DNA of 37,802 nt from positions 1-37,802 of IMG/VR virus record IMGVR_UViG_3300030372_000099; one strand, 5' to 3'. Of this stretch, positions 1 to 37,802 are shown one piece after another. The DNA is from a virus. Lineage: Duplodnaviria > Caudoviricetes. How positions within the stretch are numbered: the first letter of the stretch is position 1; each line of letters starts with the position of its first letter. The notes under the pieces were generated by a model. It had not been told where the DNA came from, made no database searches, and worked only from the letters and a program-made list of their open reading frames with translations. Both the position numbers and the translations under genes were made by a program.

Positions 1-434
1 TTAAATATTCTTTCATCTTGGCAGAGCAAACTAATAGCAGCTACTTTCATACCAAAAGAATTAAGCGTTCTTGATAAAACAATTAGTTCGCAAGTCTTAT
101 CAATTACATGCTTGCCACCAGAAACCCCAATAGAAAAAGTTTGTACGCCACCCGATAAAGCCATAGCACAATTATTAGATGTGTTCATACCTGGAGCTGA
201 GCTTGTAGGTGGTGCAGATCTTATATTTGAAGTTGAACTTGTTGTGGATGTAGTTGATGATGAGGATCCGCTTTCGTAAGTAGTAGAACCTCCAGTATAG
301 TTTCCTTCAATAGCCGTATTAGAACCAGATACATTTGATTGTGTAGAACCAGCAAAGGCAGCAGTAGTAGCGGTAATTAAAAAGATCCAAGCTAAAATTA
401 TAACTATATAACTTATAACCTTAACCTTTTTCAT
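1..434 (-). CDS. Exported/membrane-anchored Cys-containing phage protein (3' end outside window)
   Basis: Manual translation: MKKVKVISYIVIILAWIFLITATTAAFAGSTQSN...SAPPTSSAPG...NCAMALSGGVQTFSIGVSGG...TCELIVLSRTLNSFGMKVAAISLLCQDERIF. Signal-peptide-like N-terminus, S/T-rich linker, frame open to the edge. Confidence 0.85.
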   Translation of the reverse strand, partial: MKKVKVISYIVIILAWIFLITATTAAFAGSTQSNVSGSNTAIEGNYTGGSTTYESGSSSSTTSTTSSTSNIRSAPPTSSAPGMNTSNNCAMALSGGVQTFSIGVSGGKHVIDKTCELIVLSRTLNSFGMKVAAISLLCQDERIF

Positions 435-543
435 TTTTTTTCTTTTTCTTACATTTGCATTTTGGTGCAAATAATAAGCTATCCATCTTTTCTGAGATCC
501 AATCTATTCCACCAAAAAATTTTAATAAAATTCTGTCAATCAT
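421..543 (-). CDS. Small basic hypothetical protein (40 aa)
   Basis: Manual translation MIDRILLKFFGGIDWISEKMDSLLFAPKCKCKKKKKNEKG; fills the gap between tightly packed genes. Confidence 0.65.
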   Translation of the reverse strand: MIDRILLKFFGGIDWISEKMDSLLFAPKCKCKKKKKNEKG

Positions 544-547
544 TTTG

Positions 548-766
548 TTATTCCATTATTAGTTTTTTAATTGATATTGAGCCGTCAATATTAGTTTCAA
601 GTTCAGCCAAAGATTTTATACATTGATAAGAAACTTTTGATTTACTGTCTAACTCACGCATAGCGTAACGCTTGCCTTTAAGGCAATCGCTTAACGAGTT
701 TTGTATTCTTGCTTCTTTAATTTCTGAATTTATTATCATTAATAAAGCTATTACTACTTGCTCCAT
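548..766 (-). CDS. Hypothetical protein with hydrophobic N-terminus and two Cys
   Basis: 72-aa ORF, TAATG-coupled to the upstream gene. Confidence 0.75.
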   Translation of the reverse strand: MEQVVIALLMIINSEIKEARIQNSLSDCLKGKRYAMRELDSKSKVSYQCIKSLAELETNIDGSISIKKLIME

Positions 767-1125
767 TAATGGCTCCCGTTATCTCTTATTTTATCTTTAA
801 GAATTTCAATTGTCTTTTTCATTTCTTCAATATCTTTCATAGCTCTTTTAAGGTTTACATTATTATTTCTCATACTCTGCATTTCATCGTCTGTATTATC
901 CTGGGAGTTGCTTAACATTTCTAGGATTAGGAATTGTTCTTGATCTACAATTTTTTGATCTGATTTAGTAATTAAATCTGCTTCCATAATATGTCTGGAG
1001 TTTTCAAGACTTACTAACCTAGCCGTAATCTCCGTGTAGGCAAAAATTCCAAAAGCTACAGCAGCAAGTAAAGCTATTAAATTTCTAACTGGTAAAGATA
1101 TATTTGTGTTGTCGTTAATCTTCAT
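766..1125 (-). CDS. Membrane-anchored coiled-coil protein
   Basis: N-terminal TM (NLIALLAAVAFGIFAY) followed by heptad-rich sequence. Confidence 0.75.
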   Translation of the reverse strand: MKINDNTNISLPVRNLIALLAAVAFGIFAYTEITARLVSLENSRHIMEADLITKSDQKIVDQEQFLILEMLSNSQDNTDDEMQSMRNNNVNLKRAMKDIEEMKKTIEILKDKIRDNGSH

Positions 1126-1250
1126 CTTCCTTGCCTATTATAAGGCTTGTAACTACGAGCCTCTGATTTGTTTAAATTCTTTTTATGTCGTCTTGGTCTT
1201 TTAGGTGGCTTATCCCTTGGTACAAAGTGAATAAATTTAATCCTAGCCAT
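1122..1250 (-). CDS. Small highly basic protein (42 aa)
   Basis: Manual translation MARIKFIHFVPRDKPPKRPRRHKKNLNKSEARSYKPYNRQGR; ATGA overlap with the next gene. Confidence 0.7.
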   Translation of the reverse strand: MARIKFIHFVPRDKPPKRPRRHKKNLNKSEARSYKPYNRQGR

Positions 1251-1536
1251 TAGAAAAAATATTTTTAATCTTATCTATTATCCCTGGTTTAGTTTCTTTT
1301 TTTAAAACCAAAGGTAAATAACCAGCAGCTATCTCTTTACCAGATTTATCTTTTTCATCTTCTGTCTTTTTACTTCTTGAATCTATTTTATTGGGTCTAA
1401 ACTTATCTACTAATACATAGCGGTAAACATAGTTATCGCATCTCGCACCTTCAAACTGAAAGTGTAAAGTATTTGGTGGTTCTTGATAATGACCGCCAAA
1501 GCAATGCGGATCAAAGTCTGATTTAGTTATTGTCAT
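1243..1536 (-). CDS. Hypothetical protein, YxYRYVLVD motif (paralog of 20232-20438)
   Basis: 97-aa ORF sharing LHF...NYxYRYVLVDxF with the 68-aa ORF. Confidence 0.75.
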   Translation of the reverse strand: MTITKSDFDPHCFGGHYQEPPNTLHFQFEGARCDNYVYRYVLVDKFRPNKIDSRSKKTEDEKDKSGKEIAAGYLPLVLKKETKPGIIDKIKNIFSNG

Positions 1537-1913
1537 TTTTTCCCCTTAAAGATTTGAGTTCCTTTAATTCCATAAATACTAGCCACTACTAAAATCCAAA
1601 GATTTGTGAACCATGATGGAAGTTGTTGGAACTGCTCAAAAAACTCTTTTATCTTTGCTGCTGCACCAGGATCGTCTGAGAATACCCCGTAAGCAATGAC
1701 TAAAATCGGCAGCGTTAAAACAATTAAAACAAATTCATCTTTCCAATCTGATTGTCTAGCTTCTAATAACTTACCTTGATACTCAGTTTCTCCCCGAGCC
1801 ATCTTGGTAGCCGCCATGTGCTGAGCATCAGCCATAGCCATCTTCGTTTCTTGTTTCTTTTTGTATATATGCGTTCCAGCATTCAACGCTAATTTAATTG
1901 CACTTAACCACAT
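1533..1913 (-). CDS. Putative holin (GTA 3TM-holin-like)
   Basis: Two hydrophobic segments after SDWKDE and a basic C-terminus; directly downstream of the lysozyme. Confidence 0.65.
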   Translation of the reverse strand: MWLSAIKLALNAGTHIYKKKQETKMAMADAQHMAATKMARGETEYQGKLLEARQSDWKDEFVLIVLTLPILVIAYGVFSDDPGAAAKIKEFFEQFQQLPSWFTNLWILVVASIYGIKGTQIFKGKK

Positions 1914-1914
1914 A

Positions 1915-2352
1915 CTATTTATTTGAACTCCTCATTTTAGCAGCAGCTTTCTCACACCTACCAGGTGTTTGTTTATGCCATCTGCTATCTATCATTTCAT
2001 CGGCAGCTTTTTCCATATCGCCATCTCTCATTGCTTGCCAAAACTTTTTAAACTTAGAGAACCTTGGTCCACCAAGTTGATACACGCATTCAATGATTAC
2101 GCATTTTTGAATATGATTAACTTCTATGTCTCCAATTAATTTCTCAGCACTCTGTAAAGCAATATTAAAATCTTGATTAAAACACTTCTCAGCATCTTCA
2201 ATGGAATAATTAACACCTTCAACATAGTCATCGGTATCCAAAACCATATGACCCCAAAAGATAGTAGGAATACCCAAGCTATCCCTGTAAATATGATCTC
2301 TATACCCTTCGTGTTCTTTAATGTTGTCTTTGAGTTCAGTATAATCTGCCAT
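1915..2352 (-). CDS. Endolysin, GH24/T4-like lysozyme
   Basis: HEGYRDHIYRDSLGIPTIFWGH gives the E-x8-D-x5-T triad; C-terminal DSRWHKQTPGR. Confidence 0.92.
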   Translation of the reverse strand: MADYTELKDNIKEHEGYRDHIYRDSLGIPTIFWGHMVLDTDDYVEGVNYSIEDAEKCFNQDFNIALQSAEKLIGDIEVNHIQKCVIIECVYQLGGPRFSKFKKFWQAMRDGDMEKAADEMIDSRWHKQTPGRCEKAAAKMRSSNK

Positions 2353-2358
2353 AATTCT

Positions 2359-2664
2359 TCAATCCTTTTCTGGGTTAAAATTAATAATTTTAACACCTAG
2401 TCTTTTTTGTTCTTTAGTTCTTGGTCTATTAATCTTAGACCCATCTTTGCGGTAGTTTCTTGTCTTGACATCATAACTTCTGTACTCCCCCGTTTTTATA
2501 TTCAAAGTTAATATGTCTACTGGACCAGCTCCTATTGGTTTAAAGACAATTAAGTTTGGATCCTTTGCAAATTTAGCAGCAGCTAATAGTTCATTAGATA
2601 AACCTTTAGCAGCTGTAATCCTATTTCGTGAAGAAGTAGAAGATTGAGCCAAGCAAACCCCCAA
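2359..2664 (-). CDS. Small PD-(D/E)XK endonuclease (resolvase-like); start uncertain
   Basis: G-x-x-x-E helix, GPVD and YDVKT motifs. Confidence 0.7.
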   Translation of the reverse strand: MGVCLAQSSTSSRNRITAAKGLSNELLAAAKFAKDPNLIVFKPIGAGPVDILTLNIKTGEYRSYDVKTRNYRKDGSKINRPRTKEQKRLGVKIINFNPEKD

Positions 2665-2860
2665 TAAAGATTATTATTGCGGCAGCACCTTTTCCTACAT
2701 TCATAAAAGTTTTTAATTCTCTAATGTCTTTTCTCATTTCGTCTAGCAGTTTAAAAATTGTTTTCATTCTCTCTGCACAAACCTTTTCGTGATACGATAT
2801 TCTTAAACCATTACGATCTTCAACATTAGATAAAACAGATTTTCTTTTTTTACGTTTCAT
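2621..2860 (-). CDS. Coiled-coil protein with C-terminal TM helix (XhlA-like, lysis-associated)
   Basis: HEKVCAERM motif, coiled coil, TM AAAIIIFIGGLLGSIFYFF. Start moved to the ATG at 2860. Confidence 0.65.
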   Translation of the reverse strand: MKRKKRKSVLSNVEDRNGLRISYHEKVCAERMKTIFKLLDEMRKDIRELKTFMNVGKGAAAIIIFIGGLLGSIFYFFTK

Positions 2861-3062
2861 AACTACTCTTACAAGTGAACCTAATGAATATCTTATGTTC
2901 ATTAGTATCTACTTTTCCTATTTCAGTTTGTTTTTTTATTGCCTCTTGGTAGCCAGCTTGTAAGCAATCATAGTAGCTGTCATAAGTAGTAGGCATTTGA
3001 TGTGGAGTTAAGCAATCTCCTTGAACTGCGCTACACATAATCATAATTAGTAGCACCTTCAT
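2850..3062 (-). CDS. Small exported Cys-containing protein
   Basis: Hydrophobic N-terminus, four Cys, AGGAG SD upstream. Confidence 0.75.
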   Translation of the reverse strand: MKVLLIMIMCSAVQGDCLTPHQMPTTYDSYYDCLQAGYQEAIKKQTEIGKVDTNEHKIFIRFTCKSSYET

Positions 3063-3102
3063 AGTGTACTTCTCCTCTTATTAATTTTGTTATTTTATTT
3101 AA

Positions 3103-4128
3103 TCAACGAGCATTACAAGGAACGCCTTTAGAATTTACAAATGGTTGTTCTGCGAAAGCCATGAAGATATAGTTATCTCCAGAGCCATTCATTCCATTAC
3201 TTGTATTTCTAATTTTGACTCCATTAGATAATAAATCAATTGCATTTCCTGTTGCTTCTGCACTACTAGCATTAGCAAATAACATTTCATCAGTTTGGTT
3301 TCCTGTATCTCTTTTGGTATCAAATATATGCCAATTATCTGCAGCATCTGTTGTATTTTTTTGCATAAACCAAGCTGGACGAAAACCTGTGTAAATAAAT
3401 GCTCCATCAGCATTTCCATTTCCTGTGTATGAGCCAAACTTGCTGAAGCCTTGTTTTTCTGCGAATAGATAAGCTATAAAAGTATCAGTATTTTTATTTG
3501 TTTGATCGTCATCACCTATACTAAACACTGAACTTGTTGGATCTGTGCTATTAAAAAAACCATTAAATTTACTGCTATGATTGTTTGCATTAGTGCTATC
3601 AAAAGCTAAAGTAATATCTAGTGCTGGAAAAAAATTTACCCAAGCATCTGCACTTCCTCTTGTTTTAATAATAACAGCTTTTGGAACTGCTGAAAGTGAA
3701 TGTGATATTGTTCTATCACTACCATTTCCTGTATATGAAACTATATCAAACCCAGCAGTTGCAGTTTCTTTCCAGCACCAAGCTACATAGTTTTTTGAAG
3801 ATTGGTTTGACATACTAGCATTAGAAGAACCTTCAGATACAGTAAAACCATCACTACCAAATGCAGATAAAAAACCATAAGATGCTTTGTTTCCACCTCC
3901 AGCAGCTTCACTTGAATTAGTAGATAAACCATTTGCAGCACCAGCACCTTGAACAGAATCAGTTAAAACATGCCATACATCATCTGTTCTATTTTTTAGC
4001 CAGACTAAATCAGGTTGCATATTTTCAGAACCATCTAAAGTTATTGCTTGTGTAGAATTTCCATCACCAGCATAGAGCTTAACCTGAAAATATAATTCTG
4101 GATTGTCTATTGTTGTATAAGCTGCCAT
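3103..4128 (-). CDS. Tail fibre-associated beta-repeat protein
   Basis: Three YxG(N/D)G...P..h.hK...W...Y/F(I/V)AxxF/W repeats typical of marine phage tail proteins. Confidence 0.8.
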   Translation of the reverse strand: MAAYTTIDNPELYFQVKLYAGDGNSTQAITLDGSENMQPDLVWLKNRTDDVWHVLTDSVQGAGAANGLSTNSSEAAGGGNKASYGFLSAFGSDGFTVSEGSSNASMSNQSSKNYVAWCWKETATAGFDIVSYTGNGSDRTISHSLSAVPKAVIIKTRGSADAWVNFFPALDITLAFDSTNANNHSSKFNGFFNSTDPTSSVFSIGDDDQTNKNTDTFIAYLFAEKQGFSKFGSYTGNGNADGAFIYTGFRPAWFMQKNTTDAADNWHIFDTKRDTGNQTDEMLFANASSAEATGNAIDLLSNGVKIRNTSNGMNGSGDNYIFMAFAEQPFVNSKGVPCNAR

Positions 4129-5559
4129 TTAACCCCCATCACTTCCTAAATTTTTTGAACACAACGAAAGATAACCCGAAGGCACGGAAAATTCGAAATT
4201 CCCGTAGCCATTAGCATCTGCGTTGCCTGATGAGATACTATGAACAGGATTACCAAAATTAACTTCCCAACCTATTGTTCCACTACTCCAATCTCCATGT
4301 GCTGGAAAATATGCACCTAAAGCTACACTTGCTGGATCAGTTATTGATAAATAATTATTAGGAGTAGATTCATCCCAATTTCCAGAGCCATCTCCCCAAT
4401 TTCCATCTTTACTAAAATAAATTCTATTGTTATCTAAATCTAATGCTACACCTATTATTGCGTTTAAATCTATATGTGCGCCATGATTATTAGCACTATT
4501 GTTGGTCCAAATTTTTCCATCGTTTAAATATAATCCATAAGATTGTGTTCCTTCTAACAAAGCATCTAAAGCTGATGTAACTTGCGCTCCCTCAATTCCA
4601 ATTACACCATAACTACTTCCTTGTGAATCAGAAACAAATTTTACTTCCCAATACCATTTTCCAGCAGTTAATCCAAAAGTTCCAAGAGTGGGTGCAGTAT
4701 TTGATGAACCAGCAGTTACTAATTTACAATTTCCTTCTGAAAAAGTTGCACCTTGATAATAGTTATCTAAAGGATTTAAAACACAAAAATTATTAGTTGG
4801 CGAGTCCGAACACAAGTCTGTTGCCGCTAGATTAACTTCTGTTAAATCTGTTCCACCATTTGCATCGTTTCCTAAATTACTACTATCTTCAAAGTCTAAA
4901 TAAAAACCATTCGTACCAAAAGATAATCCTGATACATCTTTTGGTTTCCATATTGTAGGAGAATCTTCATCAAATTCTCCAAATGAAGTTGCAGCTAGTT
5001 GACTACCATCAACAAGGCAAAATTCTGCTATATACATATCACAATACGCATCTGTTTGTGCAGAAGTTCCAACATAAAGTTTATTAGCGGCATTTACTAA
5101 AGTGTTTAAATCTTCTGCTGGATAATTTTCTGTACCAAAAGCTGTGATTTGTGTACCATTATGATAAATTTTAACTCTGTTACCAGCAGTTCCTTGTGTT
5201 GTGTCAACAGCAATTACAAAATTTGACCAAGCACTAGGATCTCTAAAAACTTGAGTAGTAACTAAACTATCATTATGATCGCTTACTTTACTTTCTACTG
5301 TTAAAGTTCCATTGTCATTAAATCTAATTTTAAATTGATTATCATCATCAGCTTGAGTATCAAAGATAGTCATAGCTGTTCCTGTTGCTATGCCACATCT
5401 TTTTATCCAAAAAGAAAATGTAAATTTTTGTTGATCTCCAGCACTTCCAGGTGTCTTGTGCATATAAGCACTACTTCCATCATCAAACCTACAAGAGTTG
5501 GCTACTTCGTAAGCACCACCTAAAGCTGAAGCTACATTACCTGATAAAATTGGTATCAT
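4129..5559 (-). CDS. Tail fibre/receptor-binding protein, LamG (ConA-like) plus SPRY domains
   Basis: FTFSFWIKR and FRDPSAWSNFVIAVD (LamG); GKWYWEV and IGVALDLDNNRIYFSKDG (SPRY). Confidence 0.85.
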   Translation of the reverse strand: MIPILSGNVASALGGAYEVANSCRFDDGSSAYMHKTPGSAGDQQKFTFSFWIKRCGIATGTAMTIFDTQADDDNQFKIRFNDNGTLTVESKVSDHNDSLVTTQVFRDPSAWSNFVIAVDTTQGTAGNRVKIYHNGTQITAFGTENYPAEDLNTLVNAANKLYVGTSAQTDAYCDMYIAEFCLVDGSQLAATSFGEFDEDSPTIWKPKDVSGLSFGTNGFYLDFEDSSNLGNDANGGTDLTEVNLAATDLCSDSPTNNFCVLNPLDNYYQGATFSEGNCKLVTAGSSNTAPTLGTFGLTAGKWYWEVKFVSDSQGSSYGVIGIEGAQVTSALDALLEGTQSYGLYLNDGKIWTNNSANNHGAHIDLNAIIGVALDLDNNRIYFSKDGNWGDGSGNWDESTPNNYLSITDPASVALGAYFPAHGDWSSGTIGWEVNFGNPVHSISSGNADANGYGNFEFSVPSGYLSLCSKNLGSDGG

Positions 5560-6179
5560 TAACTCTCCAATGTTGGTAGTTCGCCTAATGGTCTAGTAAT
5601 TGAACCATCCTCTTGTTCTGTGTATGTGTATAAAGTCTCAAGAGCTGGTGTATCACTAGCATTTGTAATTGCTGTTTCCATTTCAGCAGCTTTAGTTCTT
5701 ACTGCTGCTCTATGAGTTGTAATAGCTGATGGTACTGCTGTTCCAGCATCTGCTTTTCTAGTTATGTACCAATCCGTATCTTGTAATATTCCAGCAGCTT
5801 GTTGTTTAACTGTTCTAATTAATTTTGTTTTTAATCCTTCAACAGCAACATCTCCTACATCTTTACCATCTGGTATTTTACCATCTGTTTTATCTTGTGA
5901 TGTCCATAAAGTATCTGCGTGTGCTTTAGCAGTTGCTGAACCATAACTTGCCGTAATTTTTCCACCAGCAAAAGCAAATGATTGATTAGTATTGATATAC
6001 CATTTCTCATCTTTTTTATTAGAATTATCAAATTCTACTTCATAAATACCTTTAGCTTCTAGTTCAGACTTACTCCATAATTCAAATATTTTTCTTGAAT
6101 AACGAACATCGCCAATAACCATACCTCTTGGTTTATTTATTATTTTTGTAATTGATCCTGATTCTACTAATCCCCACAT
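5559..6179 (-). CDS. Tail fibre assembly chaperone-like protein
   Basis: LQDTDWYITRK...HRAAVR motif; sits between fibre genes. Confidence 0.7.
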   Translation of the reverse strand: MWGLVESGSITKIINKPRGMVIGDVRYSRKIFELWSKSELEAKGIYEVEFDNSNKKDEKWYINTNQSFAFAGGKITASYGSATAKAHADTLWTSQDKTDGKIPDGKDVGDVAVEGLKTKLIRTVKQQAAGILQDTDWYITRKADAGTAVPSAITTHRAAVRTKAAEMETAITNASDTPALETLYTYTEQEDGSITRPLGELPTLES

Positions 6180-6190
6180 ATTATCTCCTA

Positions 6191-8632
6191 TTAACTTTCA
6201 CTTAAATTCATTGTTCTACCAACCTCTTGCCAAACTGCTCCGTTGTATCTAAATATATGGATGTCGGTTTTTCCATCTGTTGCAGTTTCAGTTGGTTCTG
6301 TTGATGCTGAAAATTCAAAAACTGTATTCCAACCAATCGTATGTGAACCATTGTAATTTAATTCTAAACAAATAAACGCACCTTCTGTTGCATTACTTGG
6401 TGCAGAGAAAGTCGTATTTTCAGTTGTTACATGATAAGCATTTGGTTTAGCTTGTGCATCCCAAGCAACAGCATTCGATGATGAAGTAATTGCTTGTTGT
6501 GGAATGTAAGCTAAATCATTAAATTTGATTGCTCCAGTTCCATTTGTTGTAATATCAATATTGCCATTTGCTCCATCAGTTATCGTTATGTTTCCAGAGT
6601 TTGTTCCTTTATTGGTATCTAAAACTAAATCGTAAGTTCCGCTAGTTGTTAAGTAAGCAGCAGCTCCACCAGTTCCGATTATTGTTTTTCCAGTACCTTT
6701 CGGTTTTACATGGAGATCAACATTAGTTTCTCCACTTGCTCCTAGTATTGGAGGATTACCAGTTGCAGCATTTGTAATTTCTAATTCATTTACTGCTGAA
6801 CCAGTTGTTTGAAATATAACTTGCTCATTGCCATTTTCGTCTTTTATAAAGTGAGCATCGTCAATAGTAATATTATGACTATTAGTATCTAAATCTCCAC
6901 CAAGTTGAGGAGAAGTATCGTCAACAAGATCAGACATATCTCCAGTTCCATCAGCTCCAGAAGGTGTAAAGTGAACTCCTACTCCATCTGTATTTGAAAA
7001 TGAACCATTGGAAACAATGTGTGTAACTGGAACTTTAGTATAACCAGAAGCATCCGTTACAGCACCAGATACTTTAAATAAAGCATAAGTTGATGCAGTT
7101 CCTTCTTTGGTAACAGAAACATATCCTCTTGCCGTTGAATTAGATACATCATCCCAAGATTGAACAAAACCAGAAATATCAGCAGATGCGTCATCCGCAT
7201 CATCTACATATAAAATTGAAACTGAACCAACAGTACCATTATTAAAAGCAATTTTTCCCGCACCTGGATCAGCATCACTCGTTGATGAACTCCAAGTCAT
7301 TGAAAGTTGAGAGTTCGTTCCGCTTGCTCCAGTTGAACCCGTGGATCCTGTGCTACCAGTAGAACCAGTTGCTCCAGTATCTCCTTTTAAACCAGTCATT
7401 GTGAAATGAACTGAGAGTTCATCATCAGCAGAAAAAGTATTATTAGATGATAAGTGAGCTACTGCTAACTTATTATAACCTGAGGCATCTGTTGAAGCTC
7501 CAGTTATTTTAAATCTTGCATAAGTGGTACTGTCATTAATATCTACGATATGAACAAATCCTCTAATTGTTGATGTGCTATCATCCCAAGCCAAAACATC
7601 TGTAGAAACAGTTGCTCCATTAGCATCCGCATCATCAATATAGATTGCTGTAGCACTTGCATAAGTACCATTATTAAATCTTAAATATCCTCCTCCTGGA
7701 TCACTATCCGTTGTTGATGTTGCAAATTTATAATAATAACCAGGTATTGCTCCATCTTCTCCAGAAGGTACAAAAGATAAAAATACCTTATCATTATTTG
7801 CTATACTTCCAGAGCCATCAATATAAGTTAAAGCTAATTTAGTATAACCAGATGCGTCAGTAACAGCTCCTGAAATTTTCCAGACGTGCCAAACATCTAA
7901 GGTATTAGATTTTGTAACTCTTATTCTTCCTCTGTTAGTCGCATTGCCAGTTACATCATCAAATGATTGCACCCAAGCAGATACATCAGTTCCATTAGCT
8001 TCATTGTCATCCACATAAGCAATGGTTGCAGATGAAAGAGTTGCGTTATTAAATCTTATAAATCCACTTCCTGGATCTGCATCACTTGTAGTTGTTGAAT
8101 AAGTAAATTGTGCGTTATCTCCACCCGCTGGTAAGAAATCACTTACAGTTGTTAAATTACCATCGCTGTCAAATCCTAAAGTTTTACTAGCTCTGTCTGT
8201 TGCAGAGGTTGTAAATTCAGCTGAAGTAATGGTATTTGTTCTTGAAACTTTAAATGATCTATCTAATTCTTCTTGCAGCTCTTGTGTCTGCATATTAAGT
8301 TTATCAAGAGCGTCTTCATGCGTTTCAGCTGGGAATGGATCGTTTGCTACATAATCTGTTTCTTGTGTTAAAGCTGTGTTTCTTAAAAGAACTAAAGTAG
8401 TTCCACTTGCTGGAGCCGTAACCATAGTTACAGTTCCACCACTAGCTCCGTTATCAGAAATACCATAATTAGTAGAACCAGAACCTTCAGATTTAACTGT
8501 TTCAGTTCCAGTAGCCGATCTTTCAATTACTGTAATTTCAGATGTAGAATTAATAGGGAATGTATAGGCAAAAGCCGTAGTTGAACCATTGCCGCTATAA
8601 CTGTTCTTAATTGTTGTTGTTGTAACTGTCAT
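6191..8632 (-). CDS. Tail fibre protein with T7 gp17-like N-terminal anchor
   Basis: YSGNGSTTAFAYTF...HEDALDKL..QEL anchor domain, three internal repeats, collagen-like G-X-Y run. Confidence 0.9.
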   Translation of the reverse strand: MTVTTTTIKNSYSGNGSTTAFAYTFPINSTSEITVIERSATGTETVKSEGSGSTNYGISDNGASGGTVTMVTAPASGTTLVLLRNTALTQETDYVANDPFPAETHEDALDKLNMQTQELQEELDRSFKVSRTNTITSAEFTTSATDRASKTLGFDSDGNLTTVSDFLPAGGDNAQFTYSTTTSDADPGSGFIRFNNATLSSATIAYVDDNEANGTDVSAWVQSFDDVTGNATNRGRIRVTKSNTLDVWHVWKISGAVTDASGYTKLALTYIDGSGSIANNDKVFLSFVPSGEDGAIPGYYYKFATSTTDSDPGGGYLRFNNGTYASATAIYIDDADANGATVSTDVLAWDDSTSTIRGFVHIVDINDSTTYARFKITGASTDASGYNKLAVAHLSSNNTFSADDELSVHFTMTGLKGDTGATGSTGSTGSTGSTGASGTNSQLSMTWSSSTSDADPGAGKIAFNNGTVGSVSILYVDDADDASADISGFVQSWDDVSNSTARGYVSVTKEGTASTYALFKVSGAVTDASGYTKVPVTHIVSNGSFSNTDGVGVHFTPSGADGTGDMSDLVDDTSPQLGGDLDTNSHNITIDDAHFIKDENGNEQVIFQTTGSAVNELEITNAATGNPPILGASGETNVDLHVKPKGTGKTIIGTGGAAAYLTTSGTYDLVLDTNKGTNSGNITITDGANGNIDITTNGTGAIKFNDLAYIPQQAITSSSNAVAWDAQAKPNAYHVTTENTTFSAPSNATEGAFICLELNYNGSHTIGWNTVFEFSASTEPTETATDGKTDIHIFRYNGAVWQEVGRTMNLSES
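6955..8110 (-). repeat. Three ~125-aa tandem domain repeats in the tail fibre, with a G-X-Y run at ~7320-7395
   Basis: Each copy has T(S/T)D(A/S)DPGxG..xFNN.T...DD...RG...K(I/V)xGAxTDASGYxK. Confidence 0.9.
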
Positions 8633-8719
8633 AATTTTATTTTTTGGATTTTTGTAGGCGTTATAATCCTACTATATTTTTTTCTTTAAATTAATTTGTC
8701 AATTCTGTCCATTGTTATT

Positions 8720-11284
8720 TTAAGGCGACCACCAGTATTCTTGACCCGTCTGTTTCTTTAATCTTCTCTTATTTCTCCTAGTATCTCTGTCATAATTTGG
8801 GTTTAGCAGCTTTTCTAAGGTATCAAATATCAGCCTTTCTGTAACTATTCGAGTGTACCAGATGTTATTTCCAGGTGTATATCTTTGGATAAATGCTGCA
8901 AGCTCCTTACCAGCATTAGTCTTTTCGCCACTTGCAAGCTGTGAAACATTGCCGATTGTTAAATTTATCAAATCTCCAATAAAGCTAATTACTGGTCCAG
9001 CTACAGTTTTTGATATAGATCCACCATATCTGTTTTGATCTGAAAATAAGAAGTCTCCAAAGATACCTAATCCACCACCATAAATAGCAGCATTAATCCA
9101 ATATCTTACTCCCATGTTTTCTGGAGCTGTAGGTTTTTTACCAGCTGCCATTTGCTTAATTTCATAAGCAAAAGCTCCCATAATAGTTCCACCAATAATC
9201 ATTGGAGCTAAATATTTAAACTTACCACTAAATCCTATTTGTTGAAAACCTCTAGCCAAATGCGTCATGCCTAAAGTAATTGCAAAGTTTTTATACATTA
9301 AACCAGAATTAACTATTTCTCCTTTAACTGTTCCTGGCTTAGCATTTCCAGCTAAAGTAATTCTACCTTTTGCAGATGCAGTAGGTACAGCAAAATTAGT
9401 TTCATTAGTTAGCCATGTCATTAATCTTGTTGTTAAAAATTCTCTTGTAGCCTCATCTAAATCAGCTCTAGCAAAAATATCGTCTGGTCTTAAATAAGTC
9501 ATCCCTTTACCAGCCATAGATGGATCATCTATTCCAGCATCATATAATTTTGTTGTTCTAATAATATCCCATTCTTTTTCGCCAATACCATATTTTTTAA
9601 ATTGTGCTTGTAAATTTTTATGTAGTTTAGCAAATGGAGTTTTAACTTCTTCTGCAAGTTCTCCTAATGCCATCATTCCAAACGCCCATTTATTAGCTTG
9701 CGTAGAATGCGATAACCCAGATCCTCTTAAAACTGCATCTGAAATTCTTTTAGACCACATGGGAGCATCTACTTCCATTAAATATCTATTCATAACTGCA
9801 GCTACGCTGCTCCACATTTCAGCACCTAAACCAAGTTTAATTGCTAATCTTGCTAATTTTTTATCTTTCTTCATACCCTCTGCTAAAAATTTAACAGAGT
9901 TCATATTAGCTCTATGTGATTTTAAACCATTAAATTTTGCAGTATGTCTCATCCAATGCTGATCGGTAAGTGTCATAACCGCAGCTCCACCTAATTGAGA
10001 GCCAGTTAATAATTGTCTTAAAGCTGCAAAAGTATTTCCCCAAAAACCATCAACGGGTTTGCTTAATTGACCCTTATGGTACATCATTAAATTATCAGAG
10101 TTTTCTAAAATAGCATTAGTTCTATCTTGTTCAGTTCTATAAATTTTTACTTGATCTTTTTTAACACCTCTTAATTTACTATCTTTAATAATAGTTTTTT
10201 TTCTTTTAAATTTACCTTGTGCCTCCGCAGCTGCATCAATAGCGGATTGTTTTCTAATCATACTTTTAGCCCAGGTATGAATAGCGTCTGGGTTTGGTCC
10301 AAGGATTTTAAGTATAGCAATATCCCTAGACATACTGTTTATGTGATCTAACATTGTTTTAAATGGATCTGGATTGCCAAATCTAGTTTGATATGCCATC
10401 CAATCATCTGCACTTTTAAATGCTAAAAATCTATGATCCAATCTTCTATTGTGGAGAGCTTTACCCATTCGATTAACTCCAGGTTTAAAATTAGCCATAC
10501 CCTCTGTTGAAATATTAGCATACACTTGACTTAAAGCCTCTCGAATAGATTTATCGGTAAATGGCAAACCAGTTTTTTCATCAATCATTTTTTCTATATC
10601 TAATCTAGGTAAAATAAAATCAATCCAATCTTCTTTTGGAGTGGATCTAACTGTTAAAGTATCGTGCATTTGGGGTAATCCCCAATCATCTCTTGATTTA
10701 ATTTTCATACCATAAGAGTTTGCTCTTACTCTTAAATGTTCAGCTGTTTTTTTCCATGCCTCTGCCAATTCTTGAGCATTAACATTTCCAGTTCTTTCGC
10801 CCATTAACTCTCTAACCATTAATGTTTTATTAGCTTTTTGTTTCCTGGATTGTAATCCTCCCCAACCATATTTGAATTGATCCAAAACATTATTCATTAA
10901 ACTATGAGCTTTCTTAGCCTCATTAGTTGCTTGGTTTTCTATATTAGGTTTATAAGACCAGTTGTCTTGAGCCAGGTAAGCTCTATAAGCATTAGCATAA
11001 TCTACTTCGCCATTTTCATTTCTATAATTTGCAAAATCAAATTCTATCTCTTGCATCTTAGCTCTCATCTGTAAAGTGTATCTTAACTTCTCTGCCTCTT
11101 CTATTTTCATGGCATCGTACACTTCTCTTGCAGATCTTTTCTCAGCCTCTGGCTTAGTTAAATTTTTTCTATATTGATAAAAATCTCTAATCTCATCAAA
11201 ATTTTTATATAATGTTTCTCCTTGTTTTTCAGAAATTAAACCCTCTTTAATACCATTAATAATACATTGCTTAAAACCACTCAT
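8720..11284 (-). CDS. Large internal virion (ejection) protein, gp16/Bbp10-like
   Basis: 854 aa, WGLPQMHD and HRFLAFKSADDW motifs, Gly-rich hydrophobic C-terminal segments; last gene before the tail fibre. Confidence 0.8.
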   Translation of the reverse strand: MSGFKQCIINGIKEGLISEKQGETLYKNFDEIRDFYQYRKNLTKPEAEKRSAREVYDAMKIEEAEKLRYTLQMRAKMQEIEFDFANYRNENGEVDYANAYRAYLAQDNWSYKPNIENQATNEAKKAHSLMNNVLDQFKYGWGGLQSRKQKANKTLMVRELMGERTGNVNAQELAEAWKKTAEHLRVRANSYGMKIKSRDDWGLPQMHDTLTVRSTPKEDWIDFILPRLDIEKMIDEKTGLPFTDKSIREALSQVYANISTEGMANFKPGVNRMGKALHNRRLDHRFLAFKSADDWMAYQTRFGNPDPFKTMLDHINSMSRDIAILKILGPNPDAIHTWAKSMIRKQSAIDAAAEAQGKFKRKKTIIKDSKLRGVKKDQVKIYRTEQDRTNAILENSDNLMMYHKGQLSKPVDGFWGNTFAALRQLLTGSQLGGAAVMTLTDQHWMRHTAKFNGLKSHRANMNSVKFLAEGMKKDKKLARLAIKLGLGAEMWSSVAAVMNRYLMEVDAPMWSKRISDAVLRGSGLSHSTQANKWAFGMMALGELAEEVKTPFAKLHKNLQAQFKKYGIGEKEWDIIRTTKLYDAGIDDPSMAGKGMTYLRPDDIFARADLDEATREFLTTRLMTWLTNETNFAVPTASAKGRITLAGNAKPGTVKGEIVNSGLMYKNFAITLGMTHLARGFQQIGFSGKFKYLAPMIIGGTIMGAFAYEIKQMAAGKKPTAPENMGVRYWINAAIYGGGLGIFGDFLFSDQNRYGGSISKTVAGPVISFIGDLINLTIGNVSQLASGEKTNAGKELAAFIQRYTPGNNIWYTRIVTERLIFDTLEKLLNPNYDRDTRRNKRRLKKQTGQEYWWSP

Positions 11285-13857
11285 ACGCAGTTTTCCAATC
11301 TTTTAAACATAGTTGCAGCTTTTGCGTCTTGTTCAAATGTTTCTCTGGCAGTTGATAATAAAGGAACAATATCTCCATTTTCATCTAGTCTGGTCCCAAT
11401 AACAAACGGAATATCAACATCGTTAGTAGTATTCATTCTTGAAAATTCTTTATCTTTAATTTTAAAGTAAGCATTTTTCATATCAGCCTCTACTTTGGCT
11501 TGCTCTTTCAATGTTTTGTTCCACTCATCCATTGACATACTATCTCTTTGATATGTAATTTTTTTATAAACAGCGTGAGACTTATCTATTATTGGATCTA
11601 ATTCTTTAAGAGAGATTTGTAGTTCAAAAGAAAAACCATCTTTTGTTAATGCTTGCGTATGGATCCGTCTATATTCTGTTGGCGTTTTTCTTTGTGTTCT
11701 TGCAACATCATCTAAAAAATCGTCAATCTCTAAAAGTTTATATGTCTTATTTAATTCAGAAAGTAATAGTTTTGCTTGAGTTATTGTATCTACACTTATT
11801 CTAGCACCTAACCAATCTGGGATATTTTGTGGCTGTAAATCCTTTTTAACAGCTAATTTTTCCTTAATTTTAGCCTTATCTTTAACTCTAGCCTTTAAAT
11901 CGCCATTATATTTTGCTGTAATTTGTTGTAGATCCTTTTTAAGAGGTTTAAGTTTTTTAGATAAAGTGTTGTAAATCTCTTTATAATTATTAGATTTTTG
12001 ATATAACCTTATACCTATGGAATTGAAATCGCCAACAGACTTATTAGCAAGTCCACGAATGAGTGGAGGTTTGCTTTGTGCAGTTGCTAAAACTGTAGAT
12101 GATAAAGCTATATCTGTCTCTTGGGATTTTGATACTAAGTCTTGGGTTTTTGCTAAAGGATTATCAATAGGTACTGTTTTAGCTGCAGCTCCAGCCTCAG
12201 CCTCAGTTCTTATGGCTGCAGATGTTCCAGCATCAAACATTGTTTCTTCCGATAGCGAGGCTTGATTTCTATAAGCTGCCTCATTAGGTACATCAAAATT
12301 TTTAGCTGCCTCAATATCTTGCGCTATTGTACTTTCATTTCTATTAAAATTTGCTTTATTGATACCTGGAGCGTTAGCCTCAGTTGCTACTTTAGGAACA
12401 TTAAAATCAAGAGAGTTTAAATCTTGTAAAGTATCAGCATAAACTCCTTGATCTGTAGCTCCCTCTTTTTCTAATTTAGCTTTTCTTTCAATTAATTTAT
12501 TTCTAATAGTATTAATTTCTTGTTTAGATAATTGAGATACTGTTTTTCCTTGAGCATTTAAGCCAGCAGATCTAATTGTGTAATTAGGATTTCTAACATT
12601 TAAAAAAGCACTAGACTTAGGATCCAGGTTAATTACTCTTTCTGAACCATCTGGCATTTTAACTTTAAGAGAATTACCAGAAGAGCTTTTTTTAATTACT
12701 GGAACATTAACTTTATTTCCTTTAGCATCAAAAATATCAATTAATTGTCCAGGCTTAACTTCTACTGGTGGTCTAAGATTATTTGTATCAATAGGATTTT
12801 TAGCTGGTGGTAAATCTAACTCTGTGCTTTCATTAATTGATTTAACTGTAGCGTTTAATCTTTCTCTATGCTCTGTTCTGCCCGCAGCATTATCTGGAAA
12901 AGGATTATCTTTTTCTGGAATTTTATAATTATCTAAAGCTGTATTTTTATATTTTGGATTAAGATCTCCCATTTCTTTTCCAACAGCTTGCAGATCATTA
13001 TCTGATAATTTAAAAAGATGTTTTTTACCAACATCATATCCTTTACCAAATGCTTTAAATACACCAAGCAATAATGGAGATAAAGTTGCCGATGCACCAG
13101 CTACCATAAAAATATTTTTTAAACCAGTTTCTAAACCAGCATCTTCAAAACCTAATTCTTTTCTGTACGGCTGAGATTGTAATTGTATTAATGCTTCTGA
13201 TACTCCACCTATAACCGCCTCATATCTTGCAACTTTCCATGCTGCCTTACCAAATGTTGCTGGTATAGCATAACCAAATGATGCACCAACACCCATCATC
13301 ATAAATGGATCTTTAAGTGAAGAATATGCCATCCCACCAAAACCACCTAAAATATTTGAAAGTGTAGTAGATCTTGATTTTATTTCAGCATAATCTTGCC
13401 AAGCATCGTGAGCTTTCTTAGCAATAACTTTTTTCATGTTATCGTGATTATCTAATCCAGCCTCAGTTAATTTAAGAGCTATTTCTGGATTTGATTTTTT
13501 AACTTCTTCAATTTGTTTCCAAAAATTTGCCTGGGTCTGTATTATATCTCCGACATTATCAACTTGCCTATATCCTACTACTTCTAAATTTTCGTTGTCT
13601 TGATATTGGCTGCCTCCCATTATACTTTCTATATCTACGGGGTTTGTAAAATTGCTGTTCCCGTTTTCATGTAGGAGCTGCACTACATTTCCATATTCTT
13701 CTTCCAAATTCATTAATTCAGAATGAGACCATTCCGTCATACCAAATGCTTTATTAACAGCATTAAAGTTTTCAGATATGCTTGTTCTTGGTCCCTTAGA
13801 CCAGCTCTCATTTACTTTAGGAGTAAGAGCTTTATCTTCATCAAAGAAAATACTCAT
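11281..13857 (-). CDS. Internal virion protein with an embedded RelA/SpoT (small alarmone synthetase-like) domain
   Basis: Lies in the ejection-protein block. Residues ~650-765 carry ARVK, DWLGARI, YRRIH, FELQI and HAVYK in RSH synthetase order and spacing. Confidence 0.85.
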   Translation of the reverse strand: MSIFFDEDKALTPKVNESWSKGPRTSISENFNAVNKAFGMTEWSHSELMNLEEEYGNVVQLLHENGNSNFTNPVDIESIMGGSQYQDNENLEVVGYRQVDNVGDIIQTQANFWKQIEEVKKSNPEIALKLTEAGLDNHDNMKKVIAKKAHDAWQDYAEIKSRSTTLSNILGGFGGMAYSSLKDPFMMMGVGASFGYAIPATFGKAAWKVARYEAVIGGVSEALIQLQSQPYRKELGFEDAGLETGLKNIFMVAGASATLSPLLLGVFKAFGKGYDVGKKHLFKLSDNDLQAVGKEMGDLNPKYKNTALDNYKIPEKDNPFPDNAAGRTEHRERLNATVKSINESTELDLPPAKNPIDTNNLRPPVEVKPGQLIDIFDAKGNKVNVPVIKKSSSGNSLKVKMPDGSERVINLDPKSSAFLNVRNPNYTIRSAGLNAQGKTVSQLSKQEINTIRNKLIERKAKLEKEGATDQGVYADTLQDLNSLDFNVPKVATEANAPGINKANFNRNESTIAQDIEAAKNFDVPNEAAYRNQASLSEETMFDAGTSAAIRTEAEAGAAAKTVPIDNPLAKTQDLVSKSQETDIALSSTVLATAQSKPPLIRGLANKSVGDFNSIGIRLYQKSNNYKEIYNTLSKKLKPLKKDLQQITAKYNGDLKARVKDKAKIKEKLAVKKDLQPQNIPDWLGARISVDTITQAKLLLSELNKTYKLLEIDDFLDDVARTQRKTPTEYRRIHTQALTKDGFSFELQISLKELDPIIDKSHAVYKKITYQRDSMSMDEWNKTLKEQAKVEADMKNAYFKIKDKEFSRMNTTNDVDIPFVIGTRLDENGDIVPLLSTARETFEQDAKAATMFKRLENCV
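12017..12265 (+). CDS. Candidate antisense-nested small protein (possible immunity/antitoxin)
   Basis: 82-aa ORF with a globular-looking core (GGLLCAVAKTVDDKAISVSWDFDTKSWVFAKG). TGaTATAAC extended -10-like element at 11999-12007. Adjoins the RSH domain. Confidence 0.5.
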   Translation: MELKSPTDLLASPRMSGGLLCAVAKTVDDKAISVSWDFDTKSWVFAKGLSIGTVLAAAPASASVLMAADVPASNIVSSDSEA

Positions 13858-15977
13858 TAATTCATTCCCGTTATGATTTCGTCTCTAATATTATTGATGT
13901 TAATAATGAAATACTTACCATCACTATTCATTAAATATTCTGCGTCTGCTCCATCTTCTGTAGGATTTTCTCCCATGGCTATTTTGTATTTGCCATTTCC
14001 AACACTTACAAAATAAGGATCATCTGTTTTAAAAATTTCAGCTAAACTTATTTCTTCTCCTCTTAATGCACCATCTCCAATAATTGCATTCTTGCCATTA
14101 GAAGATGCTTTTAACCATAAATTTTCATTTTCTTTCATTCTTTCAATAACATCTTCAAAAGTTCCGTTTTCTAACCAAGTTGGGATATGTACCTTATTTC
14201 CTCTAGTATCTTCATCGTAGCCACCAAAAGAATTGTCAAATAAAAACCCATCTCTTTTAGAACCTCCAGATGCCATAATGAATGCTTTTTCCCAGTCATC
14301 GTCATCAAAACTATCTTTATTTTTTCCAGAATTTTTTAATTGAGCCATGTAAATATAATTAGCTGCTTGAACAATATTGTTTAAAGTATCTTCATTATCT
14401 GGAAATACTTGCGCATAATCTGATACTTTTCCTAAAATATCATTTGTATTAATTTTATAAACGGCAGCTAAATCTTTATTTTTAGAAAGTAAAAAACCCT
14501 CAGCTAAAAGATTTACATTTTCGCCTGGCTGATAATCGTTCATAATTGTAAGTCCGCCAATAGTAGATAAAACAGTATTGTCTTTTGTAAGTTGTTTAAA
14601 TGCTAGATCGCTATCACTACCAAATGCTTGAACCAAAATTGTTGAAAGTTGAGTTATTTCGTCTGCAGTATCCGCAGCATTAAAAGCATCTTTGATTTGT
14701 TTTTCTTCATTTGCAGTAAAAAATTTAACTTCTCTTGTATAAAAGGATCCTACTGTTTTCGCTTTAGCAATTCTTTCGTTAATTGCATCTACAAAATTAT
14801 TAACCTCTCCACCTGGAGATAACATTTCTGCAAACCCTATTTCATTAAGAGTTATTATTCCTTTTTCGTGAGCTGTAGTTAATTGATCTTTATCTAAATT
14901 AGATGTTAATTTTGATAAGAATTTTTTGGTAATTTCTAAATTTCTTGCGTAATTACCCTCCATACCAGAGCCAGTTTCTCTAAGTTTTTTATTATTGTAT
15001 TCAGTTAAAATATTTTTTCTGTTTTCTATTTCAGCTACAGACATATTGCTAAGTTCAGAATAATAACTAGCATCTGTTGCCATGTTATTTAATTTAATAA
15101 CAGTTGCTTGATCGTTTCCCTCAATAGCAGCTGTCATGGCTGCATTCCATTCATCTTCATTAAAAATAATACCGCTCTCCATAGCACTTTCCATTTTCTT
15201 AACTTTATCTTTATTAAGTTTATTGCTAGTAGTTGATGAGGTTTTAAAATGAGTTTTTAATTTTTCTACATCTTCTATATCTAATCTTTTATCTTTTTTA
15301 GCCATTTCCAAAGCTGCTTTTTGATCTTTTAAAGAAACACTTTTATAACCAAAGAAAGCTATATCTCTATTAGTTTCTTTTTTTACTTTATCTAAAGTAT
15401 CTCCAAAAACTTCTTTAGCTTTATCAGAATCTAAAAATGTGGCTAACTCATTTGTAGCTGTATCTTTTTCTAATTGAGTTGTTCCATAAACAATAGATTT
15501 TTTCCAAGTTTCTATTTGATCCATTCTATTTAGTCTTAAAGAATTAATCATGTTGGTTGTTGTTGCAACTTTAATAGCGTTAGTATCTTTTAATTGTTGT
15601 TTAGACATCCAGTTTGACAATTTCTTTTTAGTCATCCAGGAAACTTCATTCTTAGAGCTTTCTAATAAAGACTTCCATTGATTATTATATAATTCAAGAG
15701 CTGCTTTATCATCTTTCATCTCGCTAGCTTTAATAATGGTTTTACTTAAACCCTCTTTAGTTTCAGTACCATTCATTATCTCTTTAGATTTTTCTAAAAG
15801 CTCATTATCAGATTTGATGTCCAGGTGTTTAATATAAAGTTTTTCTCCAGATTGCAGCATACCTTTCATGGCTTTACCAATGGATTGAGCCTCAGATAAA
15901 CTTATTTGTCTGGTATCCATTACATTTGAAGATTTAGTTGTTGGTTCAAGTTGTGATTTATATAATTTTATTGCCAT
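13857..15977 (-). CDS. Internal virion protein, gp15-like
   Basis: 706 aa, helical; follows the gp14-like gene. Confidence 0.7.
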   Translation of the reverse strand: MAIKLYKSQLEPTTKSSNVMDTRQISLSEAQSIGKAMKGMLQSGEKLYIKHLDIKSDNELLEKSKEIMNGTETKEGLSKTIIKASEMKDDKAALELYNNQWKSLLESSKNEVSWMTKKKLSNWMSKQQLKDTNAIKVATTTNMINSLRLNRMDQIETWKKSIVYGTTQLEKDTATNELATFLDSDKAKEVFGDTLDKVKKETNRDIAFFGYKSVSLKDQKAALEMAKKDKRLDIEDVEKLKTHFKTSSTTSNKLNKDKVKKMESAMESGIIFNEDEWNAAMTAAIEGNDQATVIKLNNMATDASYYSELSNMSVAEIENRKNILTEYNNKKLRETGSGMEGNYARNLEITKKFLSKLTSNLDKDQLTTAHEKGIITLNEIGFAEMLSPGGEVNNFVDAINERIAKAKTVGSFYTREVKFFTANEEKQIKDAFNAADTADEITQLSTILVQAFGSDSDLAFKQLTKDNTVLSTIGGLTIMNDYQPGENVNLLAEGFLLSKNKDLAAVYKINTNDILGKVSDYAQVFPDNEDTLNNIVQAANYIYMAQLKNSGKNKDSFDDDDWEKAFIMASGGSKRDGFLFDNSFGGYDEDTRGNKVHIPTWLENGTFEDVIERMKENENLWLKASSNGKNAIIGDGALRGEEISLAEIFKTDDPYFVSVGNGKYKIAMGENPTEDGADAEYLMNSDGKYFIININNIRDEIITGMN

Positions 15978-15980
15978 TGA

Positions 15981-16436
15981 TTAAATGAACCCCGCTGTTT
16001 TTAATGATGTTGCTGTTGTTAATAAACTTTGACCCGCAGCATAATAAGACGCTTTCTTAGCAACTTTACCTCTCCATCTTGCAAGATCTGCATCGGCTCT
16101 CATTTGTATTGCCTCGTTTTCTTTTTGATCTCTAGCGTTTTCTGCATTGTAAGTTAAAATATCTCTATCAGTTTGGAGTTCTAATTCGTTAGCATACATA
16201 ACCTCAAGCGGTGTTCCCGACATAGTGGCTCCACTAGATAAAAAAGCTACTGTTGTTTGTCCCTGTATCTGCTCAACTGTTCTGTCAAATTTTGGCAGAG
16301 AGTAATTATTATGAACAGACATAATCTGTTCTGCCTCTTGCTCTTTAATTTTGGCGTTACGCTCCATAATTTTAGCGTTATAATTTGCTGCTGCTTGAGC
16401 AGCTTTACCACCAAATATATCTCCAAAAAAACTCAT
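15981..16436 (-). CDS. Internal virion protein, gp14-like
   Basis: Ala/Gln-rich helical protein with SGATMSGTP motif; typical position. Confidence 0.75.
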   Translation of the reverse strand: MSFFGDIFGGKAAQAAANYNAKIMERNAKIKEQEAEQIMSVHNNYSLPKFDRTVEQIQGQTTVAFLSSGATMSGTPLEVMYANELELQTDRDILTYNAENARDQKENEAIQMRADADLARWRGKVAKKASYYAAGQSLLTTATSLKTAGFI

Positions 16437-16885
16437 TTCATTATCCTTGCAAATCTTACAAAGTCAGATCCATCGGGACCATAACTTTCCATTAATCCTT
16501 CTTTTTTAAAACCTAACCACTTGGCAAATCTTAATGCCACATCGCAATCAGCTTTTACGGAAGTTTGTATTCTTTTTATTTTATTAGCTTTTAAAATTAT
16601 TTCGGTTCGTTGTTTAATGTGTTTAGCACAAAAAATTGGATATTTATAAATATCTTTTGTTGCTAAGACCCACCCCTCGGCAACGCCATCCCAGAGATGA
16701 AAGACACCTCCAGCCGCTATCGGTCTGTTATTAACTAGACCCGTAAACGACATTCCAACTTCTTTTAAAAAAAAAGCATATTTTTTATGCTCTGGTTTTA
16801 ATTCTAAAAATTCGCTATTTAAGCCTTGTTCTAATATTTGTTCTGCGTGCTTATTTTCAAAAGGAACAATAACTACATCAGACAC
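16433..16885 (-). CDS. GNAT-fold protein (T7 gp13-like)
   Basis: GVAEGW and RFAKWLGFKKEG motifs; directly after tail tube B. Confidence 0.8.
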   Translation of the reverse strand: MSDVVIVPFENKHAEQILEQGLNSEFLELKPEHKKYAFFLKEVGMSFTGLVNNRPIAAGGVFHLWDGVAEGWVLATKDIYKYPIFCAKHIKQRTEIILKANKIKRIQTSVKADCDVALRFAKWLGFKKEGLMESYGPDGSDFVRFARIMK

Positions 16886-19517
16886 TTTCTGTCTCCAATC
16901 TAGGATAAATACCCAAAATTGTCATAGGTAGAGCTTGTGGTTGTTGCACATAAACCAAACCTTCTGTTCCATAGTTTGTATCAAATTCAATAGACTTATC
17001 TCCTGTAAATAAAGGAATAGGTAAATCCATAGGAGATCCACTAGATCTGAAATCTATTGCTGTTAAGTTGGCAGCATTGGGTCCAACACTTGCTCCAACT
17101 GTATTTTGAAATCTAACTGATAAGTCATAAATTCTTTTAGTTTTAGTTTGAGTTGTTTCTGTATAACCTTCGTCTAATCTCATTGTTTGTAAATCAGATG
17201 TATATAATAAACCAACTTTAGCTTGTTCAGTAGAATTGGTTAATGTTATAGCTCCGCTTGAAACTGTTTTTGAATTTTGAGTTGAGCCTTCGCCAATTAT
17301 GTCAACCACCTCTGCTTCTAAATGATCTAAACCAGAAAGACTTGAAGTTAAATCTCCTGTGTAGCTTAATCCACTATCTAAATAATGAAATGCAGTTAAA
17401 TCTTCGTTAAAATTAAATGGTGTAAAATATTCTACATATCTTCTTACAACACCATTAATCCATCTTTTAACTATAATCCAAACTTGATCTTCATCGCTAT
17501 CGCCATCTATTACAGCAACACTTTCTACTTTAGCATGAGTTAAAATATTATCTGTTTGTTCTGATGTATGAGCTGAAGTTAAACTAACATTGGTGCTTAA
17601 AGTTTTATCTGAATAAAGTTTAAATTGATTGTCATCAATTTTTTCAATGTAGTATTTTGTATTTTCAGATAAACCTCCAATAGCTGTTCCTGTATTATCG
17701 TAATAAAAAATATCTCCAGTAGTAAAACCATGAGATGCAGAATAAATAAAATTAGATGAAATATTAACACCTTGATAAATGTATTGAGTTGTGTCTGAAC
17801 TTGGAGCTGAAGTAAAAGATATGGCAGTTCCCGCAGTAGCGTTAGATGCGGTTGTTGCTAATTTGATTGTGTTACTATCTGATGCGATAGCAAAATATAA
17901 TGTTGAATTATTTAAACCACCAATAATATTACTAGCTGCATAATAATAAACTGGATCGCCAGTAGATAATCCGTGTGATGTTAAAGTTATAGTGTTGTTA
18001 GTTGTATTAACAACTGTAGTATTTGATGTAAAAGAAATTTGTTGATGAATAATATTTTTTGTTGTGTCTGATTTACCACCGATAATATGTCTGTGCCAGG
18101 CTACTACATTTTCTAATCTATTATAAGTTAAACCAGCTAATACTCCGTCTGTTCTTGCTCCCCAAACTACAGAGTAAGGTTCTTGCTGATAATCCATTTG
18201 CACTACACCACTTTCTGTAATATGATCCGCCAAAATTGTTAAGTCTGGTGCAGTATAACCATCCGTGTCAAAGTTATAAGCAAGCTCTCTAACTTTTCTT
18301 TTAGCTCTTTGTAGAAATATAGTTGCGTTTCCAATTGATAAAGCATCCACACCCGCAGAACCATAATTAGATTGTTTTCTGATATTAATATTGGTTGGAG
18401 TAATTGCATCCTGGTTAGCTCCAGAACTAACAGCATATTCGCCACCCGTTGTCATGCAAATTAAAGTTCTTGTAGCTTTTAATGATTTAATCGCATTAAC
18501 TTGGTTTGATGCAATTGTATAAACCATAGCATCGTCAGCATCTGTACCAGATGTCATATTCTCATAATCTCCAGATTTTGAGAAAAACATTGTTTGAGGT
18601 TGATCTGTTGTTGCTGCAAATACTAATCTTTGTTCAAAGAAAGAAACGGAAGATGGATGACCCGTGGTATCGGAAAAGGAACCAAGTTGAAAAGATGCTG
18701 TGGCATCGGTATTGGTAAAAGCATCTGTAATTGTGCAGACTACAACTGTGGTATTTGTTCTAGCTGTAATCTTTGCTTCGCCACCATTAAATTTTATTAT
18801 TCTGCCAACATCTTTAGTTCCAAAATCTACTTCTGTTAATGTCCAGGAAGTATGACCCGTTCTTGAAAGTTTCATTACTTCATGGGAGTTGTGGCAGATA
18901 TACATAACATCTGCGGATTGTGCGAATTTTAAATCGAAAAGTTGAGCTGTAGTATATTCAGTTGTAATTTGATAAATTTTGTTTGCAATTCCACCAGATG
19001 AATAAGCTGTGTAGCCAGATGAATTAATATCTGTACCATCAACATTTTGCAGTTCAAAAGTATTAGTGGTTTTGTCAGCTACTTTAAAAGTTTTACCATT
19101 TACCTCTGTCATACCAACAACTCCAGAAATATTTACAAAATCTCCATTAGAATAACCATGTGAGCTAGATGTAACTACAGCTGGATTAGCAGCAGTAATT
19201 GCAGTAATAGTTTTATTACCTTCTGTAATTTGACCATTGTCTTTAAAAAAACGAATATATTGATTACCAAACTCTAAGATGTAAGTTTGTTCAGTTGAAA
19301 AAGAAAAGGGAATTAATCTTGTTGAATTAGCAGATGTTTTAACTTCAGAAACAAAATAAGTTCCTGGTCGTCTTGTTACTGGTCCATGTGGTAATACAAC
19401 AAAATTTTCAATATTTGAGGCTCCGTTAAAATATTTAGCAAAGTCTGTACGACCTTCCATAGATGATGAAAGCTCCCCAGCCGTAAAGCTAGGTATGCTT
19501 AAAAGTTGTTTAGGCAT
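16878..19517 (-). CDS. Tail tubular protein B (nozzle, gp12-like) with inserted beta domains
   Basis: SFTAGELS, GPVTRRPGT, FFEQRL and AWHRH motifs; HG(Y/L/F)xxGD inserts. Confidence 0.9.
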   Translation of the reverse strand: MPKQLLSIPSFTAGELSSSMEGRTDFAKYFNGASNIENFVVLPHGPVTRRPGTYFVSEVKTSANSTRLIPFSFSTEQTYILEFGNQYIRFFKDNGQITEGNKTITAITAANPAVVTSSSHGYSNGDFVNISGVVGMTEVNGKTFKVADKTTNTFELQNVDGTDINSSGYTAYSSGGIANKIYQITTEYTTAQLFDLKFAQSADVMYICHNSHEVMKLSRTGHTSWTLTEVDFGTKDVGRIIKFNGGEAKITARTNTTVVVCTITDAFTNTDATASFQLGSFSDTTGHPSSVSFFEQRLVFAATTDQPQTMFFSKSGDYENMTSGTDADDAMVYTIASNQVNAIKSLKATRTLICMTTGGEYAVSSGANQDAITPTNINIRKQSNYGSAGVDALSIGNATIFLQRAKRKVRELAYNFDTDGYTAPDLTILADHITESGVVQMDYQQEPYSVVWGARTDGVLAGLTYNRLENVVAWHRHIIGGKSDTTKNIIHQQISFTSNTTVVNTTNNTITLTSHGLSTGDPVYYYAASNIIGGLNNSTLYFAIASDSNTIKLATTASNATAGTAISFTSAPSSDTTQYIYQGVNISSNFIYSASHGFTTGDIFYYDNTGTAIGGLSENTKYYIEKIDDNQFKLYSDKTLSTNVSLTSAHTSEQTDNILTHAKVESVAVIDGDSDEDQVWIIVKRWINGVVRRYVEYFTPFNFNEDLTAFHYLDSGLSYTGDLTSSLSGLDHLEAEVVDIIGEGSTQNSKTVSSGAITLTNSTEQAKVGLLYTSDLQTMRLDEGYTETTQTKTKRIYDLSVRFQNTVGASVGPNAANLTAIDFRSSGSPMDLPIPLFTGDKSIEFDTNYGTEGLVYVQQPQALPMTILGIYPRLETESV

Positions 19518-19519
19518 AT

Positions 19520-20101
19520 TTAGTATCTACTGTTTATAAAATCTTCAGTTATTATTTGATCTGTTGGTGCTAGAGTTGGATCCGTGTTATATCCTTCGCT
19601 AGCGTCTGTGTGTCTTGCTTCAGATAATTTAGCTTGGTATTTTTCAGTCATTATTTTTGCAACTTGTAAATTAGAAGTTATAGCATAAGCCATATCTTGA
19701 GCTAGAGCTGCTGATATAGTTTCTCTTAATAAAATATCTAACTGATTTACATCTGTTTCAATAGCTAGATAAATTAAATAAACTGTACTTTGCTCTATTA
19801 ATAATTTTCTACCTTCTATTTTATAATCTGAATTGTAATCTTTAATTTGTAAAACACGCAAGCAATCACTTGGTAAAGTATATTGATAAGAAAAACCCCA
19901 AGCTGGAGTATCGCTATCTTGTGCTAATTGAACTCTTTTTACTAAGCAGTTCCAAGGATGAGATCTATAAACTGCATCTCTAATTGTTTCATATCTTTCG
20001 TTGCATATTCTTGCATTTTTAGAATTTTCAGTAAGAGCTGTTATTGAACTTGCTCCTAATTGGTTTAACGCACTATTACATATCTGAACCACAGATGCCA
20101 T
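19520..20101 (-). CDS. Tail tubular protein A (adaptor, gp11-like)
   Basis: ICNSALNQLG, HPWNC and YTLPSDCLRV motifs. Confidence 0.9.
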   Translation of the reverse strand: MASVVQICNSALNQLGASSITALTENSKNARICNERYETIRDAVYRSHPWNCLVKRVQLAQDSDTPAWGFSYQYTLPSDCLRVLQIKDYNSDYKIEGRKLLIEQSTVYLIYLAIETDVNQLDILLRETISAALAQDMAYAITSNLQVAKIMTEKYQAKLSEARHTDASEGYNTDPTLAPTDQIITEDFINSRY

Positions 20102-20230
20102 CTATTTCCATCCTTTTTTCATAGCAGTATATGCTTTTTTAGAAACTGTTGATTTTGATTTTGGTCTTGAAGTTCCAGCTCTACGTCTTTTGTTAATGTT
20201 TGCTACTAATGAGTTTTTTTTGTAAGCCAT
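20102..20230 (-). CDS. Small basic protein (42 aa)
   Basis: Manual translation MAYKKNSLVANINKRRRAGTSRPKSKSTVSKKAYTAMKKGWK; AAGGA SD; abuts both neighbours. Confidence 0.75.
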   Translation of the reverse strand: MAYKKNSLVANINKRRRAGTSRPKSKSTVSKKAYTAMKKGWK

Positions 20231-20231
20231 G

Positions 20232-20438
20232 TTATTCCTTTTTAATTATATATTTTCTTCTTAACTTTCTTGGTTTAACCAAAGCAAATATTTCTGCTTC
20301 TGTTAATTCTTGTTTCGTATCAAAACCATAATGGTTTTTATTGTCGTTCTTAAATCGATCAACTAAAACATATCTATAAATATAATTGCCACTTTTAAAG
20401 TGTAAGATAAGTTTTGGTTTATCTATTTTTTTTGTCAT
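20232..20438 (-). CDS. Hypothetical protein, YxYRYVLVD motif
   Basis: 68-aa ORF; paralog of 1243-1536. Confidence 0.75.
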   Translation of the reverse strand: MTKKIDKPKLILHFKSGNYIYRYVLVDRFKNDNKNHYGFDTKQELTEAEIFALVKPRKLRRKYIIKKE

Positions 20439-20445
20439 TGCATCC

Positions 20446-20477
20446 TAGGCGGGTTCCACTCTCGCTTTCCCCGCCTA
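20446..20477 (-). promoter_or_regulatory. GC-rich hairpin with purine internal loop and GAGA tetraloop
   Basis: Minus strand TAGGCGGG-GAAA-GC-GAGA-GT-GGAA-CCCGCCTA; no U-tract follows on this strand. Confidence 0.6.
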
Positions 20478-20490
20478 AAATTCTTTTATG

Positions 20491-20982
20491 TTAGTCTACG
20501 ATGTAAGTTATTACACCAGATAGATCATCGCCATCTACTAAAGCACCTATTGCTAGAGCTTTAATGACAACTCCGTCTCTACTTTCAAATGTATGGTTAC
20601 CACCAAGCAATCTAGTTGCAGCAGTATTACCTTCCATTGAAAAGTATCCAACAGAATCTACGTCTAAACCATCTACCATTCCATCGACATCAGCAGCAAC
20701 TGTGTCTCCGTTAAGATCAGTATATGCTTCCCATCCAATATCCATTGTTTGTGAACTAGTTACCCAGTTACAATAGAATCTTGATAGACCGCCTATAATT
20801 TTAACTTTACCCGCTGGCAATTTGCCAAGAGTTACAGTTGAGTTAGCATCCCCCGCGCCATCCTGATCGTGAGTAAAAGCTAAAGTTCTTAATTTACCTT
20901 TATCTCCAGTTGTATCAGCTTTGACGATAGGAGTTGCTGTTGCGTTAGTATACTCTGTACTTTTTTGTGTTGTTACAGCCAT
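20491..20982 (-). CDS. Minor capsid/decoration protein (Bbp16-like position)
   Basis: Beta-rich 163 aa directly after the capsid gene; LGKLPAG motif and ITYIVD end. Confidence 0.65.
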   Translation of the reverse strand: MAVTTQKSTEYTNATATPIVKADTTGDKGKLRTLAFTHDQDGAGDANSTVTLGKLPAGKVKIIGGLSRFYCNWVTSSQTMDIGWEAYTDLNGDTVAADVDGMVDGLDVDSVGYFSMEGNTAATRLLGGNHTFESRDGVVIKALAIGALVDGDDLSGVITYIVD

Positions 20983-20997
20983 GTTATATTTCTCCTA

Positions 20998-21873
20998 TTA
21001 TGCTTCATGACAAGGGATTTGAACAACTTTTTTCTCTTCCATTCTTACAGCACCTAGTGACATACAATAGTACACTTGTGTTGAGTAAGACTTGTCAGCT
21101 CTTTCAGAGATTTTTGCAGATATATCTTTTCCCATGCCAAGTTTAATAGCATCTTCAGTATAAGCAAAAACTAATCTGTCAGTAGTATTAGTTGCATCCT
21201 TGTTCAATCGTGTTGACATTATAAACTCAAATCCTAAGTAACTAGAAATATCTCCTTGTGCCAATGCTTTTACAGTATTGAAATCACTTGAAGTTACTTG
21301 CGTAGTACCTAACAGATCTGATACTTGTTGTGGTCCGCAAACAATGTATCTCTTTAAAGATGGATCTACATCGTTATCATCCATGATTTTCTTCGCAGAC
21401 AAAAGTTTAGCAATAGTCAAACCATCTGATTGGTCTGAAGTTGCTGTTTTTTGACTTGAAGGTAATGCAGTAGATGTACCACCAGCTACACCAGTTGATG
21501 CAGACGCATTCATCGCTGTAATAATTACATCGTCAATACTTCTGTTCATAGCTGCTGCCGCTGCTCTTGCGTATGAACTTGTAGGATCCACAAGCATTCT
21601 AACTTTGTCGACATCGTCAACTAAGTCAGCCCACTCGTAATCAGCCAAGCTCAATCTTCTTCTGCTGTGAGGCGTATCTATTTGTGGTGTATCGCCATGT
21701 CTGCTCGTTCTTAATTGAGCAGCTGTTACTCCGACTTGGTCGAAGAAAGCGTTTTTACCATTAATAGTTTCCACATCAACAGAACCTCTAAGTTTACTTC
21801 CCATTTGTTGAGAAAGCATAGATACATTTGAACTATACTGCTCAACGAAAGAAGTAGTAATTTGAATAGACAT
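20998..21873 (-). CDS. Major capsid protein
   Basis: FVEQYSSNV, QQMGSKLR, DKVRMLVDPTSSY and GAVRMEEKKV; strong AAGGAG SD. Confidence 0.93.
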   Translation of the reverse strand: MSIQITTSFVEQYSSNVSMLSQQMGSKLRGSVDVETINGKNAFFDQVGVTAAQLRTSRHGDTPQIDTPHSRRRLSLADYEWADLVDDVDKVRMLVDPTSSYARAAAAAMNRSIDDVIITAMNASASTGVAGGTSTALPSSQKTATSDQSDGLTIAKLLSAKKIMDDNDVDPSLKRYIVCGPQQVSDLLGTTQVTSSDFNTVKALAQGDISSYLGFEFIMSTRLNKDATNTTDRLVFAYTEDAIKLGMGKDISAKISERADKSYSTQVYYCMSLGAVRMEEKKVVQIPCHEA

Positions 21874-22012
21874 ACTATTCTCCTTTTTCTTTGGTTGTTG
21901 TTAATGTAATCGGCTGATTATCCTTGCGGGTCGAAACCTGGTTTTTACATCTTTTAGATGCTAGTCTTTCCTAACGTCAACTAGGGTCTTGCGATTATCC
22001 TAATATTTTCAG
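21874..22012 (-). promoter_or_regulatory. Structured 5' leader of the capsid gene
   Basis: Two GCAA-capped hairpins sharing GGAUAAUC/GACCC, plus a CAUCU/AGAUG hairpin. Confidence 0.6.
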
Positions 22013-22849
22013 CTATACTTGATTTTTCTTTTCTCGTAAAGCTAAAACTTCTTGAACTGCTACTTGATGGTTTGGATGGTTTTTATCCCAATAAGCCGAA
22101 CCCGTCTGCGTCAGTTCTCCAATTTGTTTTTCAATTTGGTTTGGCGTTAGATAAGTTGGTCCAGATGCTTGAACTATGCTATCTTCCCCCATTTTATTTG
22201 CTAATTCTGCAAATGCTTTAATCATAACTGGATGATCTCCCAGTTTAGTTCCATCAGCTAAATTAGCATCTAAAAGTTCTGTAGCACCAACTGATTTTGC
22301 TAATGTTGCTGCTTGTGAAACCTTTTGATCAAATGCTTGACCCCACTCTTGTTTAAGTTCTTTTGTGCTAGTTTCTCTAGCAGCAAGAGCTTTACTGTCA
22401 GCATCTTGTAAAGATTTAGCTGTTATATCATTATAAAATTTAACCATGCCTTGAGCTTGTCCAGGAAGTAATCCTAGCTTATGAGCTTGGGTCGAAAATT
22501 CTTTTAATGATGCCTCATCCACTTGTTTATCTTGCGGTAAGTCAAATTTATATCCATCCGCAGTTTTTGGTCTGCCTAGTTTTTCATAAACTGCATCCCA
22601 ATCTTTATCCGTTGCGTATTTGTTTGGAACTGGAATTTTATCCGATCCAACCATTTTTTGTGCATGGACATAAGATTTTGCTAAACCTTCTACATCTTTA
22701 ATATTTTCTAAAGATTTATCAGATCTTATTTCATCAGAAAGACTTGCTTTCCAATCTGTTGTTGCTTGTGGAGTTTCTGTTTTAGGGTCTCCAGACAGTA
22801 CCGATGGTTGTTCAACGGGAGCTGCTACCTCTTGATTTTCGCTTGACAT
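22013..22849 (-). CDS. Capsid scaffolding protein
   Basis: LAKSYVHAQKMVG, KLGRP, LKQEWG and YWDKNHPNH; between portal and capsid genes. Confidence 0.85.
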   Translation of the reverse strand: MSSENQEVAAPVEQPSVLSGDPKTETPQATTDWKASLSDEIRSDKSLENIKDVEGLAKSYVHAQKMVGSDKIPVPNKYATDKDWDAVYEKLGRPKTADGYKFDLPQDKQVDEASLKEFSTQAHKLGLLPGQAQGMVKFYNDITAKSLQDADSKALAARETSTKELKQEWGQAFDQKVSQAATLAKSVGATELLDANLADGTKLGDHPVMIKAFAELANKMGEDSIVQASGPTYLTPNQIEKQIGELTQTGSAYWDKNHPNHQVAVQEVLALREKKNQV

Positions 22850-22851
22850 TT

Positions 22852-23064
22852 TTATTCTCCTTTTTTGTTAAGCATATTTTTAATAAACAAGACTACTGAT
22901 CTTGTTCCTTCTAAAAATGCACTTTCATGACTATCTCCTTTAACATGAGTAGTTGAGTGAAAGCTGCACCTCTTTTCCAAATCTTCCAAAACTTTTTTAC
23001 CATGGTCAGATTCAAAAACTTGTTTGTAAGCAATAATTAATTGCTTTAGATCATCTTTATTCAT
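22852..23064 (-). CDS. Bbp19-like protein
   Basis: YKQVFESDHGKKVLEDL...AFLEGTRSVVLFI; follows the portal. Confidence 0.8.
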   Translation of the reverse strand: MNKDDLKQLIIAYKQVFESDHGKKVLEDLEKRCSFHSTTHVKGDSHESAFLEGTRSVVLFIKNMLNKKGE

Positions 23065-24655
23065 TGGCTACCTTTAGAGCTGGTGCTACTTTACCCGCAG
23101 CTTCAGCAACTTGCTGAGCTTGTTGTAATTGCATTTGCTCCATTTCGGCAGCTTGTTTCTGTTGTTGTATTTGTTGAACTTCTCCTTTTGATCTCATAAT
23201 TTTAGCTGGTAATCCTAAAACATCTGTAACATGACTAACTAAACCATCTATATCTATGTAATCAAATACTGGTGCAATATTTTGCATTGAACCAAATATT
23301 TCTATACCTCTCATAATAGATGAAAGCTCTTGTGTCTTTTGAGCTTTGGCTAATGGAGATACATATTCAATTTCAATATCCTGGTCGCCTAACATTTCTG
23401 GCGGCTGTGGAAATTTACCATTTTTAAATAATAAATTAAAACTTCTAGTTATTAAAGGCTGCAACAATTCAGATTGTAATCTACCTAAAACTGGACCCAG
23501 TAATCTCATCTTCTCTTCAGTTCTCTGCATAACCTCTGTTGCTGTCATGTTTTGACCCTGGACAGTCATTAGTTGATCTACAAAAAAGTTTTCTCTAATA
23601 GCTTTTCTTCTTTGATCTTCCATTTGTAAACCAACAGGATTATTAGATCCAATTTGTAATGGTTCAATTCTTTCCCTGGTTCCAGATCTATAGAAATTTA
23701 ATCCACCAGGAACAGTTCTAATTGGTAAAATAAAACCATCATCAGGAACCATTAAAGGTGGGTCAATTTGTTTTTGAGCTGCTTTGATTGAAACTTTAGA
23801 CATTGTATTCAACATCTTAGTATCTGGTAAAGCATTCATCGCTGGCGATCTGCCGTAAATTTCATTGGATGAAGTTTTTAAATATCTTGGAACTACATAA
23901 GGAAATTCTTTAAAACCACTTTCTTTTAATAAAGTTCCTGTCTTTTCGTGGACATGGCAAGATACCCAATCCATATTTTTACTATTATCATATCCCATCT
24001 TAACTTCGTTAGGATAAACTGAATGTAAAATTACAGCATCTTCGTGGGGAGCTTTTTCTATATCCGCCACTATTGCTCTTGGCAATTCCGCATCTGGATA
24101 CATTGAAGGAATATTTTTATTCTGTAAATTAAATCTTCTTGTTAAGCTATCTACTAATCCTTTTTCATTTTCAGTTATAAATATTTCTGAAATATGAATT
24201 GTTTTAAATCTTAAATCATCCTTAACATCATCTGTAATAAACATTGCAGAAGTACCAAACGCTAAAAGCTCATGGTAAAGTTCAAAAATTTCTTGCTGAA
24301 AATTAGATCTTGAAAATGCTTGCTGCATAATTTTTGCACAGCTCTCTAACCATTCTCTTGCTGTATCATCTTCATTCGTTGCATCGTTTCTAAACTTTAA
24401 AATAAACCACGGAGAAATAGTATTAGTCAACATACCATTTAAACTAGCGGATAATAATTCTAATGCGTGAGTAGCTGTACCATCATAAACCTGGTCATGC
24501 CTTTTATCTCCCTTAGTATGTTTTATGGTAATATTTGCTTTTCTTGGTAAGAAATAATCTGCAATATCTTGCCAATGATCTTCCCAGGTAACTCTTTTTG
24601 CTTTAAGAGTTTTATACCTTTCAATAATCATTTTTGCTTTTGGATCTTGTGCCAT
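23057..24655 (-). CDS. Portal (head-to-tail connector), T7 gp8/Bbp21-like
   Basis: YGRSPAM, MTATEV, LGPVLGRLQSELLQPLI and IEYVSPLAKAQ. Confidence 0.95.
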   Translation of the reverse strand: MAQDPKAKMIIERYKTLKAKRVTWEDHWQDIADYFLPRKANITIKHTKGDKRHDQVYDGTATHALELLSASLNGMLTNTISPWFILKFRNDATNEDDTAREWLESCAKIMQQAFSRSNFQQEIFELYHELLAFGTSAMFITDDVKDDLRFKTIHISEIFITENEKGLVDSLTRRFNLQNKNIPSMYPDAELPRAIVADIEKAPHEDAVILHSVYPNEVKMGYDNSKNMDWVSCHVHEKTGTLLKESGFKEFPYVVPRYLKTSSNEIYGRSPAMNALPDTKMLNTMSKVSIKAAQKQIDPPLMVPDDGFILPIRTVPGGLNFYRSGTRERIEPLQIGSNNPVGLQMEDQRRKAIRENFFVDQLMTVQGQNMTATEVMQRTEEKMRLLGPVLGRLQSELLQPLITRSFNLLFKNGKFPQPPEMLGDQDIEIEYVSPLAKAQKTQELSSIMRGIEIFGSMQNIAPVFDYIDIDGLVSHVTDVLGLPAKIMRSKGEVQQIQQQKQAAEMEQMQLQQAQQVAEAAGKVAPALKVANE

Positions 24656-24868
24656 TTACCCTCCGAGTAATGATTTCTTGCTTGTTGTTAATGCGTTATC
24701 GCCTAAACCTTTTGCTCCAGTTAATATTGTAGATGATCTACCTTTACCTCGCATAATACCCGTAGCATCAGTTGTTGTTGCTTGTGATACTTCAGCTTTT
24801 GTTGGAGCTGGCGTATAAACTGCTGCTGGTGGTGCTGGTGGTTTTGGTCTTGATATAACTCCTCCCAT
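24656..24868 (-). CDS. Small Pro-rich virion-associated protein
   Basis: MGG...PKPPAPP...GRSSTILT...KKSLLGG. Confidence 0.8.
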   Translation of the reverse strand: MGGVISRPKPPAPPAAVYTPAPTKAEVSQATTTDATGIMRGKGRSSTILTGAKGLGDNALTTSKKSLLGG

Positions 24869-24869
24869 A

Positions 24870-25094
24870 CTATCCTCCTAATAAAGTTTTCTTTGTTGAA
24901 TATTCGTCATCTTCTAAACCTTTTGCTGAGGTTAGAATAGTTGCAGATCTACCTACTCTACCAGCTCTTATCTTATCTCTTTTTGCTTTAGCAGCTTCAG
25001 CTCTATCCGTATCCTCATAACTAGGTGGTTCTGGTAAAGGCTGAACTGGCGGTATTGGTGGCATTGCTGGTATCGTTGGTTTTAAAAATCCCAT
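24870..25094 (-). CDS. Small Pro-rich virion-associated protein (paralog of 24656-24868)
   Basis: MGFLKP...GRSATILT...KKTLLGG. Confidence 0.8.
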   Translation of the reverse strand: MGFLKPTIPAMPPIPPVQPLPEPPSYEDTDRAEAAKAKRDKIRAGRVGRSATILTSAKGLEDDEYSTKKTLLGG

Positions 25095-25096
25095 AC

Positions 25097-26374
25097 TTAT
25101 TCTCCGTGTATTGTATAATCATTGACAGCTAATTTCTGAGCCGCAATTTTGTTTTTTGGTAATTCAGTAATTCCTAAAGCTAAATATCTCATAGCATCGC
25201 AAGCATGAGAACTCCAATCTTTTTGAGGTTTATTACTAAACATTTTCATTTTTTCATTGTACTTTCTATGATGGTGTCTTAACGCATCTATCAATGGTTT
25301 TGTGTTTTCTATATCAAACCAACACTTAGGTAAAACCATTTTTAAATTATGGATCCCATCCTCTAGGTTTATTTTAGGTAAAACCTTAAACCTTATTCCC
25401 AATTGGTAAGCTACCTCTCTTCTGCTCTTACCACTTGAAAATTCTGTAACTTCCAAGTCGTGAGGTGCAAAATGATCTCCGTAATAATAATCTTTATCCT
25501 TTACCAACTGGATATAATGCGGCAACCCTTCTCGGTTATTTTCATAATAATCAATAACCAAAATCTGGTTTCCTAACTGCTGGAAAAATATTATTGATGT
25601 ACTATCATCAACTCCTAAATCCCAGGCTGTATGAACCAATAAAGCTGGATCATATGCAAGTCTTGTTAATTGTTTTTTTTCTTCAAGTGATCTTATAATA
25701 TCTCCATAGATTGCTCCTTCAATATTTGCAATCCAATCGCACTCAAATTCTTGTTTATACTTTGCATCTCCCATTTGAGCTTTTGCCGCATCTAGCTCTT
25801 CCTGGTCGATAATTTTTGTCTCGCTTGCTTTAGCCGTGTAAGCAAACCACTTATCATCTGATAAAGCGTGCTGGTATAAATCATAAAATATATTTGTCAT
25901 CCCAGCTGGAGTACCTATGAAGTAACAGAAACCCTTACGATCACTTAGAGCTGGTCTAATTATTTCATTCCACAACCTCGGATCTATTTGAGCAACCTCA
26001 TCTATACAAACTCCGTCAAGGAATAATCCCCTTAGTGAATCTGGCTGTTCAGAAGATAACAAGGTTATTCTGCTGCCATTTGGTAAATCACATCTTAATT
26101 CTGTTTCGTTAAACTTAACCCCAGGTATTCCTCCCGCAAACATTTTCATATAATCCCAAGCAATACTCTTTGCTTGTTTATAAGTTGGTGCAATATAGGC
26201 AAACCTCGGGTTTTTCAACTTATGTGTCAGAGCTGCACGGATAAGGTGGTTTATTATAGCCACGCTTTTCCCGAACCTTCTATGACAAGAAAGTACAGCA
26301 AACCTATACTTATCCAGGTTCTGATGTAGCTCCGCCTGGAGTGGTCTCGGTGTATAGGGTATTTGTACTTTCAT
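25097..26374 (-). CDS. terL: Terminase large subunit
   Basis: Walker A HRRFGKS, Walker B VCIDE, GTP coupling motif, nuclease motifs WDLG and SHACDAMRY. Confidence 0.96.
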   Translation of the reverse strand: MKVQIPYTPRPLQAELHQNLDKYRFAVLSCHRRFGKSVAIINHLIRAALTHKLKNPRFAYIAPTYKQAKSIAWDYMKMFAGGIPGVKFNETELRCDLPNGSRITLLSSEQPDSLRGLFLDGVCIDEVAQIDPRLWNEIIRPALSDRKGFCYFIGTPAGMTNIFYDLYQHALSDDKWFAYTAKASETKIIDQEELDAAKAQMGDAKYKQEFECDWIANIEGAIYGDIIRSLEEKKQLTRLAYDPALLVHTAWDLGVDDSTSIIFFQQLGNQILVIDYYENNREGLPHYIQLVKDKDYYYGDHFAPHDLEVTEFSSGKSRREVAYQLGIRFKVLPKINLEDGIHNLKMVLPKCWFDIENTKPLIDALRHHHRKYNEKMKMFSNKPQKDWSSHACDAMRYLALGITELPKNKIAAQKLAVNDYTIHGE

Positions 26375-26375
26375 T

Positions 26376-26480
26376 TTATAAAACTGCCAAAATTACTATC
26401 AAAGCCGCAACACCGATCACAACTTTTTTATGATCTCTCCAATAATGTTTAGCTTCATGAATAATTAAATTTATATCCAT
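26376..26480 (-). CDS. Small membrane protein (34 aa)
   Basis: Manual translation MDINLIIHEAKHYWRDHKKVVIGVAALIVILAVL; GGGGGA SD. Confidence 0.65.
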   Translation of the reverse strand: MDINLIIHEAKHYWRDHKKVVIGVAALIVILAVL

Positions 26481-26491
26481 CTATCCCCCTT

Positions 26492-26692
26492 TTAGTGAAT
26501 TGTTGGTAAATCAAATAACTCTTTAACCGATTGATATTCAATGCCGCTATTCTTCATAAGTTTTTTACAAAAATTATTAGCATGATTTTCATTCTCAAAT
26601 CCGTTTAAGTGAATTATCAACCCCCCTGTATCTTCTGCGTGAAATACCATTGCTGTTATTAATTTATCTGTGTATTTATCTTTTTCATTCAT
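26492..26692 (-). CDS. Hypothetical protein
   Basis: 66-aa ORF co-oriented with the operon, ending PTIH. Confidence 0.7.
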   Translation of the reverse strand: MNEKDKYTDKLITAMVFHAEDTGGLIIHLNGFENENHANNFCKKLMKNSGIEYQSVKELFDLPTIH

Positions 26693-26701
26693 CTTAAAGT
26701 C

Positions 26702-26726
26702 TGTGTGTGTTTGTGTGTGTTTGTGT
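26702..26726. repeat. Tandem 10-mer TGTGTGTGTT x2.5
   Basis: Seen directly in the gap downstream of terS. Confidence 0.85.
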
Positions 26727-26994
26727 CTTGAAGTCCCGATATATATATTCTTAAAAAATGCGGGTGGTTTTTCGGGTATACCCCCTCTTTGTTCTTTTGA
26801 AATCTACACTTTTGTATGCAGAAATAAGCTCTTACTACCCATTTACTGACCATTTGCTCTAATAAGTATTGATCCAAGCCAATTGTCGTCAGGATTTATA
26901 ACTGTGTACCTTAAACGAACTCCATAATGCGTGTGCGAGGAGCATGGATTGCGCTACTGAAATAGAACTTTCCTCACTCCTTATTCATTTCTTC

Positions 26995-27444
26995 TTATCT
27001 CTCTTTTGAATTACTCCCGATAGCTCCAGGTAACTCCTTAACATCCACACTTGATACTTGATCCAATACTGTTTTAATTTCTTTATCATCCTTTGGCTCT
27101 CCCCAACTTATGATTAAATGATTATCAATCTTCTGTTCAACCTGGCTTTTGTCTCCAAATGTTGATGCTGCTAATTTTGTAGCCAACCATCTAATGTGGC
27201 TCCACTTTTCCCTCAAGAAATGTGTCTCTTGTGGTGTCTTTGGTACTTGCATATCTTCAGCTATTTTATCTAACAAAGTCCAAACACCCGTTTGTCTTGC
27301 TCTCATAATCTTAGCTTGTAATTCTTTATCAGCTCTACATTTCTTATAAACTGTTGAAACATCTGGCATTGATTTATCTTTACAAATAGTTGAGAGTGGC
27401 TCTCCCAATTCTAATCTTTCACATATTTTTTCAATTTGATCCAT
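26995..27444 (-). CDS. terS: Terminase small subunit (Sf6 gp1-like)
   Basis: ICERLELGEPLSTICKDKSMPDVSTVY HTH, RWLATKL and FGDK; upstream of terL. Confidence 0.88.
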   Translation of the reverse strand: MDQIEKICERLELGEPLSTICKDKSMPDVSTVYKKCRADKELQAKIMRARQTGVWTLLDKIAEDMQVPKTPQETHFLREKWSHIRWLATKLAASTFGDKSQVEQKIDNHLIISWGEPKDDKEIKTVLDQVSSVDVKELPGAIGSNSKER

Positions 27445-27668
27445 TCGTATAATTCTTGATAACTTTTATTTCTATATTGTTTTAAATTTCTTATTGCTTT
27501 TATTCTGCCTTCAATAGATCTTGGTCCAGTAGATTCTCCAGCATGAAATTTGCATCGGTATTTTTTTGAAGTCTTTTGATAATATCCTTTGCACAAACAC
27601 CTTTTTGTATAATTACTTCCTCTTGTATAACTGTCGCATTGGATCTTATGTAAGGGTCTCCCAGGCAT
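27411..27668 (-). CDS. HGGxSTG-domain protein
   Basis: RCKFHAGESTGPRSIEGR with upstream Cys residues. Confidence 0.8.
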   Translation of the reverse strand: MPGRPLHKIQCDSYTRGSNYTKRCLCKGYYQKTSKKYRCKFHAGESTGPRSIEGRIKAIRNLKQYRNKSYQELYEWIKLKKYVKD

Positions 27669-27693
27669 AAAAATACTAAGCCTATCTTTCCTA

Positions 27694-28107
27694 TTAGATT
27701 AATTTGTCAATCTTGTCTATAAGAGATTTATCAAGACTAAATTCAAGGTTAAGAATAGCAGCTGTATATTTTTTTTTAATTGTTACACGATGGCAGCCAA
27801 ACTGTCTTGCTAAAGCTACCCAGGAATATCGCATGGCTCTTGCCCAAATTAATCTACGATCCTCTAGCTTTTCAATTTTTATTAATAATTCTATAGCCAG
27901 TTCCCAGCAAGTGATTTGATGACTATTAGCTCTAAGTTTTAAGCCTTTTTTCTGCCAAAATCCTATATCCTTTGGATCATAGCTCATCTTTAAAACATCA
28001 TACATTTTGGGAGTTTTAGGTTTTAAAGCATTTAAACCTGGCATCATTCTTTCGGTTCTGCCAGCAACTTCAAAGACTTCAATTATTTTATGAGCTATTA
28101 TCCGCAC
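27694..28107 (-). CDS. Putative late-gene regulator (DUF6362/Q-like, C-terminal HTH)
   Basis: DRRLIWARAMRYSWVALARQFGCHRVTI; between replication and packaging genes. Confidence 0.6.
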   Translation of the reverse strand: MRIIAHKIIEVFEVAGRTERMMPGLNALKPKTPKMYDVLKMSYDPKDIGFWQKKGLKLRANSHQITCWELAIELLIKIEKLEDRRLIWARAMRYSWVALARQFGCHRVTIKKKYTAAILNLEFSLDKSLIDKIDKLI

Positions 28108-28703
28108 ATTGCTGCCTTTTCTGCGGCAGCATCAAACTTTTTTTTGGAGGGGTTTACCTCCTCAATTATATTTTTAAAAGAATGCTTACGGATTATATCC
28201 CCATTATCATTCCTAAATTCCTTCCAAAATCCCTCTTTTCCACATTCCTTATATGTTTTTCCTTTATATTCTATAGTAAGTTTTTCAACCCCCTGTCTTG
28301 AGAATATCCTATTATAGTTATTAACATTATTCTTATACCTATAGTTAGTTTTATAAGATGGTTTTATTAATATACCTCTGTGTGATATATCTCTCCCCTC
28401 TGTGAGAGTTATCACTCTCTTTTTAATAGTATCCTCAAGTATTTTTTGTTGCGATAATAAGTAAAGGTTTGTGGAGCTTAGCCGTTTTTTACTTATAAAC
28501 TGTAGCTTGGCAAGGTGTTGAATACTCCGTTGTATAGCTGCTATTGATATTCCAGTTCGCTTTTTAATTGTGGCGTATCTTGGATAACATTTACCATCCT
28601 TTCTATCCATATAAGAAACCAAAGCAAAATAAACTAACTTGTCAATAGCACTCAGCCGCTTATCCGCCAAAACATTTAGATCTCCTACAAAATATAAACT
28701 CAA
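28098..28703 (-). CDS. Replication initiator-like winged-HTH protein
   Basis: LSAIDKLVY...CYPRYATIKKRTGIS...IQHLAKLQFI...NLY. The start is a non-ATG codon. Confidence 0.75.
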   Translation of the reverse strand: MSLYFVGDLNVLADKRLSAIDKLVYFALVSYMDRKDGKCYPRYATIKKRTGISIAAIQRSIQHLAKLQFISKKRLSSTNLYLLSQQKILEDTIKKRVITLTEGRDISHRGILIKPSYKTNYRYKNNVNNYNRIFSRQGVEKLTIEYKGKTYKECGKEGFWKEFRNDNGDIIRKHSFKNIIEEVNPSKKKFDAAAEKAAMCG

Positions 28704-29092
28704 GCTACATCCTTTTTTCTACAAATTAAATTGTGCCGATCCTGGAGCAGCTCCATTGCTTGAACCCAAGCATCGGGAGTTAAATAAACTTCTTTTTGAT
28801 CTTTAGTGGGAGTGAGCTGCTTAACTCTAAAGCTAATTACTTCCCTTTTATCATTAACCTTATAAAAAATTAAAAAACTAGGTAAACCAGCTAATCTTGC
28901 TAAAGCCTCCGTTGTAGTAGTTGCTTTCCATTTTTGATTAACATCGAAAGTAGTCTCTGCAAGATACAAGGGAGCCTTACATTTTAAACAGATACCCACG
29001 CTATCTATATCAATGTAACCAAGTTTATTATCTAGGTTCCTGTGCCATTCAGAATAAGGATCTCCTTTATCAAAATAATTATTACGAGCCAT
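28700..29092 (-). CDS. Hypothetical protein, possible PD-(D/E)XK-like fold with CxxC
   Basis: YSEWHR, IDID, CLKC and LAET. Start moved to the ATG at 29092. Confidence 0.65.
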   Translation of the reverse strand: MARNNYFDKGDPYSEWHRNLDNKLGYIDIDSVGICLKCKAPLYLAETTFDVNQKWKATTTTEALARLAGLPSFLIFYKVNDKREVISFRVKQLTPTKDQKEVYLTPDAWVQAMELLQDRHNLICRKKDVA

Positions 29093-29157
29093 CGATATTA
29101 TATACCTCACGATTTTTAATATAAAAAATATCAATCTGACACTTCACGGGGATAACT

Positions 29158-29388
29158 TTATTTTTTTCCATCTATCCTTATGTAATTTTGTTGGTAATCT
29201 GAAACTTGTTTTGCTAGCTTTTTATTATCTTCCTTAACTTCGTCTAATTCCTTACGCAGCTCCCCATTTAATTCCTTATGTCCCTTGCTAATTATTTGAA
29301 AGTTAGAGTTTTCTTCAACCAACCTTTTATTAGCTTCATTAAGTTTTTTAATTTCTAAATCTTTTCTATCTTCATCATTCATACACAT
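29158..29388 (-). CDS. Coiled-coil hypothetical protein
   Basis: Heptad-rich 76 aa; HKELNGELR. Confidence 0.7.
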   Translation of the reverse strand: MCMNDEDRKDLEIKKLNEANKRLVEENSNFQIISKGHKELNGELRKELDEVKEDNKKLAKQVSDYQQNYIRIDGKK

Positions 29389-29618
29389 TGCTCTTTTTCA
29401 AACTTATCGCCTAAATATTCTATTTTATGTCTGTCATTAGATGGATGGTTAAAATCACAACATCCAGCAGACATCGAATTTGGATATTTATTAACCCACT
29501 TCATATAAGTTTTACAAAATTTATCCCACTCAACTTTATAAATATCTATTGTTTGATTTTGTGTTTTTTTTGGAAATAAAATTACAGCTGCAACAATAAA
29601 TAAAAATAAATATTTCAT
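29379..29618 (-). CDS. Hypothetical exported/membrane protein
   Basis: Hydrophobic N-terminus; ATGA overlap with the upstream gene. Confidence 0.65.
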   Translation of the reverse strand: MKYLFLFIVAAVILFPKKTQNQTIDIYKVEWDKFCKTYMKWVNKYPNSMSAGCCDFNHPSNDRHKIEYLGDKFEKEQCV

Positions 29619-29899
29619 TTAATCACTATCTCCGTAACCTCTTGAACCCAAGCTCCAGGAATTGTATTTAGATTTCCTACTTCAAGCGTTCCATCTTCAT
29701 CAACGGAATAGTCGGCAAAGATTGTAATTTTTTTTCTTGTTCTGAGTAATTGATAACCTTTAGAATAACAGATAGCGGGTTTAAGTCGTATTGCTTTGGA
29801 GATTGGCATCCATTCATTGTTAGCAATACAATCAAACCACTTAACTTCAACAAACGGATAATCATCTATAGTTCCTGTTAGTTTTTTTTTCTTAGCCAT
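29615..29899 (-). CDS. Conserved phage hypothetical protein
   Basis: VEVKWFD...C.S.G...IP..WV pattern; coupled to the cro-like gene. Confidence 0.75.
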   Translation of the reverse strand: MAKKKKLTGTIDDYPFVEVKWFDCIANNEWMPISKAIRLKPAICYSKGYQLLRTRKKITIFADYSVDEDGTLEVGNLNTIPGAWVQEVTEIVIK

Positions 29900-30080
29900 A
29901 AAAATCAGCGGGTTTGACTTTTCCTCTAGTTTTCTTTTTAATTAATTCCATGTTGGATTTGCCTGGCATCCTTGTGCCATTGGTCCACCTAAAAACTGTG
30001 CTTGCTGCTTTAATTCCTAGAAACTCTGCTAATCTTTGATGCGAATAACCTTCTTTTTTTTGAAATTCCTTTAGTGTCAT
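29892..30080 (-). CDS. Cro-like HTH regulator
   Basis: MTLKEF...SHQRLAEFLG...STVFRWTNGTRMP...GKVKPADFY; divergent from the repressor. Start moved to the ATG at 30080. Confidence 0.88.
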   Translation of the reverse strand: MTLKEFQKKEGYSHQRLAEFLGIKAASTVFRWTNGTRMPGKSNMELIKKKTRGKVKPADFYG

Positions 30081-30117
30081 TGGCAACTCTTGTATGCAAT
30101 AATGCCAACTTGTCAAA
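30081..30117 (-). promoter_or_regulatory. Leftward lytic promoter with overlapping operator
   Basis: TTGACA (30116-30111), 16-nt spacer, TACAAG, ATG 8 nt later; operator AATGCCA-act-TGTCAAA at 30101-30117. Confidence 0.65.
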
Positions 30118-30198
30118 AGAACATTCATAATATATTGGGGATAACAAGGGATAAAGTTACTTATTATACAACTTTAAATATAACTTTATACAAATACC

Positions 30199-30240
30199 TT
30201 TACAAATAAATCCTATTGAATATATTGCCAGTATGTCAAT
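30199..30240 (+). promoter_or_regulatory. Repressor promoter (leaderless) with an operator over the start codon
   Basis: TTTACA-16-TATATT, ATG 6 nt later; ATTGCCA-gta-TGTCAAT at 30224-30240. Confidence 0.65.
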
Positions 30241-30934
30241 AAATAATAAAAAATTAAAATTAGTAGAAAACGCACATTCAGAAAAAACTATGGCAAATTT
30301 ATCTAAACTTTTAAAAGATAATGATATGAGCCAGGTAGAATTAGCAAAACAACTTGGAAGAGATAAAACAACTGTTAATAGATGGGTAAAAAATTCAAGA
30401 GAAGTAGCTTGGGATAATGCAGTTGAAATTTCAAAAGTTTTAAAATGCCATCCAGTAGATATTATTGAAGGTGGTAAATCAGAGATTGTATTACGACAAA
30501 AATGTTTTTGGGATGGTGTAGTTAAAGATTTAACCAAAGAAGAACAGCACAGAATACCTATTCCGTATGAATACAACCATAAAAATATAATGGCTATTCA
30601 AATGGAGTGTCCAGGAACACCAACCGATGGAGAAATTTGGTTATTTGATATGCCTAAAAATAAAAAATTTCATAAGTCGGCAATTGGTAGAATTTGTTAT
30701 TTAGCTCCCTCAAAAGAAGCAGCTAAACTTGCTTTAAAACAATTTAAACATAAATGTACTCCTTGTATTGGTTTGTTAAAACCAAATGGGGATGGAACCT
30801 TAGCAATTTTAAACAGCTCAACTGGAAAAATTCTTAATCAAGCGTGCAATAATGTGCCGCCAAATTTTTTAGAAGTAGCCACACCCGTTAAGGCAAAATA
30901 CGATCCAGAGTTAATTAATTTAGTTATTAAATAA
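30233..30934 (+). CDS. CI-like XRE-family repressor
   Basis: MSQVELAKQLGRDKTTVNRW HTH plus a C-terminal beta domain; divergent from the cro-like gene. Confidence 0.85.
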   Translation: MSINNKKLKLVENAHSEKTMANLSKLLKDNDMSQVELAKQLGRDKTTVNRWVKNSREVAWDNAVEISKVLKCHPVDIIEGGKSEIVLRQKCFWDGVVKDLTKEEQHRIPIPYEYNHKNIMAIQMECPGTPTDGEIWLFDMPKNKKFHKSAIGRICYLAPSKEAAKLALKQFKHKCTPCIGLLKPNGDGTLAILNSSTGKILNQACNNVPPNFLEVATPVKAKYDPELINLVIK

Positions 30935-31043
30935 TTATATATACAACCTATAATATGTGCTGTTGGCAACTATGTTGACAAAGTGCTTATTTCGTTTGCA
31001 ATAAATTCCAAAATGTTTATCAATTGTTCTCTTGATTTGATTT

Positions 31044-31997
31044 ATGGAATTAAAAGAAAATATTGTAGATAAAGAATTATTTGAATGGATCCAAGGGATC
31101 AAACCACTTCCAGAGTGGGTTAAACTTTATAAATTAAATCATCACTCCCCTTCTCAAATAAATGCCGCAGATGATATGTGGGGATATAAATATTTATATC
31201 TTACCCAGGAAGAAAGAAGAAATTTACCTATCAATTCTAAGATGCACTCTGGCGTTTGTATTGGAGATATGGGTCAATATGAATTTGGAAATTATATTTG
31301 GAAATTTGTTAAAGGAAAAGGTTTAGTTAAAACAGAAATTCCAAAAACTAAAAAAATATTTGAAAAAGTTTTAGATAAATTTGATGCTTATCAACCCGCT
31401 TCAGAAGAAGATAAATTATCCCACCAAGAAAATAAAAAAGGATTAGCAAAAACATATCATCAATTAAAATGGGGTTTAAAAGATATTAAATTAACATCTC
31501 CTATTGAATGCGAAAGATCTGTTAGCCTGGAGCTGCCTGGCTGTCAACTTCCAGTTATAGGAAGAGTGGATTTTGAAGATGAAAACAATTTTGTTGAATT
31601 AAAAACAAAGTGGTACAAAAAGAATAGACCTAGAAAAGATGGCACTAGCTCATATTCAGTTCCTAAAATTGACGAAGGTTATATGGGTTGGAATGAACAT
31701 ATTTTGCAAGTTGCTTTTTATTATTTAGCAACAAGAAAAAAACCTCATTTGTTAGTTATAAATCCAGAAAGTTATAATATTTTTACTCCAGATAATTGCG
31801 AAGATTTAAAACCAGAAAATTTAAAAAAATTAATTAATAAAATGAGAGTAGTTTGTAAGCGTAGAGAAGAAATAATGGAACGACACTCTGGAAAAACTAC
31901 CTGGGTAGAAGATATATTTCCAGATTTTGACCATTTCTTTTGGAGAGGAATGGGAGATCATTTAACAGCTGCTATGAGATTGTGGGGTCATGTATGA
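31044..31997 (+). CDS. PD-(D/E)XK exonuclease (RecB/Cas4-like)
   Basis: HHSPSQ, IGRVDF, VELKT and QVAFY motifs. Confidence 0.85.
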   Translation: MELKENIVDKELFEWIQGIKPLPEWVKLYKLNHHSPSQINAADDMWGYKYLYLTQEERRNLPINSKMHSGVCIGDMGQYEFGNYIWKFVKGKGLVKTEIPKTKKIFEKVLDKFDAYQPASEEDKLSHQENKKGLAKTYHQLKWGLKDIKLTSPIECERSVSLELPGCQLPVIGRVDFEDENNFVELKTKWYKKNRPRKDGTSSYSVPKIDEGYMGWNEHILQVAFYYLATRKKPHLLVINPESYNIFTPDNCEDLKPENLKKLINKMRVVCKRREEIMERHSGKTTWVEDIFPDFDHFFWRGMGDHLTAAMRLWGHV

Positions 31998-32104
31998 AAA
32001 AGAAAACAGATAGAAATTTAGTTTGGCACATCTACCATACGATCTTAGCTTTGTTATTAGCTGGTGTTTTAATTGTGGAGATTATTGAATTATGGATAAA
32101 ATAA
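31994..32104 (+). CDS. Small membrane protein (36 aa)
   Basis: Manual translation MKKKTDRNLVWHIYHTILALLLAGVLIVEIIELWIK; ATGA overlap. Confidence 0.6.
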   Translation: MKKKTDRNLVWHIYHTILALLLAGVLIVEIIELWIK

Positions 32105-32319
32105 ATATGTTGAATTGGCAGCAAATAGAGCTGCAAAAGAAATTTGGAAAGATGCAAGAAAAAAAAAATAATGAAAGTATGGTGCTAAAAATTGTAAAAA
32201 TACTTTTGTTAATAGTCTTTTTCTCCCTCTTCTTTCTAAATAAAGATAGCCAAGGTTTCAGTTCTGCGGCAGCTTTGTCTGAGCCTTGGTTATTGAAAGG
32301 AGATAAATGGGTACTGTAG
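32092..32319 (+). CDS. Small single-TM protein; start uncertain
   Basis: KIVKILLLIVFFSLFFL segment. Confidence 0.55.
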   Translation: MDKINMLNWQQIELQKKFGKMQEKKNNESMVLKIVKILLLIVFFSLFFLNKDSQGFSSAAALSEPWLLKGDKWVL

Positions 32320-32891
32320 TAAACTTTCCACAAACATTGGAAAAACATTTAACAAAATTAAAAACTAATGGTGGAATCTATGAATTTGAACCAGGTAAGT
32401 TTGCAATTAAACATAAAGAAGTTGAACGCTTAGCAAATGAATATGGAATAGAAACTGATGTAGAATTAAATTATTGTGATCTTACTAAAGGTTGTGCAGT
32501 TGTTAAAAGTATAGCAAAATATCAAGGTAAAAAGTTTATAACTTTAGGAGAAGTATCTCCAGCTAATAACCTATTTGCTTATCCAGTTGCAGTAGCTGAA
32601 AAGAGAGCTGCGGATAGAGCTATTCTTAAAGCTCTTAATATTCATGGAGATTTATATTCACAATCTGAACTACCACCAAAGCAAAGAAATGAAAACCAGG
32701 GGATTAAGTTAGAACACTCAGAATTTATTTTAGAAAGAATTAAACACGCAAGTCATCAAGCAAATTTAGAGCAGCTCCAAAGAGAGAATAAAGATTATCT
32801 TTTAGAGCTTGCTAAAAAAAATTCTATAAAAGCCAAAGAAATTATGGAGGCTTTTGAGAATAAAAATCAGCAATTAAAAGGAGGAAAATAA
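32307..32891 (+). CDS. Single-strand annealing protein (Rad52/Sak-like)
   Basis: GEVSP...AVAEKRAADRAILKAL...YSQSE; between the exonuclease and SSB-like genes. Confidence 0.7.
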   Translation: MGTVVNFPQTLEKHLTKLKTNGGIYEFEPGKFAIKHKEVERLANEYGIETDVELNYCDLTKGCAVVKSIAKYQGKKFITLGEVSPANNLFAYPVAVAEKRAADRAILKALNIHGDLYSQSELPPKQRNENQGIKLEHSEFILERIKHASHQANLEQLQRENKDYLLELAKKNSIKAKEIMEAFENKNQQLKGGK

Positions 32892-32892
32892 T

Positions 32893-33222
32893 ATGGCTGA
32901 ATACAATAACAAACCAAAGGATCCAAATTGGGTTTGTACTTTTTCGTTAAAGAAAAATGCAAATAAAGCACCAAAACCTGGAATGTCTCCAGAGGAAATA
33001 AAAAGTTTGGAAAAAAGACCAGACTTTGTTTTGGTTGATAGCGAAAAGTTAAATAAGAAGGGAGAACCTTTTAAAAAGAACTTTACTATCAATGGCTCTT
33101 GGTGTGAGGGATCTGGATATATCCAGGAAGATAAATCTCTTAAAATAACGATTAAGAAAACGGGTACTACTGGTGCTGCTCAACCAGCTCAAGGTGGTAC
33201 TGATTTTATGGATCAATTTTAA
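32893..33222 (+). CDS. Putative ssDNA-binding protein
   Basis: KRPDF, aromatic beta strands, flexible tail ending DFMDQF. Confidence 0.6.
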   Translation: MAEYNNKPKDPNWVCTFSLKKNANKAPKPGMSPEEIKSLEKRPDFVLVDSEKLNKKGEPFKKNFTINGSWCEGSGYIQEDKSLKITIKKTGTTGAAQPAQGGTDFMDQF

Positions 33223-33231
33223 AGGGGAAAT

Positions 33232-33447
33232 ATGAAATATGGTTTAACTGAAAAACAATTAAAATTATTTAATTATATTAAATCATATATGAAAAAAAAA
33301 CCTATCGCACCTTCTTACGATGAAATGAAGGTTGCGGTGGGTTTAAAATCCAAGTCTGGAATTGGAGCAATATTAAAACAATTAGAGGATAGAAAATGGA
33401 TAACAAAACTGACGGGAAAACATCGCAGTATCCAAATAAACCGATAG
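33232..33447 (+). CDS. Stand-alone LexA-type DNA-binding domain protein
   Basis: LTEKQ...YI...PSYDEM...GLKSKSG...L..RKWI...RSI; no peptidase domain. Confidence 0.85.
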   Translation: MKYGLTEKQLKLFNYIKSYMKKKPIAPSYDEMKVAVGLKSKSGIGAILKQLEDRKWITKLTGKHRSIQINR

Positions 33448-33731
33448 ATTTATCTCCAGATCCAAATACTAATACTTTAATTAGTAAAATCTTAGATAGA
33501 GACAAAGAAGGTATGGATAAGTTTGGTTTGACAATGCGGCAAGTTATGTTAAAAAATCCTAACGATTGTAAAATTTGGTTAAATGACGCATTAGAAGAAA
33601 GTATAGATCACTCCAGATATTTAATAGAAGCAATTTTATCCTATCAAAATTTAGCAGAAGAAAATAAAAAATTAAAAAAACAAATTAAAGAATTAAAAGA
33701 ACATAATAGGATGCTTTATGAGCATCCCTAA
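33396..33731 (+). CDS. Helical protein, possibly MazG-like nucleotide pyrophosphatase fold
   Basis: R..EG..KFG and W...ALEESIDHSRYL pattern. Confidence 0.5.
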   Translation: MDNKTDGKTSQYPNKPIDLSPDPNTNTLISKILDRDKEGMDKFGLTMRQVMLKNPNDCKIWLNDALEESIDHSRYLIEAILSYQNLAEENKKLKKQIKELKEHNRMLYEHP

Positions 33732-33993
33732 AAAGTTTGAAAAATTCTGGTCTGGATCAGTTTCATTTACGGCAACAGAAACTTTTAAAGACTTGAATGC
33801 AGCTGCTAAGGCTGGTGTACCAAGTTCAGCTGCTAAGATAGTTATAAGTGAAAAAACTTTATCTTATGACTTTCAACGCATAAAGGAGGTAGATGCCAAT
33901 GCATACACACTATCAACATCTGGAGAAAAAAATCCAGGTGGTAAAAAAGGAGAGGAAAAAGTTGAACGCAAAGATAACAAAGCAGTTAAATAA
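33718..33993 (+). CDS. Hypothetical protein
   Basis: 91-aa ORF coupled to the upstream gene. Confidence 0.65.
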   Translation: MSIPKKFEKFWSGSVSFTATETFKDLNAAAKAGVPSSAAKIVISEKTLSYDFQRIKEVDANAYTLSTSGEKNPGGKKGEEKVERKDNKAVK

Positions 33994-34096
33994 TGAAACT
34001 GTTAATCCAAGCATATCAGCTCTCTCTAAAGAAGCTCATAATAAGTTGATTGACATAATCACTTTAAAAGATGAGCAAAGCAAATTACCAGGCTAG
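33893..34096 (+). CDS. Hypothetical coiled-coil protein
   Basis: Strong AAGGAGGT SD immediately before the ATG; overlaps the tail of the previous ORF. Confidence 0.65.
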   Translation: MPMHTHYQHLEKKIQVVKKERKKLNAKITKQLNNETVNPSISALSKEAHNKLIDIITLKDEQSKLPG

Positions 34097-34107
34097 TCTG
34101 GTATTTT
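34086..34107 (+). terminator. Possible intrinsic terminator
   Basis: TACCAG-gctagt-CTGGTA followed by TTTT at the operon end. Confidence 0.45.
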
Positions 34108-34162
34108 ATAATCATTCTAAGAAACTGCTTTAAGCAGATAGCCATCCCTATGCCTACTAAAA

Positions 34163-34239
34163 GTTGCATAATTGGCAATGCAATACCTCATTAATTTATT
34201 ATATTGACAATCTGGCAATAATAACTATATTAATAATAT
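34163..34239 (+). promoter_or_regulatory. Early promoter with one strong and one weaker operator
   Basis: TTGACA (34204-34209), 16-nt spacer, TATATT, ATG 8 nt later; ATTGACA-atc-TGGCAAT at 34203-34219; GTTGCAT-aat-TGGCAAT at 34163-34179. Confidence 0.7.
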
Positions 34240-34410
34240 ATGGAAAAAACTTATAAAAGATATGAGTTCAAAACCTTCCAGGATCTTGAAAAGTTTTTTG
34301 TAAACAAGATCCTTCCTCAAAAAAACATACATTCAAAAGTTATTGGTAAGGTTCTTTTAGTTTGGAAAAAAATAGAAATACCAGTTTCTATAAAAAAGGA
34401 GGCTGCTTAA
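34240..34410 (+). CDS. Small early protein (56 aa, ends KEAA)
   Basis: Manual translation MEKTYKRYEFKTFQDLEKFFVNKILPQKNIHSKVIGKVLLVWKKIEIPVSIKKEAA. Confidence 0.75.
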   Translation: MEKTYKRYEFKTFQDLEKFFVNKILPQKNIHSKVIGKVLLVWKKIEIPVSIKKEAA

Positions 34411-34580
34411 TGAATAAAAAGTTTAATGTTTTATTTCAAATGACTTGGGGTTTTAATAACAATCAGTATTTTAGATCTTTAGTTGCTAAAGATAAAGATA
34501 CTTTAAAAAAAGATCTTGAGGCATCAATTAAAAAAGAAAATCATCCGATTAAAATAATATCAATAAAGGAGGCTGCTTAA
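34410..34580 (+). CDS. Small early protein (56 aa, ends KEAA)
   Basis: Start moved to the ATG at 34410 (AAGGAGG SD, TAATG overlap). Confidence 0.75.
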   Translation: MNKKFNVLFQMTWGFNNNQYFRSLVAKDKDTLKKDLEASIKKENHPIKIISIKEAA

Positions 34581-34969
34581 TGACTTTAACAAAAGCTCAA
34601 CTGTTTAAATCTTATGATCTTCCAAGTTGGAGTTTCTGCCAAGAAAGTTCAGCGGGTTATAAATACGAGGGATATGCTTGGAGTGGTGGTTTTAAGATCA
34701 AAAAAAATAACCAAGCTACCAACTGGCATAAATACTTTAAAGCGAATGTCCAGGCTGGTTTAGAAGGTACTGGATATATCTTACATAGATACAAAAAAGC
34801 AGATGGTATTAAAAAAACAGTAGTTGGTAAAACTTATGCCAATTACTTAAATGCTAATGATAAAAAATATTATGGCATGACGGGAAAGCAATTTTATAAT
34901 TTTACAGAAAATGACAATGGTTATGAGAATGCTTTATTTTTTAAAACAAATCAAAAGGAGGCTGCATAA
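34580..34969 (+). CDS. Early hypothetical protein (129 aa, aromatic-rich, ends KEAA)
   Basis: AAGGAGG SD and TAATG coupling. Confidence 0.8.
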   Translation: MTLTKAQLFKSYDLPSWSFCQESSAGYKYEGYAWSGGFKIKKNNQATNWHKYFKANVQAGLEGTGYILHRYKKADGIKKTVVGKTYANYLNANDKKYYGMTGKQFYNFTENDNGYENALFFKTNQKEAA

Positions 34970-35232
34970 TGTATCAATGCACTTATAAACTACCTGGGAG
35001 AGAGAAAACTTTTGTCGCTCCCACTATTCCAGCTGCTCATAAACTTTTTATGAAAGATTATGCCGAGGCTGCTGGCGAAGTAAAAAAAGTAAAAATAGAA
35101 AAGCAAGAAGATCCATTATTTTTAATGGTAGTAAGTTATCCAACTTACAGAGATTTTTTTGCAAATCCTAAAACTGCAAATGATGGAGATCCAGAAAAGT
35201 TTGGAATTTTCTTTACTGAGGGAGGTATATAA
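34969..35232 (+). CDS. Hypothetical protein upstream of the integrase
   Basis: 87 aa; SD and TAATG coupling. Confidence 0.75.
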   Translation: MYQCTYKLPGREKTFVAPTIPAAHKLFMKDYAEAAGEVKKVKIEKQEDPLFLMVVSYPTYRDFFANPKTANDGDPEKFGIFFTEGGI

Positions 35233-35235
35233 TTA

Positions 35236-36492
35236 ATGAAAGTATGGATAGTTAAAAAACCTAGGAAAAAAGGATTTGTATGGGTAGTTAAAGCATACGA
35301 TAAATTAAGCGGTAAAACTAAAAATCTTGAGACTTTTCCTAAGAATAAAAAAACTCAAGCTATAGCCTTTAAAGAAGAAAAAGAAAAAGAGGATATGGAA
35401 AATCTAATACCAGCTGATATTACTTTTGACCAGGCTTTCAAGGAATATAAACATTCTATCTTATCTAATAAACAATTAGTTGAAGAGACTAGATTGCTTA
35501 AATGTGGGTTCATAAACAGCCATATAGCTCCGTATATTAACAAAAAGGTAAAATTTAATGGAGAGGTAAGGCATGAAAAAGTAGAGAAATTAGGAGACTA
35601 TACTTACTATGATTTTAAGCACTCTTATATTCCTCAATTAATAGAATCTAAAAAAACTCAAGTTAAGAATAAAAAAGGTGGTGGATTTACTACTGAAAGA
35701 ACCAAGGATCCAATTGGAAAGAAAACCATTAAGGATGTGGTTGGAGAATTTAAAATGTTTGTTCACTATTGCAGAGATAGGAAGTGGTATATGCCAAAGG
35801 AGATCCTAGAATATGAATTTACCCATAACTTCTTCCAGGATTATATTCCTAAATCCGAGTGGGTTCCTAAAAAATCAACTGTTAATAAAATACTTGATAG
35901 TGAAAAGGATCTGCAAAATAAAACATTATTTTTAACGGCTGCTATATGTGGTCCAAGATTAAATGAAATCCTGGCATTAACTTATTGTAATGTGGATTTA
36001 TTATCGGATCCACCGCAGCTTAAATTCAGACACTCGGTTGATAAATGGAATAACTTTAGAGAGCATAAATTAAAAACTGCCAGCTCAAGAAGAGAAACTC
36101 CAATTAGCAAGGAGCTAGTTATTTTGTTAAAGAACTGGATGCAGCAGCAGAAAAACCCAAAAAGAGCAAAAAAAACTAAAGATGATGAAGGAAATATCAT
36201 TACAGATGGAGGTAAATACAAATTGCTATTTGGTTCATTAAGTAAAAAGTCTGCTAGAGGTAGAGTTAAAAGAGCTGCCAAGGCTTTAGGTTTGGAATGG
36301 AAAGGTGGATTAAAACCACTTAGAAAATTCAGATACTCATTAGTTAAAGAGCAAGGAGAGCTTACAGATATTCAAGCTAGACAACAGCAAGGTTGGACTA
36401 TGGAAAGTAAAACTCCTCAAAGATACTACCATAAGAACTTGGATAGCAACCCAGAAAAAACTAAATCAGCTATTAATAAACTGCTTAATTAA
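35236..36492 (+). CDS. int: Tyrosine integrase
   Basis: GPRLNEILAL (Arg I), KLKT, KPLRKF, QGW and RYY; N-terminal arm-binding-like region; attP nearby. Confidence 0.9.
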   Translation: MKVWIVKKPRKKGFVWVVKAYDKLSGKTKNLETFPKNKKTQAIAFKEEKEKEDMENLIPADITFDQAFKEYKHSILSNKQLVEETRLLKCGFINSHIAPYINKKVKFNGEVRHEKVEKLGDYTYYDFKHSYIPQLIESKKTQVKNKKGGGFTTERTKDPIGKKTIKDVVGEFKMFVHYCRDRKWYMPKEILEYEFTHNFFQDYIPKSEWVPKKSTVNKILDSEKDLQNKTLFLTAAICGPRLNEILALTYCNVDLLSDPPQLKFRHSVDKWNNFREHKLKTASSRRETPISKELVILLKNWMQQQKNPKRAKKTKDDEGNIITDGGKYKLLFGSLSKKSARGRVKRAAKALGLEWKGGLKPLRKFRYSLVKEQGELTDIQARQQQGWTMESKTPQRYYHKNLDSNPEKTKSAINKLLN

Positions 36493-36657
36493 ATGACAAT
36501 TAAAAAAGATCTTTATGTTTGGGTAGTAAAAAATGGTTCTAAAAGACCCAAAAAAATTAAATTAAAAAAATTAATTAATACTCTTAATCTTGAATTATTT
36601 ACTAAAAAATTCTTTGTAAATGAAAAAGATGCTAAGAAATATATTATAAATGGATGA
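36493..36657 (+). CDS. Small basic protein (54 aa)
   Basis: Manual translation MTIKKDLYVWVVKNGSKRPKKIKLKKLINTLNLELFTKKFFVNEKDAKKYIING; starts right after the int stop. Confidence 0.6.
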   Translation: MTIKKDLYVWVVKNGSKRPKKIKLKKLINTLNLELFTKKFFVNEKDAKKYIING

Positions 36658-36835
36658 GCAGCCAATGAGCTATCTTTTGTTTAAGTTAAATATGGAAATG
36701 AATTATCAGAATACCTTTGAAAAGGATGATGAAGTTAGGAAAGAATATAATAAATATCTCCAGGGTATAGAAAGGAGCAAAAAAAAAGGCGGGGAAATAA
36801 TCCCCGCCAATTCATCTCTTAAAGTAAAACTTTAA
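36650..36835 (+). CDS. Hypothetical protein
   Basis: 61-aa ORF overlapping the previous stop; its 3' end runs through the terminator hairpin. Confidence 0.55.
   Translation: MDEQPMSYLLFKLNMEMNYQNTFEKDDEVRKEYNKYLQGIERSKKKGGEIIPANSSLKVKL
36779..36808 (-). terminator. Rho-independent terminator for the minus-strand transcript
   Basis: GGCGGGGA-aataa-TCCCCGCC stem with a long T run following on the minus strand; located where the two arms converge. Confidence 0.8.
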
Positions 36836-36863
36836 ATCCCACCTAAAATAAAAAAAATATTTC

Positions 36864-37091
36864 ACTACCCCTTTTACTACCCCTAAAAAAAATAAGCATT
36901 GGTATTACTGGGTTAAATTGGTCGGGGCGGCAGGATTTGAAACTATAGACCAAACCTCCCAGAAGTATTGATATACCTTATTAAAACTAGAAATTGAATA
37001 AAAAAAGTTGCCATAAATCCCATTAAATAAGTGTTTATTTTATTGGGTCATATCAGCGTGAGTTATCGCTTACTACCCTTTTACAGACCCT
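36864..37091. other. attP: 23-bp tRNA-Pro 3' end core (36919-36941) flanked by arm-type repeats
   Basis: Minus strand TTCAAATCCTGCCGCCCCGACCA is a T-loop, T-stem, acceptor strand and CCA. ACTACCC(C)T repeats at 36864, 36876 and 37072. Confidence 0.85.
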
Positions 37092-37269
37092 CAAAAGTCT
37101 TATCTAAAGCTCTTTGGTTATCATCTTCTTTCATACATTGATAATGAGCTTTTGTCTTATCTGCAAACGCTACAAAACTTTCTTGGTTTGTCATCTCGGC
37201 TGAACAATAACGGCACTTACCTATATCCATTACTATTACAGTTGGTTTCTTCCAAAGTTTCTTAGGCAT
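37081..37269 (-). CDS. Small Zn-finger-like protein
   Basis: CRYC...HYQC. Confidence 0.7.
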   Translation of the reverse strand: MPKKLWKKPTVIVMDIGKCRYCSAEMTNQESFVAFADKTKAHYQCMKEDDNQRALDKTFEGL

Positions 37270-37587
37270 TTATCCGCCAAGTGGATTTGATGCAGCTTTT
37301 AATTCTTCAATTTTTAATTCAAGTAACTTAATAGATTTCTCATTAATCTTAGATCTAGTATCTATACCAGATACATCTACTTCTTTTTTACTTTCTAATG
37401 CTGCAATTTTTTCTTCAATAACAGCTATCTGTGCTGAATAATCTATATCAACTGTTTTAGACGCATTTTCTAATACATCTATCTTTGTCATAACTTCTCC
37501 GTACTTGACAAAGCCAGCTCCAATAGAACCAATTAAACCAATAATAACAACTATATTAGTAAGATTCTTTTTAATATCATTAACCAT
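37270..37587 (-). CDS. Membrane-anchored coiled-coil protein
   Basis: TM IVVIIGLIGSIGAGFV, heptads, NPLGG end. Confidence 0.8.
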   Translation of the reverse strand: MVNDIKKNLTNIVVIIGLIGSIGAGFVKYGEVMTKIDVLENASKTVDIDYSAQIAVIEEKIAALESKKEVDVSGIDTRSKINEKSIKLLELKIEELKAASNPLGG

Positions 37588-37802
37588 TTCTTAATACCTC
37601 TATCTCCATTAATAGTTTTTGTTTTTGTATGTTGATGTTTTGTAAGATACTTTCTTTAATGTTTATTGGATCATTACTAATGTAAGTTGCCAAATTAACA
37701 TTGTTATAAATGTCTCTATTATCAGACATAATAACCTGGTTTAAATATATATCTTTACTCTTATAAAACTCTTGGTTTATATACTCAGCTAAAACCATAT
37801 CG
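37580..37802 (-). CDS. C-terminal part of a larger protein (5' end outside window)
   Basis: Frame open to the window edge; ends in a coiled coil overlapping the next start. Confidence 0.7.
   Translation of the reverse strand, partial: DMVLAEYINQEFYKSKDIYLNQVIMSDNRDIYNNVNLATYISNDPINIKESILQNINIQKQKLLMEIEVLRNG

What the first reader, a model, noticed from the sequence alone, without database searches (positions are those of the whole stretch)
11460..11930. RelA/SpoT-type synthetase domain built into a DNA-ejection protein
Seen: the 858-aa gene sits between the gp15-like and gp16-like internal virion genes and carries ARVK (~aa 656), DWLGARI (~681), YRRIH (~729), ELQI (~745) and HAVYK (~761). 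There is no hydrolase or regulatory domain. Established: this is the motif order of RSH synthetase domains, and toxic small alarmone synthetases make (p)ppGpp or (p)ppApp or pyrophosphorylate tRNA CCA ends; RSH domains are known in MuF and polyvalent phage proteins. Inference: the enzyme is packaged and injected with the DNA, acting before phage gene expression to alter host nucleotide pools, translation or the lysis/lysogeny choice. Motif deviations (RVKDKAK lacking the usual Ser; ELQISL rather than EIQIRT) may indicate altered specificity. About 50 further residues ending RLENCV follow, so it looks like an internal cargo insert.
Basis: partly seen in the sequence, partly recalled or inferred. 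Interest (0 to 1): 0.9.

Follow-up and report, generated by a model that had tools for sequence, protein, structure and literature searches.

The report
Phage toxin gene hides its antidote
A marine phage's predicted DNA-injection protein carries an alarmone-synthetase (RelA/SpoT-type) domain, and a second conserved 82-amino-acid gene runs backwards inside the same DNA and likely encodes that enzyme's inhibitor, with stand-alone copies also found on bacterial chromosome contigs.

Summary
Confirmed, with a second gene found inside it. ORF 11281-13857(-) is the epsilon15-gp16-slot internal virion protein of a temperate, likely SAR11, podophage. Residues ~621-808 form a small alarmone synthetase (Pfam RelA_SpoT above cut-off; RelP/RelQ fold; catalytic K, D, Y, E, Q invariant in 61 of 61 diverse domains). 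In relatives the slot is empty or holds zeta-like kinase, GGDEF, GNAT, SLT or ART cargo. It is open with ATG in 27 of 27 loci, avoids TGA and keeps TGG at diagnostic wobble sites, and folds confidently where the carrier frame is disordered. It travels with the synthetase into an unrelated carrier. It also occurs alone on SAR11 chromosome contigs beside tRNA-Pro, this phage's likely attachment site. Best reading: an in-frame toxin-immunity cassette whose antidote is written backwards inside it. Virion-borne RSH toxins are known (MuF-Apk2, polyvalent proteins); my paper searches did not find the nested-partner layout. This scan's earlier findings held nothing on it.

The parts
11281..13857 (-). 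858-aa internal virion (ejection-type) protein in the epsilon15 gp16 slot, carrier of the cargo
   Evidence: Synteny; diverse N-terminal profile hits the DvSI2 slot protein E 3e-31, C-cap profile hits phiV10 p19 E 3e-7
11434..11997 (-). Small alarmone synthetase domain, aa ~621-808 (Pfam core aa 657-766 = nt 11560-11889)
12017..12265 (+). Nested antisense gene, 82 aa, predicted compact beta-sheet plus two helices; candidate immunity protein
11999..12007 (+). Extended -10-like motif (TG-N-TATAAC) 9 nt before the nested ATG; possible leaderless promoter, unproven
   Evidence: Similar motif in 18 of 22 distinct upstream sequences, but largely implied by the L/I-Y-H/Q codons of the carrier frame; not listed by the consensus scan
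11284..11424 (-). Conserved C-terminal cap (aa 812-858) of the gp16-type scaffold, ending near a conserved Cys
12808..13857 (-). Helical N-terminal scaffold (aa 1-350) shared with slot proteins lacking the synthetase
12388..12780 (-). Variable middle module (aa 360-490); ART-PolyVal-like domain at this place in several relatives
13857..15977 (-). epsilon15 gp15-like internal virion protein (phrog_992)
8720..11284 (-). epsilon15 gp17-like / IVP-D internal virion protein (phrog_684)
   Evidence: PMC4819975 passages
35236..36492 (+). Tyrosine integrase (temperate lifestyle; repressor-like HTH gene at 30233-30934)
36919..36941 (-). Likely attP core: 21 of 23 nt match to the 3' end of the SAR11 tRNA-Pro(TGG) beside which orphan copies lie

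Best explanation
The 858-aa gene encodes an epsilon15-gp16-type protein, likely packaged and injected with the phage DNA, that carries a likely active and toxic alarmone synthetase, and the 82-aa gene nested backwards inside it likely encodes the binding inhibitor that switches the enzyme off. Shown: domain identity, fold, catalytic conservation, cassette borders (about aa 541-809), selection on the antisense protein, co-travel of the two parts, and stand-alone chromosomal copies. Inferred: a few copies enter the cytoplasm at infection and pyrophosphorylate a purine acceptor. (p)ppGpp is my first guess (about 45%), tRNA-CCA about 30%, (p)ppApp about 15%, inactive about 10%. This would stall host growth and gene expression before phage genes are read. 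The nested gene lies on the strand of the repressor and integrase, so the late operon cannot transcribe it. It would be made from its own start signals and would neutralise the enzyme after entry, in the lysogen and during late synthesis. Because the antidote is coded inside the toxin's own reading frame, the pair can be inserted in frame into a structural gene without breaking the tightly packed late operon. Hosts that keep the small gene alone would disarm the injected enzyme.
For: Enzyme: K659, D681, Y729, E745, Q747 in 61 of 61 diverse domains, H733 60, R686 58, R657 55. Eight of ten FaRel2 ATP-site residues named in PMC11782079 have counterparts by my motif mapping. 119 of 120 listed close homologues carry PF04607. 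Slot: RSH-bearing P0210 is 33.7% identical to epsilon15 gp16, E 1e-19. PMC4819975 proposes that IVPs carry passenger enzymes into the cytoplasm. Nested gene: ATG and open frame in 27 of 27 sequences, 21 distinct full-length. Four-fold codons before CAn read C40 A14 G2 T0 inside the overlap (T would give a TGA stop, C gives TGG Trp) against T118 A86 G27 C21 outside. Synonymous resampling keeps frame, ATG and both Trp in at most 0.7% of trials per sequence. pLDDT 81.7 against 25-32 for the same DNA read in the carrier frame. Linkage: its shadow is in 54 of 60 RSH-bearing representatives and 1 of 47 others, a fragment ending at the RSH start. Empty-slot L031 lacks both parts. In a different ~400-aa carrier (L168; L171/172/179) it persists with an AGGAG ribosome site at 28% identity (L171 protein vs the window's). 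Orphans: stand-alone on a 266-kb SAR11-family contig among housekeeping genes next to tRNA-Pro. Beside tRNA-Pro in L099 and L101-L104; carrier frame broken by stops in L097, L100, L104, L107, L134, L140, L142. Named records in Ca. Pelagibacter and Ca. Methylopumilus. No separate small same-strand gene flanks the carrier, whereas 89% of 191 predicted MuF toxins are followed by one (PMC10083569, citing Jamet et al.).
Against: No activity, toxicity or virion data. The nested protein matches no known immunity family or fold; the Atlas gave no usable hit and a low recognition score. The overlap uses the shared-wobble frame, where an open frame alone is cheap (2-33% by chance), and overall four-fold identity in the overlap (0.62) is not clearly above other regions (0.47-0.62). 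Counts come from related sequences and are not independent, and the shadow profile was built from RSH-bearing proteins. 8 of 12 distant RSH loci have no such nested gene and 6 of 60 RSH representatives lack the shadow, so these enzymes can exist without it. Orphans are rare among species representatives (1 orphan in 401 family genomes; the same one in 401 genus genomes). The Syn1 Ser is mostly lost (13 of 61). Elevated (p)ppGpp restricts T7 (bioRxiv 10.64898/2026.01.27.700999 abstract), which argues against alarmone helping lytic growth. Direct homology of this protein's N-terminus to epsilon15 gp16 is not significant.
Confidence: 0.62

Rival explanations
1. The nested protein is real and coupled to the synthetase but is not its inhibitor. 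It is an activator, chaperone or phage sensor, and the pair works as a prophage-borne defence or lysogeny switch rather than as an injected weapon.
For: Co-travel shows linkage, not sign. CapRel-type systems use a small domain as both inhibitor and phage sensor (PMC11782079 passages). The phage is temperate.
Against: Stand-alone copies lack any synthetase in their loci, which fits an antidote better than an activator. The enzyme is fused inside a late structural gene.
Confidence: 0.17
2. The enzyme is a mild, non-toxic (p)ppGpp synthetase injected to tune host physiology or the lysis/lysogeny choice, and the nested gene has an unrelated job such as superinfection exclusion.
For: Top sequence and structure matches are housekeeping (p)ppGpp synthetases. 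The host family keeps its own RSH (51 of 61 genomes, one of them the phage-type hit), whose hydrolase could clear ppGpp. Some RSH carriers lack the nested gene.
Against: The nested gene is gained and lost together with the RSH and is not seen with zeta cargo in the same slot.
Confidence: 0.13
3. The antisense ORF is only the shadow of a conserved low-complexity linker, or the synthetase is a dead structural passenger.
For: Shared-wobble frame; other antisense stretches of 79-194 codons occur elsewhere in these genes; Syn1 Ser lost.
Against: T0 of 56 at stop-forming sites, conserved ATG and Trp codons, confident fold, ribosome sites in distant copies, stand-alone genes whose carrier frame has stops, invariant catalytic residues.
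Confidence: 0.08

Closest known systems
MuF-Apk2 phage toxins with IapK/Tis1-like and Aph1 immunity (PMC10083569, PMC12226406)
   Same: RSH-type synthetase fused to a head-associated protein of a temperate phage, with a small partner gene
   Different: Carrier is an epsilon15-gp16-type ejection protein, not MuF; the domain is internal, before a C-terminal cap; it lacks the Apk2 signatures RYT / GxN / YH; the partner gene is nested antisense inside the toxin gene, not downstream, and matches no Tis1-like fold in my searches (inconclusive)
Phage polyvalent proteins with RelA/SpoT domains (Iyer et al. 2017, PMC5512222)
   Same: Virion-linked multidomain protein; relatives carry ART-PolyVal, DdrB-ParB, LPD38, zeta-like kinase, GGDEF, GNAT, SLT; the same RSH clade sits in such proteins
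   Different: The passages read place RSH in Spirochaete and epsilonproteobacterial (pro)phages and MuF fusions; they mention no gp16-type scaffold, SAR11 phage or nested partner gene
toxSAS toxin-antitoxin systems (FaRel, FaRel2, PhRel, PhRel2, CapRel; PMC11782079, PMC12691689)
   Same: Stand-alone synthetase fold with conserved ATP-donor site and a small likely antitoxin
   Different: Here the enzyme is cargo of a virion protein; the antitoxin candidate has no YXXY motif and is read from the opposite strand of the toxin gene
Internal virion proteins with passenger enzymes, e.g. N4 virion RNAP in IVP-D (Hardies et al. 2016, PMC4819975)
   Same: epsilon15-group IVP operon (IVP-A, -B, gp15, gp16, gp17) hosting a cytoplasmic enzyme
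   Different: Passenger is a nucleotide pyrophosphokinase with an embedded partner gene

Membership tests
RSH synthetase (SAS-type) | Pfam RelA_SpoT above gathering score | tested here: met
   35.7 bits vs 27
RSH synthetase (SAS-type) | SYNTH fold | tested here: met
   RelP/RelQ top Foldseek hits
RSH synthetase (SAS-type) | Catalytic and ATP-site residues conserved | tested here: met
   R657, K659, K667, D681, R686, Y729, H733, E745, Q747; Syn1 Ser mostly replaced
RSH synthetase (SAS-type) | No hydrolase, TGS or ACT domain | tested here: met
RSH synthetase (SAS-type) | Pyrophosphokinase activity | not testable with these tools
   Needs an assay
Apk2 (MuF-fused (p)ppApp synthetase) | N-terminal MuF domain | tested here: not met
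   No MuF family in Pfam or PHROGs
Apk2 (MuF-fused (p)ppApp synthetase) | syn2 RYT, syn3 GxN, syn4 YH signatures | tested here: not met
   Here GAR, (R/A)IH, I(S/R) against PMC12226406
Apk2 (MuF-fused (p)ppApp synthetase) | Downstream iapK/aph1 genes | tested here: not met
   The gp17-like gene follows directly in the close loci
tRNA-targeting toxSAS (FaRel2/CapRel type) | N-terminal tRNA-anchoring helices; pZFD/PAD1 antitoxin with YXXY | tested here: inconclusive
   A helix precedes the core (aa 625-649) but was not superposed; the nested window protein has no Tyr; CapRel ranks below RelP/RelQ
epsilon15 gp16-type internal virion protein | Position between gp15 and gp17 homologues in the IVP operon | tested here: met
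epsilon15 gp16-type internal virion protein | Sequence homology to gp16-slot proteins | tested here: inconclusive
   Profiles reach DvSI2 gp8 (E 3e-31) and the phiV10 p19 cap (E 3e-7) but epsilon15 gp16 only at E 0.004; pairwise BLAST to phiV10 p19 and DvSI2 gp8 not significant
epsilon15 gp16-type internal virion protein | Present in virion and ejected | not testable with these tools
   No cultured phage with this protein among 50,697 records
Tis1/IapK-like immunity protein (nested gene) | Tis1-like fold or sequence | tested here: inconclusive
   No hit at E<=0.001, best Z 3.5, no profile hit
Type II toxin-antitoxin / toxin-immunity pair | Partner binds and neutralises the toxin | not testable with these tools

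The most novel reading that the evidence does not exclude
A self-contained, in-frame toxin-immunity cassette of about 270 codons. An alarmone synthetase carries its protein antidote gene antisense within its own N-terminal linker, so the unit moves between unrelated virion proteins of aquatic phages without breaking late operons. Streamlined hosts (SAR11, Methylopumilus) capture the antidote alone, at the phage's attachment tRNA in SAR11, as a defence against an injected phage toxin.
Probability: 0.5. Interest if true: 0.93.

Novelty: new variant of a known kind. Interest (0 to 1): 0.83.

Why it matters
Whether virion-fused toxins are injected and what they do is stated as open in PMC10083569. 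This case gives a two-component test (domain plus 82-aa partner) and a population-level sign of conflict, the host-kept orphan partners. A conserved, folded protein encoded wholly antisense within another protein's coding sequence is rare in prokaryotes and their viruses (own knowledge). Gene callers drop such genes, so other 'orphan' toxins in polyvalent phage proteins may hide their immunity the same way. It concerns phages of the most abundant ocean bacteria.

Tried and rejected
Single-sequence PDB search of the domain gave only a chance hit; the family profile gave weak GTP-pyrophosphokinase hits, E 0.005-0.15. tblastn of the carrier and of the cassette against 50,697 phage records found nothing. 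The nested protein matched nothing useful in Pfam, PHROGs, PADLOC, PDB sequences, Foldseek, VIA-align (best Z 3.5) or the ESM Atlas; absence does not show a new fold. RNA: four metatranscriptomes, contigs only, hold short pieces of the carrier gene and none over 12017-12265, which is no evidence either way. The promoter scan showed no excess, 11 sites vs 11.7 expected. Overall four-fold-site identity did not single out the overlap. Ten zeta-carrying slot proteins show no comparable conserved Ser/Thr/Pro-rich shadow by inspection; a DNA search for one returned only its N-terminal 151 aa. Rows dropped: 68 of 188 close homologues were not listed. 7 of 107 representatives of 300 aa or more were not Pfam-scanned. 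Of the 16 distinct 'noRSH' proteins, those of L120, L166, L135 (likely cut-off phage copies) and L167 (odd chimera) are not counted as orphans. No tree against characterised toxSAS was built because their sequences were not at hand. Paper searches found no nested antisense immunity gene or gp16-borne RSH; the library lacks most subscription papers (e.g. Bartoli 2023) and no supplements were read. The scan's earlier findings returned two unrelated intron notes.

Full report
Setting. The window is a near-complete (98%) 37.8-kb virus record, about 33% GC. It has terminase, portal, capsid, tail tube and nozzle, IVP-A, IVP-B, three large internal virion genes and tail fibres on the minus strand, and a repressor-like gene and integrase on the plus strand. 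The order matches phiV10 and epsilon15, so the 858-aa gene occupies the gp16 slot. Hardies et al. (PMC4819975, passages) treat epsilon15 gp15/gp16 as IVP-C-like and gp17 as IVP-D, and propose that IVPs deliver passenger enzymes to the cytoplasm. The host is likely SAR11: a 65%-identical homologue lies in a Ca. Pelagibacter MAG, and 36919-36941, just past the integrase, matches the 3' end of a SAR11 tRNA-Pro at 21 of 23 nt.

Motifs lie at the stated places. Pfam RelA_SpoT scores 35.7 bits over aa 657-766 and nothing else is hit. The domain models at pLDDT 67-93 and best matches RelP and RelQ, with CapRel and Tas1 lower. Among 121 close sequences R657 and K659 are invariant, K667, D681, R686, Y729, H733 and Q747 are 120 of 121, and E745 is 119. 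Among 61 diverse domains K659, D681, Y729, E745 and Q747 are invariant. By motif mapping these correspond to FaRel2 ATP-site residues R64, K66, K74, D90, G93, R95, E145, Q147 (PMC11782079, passages); S70 and R77 have no fixed counterpart.

It is cargo. In L031 the scaffold joins straight to the C-terminal cap, lacking about aa 541-809; P0124 and P0125 do likewise. Of 107 representatives of 300 aa or more, 44 have the scaffold without the synthetase. Pfam on 100 of them shows zeta-toxin-like kinases in 10, and GGDEF, GNAT and SLT in single gp16-type proteins. The same RSH clade also sits in polyvalent proteins with DdrB-ParB, LPD38 or SLT. ART-PolyVal-like inserts occur in close relatives. One RSH carrier, P0210, is a clear epsilon15 gp16 homologue (33.7%, E 1e-19). 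For the window's protein, profiles reach DvSI2 gp8 and the phiV10 p19 cap but not epsilon15 gp16 significantly.

The hidden gene. The 'linker' aa 531-613 is Ser/Thr/Pro/Ala-rich, predicted disordered (pLDDT 25-32), yet conserved and travelling with the RSH. An 82-codon ORF lies exactly there on the opposite strand (12017-12265). It is open with an ATG at the same place in 27 of 27 sequences, 21 distinct and full-length, 48-91% identical to the window's. The frames share their wobble base, so openness alone is weak (2-33% by synonymous resampling). The diagnostic sites are not weak: before CAn codons a T would create TGA and a C creates TGG. Inside the overlap the four-fold counts are C40, A14, G2, T0; outside they are T118, A86, G27, C21. 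Frame, ATG and both Trp survive together in at most 0.7% of trials per sequence (related sequences, so not independent). The protein models at pLDDT 81.7 as a beta-sheet with two helices and matches no known family or fold. Its shadow is found in 54 of 60 RSH-bearing and 1 of 47 other representatives (profile built from the former). In 4 of 12 distant loci (two distinct proteins) a ~400-aa carrier, upstream of what look by inspection like terminase and portal genes, keeps the nested gene with an AGGAG site; the other 8 lack it. An extended -10-like motif precedes the ATG in 18 of 22 close sequences, but the carrier's codons largely imply it.

Orphans. Profile searches give 56 and 106 homologues. 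One stands alone on a 266-kb SAR11-family contig among housekeeping genes, next to tRNA-Pro(TGG), with no synthetase in the 19 kb fetched. Among 69 metagenome loci plus two genome loci, 32 distinct proteins are nested with RSH and 16 are not. Four distinct ones flank tRNA-Pro, and seven loci have stops in the carrier frame. L102 and L134 show bacterial neighbours. Named records exist in Ca. Pelagibacter (MDC0578710.1) and in complete Ca. Methylopumilus genomes (WP_046487595.1, WP_140016885.1); their context was not read. Orphans are rare among species representatives: one in each sample of 401 genomes, the same genome.

Mechanism. Shown: intact-looking enzyme, swappable cargo, a selected partner protein gained and lost with it, and kept alone by hosts. 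Inferred: packaging, injection, toxicity, inhibition. On substrate, the Apk2 signatures RYT, GxN and YH (PMC12226406, first quarter of the text and passages) are absent. The segment E-x-D-D-F...GYRAxH resembles E. coli RelA's EFDDY...GYQSIH by my reading; that EXDD marks GDP-preferring synthetases is recalled, not tested. Hence (p)ppGpp first, tRNA-CCA second. Unregulated (p)ppGpp synthetases can be lethal (PMC12691689, passages), and (p)ppGpp restricts T7 (bioRxiv 10.64898/2026.01.27.700999, abstract and outline). A brief stall ended by the partner, or a push toward lysogeny, therefore fits better than a lasting boost to lysis. The host family has its own RSH.

Novelty. RSH domains on virion-linked proteins are known: MuF-Apk2 (PMC10083569, passages) and polyvalent proteins (PMC5512222, passages). 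PMC8954989 (passages) covers ejection of epsilon15 internal proteins. Searches (listings) showed no gp16-borne RSH and no protein immunity gene nested antisense in its toxin; coverage is limited to open-access texts, and supplements were not read. I rate it a new variant of a known kind, interest 0.83. The nested gene is near-certainly real (about 0.9), and its role as inhibitor is likely (about 0.65) but untested.

Noticed in passing
P0136, P0137, P0156, P0163, P0191, P0192, P0206, P0223, P0242, P0268: Zeta-toxin-like P-loop kinases replace the RSH at the same position before the C-terminal cap in 1,078-1,409-aa gp16-type proteins; no nested-gene shadow seen by inspection.
   Followed up: partly
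window 12388-12780 (-); L008, L011, L037, L038, L050, P0119, P0120: The middle module is exchangeable; relatives carry an ART-PolyVal-like domain there, or after the RSH in L037.
   Followed up: partly
P0183, P0189: Polyvalent proteins with two tandem RSH domains of this clade.
   Followed up: no
L097 9380-10600; L102 2874-4946: Hypervariable islets at SAR11 tRNA-Pro(TGG) hold the orphan gene plus unknown 188-312-aa ORFs; L097 has repeated GTGGAGAGT-like motifs on both sides, possibly integrase arm sites.
   Followed up: partly
L169, L170, L173, L174, L175, L178: Phage RSH proteins (409-470 aa in the three loci mapped) after the lysis genes, with no nested or obvious adjacent partner gene.
   Followed up: no
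L134 3998-4357; P0289, P0300, P0313: Several orphan copies have gained C-terminal extensions, some hydrophobic enough to be a membrane anchor.
   Followed up: no
L055 7001-10180: 1,059-aa slot protein with about 360 extra residues of unknown family between scaffold and cassette.
   Followed up: no
window 16878-19517 (-): The tail nozzle carries inserted repeats matching E1_FCCH and baseplate-wedge-like families and varies from 759 to 922 aa among relatives.
   Followed up: no

Follow-up and report, generated by a model that had tools for sequence, protein, structure and literature searches.

How does a phage that builds an alarmone-synthetase-like domain into a virion protein, with no immunity gene visible beside it, escape poisoning itself? 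The question is raised by a virus record of 37.8 kb, the whole of which was analysed and is referred to here as the window. In it, an 82-codon plus-strand ORF lies wholly within the minus-strand gene for an 858-aa protein (12017–12265 (+) inside 11281–13857 (-)), as had been pointed out in an earlier, sequence-only reading, which proposed the ORF as the immunity partner of the RSH domain specified by the surrounding gene. The latter is called the host gene below, and host aa are residues of its product.

The virion gene and its RSH domain

The record is 98% complete, has a GC content of 33%, and represents a marine phage. It is a temperate podovirus whose minus strand carries the genes for terminase, portal, capsid and tail, and whose plus strand carries those for the repressor and integrase. 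The name of one relative of the 858-aa protein refers to a Ca. Pelagibacter MAG, which makes SAR11 the likely host of the phage. The features of the locus, in window positions, are as follows.

11281..13857, minus strand: host gene; virion protein of 858 aa whose effector slots vary, likely a core protein that is ejected (synteny, domains of orthologues)
11434..12006, minus strand: RSH domain of the small-alarmone-synthetase fold, host aa ~618–808 (PF04607, E=1e-8; structure model)
11560..11889, minus strand: RelA_SpoT Pfam core, host aa 657–766 (PF04607, E=1e-8)
12019..12264, minus strand: host-frame linker, host aa 532–613, predicted to be disordered (pLDDT ~35)
12017..12265, plus strand: antisense gene, 82 aa, candidate RSH immunity protein with invariant W36 and W43 (conservation in orthologues, free-standing homologues)
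11999..12007, plus strand: extended -10-like box, TGnTATAAY, a predicted short-leader promoter (9 nt 5' of the ATG, no SD)
11981..11986, plus strand: -35-like position, TTGAAA or TTGTAA in most orthologues and a degenerate TTATAA in the window (spacer of 15 nt in the window)

The host gene is the middle of three large virion genes, flanked by those for a head protein (phrog_992) and a virion structural protein (phrog_684, both in PHROGs), and homologues of a neighbour are SPN1S-type virion structural proteins. Podovirus core proteins of this type are ejected, and from the synteny we infer that the 858-aa protein is packaged and ejected as well. Its orthologues variously carry an RSH, Zeta, ART-PolyVal or ParB-like module (the last being a label read from a motif, with no Pfam hit behind it). 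A conserved backbone with interchangeable effector domains is what defines a polyvalent or polymorphic virion protein, and this is a late morphogenesis gene in which RSH, Zeta, ART and ParB-like domains are swapped among orthologues. No MuF domain was found in the protein with Pfam or PHROGs, and no match to it among GenBank phages. ART-PolyVal or other inserts occupy different slots in this protein family (host aa 825–857 in L045, aa 343–464 in P0112, and also in L092), and one ParB-type protein of 2600 aa (L180) contains LAGLIDADG (intein-like) and helicase domains.

The RSH domain has the fold and the Syn1–5 motifs of a small alarmone synthetase. Its model has a pLDDT of ~93 and finds RelP and RelQ as best Foldseek matches, with CapRel and Tas1 further down the list. 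Residues R657, K659, K667, D681, R686, Y729, H733 and Q747 are invariant in 49/49 orthologues, and E745 is present in 48/49. Syn3 reads R-x-H (Y-R-x-I-H, SxH-like) and Syn4 reads Q-I-R/S (E-L-Q-I-S/R), motifs that are closer to those of (p)ppGpp synthetases than to the GxN/YH signature of Apk enzymes. With this signature missing, (p)ppGpp, or modification of another acceptor, would be the more likely activity. On the immunity reading the domain would be toxic, and the distance of its motifs from those of Apk counts against this. Toxic synthetases are encoded alongside cognate immunity in the systems covered by the available text of two reports (PMC12691689; PMC12226406). The sequence-only reading saw no separate antitoxin gene flanking the effector gene, and this is borne out: the neighbours abut the 858-aa gene, and the next gene overlaps its stop codon. 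A search of the phage genome for an HD_4 hydrolase also gave no match.

A nested antisense gene

The overlap covers host aa 532–613 and so lies, as had been described, N-terminal of the RSH domain (RelA_SpoT at 657–766). The warning that came with that description, that the antisense frame shares the wobble positions of the host gene, is well founded: the only host codons that can give rise to an antisense stop are those for Tyr, His and Gln, and open runs are therefore common in this frame. When the single sequence was randomly recoded with synonymous codons (20,000 trials), the stretch stayed open in 14% of recoded sequences, a same-frame ORF of at least 82 codons beginning with Met appeared somewhere in 6%, and an open frame with Met and both Trp residues at the observed places in 0.075%. 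Taken as a single sequence the ORF is mildly unusual, and it is the comparison of orthologues that settles its reality.

Orthologous loci were gathered by peptide patterns lying outside the overlap. Those covering host aa 520–700 numbered 109, of which 69 were distinct and 49 non-redundant (<98% nt), loci truncated or split within this region being excluded. The start, tryptophans and lack of stops for which the sequence-only reading proposed to check homologues are kept throughout, with ATG, W36, W43, the lack of internal stops and the terminal TGA retained in 49/49. Each of M1, W36 and W43 requires a C-ending host codon, found in 49/49 at every one of these sites even as the host residue varies (S/A/D/T at M1, T/F/S/L/I/N at W43); elsewhere, C-ending codons account for 2–20% of the use for those residues. 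Each antisense Trp further requires a host Gln after the C-ending codon, and this too is kept in 49/49, the preceding residue at W43 being any of six amino acids. T-ending codons before His or Gln, which would produce an antisense TGA, number 0/136 inside the overlap versus 603/1632 outside.

Selection on the ORF in its own frame was equally clear when changes were counted over 24 disjoint pairs of orthologues. Antisense-nonsynonymous changes at host four-fold sites number 14/430 inside versus 226/1529 outside (p=9e-13), and doubly silent sites changed at 77/551 inside versus 263/1469 outside (p=0.04). A fivefold reduction of the former with near-normal variation of the latter indicates selection at the protein level. 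The ratio is lowest, 0.18, at host aa 557–613 and intermediate, 0.36, at 532–556, a stretch in which the host frame, too, remains under constraint. As a control, a shadow ORF of this frame at 11267–11470 was compared, and it is open in only 24/49 orthologues. A second dip in antisense-nonsynonymous changes is seen at 11281–11574 (host aa 761–857, ratio 0.42); it does not correspond to a conserved ORF, the frame being open in 24/49.

The suggestion that the first ~65 aa read like a folded protein agrees with the AlphaFold2 prediction (pLDDT 83 overall, 81–91 over aa 1–70), in which a beta-sheet and two short helices form a core at aa 1–68. A shift of constraint to the antisense strand, as had been supposed, is supported by a host linker with a pLDDT of ~35, a product with a pLDDT of 83 and the depletion of antisense-nonsynonymous changes. 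Host-nonsynonymous wobble changes amount to 15/246 at host aa 557–613 versus 1–4% elsewhere. The reverse strand of a free-standing Methylophilaceae homologue (see below) resembles the virion linker sequence, so that the RSH-proximal part of the linker, host aa 557–613, mirrors the small gene. Searches with the 82-aa protein found no match in Pfam, PHROGs, NCBIfam or PADLOC, and matches among GenBank phages only at E-values of at least 0.6. With its predicted structure, Foldseek gave none at E<=0.001, VIA-align a best Z of 3.4 and the ESM Atlas nothing usable, results that do not imply a novel fold and neither establish nor count against a kinship with known SAS immunity proteins of the Tis1/IapK type. 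It is considered virtually certain that the ORF at 12017–12265 (+) is a real nested antisense gene and not a shadow of its host.

The box TGATATAAC at 11999–12007 sits 9 nt 5' of the ATG without an SD, just as had been reported. Its TG is present in 48/49 orthologues and its TA.A core in 48–49/49, with a distance to the ATG of 9 nt in 30/49 and 12 nt in 17/49, a conservation that is partly imposed by the host residues L/I-Y-H/Q. At the -35-like position, a G that falls on a host wobble base is kept in 40/49 (TTC 35, TAC 5), and TTGATG-N17-TATAAT occurs in 5/8 of the ParB-type RSH loci listed. The -35 of the window itself is degenerate, which counts against an immunity gene with an independent promoter. 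A resemblance to the other promoters of the phage had also been proposed, and this holds for the repressor gene at 30233, which has a -35/-10 pair 6 nt 5' of its ATG, but not for several other genes, which have clear SD boxes. The repressor gene (30200–30235 (+) for the boxes and start) is likely leaderless. The antisense gene shares its strand with the repressor and integrase. Among short, unstranded, low-depth contigs from four metatranscriptome runs, two overlap the ORF but already begin ahead of the predicted start site, and others map elsewhere in the 858-aa gene.

Association with RSH, and related small proteins

The antisense gene was expected to occur only where the RSH domain is present, and this is what was found: 15/15 RSH-bearing orthologues carry it versus 0/19 complete RSH-less ones of ParB type. 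This set was collected with a query from the ParB-like mid-region, without RSH or linker (42 loci, 39 analysed, three partial ones dropped); among cut genes in it, one has a partial antisense match and four others have none. Most of the 19 RSH-less genes carry Zeta, and ten of them (the Zeta clade) have the same backbone. The orthologues are related, and the contrast of 15 with 19 comes down to few clades and few independent events. A mirror linker is present in 151/151 long RSH-bearing relatives, found with queries that spanned the linker or RSH, and no loss of the gene was seen among the RSH-bearing orthologues of the two sets (49 and 15, partly overlapping), which extend to an RSH identity of ~26%.

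The idea of a cassette inserted in frame is upheld by 10/12 pairs, among the 49 orthologues, with N-termini <8% apart, which differ strongly in both the overlap and RSH. Host aa 500–531 stay within 9% in these swapped pairs, and the point of exchange accordingly maps to the end of the ORF. Distance in the overlap correlates at 0.54–0.65 with that in RSH and at 0.26 with that in the adjacent aa 500–531. The antisense gene and RSH are exchanged together as an in-frame cassette; physical linkage alone would likewise yield co-inheritance, and this counts against the immunity reading.

Other effector domains of the family have nested ORFs of a different kind beside them, in the +1 frame of the host gene, designated F1 (after ParB-like modules) and F2 (after Zeta).

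L144, 4014–4265, minus strand: F1, sense +1 frame, conserved helical C-half
L157, host aa 672–757: F1, as above
L191, host aa 644–715: F1, as above
L157, host aa 1057–1110; L186–L189; L191, host aa 1118–1171: F2, +1 frame, after Zeta

F1 follows the ParB-like module directly in 23/34 ParB-type sequences, is 72–89 aa long, and has a Met start and in some cases an SD-like box; it is missing in seven (L184–L190), one further sequence is cut short, and in three the ORFs present are unrelated. Among the 49 orthologues it occurs only in the two genes with a ParB-like module, and the clade of the window lacks it. Silent variation of the host gene is suppressed over the C-half of F1 in two clades (0/67, p=5e-4; 2/70, p=0.002); in the RSH-ParB clade the silent-site test was not significant for full-length F1 (18/162, p=0.16), the C-half alone having passed. 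F1 is named here as a candidate partner of the ParB-like module. A Met-started F2 lies right after Zeta in 14/14 Zeta sequences that extend past the domain, is 45–65 aa long, belongs to two or three sequence families and mostly has an SD. Its four-fold-site test was not significant (5/61, p=0.54, four pairs), and these ORFs are possible epsilon-like antitoxins.

Homologues of the antisense protein also exist outside phages. When 1.84 billion representatives were searched with a profile, 50 matches came back, 44 of them small proteins (the other six, long repeat proteins, were discarded as spurious), and a word-indexed search returned 154 homologues. Chromosomes of Ca. Methylopumilus have annotated members of the family, and two Methylophilaceae copies lie in small-ORF arrays beside methyltransferase (RM), HNH, PDC-S11-like and GmrSD-like genes, that is, in a defence island. 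The Methylophilaceae loci have no RSH in the neighbourhood of the free-standing gene; an RSH profile had no match in the two genomes, yet it missed the housekeeping Rel as well. In genome samples, such copies came up as follows: 2/151 genomes in a sample of the Methylophilaceae family, the seed and one marginal match within a long ORF in a phylum sample of 401 genomes, 0/401 in a class sample that held no positive control, and, for P0148-type free copies, none among the viral contigs searched. Small-ORF arrays after cspA in Methylophilaceae (L123:5636–7828, L155:1142–2913) adjoin RM and other defence genes, and their ORFs may be further orphan immunity genes.

In 78 of the 120 best listed homologues, the C-half of F1 is fused behind the antisense domain. 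The commonest free-standing form is joined to the ParB-linked nested protein and to nothing RSH-related, which counts against the immunity reading, as the two small proteins may have another job in common. The fusion family (P0259–P0345, P0415) is 104–115 aa long, includes a cluster member annotated in a Pelagibacter MAG, and is possibly an orphan multi-immunity protein. Since the antisense gene and F1 are on opposite strands in the phage, the bacterial form is a true fusion, and retention of a nested-type tail in some fusions suggests capture by the host from a phage. One of these sequences (P0341) is an evident chimera; dozens of multi-member fusion clusters are not so explained. In another free-standing form (P0122, P0124, P0272), a common amphipathic C-tail is carried on a copy 90% identical to the ORF of the window.

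It could be speculated that every effector domain of podovirus ejection proteins (RSH, ParB-like, Zeta) brings an immunity gene overprinted in the adjacent linker, either antisense with its own promoter or in the +1 frame with its own SD, that toxin and antidote recombine as one in-frame unit invisible to gene callers, and that SAR11 and other streamlined bacteria captured and fused these into multi-immunity proteins; this is put forward tentatively, and is doubted somewhat more than it is believed.

Immunity and the alternatives

The reading favoured here, with moderate confidence, is that the 82-aa product is an immunity protein that would bind and inhibit the alarmone-synthetase domain of the same virion protein. 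The 858-aa protein would be packaged and ejected, and in the newly entered cell its enzyme would synthesise (p)ppGpp-type products or transfer pyrophosphate to another acceptor. Lying in the RSH-adjacent linker on the lysogeny strand, with its own predicted sigma-70-like promoter, the small gene would not depend on the late operon for transcription, and its product would protect the lysogen and the cell that makes virions, including from this enzyme when related phages superinfect. Nesting would make enzyme and antidote inseparable, and the free-standing and fused copies in bacteria would be orphan immunity captured from phage. This reading draws on the selection in the antisense frame, the co-occurrence and joint swapping with RSH, the lack of flanking gene space and of an HD_4 hydrolase, the parallel +1 ORFs after ParB-like and Zeta domains, and the free copy among RM, HNH and GmrSD-like genes in two Methylophilaceae genomes. 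Against it, the phage SAS immunity genes described in the available text of PMC12226406 are downstream and on the same strand.

The product could instead be a superinfection exclusion factor expressed by the lysogen. Its target, in concert with the +1-frame protein, would be DNA entry or the virion protein after ejection, and synthetase activity would be left alone. A promoter-like box of its own on the repressor strand, fusion with the +1-frame protein in 78 of the 120 best listed homologues, and the overlapped exclusion genes of phage Fc02 (PMC9936078) would suit this. It is nevertheless unlikely, as the gene is missing in 19/19 complete RSH-less orthologues, ten of them (the Zeta clade) with the same backbone, it swaps with RSH and not with the N-terminal virion part, and the +1 protein is lacking in the clade of the window. 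There is even less to recommend a functional but unrelated small gene that came into the linker along with the RSH cassette and has been carried as a hitchhiker through linkage. Adjacency does suffice for co-transfer, and free-standing homologues have no adjoining RSH, but zero losses in the 49 + 15 partly overlapping orthologues, to ~26% RSH identity, and the separate nested ORFs alongside other effector domains make this quite improbable. Poorer still are the prospects of a positive regulator, in which the protein would serve as chaperone, activator or timer of an RSH that does not kill but adjusts the stringent response of the host at infection; the RelP/RelQ-like fold and SxH-like Syn3 would fit it, as would the pleiotropic alarmone effects discussed for phage polyvalent proteins (PMC5512222, in the text available), yet copies in bacterial defence islands are easier to understand if the protein inhibits a phage enzyme than if it assists one. 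Finally, a shadow ORF of the shared-wobble frame, or constraint at the RNA or DNA level only, is scarcely credible despite the many long stop-free runs of this frame in the 858-aa gene and the single-genome null of 6%, because doubly silent sites vary almost normally (77/551 versus 263/1469) with fivefold fewer antisense-nonsynonymous changes, homologues stand free in chromosomes, and the control shadow is open in just 24/49.

Known systems each match one element of the proposed immunity arrangement. The MuF polymorphic toxin Apk2, with IapK and Aph1, is likewise a head-associated protein of a temperate phage with a C-terminal SAS-fold domain and a small cognate immunity protein (a candidate here), but the present phage has a podovirus core protein without a MuF domain, its RSH domain lacks the Syn3 GxN and Syn4 YH signature, and there is no downstream iapK or aph1 and no hydrolase gene was found, the candidate immunity gene being nested antisense (PMC12226406, as far as its available text goes). 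Phage polyvalent proteins are multidomain virion proteins that are packaged, as the 858-aa protein would be, with RelA/SpoT, ART and ParB-like domains shuffled among orthologues; no nested partner genes are described in the available part of that paper, and the word 'antisense' is absent from its main text (PMC5512222). In the Rpn system (RpnL/RpnS) the antitoxin is also encoded inside the toxin gene, but RpnS is the in-frame, same-strand C-terminal part of the toxin, whereas the product here has an unrelated fold, lies on the opposite strand of a phage virion gene and has free-standing homologues (PMC10400984). The olg1 ORF in the T6SS effector gene tle3 is, like the present one, fully nested, antisense and under purifying selection within a toxin gene; it is young, species-restricted and not an immunity gene (tli3 is separate, and 'immunity' has 0 occurrences in the available text), unlike the old, family-wide antisense gene bound to one domain described here (PMC8850804). 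Bxa is a polymorphic toxin carried by a prophage and countered by its cognate immunity proteins, Bsi/BAH (again a candidate here); its chemistry is that of an ADP-ribosyltransferase, and the available text reports no nested genes (PMC11699363). The full-text literature searched, in which subscription papers are few and supplements are not included, yielded no phage virion effector gene with an immunity gene inside it, whether antisense or out of frame. A virion SAS toxin with immunity (Apk2), an antitoxin in a toxin (Rpn) and an antisense gene in an effector gene (olg1) are thus all known, and none of the systems found combines them.

The locus is an unusually clean and old antisense overlap, in which mother gene and nested gene each have independent homologues, and it adds a new small-protein family, named here as a candidate inhibitor of a phage alarmone synthetase. 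It offers a possible answer to the question of how self-poisoning is avoided when a polyvalent virion protein has toxin-like domains but an immunity gene cannot be seen: the linker may hold an overprinted partner that annotation overlooks. The locus also points to an unrecognised arms race of effectors and immunity between phages, likely of SAR11, and their hosts. The layout is possibly general and hidden, and linkers beside effector domains are worth searching in alternative frames.
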